Position numbers and translations under genes: made by a program. The notes below the pieces were generated by a model. That model saw only the letters and a list, made by a program, of their open reading frames with translations. It did not search any database and was not told the DNA's origin. From a bacterium (GTDB lineage Bacteria; Hydrothermota; Tepidihabitantia; Tepidihabitantales; Tepidihabitantaceae), in NCBI GenBank assembly GCA_046485285.1, contig JAWOHE010000053.1:1-13706 (forward strand): 13,706 nt of DNA. Direction: 5' to 3'. Positions 1 to 13,706 of the stretch are shown here, in pieces. Each line of letters begins with the position of its first letter. Positions within the stretch are counted from its first letter, which is position 1.

Positions 1-438
1 GGCGGGATGAGCGGGACGGCGTACCGGGTCGGCGCGACCGCGGGCCAGACCGCGGCCGGACGCTTGGCCGGGGCGCAGTACCTGGCGTTCATCGGCTTCT
101 GGCAGGCGGACGCGGAGGTCGGCATCCTCGACCGGGAGGGGCCGGCCCTGTCCCGGGGGCTTGAGACCCGGCTCGAGGCAATCGCGCCCAACCCGTTCCG
201 GGCCGGGACAGTGGTGCGATACGCGCTCGGGACAGGGGGGCCGGTGCGGCTAACGGTGCACGACCTGTGCGGCCGGCAGGTGCGGGTGCTGGTGGCCGGT
301 GAGCGGCCGGCGGGCCGGTACGCGGCGGACTGGCGGGGCGAAGACGACGCGGGCCGGGAGCTGGCGAACGGCGTCTATTTCTGCCGGTTCGCGGCCGGGG
401 ATACCCGGACGACGCAGAAGCTCATCCTCGCGCGCTAG
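1..438 (+). CDS. Secreted protein with C-terminal FlgD-Ig/T9SS type A sorting-like domain (5' truncated by window edge)
   Basis: Frame is open from base 1 to TAG at 436-438. The C-terminus has the typical pattern PNPF...V.L.VHDL.GRQVR.L...G.Y...W.G.D..G..LANGVYF.R.....T.KLIL, preceded by a GQ...G...Y...GFW motif. Confidence 0.8.
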   Translation, partial: GGMSGTAYRVGATAGQTAAGRLAGAQYLAFIGFWQADAEVGILDREGPALSRGLETRLEAIAPNPFRAGTVVRYALGTGGPVRLTVHDLCGRQVRVLVAGERPAGRYAADWRGEDDAGRELANGVYFCRFAAGDTRTTQKLILAR

Positions 439-456
439 GCGCGGGCAGGCACACGG

Positions 457-480
457 CGGGGCAGGCGCGAGCCTGCCCCG
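457..480. terminator. GC-rich hairpin between convergent genes, probable bidirectional terminator
   Basis: Perfect 10-bp stem CGGGGCAGGC/GCCTGCCCCG with a GCGA (GNRA) loop, between stop codons at 438 (+) and 487 (-). No U-tract. Confidence 0.55.
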
Positions 481-486
481 GCCAGG

Positions 487-966
487 TCAGGGCGTGTGGC
501 AGGCGCCGCCGCCACGCTTGGCAAAGTACTTCTGGTGATACTCCTCGGCGGGCCAGAACGGCGCAGCCGATGCGACTTCGGTGACGACCGGCCGGCGGAA
601 ACGGCCCGACTCTTCAACGCGGCGGAGGGACTCGAGCGCCGCCTGCCGCTGGGCCTCTGAGTGGCTGTAGATTGCTGAGCGGTACTGCGAGCCGACGTCC
701 GGGCCCTGGCGGTTGCGCGTCGTCGGGTCGTGGATTGACCAGAAGACTTCGAGGAGCCGCTCGTAGCCGACCCGGGCCGGGTCGAAATCGATGAGCACGG
801 CCTCGGCGTGACCGGTCTCGCCAGTGCAGACCTGCCGGTAGTCCGGATTGTCGGCCTGACCGCCGGTGTAGCCGACGGTGGTCCGGACCACGCCATCGAC
901 CTTATCGAACGCGGCCTGGACTCCCCAGAAGCAGCCGGCCGCGAAAGTCGCCTTCTCGAGCTCCAT
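487..966 (-). CDS. msrA: Peptide-methionine (S)-S-oxide reductase MsrA (159 aa; possible N-terminally extended form starting at 1077 or 1071)
   Basis: Motifs FAAGCFWG, GYTGG, Y.QVC.G.TGHAEAV, HDPT..NRQGPDVGSQYRS, AEEYHQKY. Strong SD (CAGGAGGT) just upstream of ATG 966. Confidence 0.95.
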   Translation of the reverse strand: MELEKATFAAGCFWGVQAAFDKVDGVVRTTVGYTGGQADNPDYRQVCTGETGHAEAVLIDFDPARVGYERLLEVFWSIHDPTTRNRQGPDVGSQYRSAIYSHSEAQRQAALESLRRVEESGRFRRPVVTEVASAAPFWPAEEYHQKYFAKRGGGACHTP

Positions 967-1127
967 TGACACCTCCTGTCTCGCGACGTCAGCCTGCCCT
1001 GGTCCGCCCGGCCCGGCCACGCAGGATAAGCCGAGCACGAGCAGGGCGGCCAGCGGCGTCACGACGGCCATCACCATACAGGTTAGACTCCCAGCGGGCG
1101 ATAACGGCGCCAGGCCGGGGCGGTGCG

Positions 1128-1156
1128 TTGACTCTCTCCCCGTGTCCCGGTATTCT
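1128..1156 (+). promoter_or_regulatory. Sigma70-type promoter for the holA-leuS-guaA operon
   Basis: TTGACT (1128-1133), 17-nt spacer, TATTCT (1151-1156). The holA ATG follows 6 nt later. Confidence 0.75.
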
Positions 1157-1162
1157 TGACGA

Positions 1163-2275
1163 ATGGTACGTTCGCGGGCGGCCGCGGGCCGCAACGTCTT
1201 CGCCGAGATCGAGGCCGGCCGGATCGGCACGGCCTGGCTGCTCGTCGGCGACAACACCCTGCTCGTGGACGAGATAATCGCCCGGCTCAGGGCTAAGGTC
1301 GTCGACCCGGACTTCGAGGCCTTCGACTACGAGTCGTGGCTGGCCGACGAGGTTTCGCCCGAGGCGTTCGAGCAGGCAATCCGGCAGATGCCGGCCGGTT
1401 CACCGCGCCGGATGGTGGTCGTCAAGGGCATCACCCGTCCGGGTTCGAGGGGTCCGGCCTATGCGCGCCAGCTCGGCGCACACGGGGTCGAGCGGATGCT
1501 GGCCGCGCTCGCGGCCGTGCCCGACTCGGCCTGCGTGGTGCTGACCGGGACACCGAAGCGGGAGTTTGCCCGGCTCGCCGGAAGCCTCGGGCTGGCGGGG
1601 GCAATCGTACCGGTGGAACAGCCCGACGCCGAGTCGCTGGCCGGGTTTGCCCGGGCCTGGGCGCGCGAGCGCGGGCTCGAACTCGAGCCCGGGGCGGCAC
1701 GCCTGCTGGTCGAGGTCGTCGGCGCGGACGCGGCGATCGTCAGGTCCGAGGTCGACAAGCTGGCGGCCGCGCACCCGACCGGCACGAAGCTGGGGCCGGC
1801 CGAGGTGAGGTCGCTGGCCGGCGCATCGCGTGAATTCACGCTGGCCGAGTACGTCGGCCGGTTCCTGCGGCGGGACGCGGCCGGCGCGCTCGAGGTCCTG
1901 CGCCGGCTCGAGGCCTGGAGCAACCCGCGCGAGATTGCCGGCGGGGTCGTCGCGTGGCTGACGAACGCGCTGGTCGACCTCGCGGCCGAGCGGGCCGGCG
2001 CGCTCGCGCCGAACCTGCGCTGGAGGGTACGCGACCATTCCCGTCACTGGCCGAGCCTGGCCGAGCTGAACCGGGTGCTCCAGGCGCTCTACCGGCTGAA
2101 CCGGGACAGCGTCAGCGGCCGGCCCGAGACGCTGGCGCGGATTGAAGCGCTGACCACCTGCGCCGCCTGCCGGCGCGACGCTGGCTACTGCGACGCGTTC
2201 GCGTTTGCGCCGCCCGGCCCGGGGGCGGAGCTGTGCATTGTGCCGGGACGGACGAGGAGGAGTCAAGATGGCTGA
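1163..2275 (+). CDS. holA: DNA polymerase III delta subunit (divergent)
   Basis: N-terminal 'WLLVGDN.LL.DE.I..LR.KVVDP.FEAFDY...', 'MP..SPRRMVVVK' and 'A..LLVE.VG.D...VRSEVDKL' match the HolA pattern. Size 370 aa; adjacent to leuS. Confidence 0.85.
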   Translation: MVRSRAAAGRNVFAEIEAGRIGTAWLLVGDNTLLVDEIIARLRAKVVDPDFEAFDYESWLADEVSPEAFEQAIRQMPAGSPRRMVVVKGITRPGSRGPAYARQLGAHGVERMLAALAAVPDSACVVLTGTPKREFARLAGSLGLAGAIVPVEQPDAESLAGFARAWARERGLELEPGAARLLVEVVGADAAIVRSEVDKLAAAHPTGTKLGPAEVRSLAGASREFTLAEYVGRFLRRDAAGALEVLRRLEAWSNPREIAGGVVAWLTNALVDLAAERAGALAPNLRWRVRDHSRHWPSLAELNRVLQALYRLNRDSVSGRPETLARIEALTTCAACRRDAGYCDAFAFAPPGPGAELCIVPGRTRRSQDG

Positions 2276-4973
2276 TTCGACCGCCGGCCGGCAGCCACCG
2301 GCCGCACCGGTGTACGGGGCCCGTGCGCTCGAGCAGCGCTGGCAGGACTTCTGGCGCGAGCGGGGGACGTTCCACACCCCCGAGCGGCCGGAGCGGAAGT
2401 ACTACGTCCTCGAGATGTTCGCCTACCCGTCGGGCGACCTGCACGTCGGCCACGCCCGCAACTACACGATCGGCGACGTCATCGGCCGATACCGGAAGAT
2501 GCTCGGCTGCGACGTTCTCCACCCGTTCGGCTGGGACGCGTTCGGCCTGCCGGCTGAGAACGCCGCGATCGCCCACGGCAACCACCCGCGCGACTGGACC
2601 TTCGCCTCGATCGAGCTGTGCAAACGCAACCTCGACCTGATGGGCATCGCCTACGACTGGGACCGCGAAATCAACACCTGCCTGCCCGAGTACTACCGCT
2701 GGGACCAGTGGCTGTTCCTGCAGTTCTACAAGCGCGGGCTCGCCTACCGCAAGGAGGCCCTGCTCAACTGGTGCCCGGGCTGTCGGACCGTGCTCGCCAA
2801 CGAGCAGGTCGTCGATGGCCACTGCTACCGGGGGACCTGCCACGCGCTGATCGAGAAGCGGAAGATGACGCAGTGGTTCCTGCGCATCACCGACTACGCC
2901 CAGGAGCTGCTCGACGGCATCGACGGGCTCGACGGCTGGCCGGACAGCGTCCGAACGATGCAGCGGAACTGGATCGGCCGGTCCGAGGGCATCGAGGTCG
3001 TCTTCACGCTCGACGCCCCGCGCGCCGCGCGGGGAAGCCGCGCCAGCGGCATGGAGCATGAAAGTCTGCTTTCCTGCCCGGGCGGCGAAGAGCCGCCGAC
3101 GAAACTGCCGGTGTTCACGACCCGGCCGGACACACTCTGGGGCGTGACGTTCCTGGCCCTGGCGCCGGACGCGCCGCTCGCCGAGGAGTTGCTCCGCGGG
3201 ACCGGGCGCGAGGCCGAGGGCCGCGAGTTCATCCGTCGGGTTCTGCTCAGGCCGGAGGTCGACCGGGTCGCCGAGGGGCTGGACAAGGAAGGCTTCTTCA
3301 CCGGCCGGCACGCGGTGAACCCGGTGAACGGCGAGCGCGTGCCGATCTACCTCGCCGACTTCGTGCTGGCGTCGTACGGGACCGGGATGATAATGGCGGT
3401 ACCCGGCCACGACCAGCGCGACTTCGAGTTCGCGCGGAAGTACGGCGTGCCGGTCAAGGTCGTCATCCAGCCCCGGCGTCGGACGCCGGGAAGCCGCGCC
3501 GCAGGCGCGGAGGAAGAGGGAGAGGACTCGTCCTGCGCTTCCCGGCGGCCGAGCCGCCGGCTTCCGGCGGCCGAGCCGCCGGTGCTCCGGCCCGAGACGC
3601 TGGAGGCGGCGTGGACCGGGGACGGGGTGATGACCGGCTCGGGCCCGTTCGACGGCACGGTCGCGGGCAAGGGCGAGGCCGGCCGCGCGGGCATCGAGAA
3701 GGTGATGGACTGGGTCGAGGCACAGGGCTTCGGCCGGCGCACGGTCCAGTACCGGCTCAAGGACTGGCTGGTCTCGCGCCAGCGCTACTGGGGCGCGCCG
3801 ATCCCGATGATCCACTGCGAGCGGTGCGGCATCGTGCCGGTGCCGGAGCAGGCCCTGCCGGTGTTGCTGCCCGAGGGCGTCACCGACTTCAAGCCGAGGG
3901 GCACATCGGTGCTGGCGTCGGTCAGGGAATTCCACGAGACCACCTGCCCGGCGTGCGGCGGCCCGGCCCACCGCGACCCCGATACGATGGACACTTTCGT
4001 CAACTCGTCGTGGTACATGGTCCGCTATGCCGACCCGCACAACGACCGGGAGCCGTTCGGCCGCGCCGCGGCCGATGCCTGGTTGCCGATCGACGAGTAC
4101 ATCGGCGGCATCGAGCACGCCACCGGGCACCTGATATTCTTCCGTTTCTTCACCAAGGTGATGGCCGACCTCGGGCTGGTGTCGTTCCGCGAGCCGTGCC
4201 GGGTGCTACACACCCAGGGGATGGTCTCGCTCAACGGAGTCACGATGTCGAGTTCGAAGAACATCGGGGTCTGGGTCGGGCCGTTCACCGCCGAGTACGG
4301 GGCGGACGCCGCGCGGCTGGCGGTGCTGTTCGCCGCGCCGCCAGACAAGGCGATGGACTGGACCGACGACCTCGTCACCGGCGTGGTGCGGTTCCTGAAC
4401 CGGCTCTGGCGGCTCTACGACGAGCACGGCGGCCGGATGAGCGAGGAGCCGCCCGACCCGGCCCGGTTCACCGCCGCGGACAGGGAGCTCTACATCCGGC
4501 TCAACCAGACTCACCGGAAGGTGATGGACGACATCGAGGCGTTCCAGTACAACACCGCCATTGCGGCGCAGATGGAGCTCCTCAACCACCTCTACGGCTT
4601 CGCGGACAAGAACTCGCCGGTCTTCGGCTTCGCGCTCGGCCGGCTGGTGTTCCTGCTCGCCCCGTTCGCGCCGCACCTGGCCGAGGAATTCCTGCACCGC
4701 GGGATGCCGGACGCCGGCTCGCTCTTCGACGAGCGGTACCCGCAGCCGGACCCGGCTTGGCTGCGGTTCGACACGGTCACGGTCCCGGTTCAGGTCGACG
4801 GCAGGCTCCGCGCCCGGCTTGTCGTCCCGCGCGGCGCGCCGGACGACGAGGTCCGCGCGCTCGCGCTCGCCGACCCAGCAGTCGTTCAGGCCCTCGGCCC
4901 GCACCCGCCGGCCCGGGTCATCGTCGTGTCCGGGCGAATGGTCAGCATTGTCAGTACAAAGGAGGTATCGTGA
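2268..4973 (+). CDS. leuS: Leucine--tRNA ligase
   Basis: MFAYPSGDLHVGH (HIGH), GWDAFGLPAENAA, editing motifs TTRPDT and MAVPGHDQRD, DWLVSRQRYWGAPIP, DTMDTF..SSWY, YIGGIEHA, C-terminal VQVDG.LR. SD GAGGAGG before ATG 2268, which overlaps the holA stop. Confidence 0.97.
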   Translation: MADSTAGRQPPAAPVYGARALEQRWQDFWRERGTFHTPERPERKYYVLEMFAYPSGDLHVGHARNYTIGDVIGRYRKMLGCDVLHPFGWDAFGLPAENAAIAHGNHPRDWTFASIELCKRNLDLMGIAYDWDREINTCLPEYYRWDQWLFLQFYKRGLAYRKEALLNWCPGCRTVLANEQVVDGHCYRGTCHALIEKRKMTQWFLRITDYAQELLDGIDGLDGWPDSVRTMQRNWIGRSEGIEVVFTLDAPRAARGSRASGMEHESLLSCPGGEEPPTKLPVFTTRPDTLWGVTFLALAPDAPLAEELLRGTGREAEGREFIRRVLLRPEVDRVAEGLDKEGFFTGRHAVNPVNGERVPIYLADFVLASYGTGMIMAVPGHDQRDFEFARKYGVPVKVVIQPRRRTPGSRAAGAEEEGEDSSCASRRPSRRLPAAEPPVLRPETLEAAWTGDGVMTGSGPFDGTVAGKGEAGRAGIEKVMDWVEAQGFGRRTVQYRLKDWLVSRQRYWGAPIPMIHCERCGIVPVPEQALPVLLPEGVTDFKPRGTSVLASVREFHETTCPACGGPAHRDPDTMDTFVNSSWYMVRYADPHNDREPFGRAAADAWLPIDEYIGGIEHATGHLIFFRFFTKVMADLGLVSFREPCRVLHTQGMVSLNGVTMSSSKNIGVWVGPFTAEYGADAARLAVLFAAPPDKAMDWTDDLVTGVVRFLNRLWRLYDEHGGRMSEEPPDPARFTAADRELYIRLNQTHRKVMDDIEAFQYNTAIAAQMELLNHLYGFADKNSPVFGFALGRLVFLLAPFAPHLAEEFLHRGMPDAGSLFDERYPQPDPAWLRFDTVTVPVQVDGRLRARLVVPRGAPDDEVRALALADPAVVQALGPHPPARVIVVSGRMVSIVSTKEVS
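3016..3097 (+). repeat. In-frame multi-hairpin insertion element, copy 1, in the leuS editing (CP1) domain
   Basis: About 27 extra residues (APRAARGSRASGMEHESLLSCPGGEEP) before FTTRPDT. DNA forms successive hairpins and shares GGGAAGCCGCGCC, TCCTGC and GGCGGC..GAGCCGCCG with copy 2. Confidence 0.7.
3472..3582 (+). repeat. In-frame multi-hairpin insertion element, copy 2, in the leuS editing (CP1) domain
   Basis: About 36 extra residues after KVVIQP. Same hairpin order and shared motifs as copy 1; the last hairpin is tandemly duplicated. Confidence 0.7.
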
Positions 4974-5380
4974 GCGGTCTGTACAAACTTCTGCTGGTCG
5001 CGTTCATCCTGCTCTCGGCCGGGCTGCTCTACATCGTGGTCCGGCAGTCGCGGGACCGGGCGGACCTGCTGCCCTTCGAGGTCAGCGAGGACTCAGTAGC
5101 GGCCTACGCCCGCCGGGCCGACAGCCTGGGCCGGGTCGCGGAAATCCTCGAGGCGGACCTCGACGCGCTCGGCCTGCTCGAACAGCCGCGCGCGCGGCTC
5201 CAGCTCGCGCGCCTGCGCGCAGAGATTGCGTCGCTCCGGACCGCGGTCGAGCGCTGGCAGGTCGCACGGACGTCGCACGATAAGGACCTGGCCTATCGCG
5301 AGTGCGTCCTGCTCTACGGCCGCGTCTCCGGGATGTGCGAGGTGCTCCGGACCCCGGACGAGCGGGGGGACGAGGACTAG
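4970..5380 (+). CDS. Hypothetical protein, N-terminal membrane anchor plus helical/coiled-coil region (136 aa); paralog of the next gene
   Basis: GTG at 4970 overlaps the leuS stop (GTGA) with SD AAGGAGGT upstream. Hydrophobic LLLVAFILLSAGLLYIVV; clear similarity to 5398-5811. Confidence 0.85.
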   Translation: MSGLYKLLLVAFILLSAGLLYIVVRQSRDRADLLPFEVSEDSVAAYARRADSLGRVAEILEADLDALGLLEQPRARLQLARLRAEIASLRTAVERWQVARTSHDKDLAYRECVLLYGRVSGMCEVLRTPDERGDED

Positions 5381-5397
5381 CCGGGAGGAGGTGAGGC

Positions 5398-5811
5398 GTG
5401 AAGACGCTCTACTGGCTGTTAATGCTGGTGCTGGTCGGGCTGCTGGGCTACCTGCTCCACGCCTTCATCGAGGGGCGGAAGTACCAGGTTGAGTTCCTCA
5501 ACTACGAGGTCAGTCTCGACTCGATCGCGGTTTTTGAGGCGAGGGTCGACTCACTCAAGGAGACCGCCGATTCCCTGCGCGACCGGCTCGACCGGGCCGG
5601 CCTGCTCAGTCGGGGGTCGGTCCGGGCCCACCTCGCGCTGGTCGAGGACGAGCTCATCACCTTTAAGCGGACGGTCGAGATGTGGCGCAAGGCCAGACCG
5701 AGCAAGGGCGGCCGGGACCTCTACCGGCAGGCGGTCCTTCTCTACGGCCGGGCCTCGGCGGCGAGCCAGGCGCTGGCCTACGACACGCTGCTTGGTTCGG
5801 TTTCGGACTAG
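5398..5811 (+). CDS. Hypothetical protein, N-terminal membrane anchor plus helical/coiled-coil region (137 aa); paralog of the previous gene
   Basis: SD GGAGGAGGTG before GTG 5398. Hydrophobic N-terminus; shared EVS.DS.A...R.DSL...LD..GLL...VE.W..AR.S...DL.YR..VLLYGR.S pattern. Confidence 0.85.
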
Positions 5812-7340
5812 TGGACCGGGTTCTCGTCCTCGACTTCGGCTCGCAGTACAACCAGCTTATCGCCCGCCGGGTCCGCGAGCAGGGGGTCTTCTCGGAAATC
5901 GTGATGCCGGGCATCTCGGCCGGGGACATCCGGGCCCGGGGCGCGAGCGCGCTCATCCTGTCGGGCGGCCCGGCGTCGGTGCGGGTCCCGGGCGCGCCGC
6001 TGCCGGACCCGGGGATCTTCGAGCTCGGCATCCCGGTGCTCGGCATCTGCTACGGGATGCAGGCGATCGCGCTCCTGCTCGGCGGCCGGGTCCGGGGTGG
6101 GGTCAGCCGCGAGTACGGCGACGCGACGCTCTTGGTCCGCGGCCGGTCGCGCCTGCTCGCCGGCGTACCGCGCCGGTCCCGGGTCTGGATGAGCCACGGC
6201 GACCACATCACCCGCCTGCCGCGTGGGTTCGCGACCGTCGGCCGGACCGACTCGATCCCCCACGCCGCCATCGCCGACGAGCGGCGCGGCATCTATGGGG
6301 TCCAGTTCCACCCGGAGGTCAGCCACACCGACGTTGGAAGCCGGCTCCTCGCGAACTTCCTGTTCAAGGTCGCGCACTGCCGGGCCGACTGGACGATGAA
6401 GTCGTTCATCCACGACCAGTCCGAGCGGATCCGGGCCAGGGTCGGCGCCGGGCGCGTGCTCTGCGCGGTCTCGGGCGGGGTGGACTCGTCGGTGATGGCG
6501 GCGCTGCTGCGGCGCGCGCTCGGCCCGCGGCTCTTGCCGGTCTTCGTCGACAACGGGCTCCTGCGCAAGGGCGAGGCGACCGAGGTCAGGCGCGCGCTCG
6601 GCCGGCGGCTCGGGCTCCGCGTAGTCGACGCGCGGGAGCGGTTCCTCGACCGCCTGCGCGGGGTAGCCAACCCGGAGGAGAAGCGCCGGCGCATCGGCCG
6701 GACATTCGTCAAGGTCTTTGAGCAGGAGGCGGTTCGGCACGGGCCGGTTCGTTTCCTCGCACAGGGTACGCTCTACCCTGACCTCATCGAGTCCCGCTCT
6801 GCGTTCGGCGGCCCGTCGGCGACGATCAAGACCCACCACAACGTCGGCGGCCTGCCCCGGCGGATGAAGCTCGAGCTCATCGAGCCGCTCCGAGAGCTCT
6901 TCAAGGACGAGGTCCGCGCGCTCGGCCGCGAGCTCGGCCTGCCGGCCACGCTCATCGACCGCCACCCGTTCCCGGGTCCGGGGCTGGCGGTCCGCATCCT
7001 CGGCCCGGTCACCGCGGAGCGGGTGCGCCTGCTCCAGGAGGCCGACGACATCTTCACGAAGGAACTGCGGGCCGCCGGGCTGTACGACAAGGTCTGGCAG
7101 GCGCTGGCGGTGCTACTGCCGGTCCGGACAGTCGGGGTGATGGGCGACGAGCGGACCTACGAGAGTGTCGTCGTCCTGCGCGCGGTTACCTCGACCGACG
7201 CGATGACCGCGGACTGGGCCCGCCTGCCGGCCGAGTTCCTTGCCCGGGTGTCGAACCGCATCATCCGCGAAGTCAGGGGCATCAACCGGGTCGCCTACGA
7301 CATCAGCTCGAAGCCGCCGGCGACGATAGAATGGGAGTGA
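5811..7340 (+). CDS. guaA: GMP synthase (glutamine-hydrolysing)
   Basis: [83 protein letters not shown] start overlaps the upstream TAG (TAGTG). Confidence 0.98.
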
Positions 7341-7344
7341 CGAA

Positions 7345-8115
7345 ATGGCAGACAACCGACAGCGGCCGGCCCGGGGCATCGCGACCACGCTCCTGCTTGT
7401 TGTCCTCGCGGCCGGGTGCGGCACGCGCGACCTGACCGAGAAGGTCAGCGTCAGCCTGCCGCCGGTCGCGGACGGCGAGGTCTCGACCTACCGGATAGTG
7501 ACGCCGGCCGGCGAGGCCGGCACGCTGGTCACCGCGGTGCACCACGACTGGCACGAGAAGACGCCGGTCTACCGGCTCACGGTCACGGCCCGGACACTGA
7601 CCGGCGCGGTCGAGACCACTGACTCCTCGCTGGTCGTGATGCGGCAGGTCGACCTGCGGCCAGTCGTGTCCTACCGGTTCATCCGGACCGGCGGGGCACT
7701 GCTCACGACAGCAGCCAACTACGGTGAGGGTTCGATAGCGGTCAGCACCTGGATGCATACCGGCCAAGAGCACCAGCGGCTGCTGCCGACCGACGTCCGG
7801 TCATTCGACACCGACCAACTCACGTTCCTCGGCCGCGCGCTCCGGCCCAGGCCCGGCCGGCCGGTCAAGCTGACGGTCATCGAACCGCTGGGCCCGCCGC
7901 CGGGCGGCAATCTCCGGCCGGGCGAGTTCGAGGCGCTGCCGGACGAGGAAGTCACGGTGCCCGCCGGTAGATTCGACTGCCGCAAACTCGCGCTGACGGT
8001 CGGCGACAGCCGGCTCGAGCTGTGGTACGAGAAATCCGGAGCGGGCAGGCTCGTCCGCTACTCCGCGGTCGGCACCGACATCATACTCGAACTTCTGGAC
8101 GAGCTGCGAGAATAG
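7345..8115 (+). CDS. Putative lipoprotein, beta-rich, possibly DUF3108-like
   Basis: Basic N-region, hydrophobic stretch and lipobox LAAG-C. The C-terminal 'EEVTVPAGRFDC.KL......LWY' motif is common in DUF3108-like proteins. Starts 4 nt after guaA. Confidence 0.75.
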   Translation: MADNRQRPARGIATTLLLVVLAAGCGTRDLTEKVSVSLPPVADGEVSTYRIVTPAGEAGTLVTAVHHDWHEKTPVYRLTVTARTLTGAVETTDSSLVVMRQVDLRPVVSYRFIRTGGALLTTAANYGEGSIAVSTWMHTGQEHQRLLPTDVRSFDTDQLTFLGRALRPRPGRPVKLTVIEPLGPPPGGNLRPGEFEALPDEEVTVPAGRFDCRKLALTVGDSRLELWYEKSGAGRLVRYSAVGTDIILELLDELRE

Positions 8116-8116
8116 A

Positions 8117-8139
8117 CGCGGGCGGGAGCCGGGCCCGCG
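8117..8139 (+). terminator. Possible terminator hairpin after the operon
   Basis: CGCGGGC/GCCCGCG stem directly after TAG 8115. No U-tract. Confidence 0.3.
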
Positions 8140-8151
8140 CCCCACGGTACT

Positions 8152-8203
8152 TGTCGCAGCACTTAAGTTACGTGTGATGGCAACTTAGGAAGTCGGTGCG
8201 ACA
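8152..8203. promoter_or_regulatory. Imperfect palindrome, candidate enhancer (bEBP upstream activating sequence)
   Basis: TGTCGCA (8152-8158)/TGCGACA (8197-8203) with nested TAAGTT (8164-8169)/AACTTA (8182-8187), about 115-165 bp upstream of the predicted sigma54 start. Confidence 0.45.
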
Positions 8204-8288
8204 TCGCGCCGAATCGCCAGTCTGTGTCCGTATCTGGGCAATGCGCCTTGGGTCAACTGGTTATGGCGAAGCAGGCCGTTTCCGGGCC

Positions 8289-8305
8289 CCGGCACGGGGC
8301 GTGCA
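8289..8305 (+). promoter_or_regulatory. Sigma54 (RpoN) -24/-12 promoter
   Basis: ccGGCACGgggcgTGCA: GG at 8291-8292 and GC at 8303-8304 with exact N10 spacing, matching TGGCACG-N4-TTGC(A/T). Followed by an AT-rich stretch (TATATTGTT). Confidence 0.7.
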
Positions 8306-8315
8306 TATATTGTTG

Positions 8316-8666
8316 CGGCACAGTGTTGAACTACTCACCAAGACCCCCAGAAACGGTCGCTCAAGTGCGACGAGTAGTCGTCACACCTCCTCCAAGTACG
8401 TGCATCTTAGCCTCAACCGAGCCGGTCCCGGGCACGCGCTCCCAGCGCGTATCCCGGGCCCAGTCGCAAGAAGGTCGGTGCAGGGAGACACTCCACCAAG
8501 CCTCAGGAGTACCATCCCCATCTCATCAGGCCCGAGTCACTCTCCAAACACCCCTGCTCGGGCGTGCTCTTCAACCGGAGTCCACTGCACCGACCTTCTT
8601 CTGTCGCGGTGTCGCGCGACAGATGTCGCAGTAGGGACACCTCTTCGGCCCCGGAGAGGCAGTTTT
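8316..8666 (+). ncRNA. Candidate structured non-coding RNA (~350 nt), family not recognised; ends approximate
   Basis: Lies downstream of the sigma54 promoter. Multiple stems including a perfect 16-bp helix 8468-8483/8585-8600, C-rich loops, and a hairpin plus TTTT at 8640-8666. No convincing coding frame. Confidence 0.6.
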
Positions 8667-8669
8667 CGG

Positions 8670-8709
8670 GAAGCGTAGGACCCCGGCGCCAGCCGGGGTC
8701 CTGTGATTC
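8670..8709. terminator. Strong hairpin between the candidate ncRNA (+) and the C25 gene (-)
   Basis: AGGACCCCGGC-gcca-GCCGGGGTCCT perfect 11-bp stem, extendable with G-U pairs, ending about 15 nt from the C25 stop at 8725. Confidence 0.55.
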
Positions 8710-8724
8710 GGGCCGAGGGTTCCG

Positions 8725-11700
8725 CTACCGGAGTTTCACAACCTTCTCCGTCCGGCCGCCGAGCCGGATGAAGTAGACCCCGGGCCGGAGGTCCGGCCGC
8801 CAGAGCCACATGCCGGCCCCGGCCGCGGGCGTGAGCAGGTGCTCGGCGCAGACCCGGCCGGAGGCGTCAAGGCCGACGAGCCGGACCGGCCCGGTCAGGG
8901 GCGCCTGCGAGCTGATTTCAAGCGCGTCGGTGAAGAGCCGGGAGCGGATGCCGAGCCCGGCGACCGGGGCCGACAGGCGGGGTCCCTCGGCGACCGCGAC
9001 TGGCGGGTCGTACCAGGCCTCGGCGCTGTCGGAGTTGGCGAGCATCCCGGCGACGGTGCGGCCGCCGACGAGGACGAAGGCGACAATCTGGCTGTCGCCG
9101 GCCGGGATGGCGTACGGCCCGGAGGAGGCCATCGCGTGCCAGTTGCCGATGGTCGGGCCGGTGGTCGAGCGCAGTGTGCCGTCCATGTAGCCCATTTTCT
9201 CGGCCTTGGTGAAGCCGTCGGCGATGGCGGTGTTGCTGATGCAGTTGGCCCAGCCGTTCATCCCCTGCGGCCAGATCGGCCGGATGCCGAGCGCGGTGGT
9301 CTCGGGCTGGGACCGGACGTAGGCGAGGATGCGGGCCGAGTCGGTCCCGGCGTAGTCGTACTGGTCGTTGACGTTCCAGTTGCCGGTGCGGAAGTCGCAG
9401 GCGACCGCGGCGTAGAGACCCTCGACCGCTTCCGCACCCCGGTTGCGGATACGGTACTCGAGGATGACGAAGTCGCGGTGGGCGGGCACGGCGCTGCCGT
9501 ATGCGCGCTGGGCGATGTCGAGGCCGCGCGGGGAGGGGTGGTTCGAGTCGGTGAAGCTCGCGACGAACTGCTTGGCGCCGAGTTCGGGCGGCCAGACCGG
9601 CCGGACCGAGTCCCCGGGCGCGAAGTCGAGCGGGCAGCGGCGCCAGTCCGGCGCGCCGTAGTAGTTGTCCGCGACCCAGCCGGTGTCGGTGCCGAGGACG
9701 AGCGCGCCGTGCATCAGCGCGGTGTTGGACCACGAGCGCGACTTCGGGTAGATGAACCCGAAGCCCTCGCCCCGCCACTCGGTCGTCCCGATGCCGCCGT
9801 TGTTCATCACCGAGAGGACGTAGTCGCCGGTGTCGAGGACCGCCCAGTTGCCGCCGCGGCCGTGGGGCAGGCCGACGGCGAGCGCGAGCTCAGAACGCCA
9901 GAGCCCGTCGGACGCGGTGACGATCAGGTTCAGCTCGGCCCGGTGGCCGTGCGGGCAGTCGCGGCTGACCCGGACCCGGTAGGCGTCGCCCGCCGCGGTG
10001 TCCCCGACCGCGACGTCGCCATACGACGAACTGCCGCCGACGACGGTGAGATACGGCGAGCCGGACGAGAGCACCCCGGAAGCCTCGGCGGCCGCGGCGT
10101 TGCCGCGGTTCCGGACGACGAGGTAGAGGTCCGACTCCTCGCCCGGGTCGAGCCGGCCGTCCGGGTCGTCAACCCGGGCGTGGCTGTAGACGACGAGCGC
10201 ATTCTCGTGGCCGGCGCCGACGGCAACCGCCTTCGCGAACGGCCGGCCGTCGGGCGCGGTGACCATTAGTTCGAGGGTCGAGGACTCCTCGAGGGCGGGA
10301 ATCGCGAGGGTCGCGACCCCGTCCGAGCCGGTTACGGCCCGGGCGACGAGCTCGCCCTGGCGGGTAAGCGCGACGCGGGCGCGGGCCGCCTGTCCGGCAC
10401 CGGCGAAGCGGACGTCGGCGCTCAGGGTCTGGGGTACGGCGGAGATCGAGTCCGGGAAGTCGACCTCGAGTTCCATCGGCACGCCGCGATGCACCGCCAT
10501 CGTCGGGTCGCCCTGCAGGGTGTTGGTGTAGAGCGCCCAGCGCGTCGACATCTGGCTGTAGCTCTCGTTGCGGAGGAAGTCGCGGGCGAGGCCGTGGGAC
10601 TGGCCGAGGGTCAGCGCCTTCTGGAAGTTGTGGTAGATCTGGCAGTTGAGGTTCTCGTTCGGGCCCTGGCAGGGCGGCGCGCCCCAGCCGTAGCGGGCGT
10701 TGAGCATCGTCGCGACCGCACCGCCGTTGGCGACGGTAACGAACTGCTCGCCGAGGCAGTCGTTGGCGTCGTCGAACCAGCCGCAGTCGCAGGCCATCGA
10801 GACGACGATCGCAGGCTTCGTGACATTGGTCAGGCTCGTCAGGTTCGAGGTCGAGAAGGTCGAGCCGAACGCGGTGCGCGAGCCGTGGCCGGCGAAGTGG
10901 AAGTGCTGGCGGCCAGCGTTGAGCCCGGTGATGACCCGGCTCGAGTTGAGATTGAGTCCGGAGTCAACCTGCCAGGGCGAGCGGTTGTTGAGGAGCAGGG
11001 CGATGTTGCGGTTGACGATGCCGCCGTGGTAGTCGATGTTCGACCAGAGCACCTCGTGGGGTAGCAGCACATCGTCGAGGCTGGCGGTGTCGGGCAGCTT
11101 CTCGTAGGTCGTATCCTTGCGCAGGAAACTGGCGGCGTGGCTCGCGTCGTCGAACGGCAGGCGGCCGACGTAGACGTCGTGGAACAGGTCGAGCGAGTCG
11201 CCCTCCATCTCGCCGAACCGGTTGTTGCCGCTCGCGTCCCAGCTCCCGTCGAGGTCGCCGAAGTACATATCGGCCGGGACGTTGTAGCTGGTGTAGGGCA
11301 GGTAGCCGTAGCGCACCGGGCAGTGCTGGTAGTCGCCGGCGAGGATGACGTACTTGAGCCCCTGCTCGGCGTAGAGCCGCTTGACGAGATTGCGCATCTT
11401 CTCCTGGGTATCGCGGCCCGGGGTCGAGAGCGTGTCGTGGCGGACGATCTCGGTGAAGTAGCCCTTGCGCGCGAGCCACTGGCGCAGGCCGGTGAGCGCG
11501 GGCGCGAGCGTCGCGCTGGTGAACATCACGACGTCGACCTCGGCCGCGTCGGTCTCGGCGACGGGCGGGGCCATCCGGGCAAGGTCGCCCGGATTCAGGA
11601 CGAGGGCGGCGACGTCGGCGGAGAAGAGCCGGTCCTGGGCCGGGGTCAGGACGCTGACCGGCACCGCGTTCTCGCGGTAGCGGACGGTGAGCTCGGCGCG

Positions 11701-12195
11701 GGTGACCAGCGTCAGCCGGCCGGACGCCGGCCGGTACTCGAACGGGCACCAGCGGAAGCCGGCGAGCCGGTAGCCGGACCGGGTGCCGGCCGGGACCGCC
11801 TCGAGCGCGGGGGCCGGGAAGACCTCATCCGGGGTCCAGGCCCGCGCGACGGGCGGGACGAACGGGATGCTCGCGAACTGCGACAGCGGCCGCATCGGCT
11901 GGACCGGGTGGACTCGGTGCGTGCCGAGCTCGGTCCGCGCGAGCGGGGCGATCGTGATTTCCTCGACCTCGGCGCCGGCCGGGATGAGGACGTTGCCGGA
12001 AACGAGCGGCAGGAGTGGCTCGCCCGGGACCGACGTCCACGACCGCACCGCGCCGGCAAGGCCGAGGTCAAGGTCAAGTACTGCGTAGCCGTTGTCGTCG
12101 GAGCGGACGACCTCGGCCGGGCTGATGGAGAGCGTGCTGGTGACGGTGCCGCCGAAGGCGACCGCGACCGCAAGCAGGCCGGCAATCAGGGACAT
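8725..12195 (-). CDS. C25 (gingipain-family) cysteine peptidase with propeptide, Ig-like/accessory domains and C-terminal sorting-like domain (1156 aa)
   Basis: Short signal peptide; propeptide 'PGEPLLP......LIP.GA...' and 'PFEYRP..GRL'; C25 core 'YVILAGD', 'PADMYFGDLDG.WD..GN..FGE...D.F.DVYVGRLP'; catalytic His (FAGHG) and Cys (MACDCG); 'LQGDP'; C-terminal 'PGVYFIRL...TEKVVKLR'. SD AAGGAGG before ATG 12195. Confidence 0.9.
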   Translation of the reverse strand: MSLIAGLLAVAVAFGGTVTSTLSISPAEVVRSDDNGYAVLDLDLGLAGAVRSWTSVPGEPLLPLVSGNVLIPAGAEVEEITIAPLARTELGTHRVHPVQPMRPLSQFASIPFVPPVARAWTPDEVFPAPALEAVPAGTRSGYRLAGFRWCPFEYRPASGRLTLVTRAELTVRYRENAVPVSVLTPAQDRLFSADVAALVLNPGDLARMAPPVAETDAAEVDVVMFTSATLAPALTGLRQWLARKGYFTEIVRHDTLSTPGRDTQEKMRNLVKRLYAEQGLKYVILAGDYQHCPVRYGYLPYTSYNVPADMYFGDLDGSWDASGNNRFGEMEGDSLDLFHDVYVGRLPFDDASHAASFLRKDTTYEKLPDTASLDDVLLPHEVLWSNIDYHGGIVNRNIALLLNNRSPWQVDSGLNLNSSRVITGLNAGRQHFHFAGHGSRTAFGSTFSTSNLTSLTNVTKPAIVVSMACDCGWFDDANDCLGEQFVTVANGGAVATMLNARYGWGAPPCQGPNENLNCQIYHNFQKALTLGQSHGLARDFLRNESYSQMSTRWALYTNTLQGDPTMAVHRGVPMELEVDFPDSISAVPQTLSADVRFAGAGQAARARVALTRQGELVARAVTGSDGVATLAIPALEESSTLELMVTAPDGRPFAKAVAVGAGHENALVVYSHARVDDPDGRLDPGEESDLYLVVRNRGNAAAAEASGVLSSGSPYLTVVGGSSSYGDVAVGDTAAGDAYRVRVSRDCPHGHRAELNLIVTASDGLWRSELALAVGLPHGRGGNWAVLDTGDYVLSVMNNGGIGTTEWRGEGFGFIYPKSRSWSNTALMHGALVLGTDTGWVADNYYGAPDWRRCPLDFAPGDSVRPVWPPELGAKQFVASFTDSNHPSPRGLDIAQRAYGSAVPAHRDFVILEYRIRNRGAEAVEGLYAAVACDFRTGNWNVNDQYDYAGTDSARILAYVRSQPETTALGIRPIWPQGMNGWANCISNTAIADGFTKAEKMGYMDGTLRSTTGPTIGNWHAMASSGPYAIPAGDSQIVAFVLVGGRTVAGMLANSDSAEAWYDPPVAVAEGPRLSAPVAGLGIRSRLFTDALEISSQAPLTGPVRLVGLDASGRVCAEHLLTPAAGAGMWLWRPDLRPGVYFIRLGGRTEKVVKLR

Positions 12196-12235
12196 GCTGC
12201 CTCCTTGGGAAGATGACCGATGACGGACATCTTTA

Positions 12236-12263
12236 ATCATCGGCCCGTCCCGGGCAGAGTCAA
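12236..12263 (-). promoter_or_regulatory. Possible sigma70 promoter for the C25 gene
   Basis: Minus strand TTGACT (12263-12258), 16 nt, GATGAT, then an AT-rich TAAAG. The -10 match is imperfect. Confidence 0.35.
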
Positions 12264-12343
12264 GCGGCCGGTCGCTGTGGGGCAGGACAGGTCAAGCTCG
12301 CGGCGGCCGCGCCCCGGGCCGCGGCTTACCGACGTCCCCGGTA

Positions 12344-13117
12344 TCAGCCATCGGCCCGGGCGAAGTCGCAGGCGAGCAGGCTTTCGGCCGTTGCGGTTCC
12401 GGGAAGCGAATCCGGCAGTTCATCATAGACCTGGCCGTTGAGCTCCCGGCCGGTCAGGTCCTTCCGCACCCCGCCCCACTGCTTGAAGAAGAACGCCGCC
12501 CCGGCCTCCTCGCACTGCCGCCGGATGGACTGCACCCAGGACTCCTTCATCTCCCGCGCGCCCGGCCCGGACTCGCCGCCGACAATCACCCAGTGAATGC
12601 CGTCGAGCGCCAGCCGGCCGAGGTCGGCAATCAGCGGCTCGCAGGACAGGAACCGCACCGCGGCCAGGACCGCGCGCAGGTCCGCAATCCTGCTCTTGAC
12701 CTCAGGGCTTTCGACGGTCACCCCGGCCCAGACATTCTCCGGCCAGCGCGGCAGGCGCCGGGCGTAGGCCAGCATCTTCCCGCTTCGCTTCGTCAGCAAC
12801 TGGAACACGTGCCGGGGGCAGGCCCGCATCGTCTCGAACACCCGGTCGGTGAAATTGAACGGCACGTGGGTATGGAACAGGTCGGACATCGAGTTCACGA
12901 ACACCATCCGGGGCTTCCGCCACGACAGCGGCGTCCCGAGCATATGCTCGTGGAGCGTGACCCGGAATCCGTTCTTGTAGTTCGGGTTGCCCATCGCCTG
13001 CAGGCGCAGGGCCAGCCGCTTCGCGTAGCAGTGCGCGCACCCGGCGCTGATAGGGCTACACCCGGTCGTCGGGTTCCAGGTCGCCTCGGTCCATTCGATG
13101 GAGGAGTCGTAGGACAT
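12344..13117 (-). CDS. DUF5131 / phage Gp37-Gp68 family protein (three-Cys, radical-SAM-like)
   Basis: SSIEWTEATWNPTTGCSPISAGCAHCYA (Cx6Cx2C), FVNSMSDLFH, FQLLTKR, NVWAGVTVE, RFLSCEPL, IHWVIVGGESGPGAR, FFFKQWGG. Confidence 0.92.
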   Translation of the reverse strand: MSYDSSIEWTEATWNPTTGCSPISAGCAHCYAKRLALRLQAMGNPNYKNGFRVTLHEHMLGTPLSWRKPRMVFVNSMSDLFHTHVPFNFTDRVFETMRACPRHVFQLLTKRSGKMLAYARRLPRWPENVWAGVTVESPEVKSRIADLRAVLAAVRFLSCEPLIADLGRLALDGIHWVIVGGESGPGAREMKESWVQSIRRQCEEAGAAFFFKQWGGVRKDLTGRELNGQVYDELPDSLPGTATAESLLACDFARADG

Positions 13118-13125
13118 ACCGTTTC

Positions 13126-13153
13126 AGTCTATCGAACTGCCGCGGTCCTTCAA
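13126..13153 (-). promoter_or_regulatory. Possible sigma70 promoter giving a (near-)leaderless DUF5131 mRNA
   Basis: Minus strand TTGAAG (13153-13148), N16, TAGACT (13131-13126), then 8 nt to ATG 13117. No SD. Confidence 0.45.
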
Positions 13154-13195
13154 CGTCAGTTCAGGTTACCCCGCGTTGAGATGCCTTCTGAAGAT

Positions 13196-13706
13196 TGGAC
13201 TGCCCCCAATATTGTAGACACGCAGTTAGGCGTGGTTTCTCATCTGCTTCTCGTACTCGGCCGGGCTGACGTAGCCCAAGGCTGAGTGTCTTCGCTCACA
13301 GTTATAGAACAGCTGCAGGTAGTTGCCAGCCTCCGTTAGTGCCTCCTCTCTCGTCTCGAAGCTGTGCCGGCGGACAAACTCGGCTTTGAAGGTCTTGATG
13401 AAGCTCTCCATCGGCGCATTGTCGAGCGGCGTCCCGGCCCGGCTCATGCTTGCCAGTACGCCGTGGCACCGGAGCACCGCGACGTAGCCGGCACAGGCAT
13501 ACTGCCCGGCACGGCCAGTGTGATGGACCAGTTCCTCCGGCGGCTGCCGCCAGCCAAGGGCCATCTCGAGCACCCCGATTGTCAGCCGGCGATCCTTGGT
13601 CGCCCCGCCCGCCCAGCCGACAATCATCCGCGAGCACAGGTCGAGCAGGAACGCCAGGTACAAGACGCCCTCGCCGGTCGCAAACTGCGTGATGTCGCCC
13701 AGCCAG
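13196..13706 (-). mobile_element. IS3-family insertion sequence, right portion (continues beyond window)
   Basis: Terminal inverted repeat TGGACTGCCCCCAATATTGTAGACAC (13196-13221, TG end typical of IS3) directly after the transposase stop; OrfB integrase core present. Confidence 0.88.
13226..13705 (-). pseudogene. IS3 transposase OrfB (rve core), partial, probably catalytically dead
   Basis: WLGDITQF.TGEG.LYLA..LD..SR.IVGW, DNAPMESF.KTFK.E, YN..RRHSALGY.SP.EYE. The usual HSDRGSQY reads HTGRAGQY, so the second DDE Asp is Gly. Confidence 0.8.

Follow-up and report, generated by a model that had tools for sequence, protein, structure and literature searches.

Putative in-frame copies of a MITE-like palindromic repeat in the leucyl-tRNA synthetase gene of an uncultured high-GC bacterium

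Rickettsia palindromic elements (RPEs; Ogata et al. 2000) are dispersed palindromes of 100-150 nt, present in tens of copies per genome (PMC10969869). A large fraction of RPEs is described as sitting in frame within housekeeping genes of unrelated function and as being translated into extra peptide where the protein fold can accommodate it; no transposase is known to be associated with them, and in-frame selfish DNA in essential genes is treated as a Rickettsia speciality (PMC10969869). Occasional in-frame genic copies are also described for bacterial MITEs such as ERIC, Correia/NEMIS, QMITE1 of Coxiella and the Anabaena MITEs (PMC10969869, PMC5896051, PMC2759123). REP and REPIN elements are described as mobilised by RAYT (Y1/HUH) transposases (PMC3733652). 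The repeat described here is a new family of this known kind, being RPE-like and MITE-like. We believe that two inserts in the leucyl-tRNA synthetase (LeuRS) gene are very probably old, diverged, in-frame copies of this non-autonomous, MITE-like mobile repeat of ~101 nt.

The stretch of DNA analysed (13,706 nt, called the window below) contains the following features.

2268..4973, + strand: LeuRS gene, host of both inserts; open frame from 2205, with ATG 2268 as the likely start; 901 aa
3015..3101, + strand: insert 1, 29 codons, APRAARGSRASGMEHESLLSCPGGEEPPT; very probably a diverged copy, in frame, of the ~101-nt repeat
3016..3034, + strand: hairpin 1 of insert 1; 8-bp stem and 3-nt loop, CCCCGCGC-gcc-GCGCGGGG
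3471..3584, + strand: insert 2, very probably a diverged in-frame copy of the same ~101-nt repeat; recognised by covariance model, 17-mer and empty site
3472..3490, + strand: hairpin 1 of insert 2; 8-bp stem and 3-nt loop, CCCGGCGT-cgg-ACGCCGGG
3542..3582, + strand: tandem duplication within insert 2; 22-nt period, two 19-nt copies of CCGGCGGCCGAGCCGCCGG

The LeuRS product contains tRNA-synt_1, the editing domain PF13603 (aa 254-428) and Anticodon_1 in Pfam, and matched the T. thermophilus LeuRS 1h3n with an E-value of 1.6e-266. No second match at this level was present in the genome. An earlier note had described two related palindromic elements in LeuRS at 3016-3582, and all the features it listed were found in the sequence in their places. 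In both inserts, an identical AAGCCGCGCC follows hairpin 1, and three more hairpins come after it: the second, a third with TCCTGC at its end, and the last, GGCGGC-loop-GCCGCC. The stretch common to the two inserts is a 34-nt direct repeat with 76% identity. The tandem copies of insert 2 lie at 3542-3560 and 3564-3582, and each makes the terminal GGCGGC/GCCGCC hairpin. Insert 2 also allows an alternative long-range helix with 16-nt arms (3479-3494/3537-3552) that are 94% complementary. RNA folding gave an identical four-hairpin layout for inserts 1 and 2, with z values of -3.5 and -2.4 against dinucleotide shuffles. The LeuRS frame reads both inserts as ..GSRA..SC..EPP. Relative to same-genus LeuRS, insert 1 occupies the place of 4 codons (net +75 nt), and insert 2 adds a net 99 nt (33 codons), with five host-position codons (PRRRT) overlain by its first hairpin.

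The genome assembly comprises 2.34 Mb in 102 contigs, with 69% GC and 88% completeness. The genome contained 18 occurrences of the 13-mer GGGAAGCCGCGCC, common to both inserts, where an order-3 Markov model predicts 0.9. For the 17-mer CGCCGGGAAGCCGCGCC, carried by insert 2, the count was 12 (0.04 predicted), made up of insert 2 itself and 11 other genomic sites with the exact sequence. An nhmmer profile from 14 copies gave 38 genomic matches at E<1e-5; it scored insert 2 at 3.2e-5 and left insert 1 unreported. A covariance model, R1, was built from the dispersed ~101-nt four-hairpin repeat of the same genome. R1 gave 40 matches at 39 loci (33-110 bits), and with insert 1 added, the family has about 40 loci. 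The 29 strongest matches scored 74-110 bits, the decayed copies scored 27-61 bits, and the mean column identity of 19 canonical copies was 84%. When the window was scanned with filters off, the inserts ranked 1 and 3, and their reverse strands 2 and 4. Insert 2 matched at 3471-3561 on the + strand (38.1 bits) and at 3471-3584 on the - strand (32.9 bits), insert 1 matched at 3015-3098 (26.8 bits; E 2.6e-4 for the window), and the best match outside the inserts reached 16.9 bits. The 26.8 bits of insert 1 are below significance on the whole-genome scale. The view of the two inserts as related elements is supported in that both match R1, with the qualification that insert 1 belongs to the family less clearly than insert 2 does. 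The copies were clustered: 17 pairs of neighbours lay within 10 kb of each other, where 4.9 would be expected, and none of 5000 random placements reached this number.

The canonical copy folds into four hairpins with a minimum free energy of -72.6 kcal/mol (z -4.4). In the four-hairpin structure, 90.5% of cells were paired, compared with 36-46% for slid partners. GC-rich hairpins form both ends of the element, and the second hairpin and a purine-rich linker lie between them. A 13-nt inner inverted repeat, CGCCGGGAAGCCG / CGGACTCCCGGCG, is 85% matched and places one arm inside each terminal hairpin; the outermost CCCGGCG/CGCCGGG ends each also belong to a local hairpin. In hairpin 1, two-sided changes were found in 5 of 9 pairs among 19 family copies. 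Its pairing is kept through double changes in both LeuRS copies, including two paired double changes in insert 1 relative to the family consensus stem. Outside hairpin 1 the family showed no covariation, the remaining helices being invariant, and the RNAalifold consensus held no compensatory pairs. The proposal that structure is conserved over sequence is partly borne out, by hairpin 1 with its two-sided changes; the other helices are invariant and uninformative either way.

Ten of the 40 loci are in frame, on the sense strand, inside genes. Their hosts include LeuRS (twice), GcvPA, Fpg, an aminotransferase and a Ddl-like ligase. In a codon model, the same sense frame was coding on both flanks and stop-free at 8 of the 40 loci, and two further in-frame loci lie near N-termini. 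The GDC-P domain of GcvPA (57-519) spans the element at 253-292, and the Pfam domain of the aminotransferase (44-426) spans the element at 98-124. In Fpg, the Pfam domain takes 154 aa for 117 profile positions, with the element inside, and in LeuRS and the Ddl-like ligase, Pfam domains flank the element. Three different element reading frames are used among the genic copies. With about 40 loci and 10 in-frame genic copies, the earlier suggestion of an undescribed family of short structured repeats colonising coding sequence is supported; the refuting result named in the earlier note, a lack of further genomic copies, is the opposite of what the genome shows.

All five insertions examined were absent from same-genus orthologues. 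Both LeuRS inserts were absent in the two same-genus genomes covering both sites (G002 and G004), the GcvPA and Fpg insertions were each absent in 4 of 4 orthologues, and the aminotransferase insertion was absent in 3 of 3. Among 40 relatives, R1 at E<=0.001 gave 6 weak matches in one same-genus genome and 3 in one genome of another genus; the other 38 gave no match. At 3 of the 4 sites aligned at the DNA level, the element seems to have taken the place of 12-15 host nucleotides; these sites are GcvPA, LeuRS site 1 and, less certainly, LeuRS site 2. No convincing target-site duplication was seen at four filled-versus-empty sites or in the flanks of 21 aligned copies; one might be masked by the CCGG that is present at either end of the element and also in the empty site of Fpg. 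An exact 23-mer from the right half of the element had 0 hits in the genome_contigs and metagenome_contigs collections. The looser pattern GGGAAGCCGCGCC-N3-GGCGCGG occurred at 56 metagenome loci, two of which were related by R1 (L188, 49.4 bits; L196, 32.3 bits). The other 54 seem to be chance or partial matches; R1 reported 11 of these at E<=0.01, with 21-26 bits. In the L196 contig, an intergenic copy begins with the same 30 nt as the left end of insert 2, and the hairpin variant is therefore a subfamily and not an oddity that arose in situ. Among the sequencing runs, none contained more than 0.05 of the sampled words of the stretch.

The AlphaFold model of LeuRS had a pLDDT of 88.9. Its sole internal segments with pLDDT<50 (254-273 and 412-433) lie within the inserts and are coil, without secondary structure. 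Aligned with 1h3n, both inserts are gaps, at residues 238-241 and 363-369. The model indicates that both inserts lie in disordered loops of the CP1 editing domain, at two of its turns, and the loop position predicted earlier was thus borne out by AlphaFold and by the alignment to the T. thermophilus enzyme. The codon statistics of both inserts are non-coding-like, a foreign signature. The codon log-odds were -0.18 for insert 1 and -0.28 for insert 2, against +0.69 to +0.82 in the remaining LeuRS. GC1/2/3 was flat within the inserts and 0.64-0.72/0.44-0.47/0.94-0.95 in the rest of the gene.

The genome has one Y1_Tnp gene, at C44:28761-29294. It was rejected as a linked mobiliser, having no adjoining element copy and one CCCGGCGG octamer about 430 nt upstream. 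The HUH/RAYT transposase that had been suggested nearby was not found near any copy, and no TnpB-type gene (PF07282) was found in the genome. A small GIY-YIG enzyme was also considered and rejected; the sole GIY-YIG match of the genome lies in a 628-aa open frame, which we take to be UvrC-like. The 88%-complete assembly yielded no parent insertion sequence sharing the ends of the element. Insertion sequences are often missing from assemblies. An rve integrase fragment is located at 13226-13705 of the window; no link to the element was found.

Could the inserts be ordinary lineage-specific loop expansions, made by slippage or local duplication, with their likeness to the repeat a by-product of GC-rich low complexity? 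Among the 59 nearest database LeuRS (57 covering site 1), the loop was longer than the mode in 13 of 57 at site 1 and in 10 of 59 at site 2, with unrelated sequences in the longer loops. The tandem duplication inside insert 2 fits such an origin, as does the global identity between insert 1 and a canonical copy, 64/101, which equals that of the best of 300 mononucleotide shuffles. However, the exact 17-mer that insert 2 has in common with 11 other sites is expected 0.04 times per genome, the inserts lead the other covariance-model matches of the window by 10-21 bits, all four hairpins stand in family order, and the codon statistics are non-coding-like. We consider this explanation very unlikely overall and, for insert 2, largely refuted. 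A misjoining of repeat copies into LeuRS is conceivable in a metagenome-assembled genome of 102 contigs, since repeats break assemblies. However, both inserts are unique and diverged (38 and 27 bits, whereas the 29 strongest copies score 74-110 bits), the reading frame is kept, and colinear LeuRS lies on both sides in one contig; an artefact is extremely unlikely.

The inserts could also have been kept for an action of their structures in the mRNA (pausing, processing or stability), or be removed before or after translation. The two-sided changes of hairpin 1 in the LeuRS copies and the family agree with this, and the folds are stabler than shuffles. On the other hand, a search of 48.8 kb (14 element loci and the window) against Rfam 15 at E<=1 found no family, and the copies are oriented both with and against the genes next to them. 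No variation exists in helices 2 and 5, which therefore give no evidence on an RNA role, and a DNA enzyme recognising the ends would equally predict that hairpins are retained. We regard an RNA-level role as very improbable, and both inserts presumably stay in the mRNA and in the protein. Instead of transposition, the mechanism might be recombination or gene conversion involving nearby copies, or else templated repair where the DNA is prone to form hairpins. The apparent replacement of host sequence, the strong clustering, and the failure to find either a target duplication or a transposase fit this explanation. Against it, insertions at many unrelated sites have flush 3' ends, near-identical full-length copies at ~30 loci are expected of a mobilised unit, and a transposase could be missing from an incomplete assembly; we think it very improbable.

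Mobility is suggested by the presence and absence of copies, their near-identity and their clustering. In the mobile-repeat explanation, the element would have spread through the genome, probably that of a candidate division WOR-3 bacterium, mobilised in trans by an enzyme, and new copies would have tended to land near existing ones. Genic insertions would survive if the net length change was a multiple of three and the site was a tolerant surface loop. The consensus sense strand of the element has no fixed stop codon, and therefore such in-frame insertions can survive. The inserted element would be translated as a disordered peptide, and LeuRS would have been hit twice, in two turns of its CP1 editing domain.

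Compared with the described systems, the closest likeness is to RPEs: a ~101-nt palindromic repeat at ~40 loci, in frame in unrelated genes and in loops of LeuRS, with no transposase linked. The likeness is one of functional class; a relationship in sequence is not expected, and homology is not claimed. The RPE host is an AT-rich obligate intracellular alphaproteobacterium, whereas here it is a high-GC, apparently free-living uncultured lineage. Internal in-frame copies make up 10 of 40 loci here, against about half reported for RPEs, and RPEs are described with a conserved peptide, whereas three element frames are used here. Like MITEs, the element is small, has no transposase coding capacity, has near-identical copies and perhaps inverted-repeat ends, and is mostly intergenic or at gene 3' ends. 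Unlike MITEs as described, it shows no convincing target-site duplication and no same-ended parent insertion sequence in this assembly, each of its ends is itself a perfect GC hairpin, and its genic fraction is above the typical. REP/REPIN elements share the GC-rich extragenic palindromes and, in this genome, the presence of one Y1_Tnp gene. However, they are described as a 20-40-nt palindrome or a REP doublet, and the present element has ~101 nt and four hairpins, no conserved GTAG/CGTC head, and no copy flanking the Y1 gene. Palindrome-associated elements derived from IS200/IS605, like the element here, have a hairpin at either end and show no obvious target duplication. Unlike in them, no TnpB, no TnpA beside copies and no conserved target tetra- or pentanucleotide were recognised.

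This is a clear second case of in-frame selfish DNA, in a high-GC uncultured phylum. The empty sites in sister genomes are datable, and the copies form a gradient from young (74-110 bits) to decayed (27-61 bits); the family can therefore be used to study how proteins absorb random peptides and how elements choose sites. Annotators and structure predictors will encounter core enzymes, aminoacyl-tRNA synthetases among them, with 'non-canonical' loops of repeat origin, which repeat-aware masking accounts for.

The two CP1 turns may be preferred landing sites for several unrelated hairpin repeats across this lineage, or else the inserted peptides may have been recruited to tune editing or tRNA handling, although we hold this to be unlikely. 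If true, the landing-site preference and the terminal hairpin, whose pairing survives by compensating changes even within coding sequence, would point to a structure-specific insertion mechanism, with an enzyme recognising DNA hairpins or CCGG-rich targets. The same two LeuRS loops hold unrelated repeat-derived inserts in other genera. A 41-43-nt GGGACATGA...TCGTGTCCC palindrome occupies LeuRS site 1 in one genome, while a different genome has it at site 2; further dispersed repeats are found at the two sites elsewhere in the lineage.

The LeuRS gene of the window carries two in-frame extra segments, insert 1 (3015-3101) at site 1 and insert 2 (3471-3584) at site 2.

2205-4973, + strand: LeuRS open frame, a bacterial-type leucyl-tRNA synthetase by translation
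3016-3034: hairpin 1 of insert 1, 8-bp stem and 3-nt loop
3472-3490: hairpin 1 of insert 2, 8-bp stem and 3-nt loop

The ATG at 2268 is the likely LeuRS start. The protein contains the Pfam domains tRNA-synt_1, editing domain PF13603 (aa 254-428) and an anticodon-binding domain, and matched T. thermophilus LeuRS (1h3n) at E 1.6e-266. The HIGH-like, KMSKS-like and TTRPDT editing motifs are intact. The earlier note had described hairpins, a shared AAGCCGCGCC, an alternative helix and a common frame in both inserts, and all the listed details were found. AAGCCGCGCC stands identical after hairpin 1 in both, and each has a second hairpin, a third hairpin ending in TCCTGC and a terminal GGCGGC/GCCGCC hairpin. 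The arms of the alternative long-range helix in insert 2 (3479-3494/3537-3552) are 94% complementary, and this insert terminates in a tandem duplication with a period of 22 nt. The LeuRS inserts retain non-coding composition. Codon log-odds were -0.18 and -0.28 in the inserts and +0.69 to +0.82 in the remaining gene; GC by codon position was flat within the inserts, and third positions elsewhere in the gene were at 0.94-0.95.

The 13-mer common to both inserts occurred 18 times in the genome of the window (G000; 2.34 Mb, 102 contigs, 69% GC, 88% complete) against 0.9 expected, and a 17-mer of insert 2 occurred 12 times against 0.04. In this assembly the window corresponds to contig C76. Aligning the flanks of these sites delimited a repeat of about 101 nt. 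Its left end is a terminal hairpin CCCGGCGGCC/GGCCGCCGGG, followed by AAG and the hairpin CCGCGCC-TTC-GGCGCGG; further right come a linker rich in purines, a third hairpin of small size and the other terminal hairpin, CCCGGCGCG/CGCGCCGGG. On the inner side of each terminal hairpin lies one arm of a 13-nt inverted repeat (85%), which is the alternative helix of the earlier note. The full-length copies are near-identical, with 84% mean column identity. A profile of 14 copies gave 38 matches at E<1e-5, with insert 2 at 3.2e-5, and the covariance model R1, trained on 19 copies, gave 40 matches at 39 loci. Rfam contained no family matching the repeat. The membership of both inserts in an undescribed structured family with other genomic copies was borne out.

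In an unfiltered R1 scan of the window, the top matches were insert 2 at 38.1 bits and insert 1 at 26.8 bits, and the best unrelated match reached 16.9 bits. Insert 1 was missed by the nhmmer profile search, and when it was aligned globally with a canonical copy the identity (64/101) only equalled the best of 300 shuffles. Insert 1 is a weaker family member than insert 2, and it is assigned to the family because of the exact 13-mer, the same four-hairpin order and the R1 score.

A codon model trained on 473 long open frames of G000 scored both flanks as coding in the same sense-strand frame, and the element between them was free of stops, at 8 of the 40 loci. Two further loci near N-termini (aminotransferase and Fpg) were recognised from translations and Pfam.

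Host genes of the ~101-nt repeat
Internal copies: LeuRS (two copies), GcvPA, Fpg/MutM, class I/II aminotransferase
Internal copies: D-Ala-D-Ala-ligase-like ATP-grasp enzyme, PolyA_pol/CCA-type nucleotidyltransferase
Internal copies: molybdopterin oxidoreductase, M23 peptidase, one large protein without Pfam match
C-terminal tails: pyruvate phosphate dikinase, the same M23 peptidase, YgiQ-type radical SAM protein, small membrane protein

In GcvPA, the aminotransferase and Fpg, a Pfam domain spans the element without a break. At least four more copies are read through as C-terminal tails, and the M23 peptidase gene holds one internal and one C-terminal copy. All internal copies (10/10) are in sense orientation, and by direct reading the sense-strand family consensus has no fixed TAA, TAG or TGA. 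The left half is read in three frames (AAGKPRLRRG.., EAAPSARRE.. and GSRA.., the last in LeuRS). At G000:C48:8345-8463, the flanks of a copy score as coding in one antisense frame with two stops within the element; a gene may have been disrupted by the insertion here, or two genes may abut.

The proposed loop positions in LeuRS agreed with the predicted structure and with an alignment to 1h3n. An AlphaFold2 model built from 47 aligned sequences (mean pLDDT 88.9, pTM 0.84; numbered as the window protein P0001 minus 21) had exactly three segments with pLDDT <50, namely the N-terminus, 254-273 and 412-433. The latter two fall within insert 1 and insert 2, respectively, and have no secondary structure. 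By alignment, the inserts map to turns at 1h3n residues 238-241 and 363-369.

Both inserts are absent from LeuRS of the same-genus genomes G002 and G004, which read FTLD-RDGR-KLP at site 1 and VIQP-AGQT/EGGT-LRPE at site 2. The GcvPA (+87 nt) and Fpg (+111 nt) insertions of G000 face an empty site in 4/4 same-genus genomes, and the aminotransferase insertion is absent from the 3/3 same-genus orthologues found. At E<=0.001, R1 gave six weak matches in one same-genus genome, three in one other genus and none in the remaining 38 relatives (99 candidates per genome scored, with stricter filters). By these comparisons, the insertions are recent on the scale of the genus.

Near-identical copies, presence or absence against sister genomes, and clustering indirectly suggest that the repeat is mobile. 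Pairs of neighbours within 10 kb numbered 17 against 4.9 expected, a value reached by 0/5000 random placements, and 22 contigs were occupied against 31 expected. Copies crowd on C61 (five within 11 kb), C59 (four), C53 (three) and C7 (three). This clustering fits local hopping, and fits the double hit on LeuRS, where the sites lie 456 nt apart within one gene. A linked transposase and a target duplication had been suggested as things to look for; no transposase linked to the element was found in G000, no target duplication at the aligned element sites, and no longer parent element. Entry by recombination is possible, because the element seemingly replaces 12-15 nt of host sequence at LeuRS site 1, in GcvPA and possibly at LeuRS site 2, and because the Fpg empty site holds GCCGGG, like the element's end. 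Related elements also occur outside this genome: one metagenome contig (L188) has an intergenic, more symmetric copy (49 bits), and another (L196) has a copy directly downstream of a stop codon, the first 30 nt of this copy being identical to the left end of insert 2.

The assembly has a single Y1_Tnp (PF01797) gene, G000:C44:28761-29294. It adjoins a low-GC region where a contig ends; a direct duplication of about 60 nt within the gene shifts the frame of its C-terminal part, and no repeat copy lies near it. Within the window, two genes besides LeuRS are as follows.

12344-13117, - strand: DUF5131 gene
13226-13705, - strand: truncated rve-type integrase/transposase at the contig end

The other neighbours are MsrA, a HolA-like gene, GuaA, DUF3108 and a C25 (gingipain-type) peptidase of 1171 aa.

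The review PMC10969869 describes Rickettsia palindromic elements (RPEs) as the extreme case of in-frame MITE insertion and suggests that other organisms may show similar processes. Among the nearest LeuRS homologues that carry a name, the great majority are 'candidate division WOR-3 bacterium', and full-text searches found no paper on such in-frame elements in WOR-3. The ~101-nt element is a new family that works in the same way as RPEs and MITEs; no homology to any described family is claimed. The observation of the earlier note was confirmed and its interpretation is supported, except for the possible RNA-level role.

The window LeuRS forms a singleton cluster, with the next relative 66% identical over the region, and its inserts occur in none of the 59 nearest database LeuRS. 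Among these, 13/57 at site 1 and 10/59 at site 2 exceed the modal length, and their sequences there are heterogeneous. Other repeats occupy the same sites: two nested short repeats at site 2 of G008, another genus (12 further occurrences in that genome), a repeat of an 8-nt unit at site 1 of G018 (26 other matches), and a ~48-nt palindrome of type GGGACATGACCCG..CGGGATCGTGTCCC at site 1 of locus L081. G000 has this palindrome too, as a second and shorter palindromic repeat, GGGACATGAcccg..cgggATCGTGTCCC (38-62 nt, mostly 41-43), at 10 loci on C5, C18, C24, C25, C53, C68, C88, C99 and C101, two of them flagged in frame by the codon model. In two further genomes, a repeat of this type is read in frame within LeuRS, though not at the same site (L081 site 1; L002 of G008, site 2). 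A 35-nt module of the G008 LeuRS insert also forms a short tandem array with a period of 31 nt at G008:C1:3059416-3059511. The WOR-3-like LeuRS P0019, P0028, P0043 and P0055 have site 1 inserts rich in PQITQIT, which suggests yet another repeat family at this loop.

Follow-up and report, generated by a model that had tools for sequence, protein, structure and literature searches.

The Qrr1-5 RNAs of Vibrio are LuxO- and sigma-54-dependent small RNAs (sRNAs) of ~100 nt, and RsaE/RoxS represent the C-rich-loop sRNAs of the Firmicutes. In Campylobacter jejuni, an RpoN-linked sRNA is reported to be paired with a second sRNA (CJnc230/CJnc170; PMC11187230). GlnZ is reported to be an sRNA derived from the 3'UTR of glnA, a sigma-54-dependent mRNA (PMC9731577). 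The locus described below shares features with these systems and was analysed within a 13,706-nt stretch of bacterial DNA (GCA_046485285.1 JAWOHE010000053.1:1-13706), henceforth referred to as the window; the genome to which it belongs, G000, is 88% complete. On balance, we consider it probable that the locus carries a stand-alone sigma-54-dependent sRNA of a new candidate division WOR-3 family, which pairs its C-rich loops with the G-rich leaders of co-regulated transcripts.

Results

Genomic context of the RNA locus

A non-coding gap of 609 bp (8116-8724) separates the DUF3108 gene from the convergent Peptidase_C25 gene, a neighbour that is also present in several relatives. A first-pass annotation of the window had placed in this gap a sigma-54 element and a stand-alone structured RNA, possibly processed from a long helix, and had found no credible gene there. 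All of the motifs and inverted repeats that it listed were recovered in place, and the convergent orientation of the next gene agrees with a stand-alone transcription unit; nothing was found in support of processing. The features are collected in Table 1.

Table 1 Features of the RNA locus and its neighbours, in window coordinates.
Feature	Position	Strand	Sequence or basis
DUF3108 gene	7345-8115	+	Pfam PF11306, E 7.6e-9; synteny anchor of the rod RNA family
Candidate upstream activator sites	8152-8205		TGTCGCA 8152-8158, inverse TGCGACA 8197-8203, flanking TAAGTTAC; repeats D5/I9
Sigma-54 -24/-12 promoter	8291-8305	+	GGCACG-GGGCG-TGCA; GG-N10-GC spacing; family consensus
Variable 5' domain	8316-8467	+	hairpins 8330-8378 and 8424-8460; fold z = -3.0
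Conserved rod, family core (133 nt)	8468-8600	+	helices P1, P1b, P2, P3
P1	8468-8483/8585-8600	+	perfect 16-bp inverted repeat (I1)
P1b	8490-8494/8577-8581	+	ACTCC/GGAGT
P2	8505-8512/8564-8571	+	AGGAGTAC/GTGCTCTT
Junction J2/3	8513-8529	+	
P3	8530-8536/8557-8563	+	GCCCGAG/CTCGGGC
C-rich apical loop	8537-8556	+	contains ACACCCC
Four activator-site-like hexamers	8602-8629		TGTCGC at 8602, 8610 and 8624; GCGACA at 8616
Intrinsic-terminator-like hairpin	8640-8666	+	CCTCTTCGG-CC-CCGGAGAGG (8640-8659), then CAG-TTTT (TTTT 8663-8666); sequence, fold
GC-rich hairpin between RNA and convergent gene	8674-8702		GGACCCCGGC-GCCA-GCCGGGGTCC; inverted repeat I2
Peptidase_C25 gene, convergent, 3' neighbour of RNA	8725-12240	-	Pfam PF01364, E 2.2e-40

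The gap was confirmed to lack a credible gene. GC content drops from ~0.72 to ~0.60 within it, and its third-position GC (GC3) of 0.53-0.70 in all three phases shows no codon periodicity, as compared with 0.83-0.98 in the flanking genes. Two + strand open reading frames (ORFs) cross the gap, 8196-8678 (160 codons) and 8224-8634 (136 codons), and neither has a Pfam match. The first-pass annotation had named conservation of either frame among homologues as evidence against an RNA; no + frame through the rod core is open in all of the 26 members examined, and the conserved blocks switch frame between genera. The gap thus has neither a conserved + strand open frame nor the codon periodicity of protein-coding sequence. 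No repeat or mobile element was indicated, the region being single-copy in its own genome, and ARAGORN detected no tRNA or tmRNA in it. The upstream gene has a terminator-like hairpin of its own at 8115-8145, and the hairpin at 8674-8702 may serve to terminate the C25 peptidase gene. Further downstream, a DUF5131 gene lies at 12344-13117 on the - strand (Pfam E 6e-96); this family is often phage-borne.

Predicted fold of the RNA

Relative to dinucleotide shuffles, the region 8316-8670 is predicted to fold with z = -4.4 on the + strand and -3.4 on the - strand, in keeping with the structured element first proposed. The rod alone reaches z = -6.9 on the + strand and -4.5 on the - strand, with 0 of 200 shuffles as stable. 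In the 5' domain, the hairpin ACTACTC (8330-8336)/GAGTAGT (8372-8378) encloses GTCGC/GCGAC, the hairpin at 8424-8460 corresponds to inverted repeat I3, and a CU-rich, anti-Shine-Dalgarno-like segment, CACACCTCCTCC, is left unpaired at 8382-8393. This domain can be aligned in part with that of the same-genus genome G002 and not across genera, so that conservation of the 5' modules is limited to the genus. The hairpin and T-run at 8640-8666 likely form the 3' end of an RNA of ~350 nt; a simple terminator scan did not list them because only four T residues follow the hairpin, and folding of 8601-8670 in isolation gives another hairpin at the same site.

Identification and distribution of the family

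No known RNA family was matched in the window by Rfam 15 at the gathering threshold, and the claim of novelty stands. At E values up to 10, only chance-level matches to short hairpins were returned, one of which, a weak match, covers the hairpin at 8674-8702 only; at E values up to 0.1, there were no matches in the loci of 8 relatives. The literature search returned no account of the rod RNA family and none combining "WOR-3" and "sRNA". BLAST of 8140-8724 against 60 relatives returned only short chance matches, and the homologue search suggested in the first-pass annotation, conducted with blastn and nhmmer against syntenic loci, gave no alignment. Such a failure of plain DNA searches is to be expected, the DUF3108 orthologs being only 50-61% identical as proteins even within the genus. 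Short repeated matches to the outer stem were the clue that exposed the family, and a long hairpin was then seen in many genera by inspection of the DNA 3' of DUF3108 orthologs. The outer stem of the relatives reads GGTCGGYGC/GCRCCGACC or GGGCTGGNGC/GCNCCAGCCC, and the interior is near-invariant among them (CCACCCCAUGCAGUCACCCCUCAACACCGGACCGA...ACACCCCCUCGGCCCG...UGACUGC).

A covariance model built from six relatives' sequences and trained without the window (R1) found exactly one match per genome in 25 of the 43 other genomes of the taxonomic family, covering 13 of 15 genera. The window's rod scored 29.7 bits on the + strand (E 7e-5), as compared with 39-130 bits for the other members, and 23.7 bits on the - strand; the latter score arises from the palindromic outer stem only. 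A second model (R2), built from a 28-member alignment that includes the window's rod, found matches in 30 of the 43 family genomes and in none of 22 genomes from four other families of the order. The window's rod was the sole R2 match in its own genome, at 61.7 bits for a sequence contained in the training set. An exact search for the 21-nt core in a collection of 185,579 species returned 10 records, six assigned to candidate division WOR-3 and four to "uncultured bacterium", and the metagenome scan gave no match to the window-type outer stem. The rod RNA family is therefore new to Rfam and so far found only in one WOR-3 family.

DUF3108 orthologs were present in 32 of 41 family genomes, and the rod nearly always lies 3' of this gene, either directly or behind an inserted lipoprotein gene of ~320 codons. 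The RNA family was not found in three of the four other genomes of the genus (G001, G003 and G004), whose assemblies are fragmented; the contigs of G001 and G004 stop 376-421 nt past the DUF3108 gene. At the loci of eight relatives (L009, L011, L012, L014, L015, L017, L019 and L023), a sigma-54 promoter after the DUF3108 gene would drive the ~320-codon lipoprotein gene, two examples of which had no Pfam match. Since the RNA follows the lipoprotein gene, such a locus may contain up to three consecutive sigma-54 units.

Covariation and strand assignment

Standard base pairs occupy 89.5% of the cells in the 28-member alignment, and both partners vary in 17 of 26 pairs. Covariation scored 0.312, compared with 0.159 in column shuffles (0 of 500 reaching the observed value) and 0.055-0.099 in slid-partner controls; having been fitted to the model, the alignment is biased towards the structure, and the covariation is read as real because of the effect size and the slid control. 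Model-based alignments were used in place of a MAFFT alignment of 15 rods, in which the 3' halves were misaligned. Compensatory changes were observed in 10 of the 14 P1 pairs. Those in P2 come mostly from the window, which has AGGAGUAC/GUGCUCUU where the other members have GCAGUCA/UGACUGC. The P3 hairpin, whose sequence varies, was recognised in 25 of 28 members, and its loop almost always ends in CACCCC, that of the window included.

Several features bear on the strand, among them the direction of the promoter, which is that of the + strand. P1 and P2 together contain 33 G-U as opposed to 16 A-C pairs; the excess is only 2:1 and was counted with the alignment already fitted to the + strand. 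C makes up 40% of the unpaired positions and G 17%. In relatives, the rod is succeeded at variable distance by T-runs or terminators, the T-runs of the low-GC relatives being on the + strand. The covariation, the G-U excess and the terminators 3' of the rod uphold the original proposal of a structured + strand RNA. On comparative grounds, the family is a real conserved structured RNA equipped with a sigma-54 promoter, from which it is presumably transcribed.

Sigma-54 promoter and candidate activator

Taken by itself, the promoter motif is at chance level, with one match in the window against 0.28 expected and at least one match in 50 of 200 shuffles; G000 contains 180 such motifs. Its conservation sets it apart from such matches: a TGGCACG-N5-TGCA consensus lies upstream of the rod on the same strand, 64-296 nt away, in 28 of 28 aligned loci, with the strict pattern in 27 and one mismatch in the remaining locus. 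The sigma-54 element first noted as pointing into the gap thus has its equivalent in every aligned orthologous locus. From the usual sigma-54 spacing, transcription would start near 8316. The -24 and -12 elements at 8292-8304 also form a palindrome, GCACG-GGG-CGTGC, followed by ATATATTGTT, and were listed as terminator-like by the terminator scan; this palindrome is probably incidental.

In the 300 nt preceding each of the 28 promoters, the density of TGTCGC/GCGACA hexamers is 6.16 per kb, compared with 0.90 per kb elsewhere in the loci, an enrichment of ~7-fold, and the sites at 8152-8205 would by their sequence be those bound by the activator in the window. The first-pass annotation had also described CTGTCGCG/CGCGACAG as paired RNA segments. 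These sequences are present at 8601-8622, but an RNA hairpin is the less likely reading. In relatives, a TGTCGCA motif follows the rod and precedes a second sigma-54 promoter, so the window's sequences are more likely DNA sites belonging to the cluster of activator hexamers at 8602-8629. No second sigma-54 promoter was found behind this cluster in the window.

The gene for sigma-54, rpoN, whose presence in the genome had been suggested as a check, was identified on contig C37 of G000 (597-codon open frame; Sigma54_DBD 156 bits). On contig C18, a protein with GAF, Sigma54_activat and HTH_8 domains adjoins a TGTCGCA cluster and is a candidate for the activator of the regulon. The gene, at 9029-12127 (+) (locus L064), encodes 1033 codons, with the GAF, sigma-54 activation and HTH_8 domains at the end of the protein. 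Immediately 3' of it, 12150-12330 contains a TGTCGCA/TGCGACA cluster and the sigma-54 promoter of a secreted protein.

A predicted complementary partner transcript in relatives

Fifteen of 25 relatives have a second sigma-54 promoter, placed 158-244 nt 3' of the rod, and the predicted second transcript bears a GGUGUUGAGG-like sequence complementary to the rod junction. This transcript begins with GGUGUUGAGGG or displays it in the loop of a 5' hairpin, and GGUGUUGAGGG is the exact complement of the rod junction CCCCUCAACACC. In nine genomes (genera g1, g6, g10, g11, g12, g14 and g15), the second transcript is the leader of a gene for a secreted repeat protein with a C-terminal FlgD_ig domain (T9SS-type). 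In genera g2 and g3, a stand-alone RNA of ~150 nt takes the place of this leader; it has a terminator and also bears CUUCCUCCUU. A model of the stand-alone RNA (R3) additionally matches an element 3' of the protein gene in other genera, so the short RNA may be the gene's leader and tail fused.

The complementarity is accompanied by compensatory changes between the two RNAs, CACCACC facing GGUGGUGA in G018 and ACACU facing AGUGUU in G023. Among 11 representative lineages, the cognate duplexes were better than permuted ones in all but 314 of 20000 permutations. In four of nine leaders, a second hairpin with the loop UGGGGUGU or UGAGGUGU complements the P3 loop sequence ACACCCC, as judged by eye. 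On the strength of the junction/leader complementarity and the matched changes, we interpret the family as trans-acting sRNAs with C-rich loops, which would be activated together with the neighbouring transcript and pair with it. Neither Hfq nor CsrA was found in the genome. At four loci (L036, L037, L043 and L060), a sequence nearly identical to the CAACACC seed, GAACACCUC, occurs within the leader of the secreted-protein gene itself, 20-40 nt ahead of the start codon; as it adjoins the GGGGUGU-loop hairpin, the sRNA might compete with pairing internal to the leader.

The window's own copy and its possible targets

A conserved unpaired seed with a covarying complementary target was observed for the family (CCCCUCAACACC/GGUGUUGAGGG, 15 of 25 loci) and not for the window copy, in which CAUCCCCAUCUCAUCAG replaces the canonical CCCCUCAACACC at the junction. 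The promoter, the helices, the CACCCC loop and the terminator are kept. Searches of the 88%-complete genome located no partner: tblastn did not find the N-terminal part of the secreted-protein gene, matching only the common C-terminal sorting domain, and the R3 model of the second sRNA had no match at E values up to 10. The pattern of a promoter followed by GTKGAGG was absent from G000, G008, G007 and G020 and had one match, probably by chance, in G010. With its seed diverged and no partner found in the genome, the window copy probably acts on other G-rich sites; with no partner located in an 88%-complete genome, the copy could also be decaying.

When the apical loop was compared with 1622 start regions, the best duplex (-33.1 kcal/mol; next -28.4) was that with the LptA-like gene preceding rpoN, a value attained by 0 of 2000 shuffled loops. 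The G-rich start region was absent from the 22 orthologs inspected, and the gene is regarded only as a lead for a target of the window copy. It lies at G000:C37:14709-15662 (-) (L092, L093), directly upstream of rpoN; a feature confined to G000 is an unusually G-rich stretch, GGGGAGCGAGGAAGGGGCAGGGGUGAAGGGAG, which is made up of the end of the preceding gene and covers the ribosome-binding site of the LptA-like gene.

Three near-identical cassettes were also observed in this genome, at G000:C5:21377(+), C70:2517(+) and C92:16936(-) (L061-L063). Each has ~300 nt of sequence bearing GCGACA/TGCGACA repeats, the promoter TGGCACGGAAC(T/C)TGCA and a predicted transcript starting ...UGCAGGGUGUGCAGAGAGGCACC, which begins with a UGCA-GGGUG-UGCA hairpin and, for the C5 cassette, extends ~140 nt into a convergent gene. 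These cassettes may be further sigma-54-dependent small RNAs. They were rejected as homologues of the second sRNA, the homology being unconvincing, and as partners of the window RNA, the complementarity being not significant (background fraction 0.02-0.12, three candidates).

Discussion

The reading that we favour is that window 8316-8666 (+) would encode a stand-alone regulatory RNA of ~350 nt, transcribed by sigma-54 RNA polymerase from the promoter at 8291-8305 after a GAF/AAA+/HTH enhancer-binding protein recognises the TGTCGCA repeats and activates it. The long P1-P2-P3 hairpin would expose C-rich single strands, for most genera CCCCUCAACACC between P2 and P3 and (A)CACCCC in the apical loop of P3. 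Their proposed pairing partners in trans are two G-rich hairpin loops, GGUGUUGAGGG and GGGGUGU, located at the start of the neighbouring transcript. The target would itself be sigma-54-dependent, being the leader of a T9SS-type protein gene in some genera and a short second sRNA in others. As the activator would drive both the sRNA and its target, the three would constitute a feed-forward module.

The window's own copy raises the question of whether this role persists in its lineage. It could be a decaying relic whose partner was lost and whose seed came under relaxed selection, still transcribed with no remaining regulatory role, a reading we consider rather unlikely. The replacement of the canonical junction, the low R1 score, the failure to find either the partner gene or the second sRNA, and the persistence, 3' of the rod, of activator hexamers that no second promoter follows are all as decay would predict. 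On the other hand, the promoter, the terminator, the three helices (P2 by way of compensatory changes) and the CACCCC loop are intact, and the rod surpasses the rest of the region in stability, whereas pairing would be expected to be the first thing lost from a relic; the partner may also lie in the unassembled part of the genome. A more detailed scheme, which we regard as unlikely, holds that the two adjacent sigma-54 transcripts share one activator, that loop kissing at two sites, UCAACACC-GGUGUUGA and ACACCCC-GGGGUGU, makes up an RNA-RNA feed-forward switch gating the T9SS protein, and that in the window lineage the partner was lost and the apical loop re-aimed at the LptA-like gene upstream of rpoN. 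If this re-aiming were true, sigma-54 would feed back on its own operon through the sRNA.

That the RNA acts mainly by binding and titrating a protein, for instance a regulator that recognises C-rich RNA or, as with 6S RNA, RNA polymerase, appears improbable. The RNA has an extended rod, interrupted by internal loops, and single-stranded motifs that scarcely vary across genera whose neighbouring proteins are only ~30-60% identical; conservation of this kind is typical of protein-binding sites, and the failure to find Hfq and CsrA would fit this reading as well. However, the invariant motif is exactly complemented in the adjacent transcript and changes with it in a compensatory manner. The 6S model has no match in the region, and a separate 6S-like RNA lies elsewhere in the genome. 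The latter, on the - strand at G000:C35:12746-12925 (locus L091), matches the 6S model over its full length with a score of 39 bits (E 1.9e-6), short of the Rfam cut-off of 46.4 bits, and is probably the divergent 6S RNA of the lineage.

We find it very doubtful that the locus contains no RNA gene and consists of DNA-level regulatory sequence, the rod being either a palindromic DNA element or the upstream gene's terminator and the rest made up of activator sites, a promoter relic and the terminators of two convergent genes. The outer stem is indeed a perfect palindrome that scores on the - strand, and the rod is flanked on either side by TGTCGC/GCGACA hexamers, with GTCGC/GCGAC inside the 5' domain at 8356-8371. 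Yet a sigma-54 promoter into the element is kept at every aligned locus and the upstream gene owns its terminator-like hairpin. P2 and P3 covary, the C-rich loops, which are asymmetric, show conservation on a single strand, G-U pairs exceed A-C pairs, and + strand T-runs follow the rod in the low-GC relatives. A small protein encoded by ORF 8196-8678 or 8224-8634 is highly implausible: both frames do span the region, but both start upstream of the promoter, GC3 is flat in all phases where flanking genes reach 0.98, Pfam is without a match, and, with the + frames covered, none stays open through the core of every member.

To our knowledge, no member of candidate division WOR-3 is in culture and amenable to genetics. 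The family described here would provide a regulatory module for this group that is testable outside the organism and comprises a class of promoter, a putative site for the activator, an sRNA with a defined fold and seed, and a predicted target in the leader of a secreted T9SS-type protein gene. It would add one more family to the short list of sigma-54-dependent sRNAs and offer a natural example of an sRNA and target that are co-activated and covary. The family is suitable for submission to Rfam.

Comparison with known systems

In overall length and shape, the rod recalls 6S RNA (RF00013), which is likewise long and largely double-stranded with internal loops, but the 6S model does not match the rod. 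The predicted partner RNA is comparable with GlnZ in that the second sRNA of the low-GC genera matches an element 3' of the secreted-protein gene elsewhere; this comparison concerns the partner RNA and not the window RNA, and the sequences are unrelated. The Campylobacter pair CJnc230/CJnc170 differs in being from an unrelated lineage with unrelated sequences, and the two RNAs described here lie side by side with sigma-54 promoters.

With RsaE/RoxS, the family shares several unpaired C-rich motifs (CCCC, CCUCC) that lie in loops and are complementary to G-rich, Shine-Dalgarno-like sequences. It differs from them in promoter type, size and fold, has no Rfam match, and has as its best-supported target the loop of a leader's 5' hairpin as opposed to a ribosome-binding site. 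The Qrr RNAs show a likeness in gene organization: a stand-alone sRNA gene with a -24/-12 promoter, upstream activator sites and a downstream terminator, and with mRNA leaders as targets, which for the present family are predicted. The window RNA was not matched by Rfam even though Qrr is included there, and it differs from Qrr in its size (~350 nt with a 130-nt rod versus ~100 nt), in being single-copy and in coming from a genome in which Hfq was not found.
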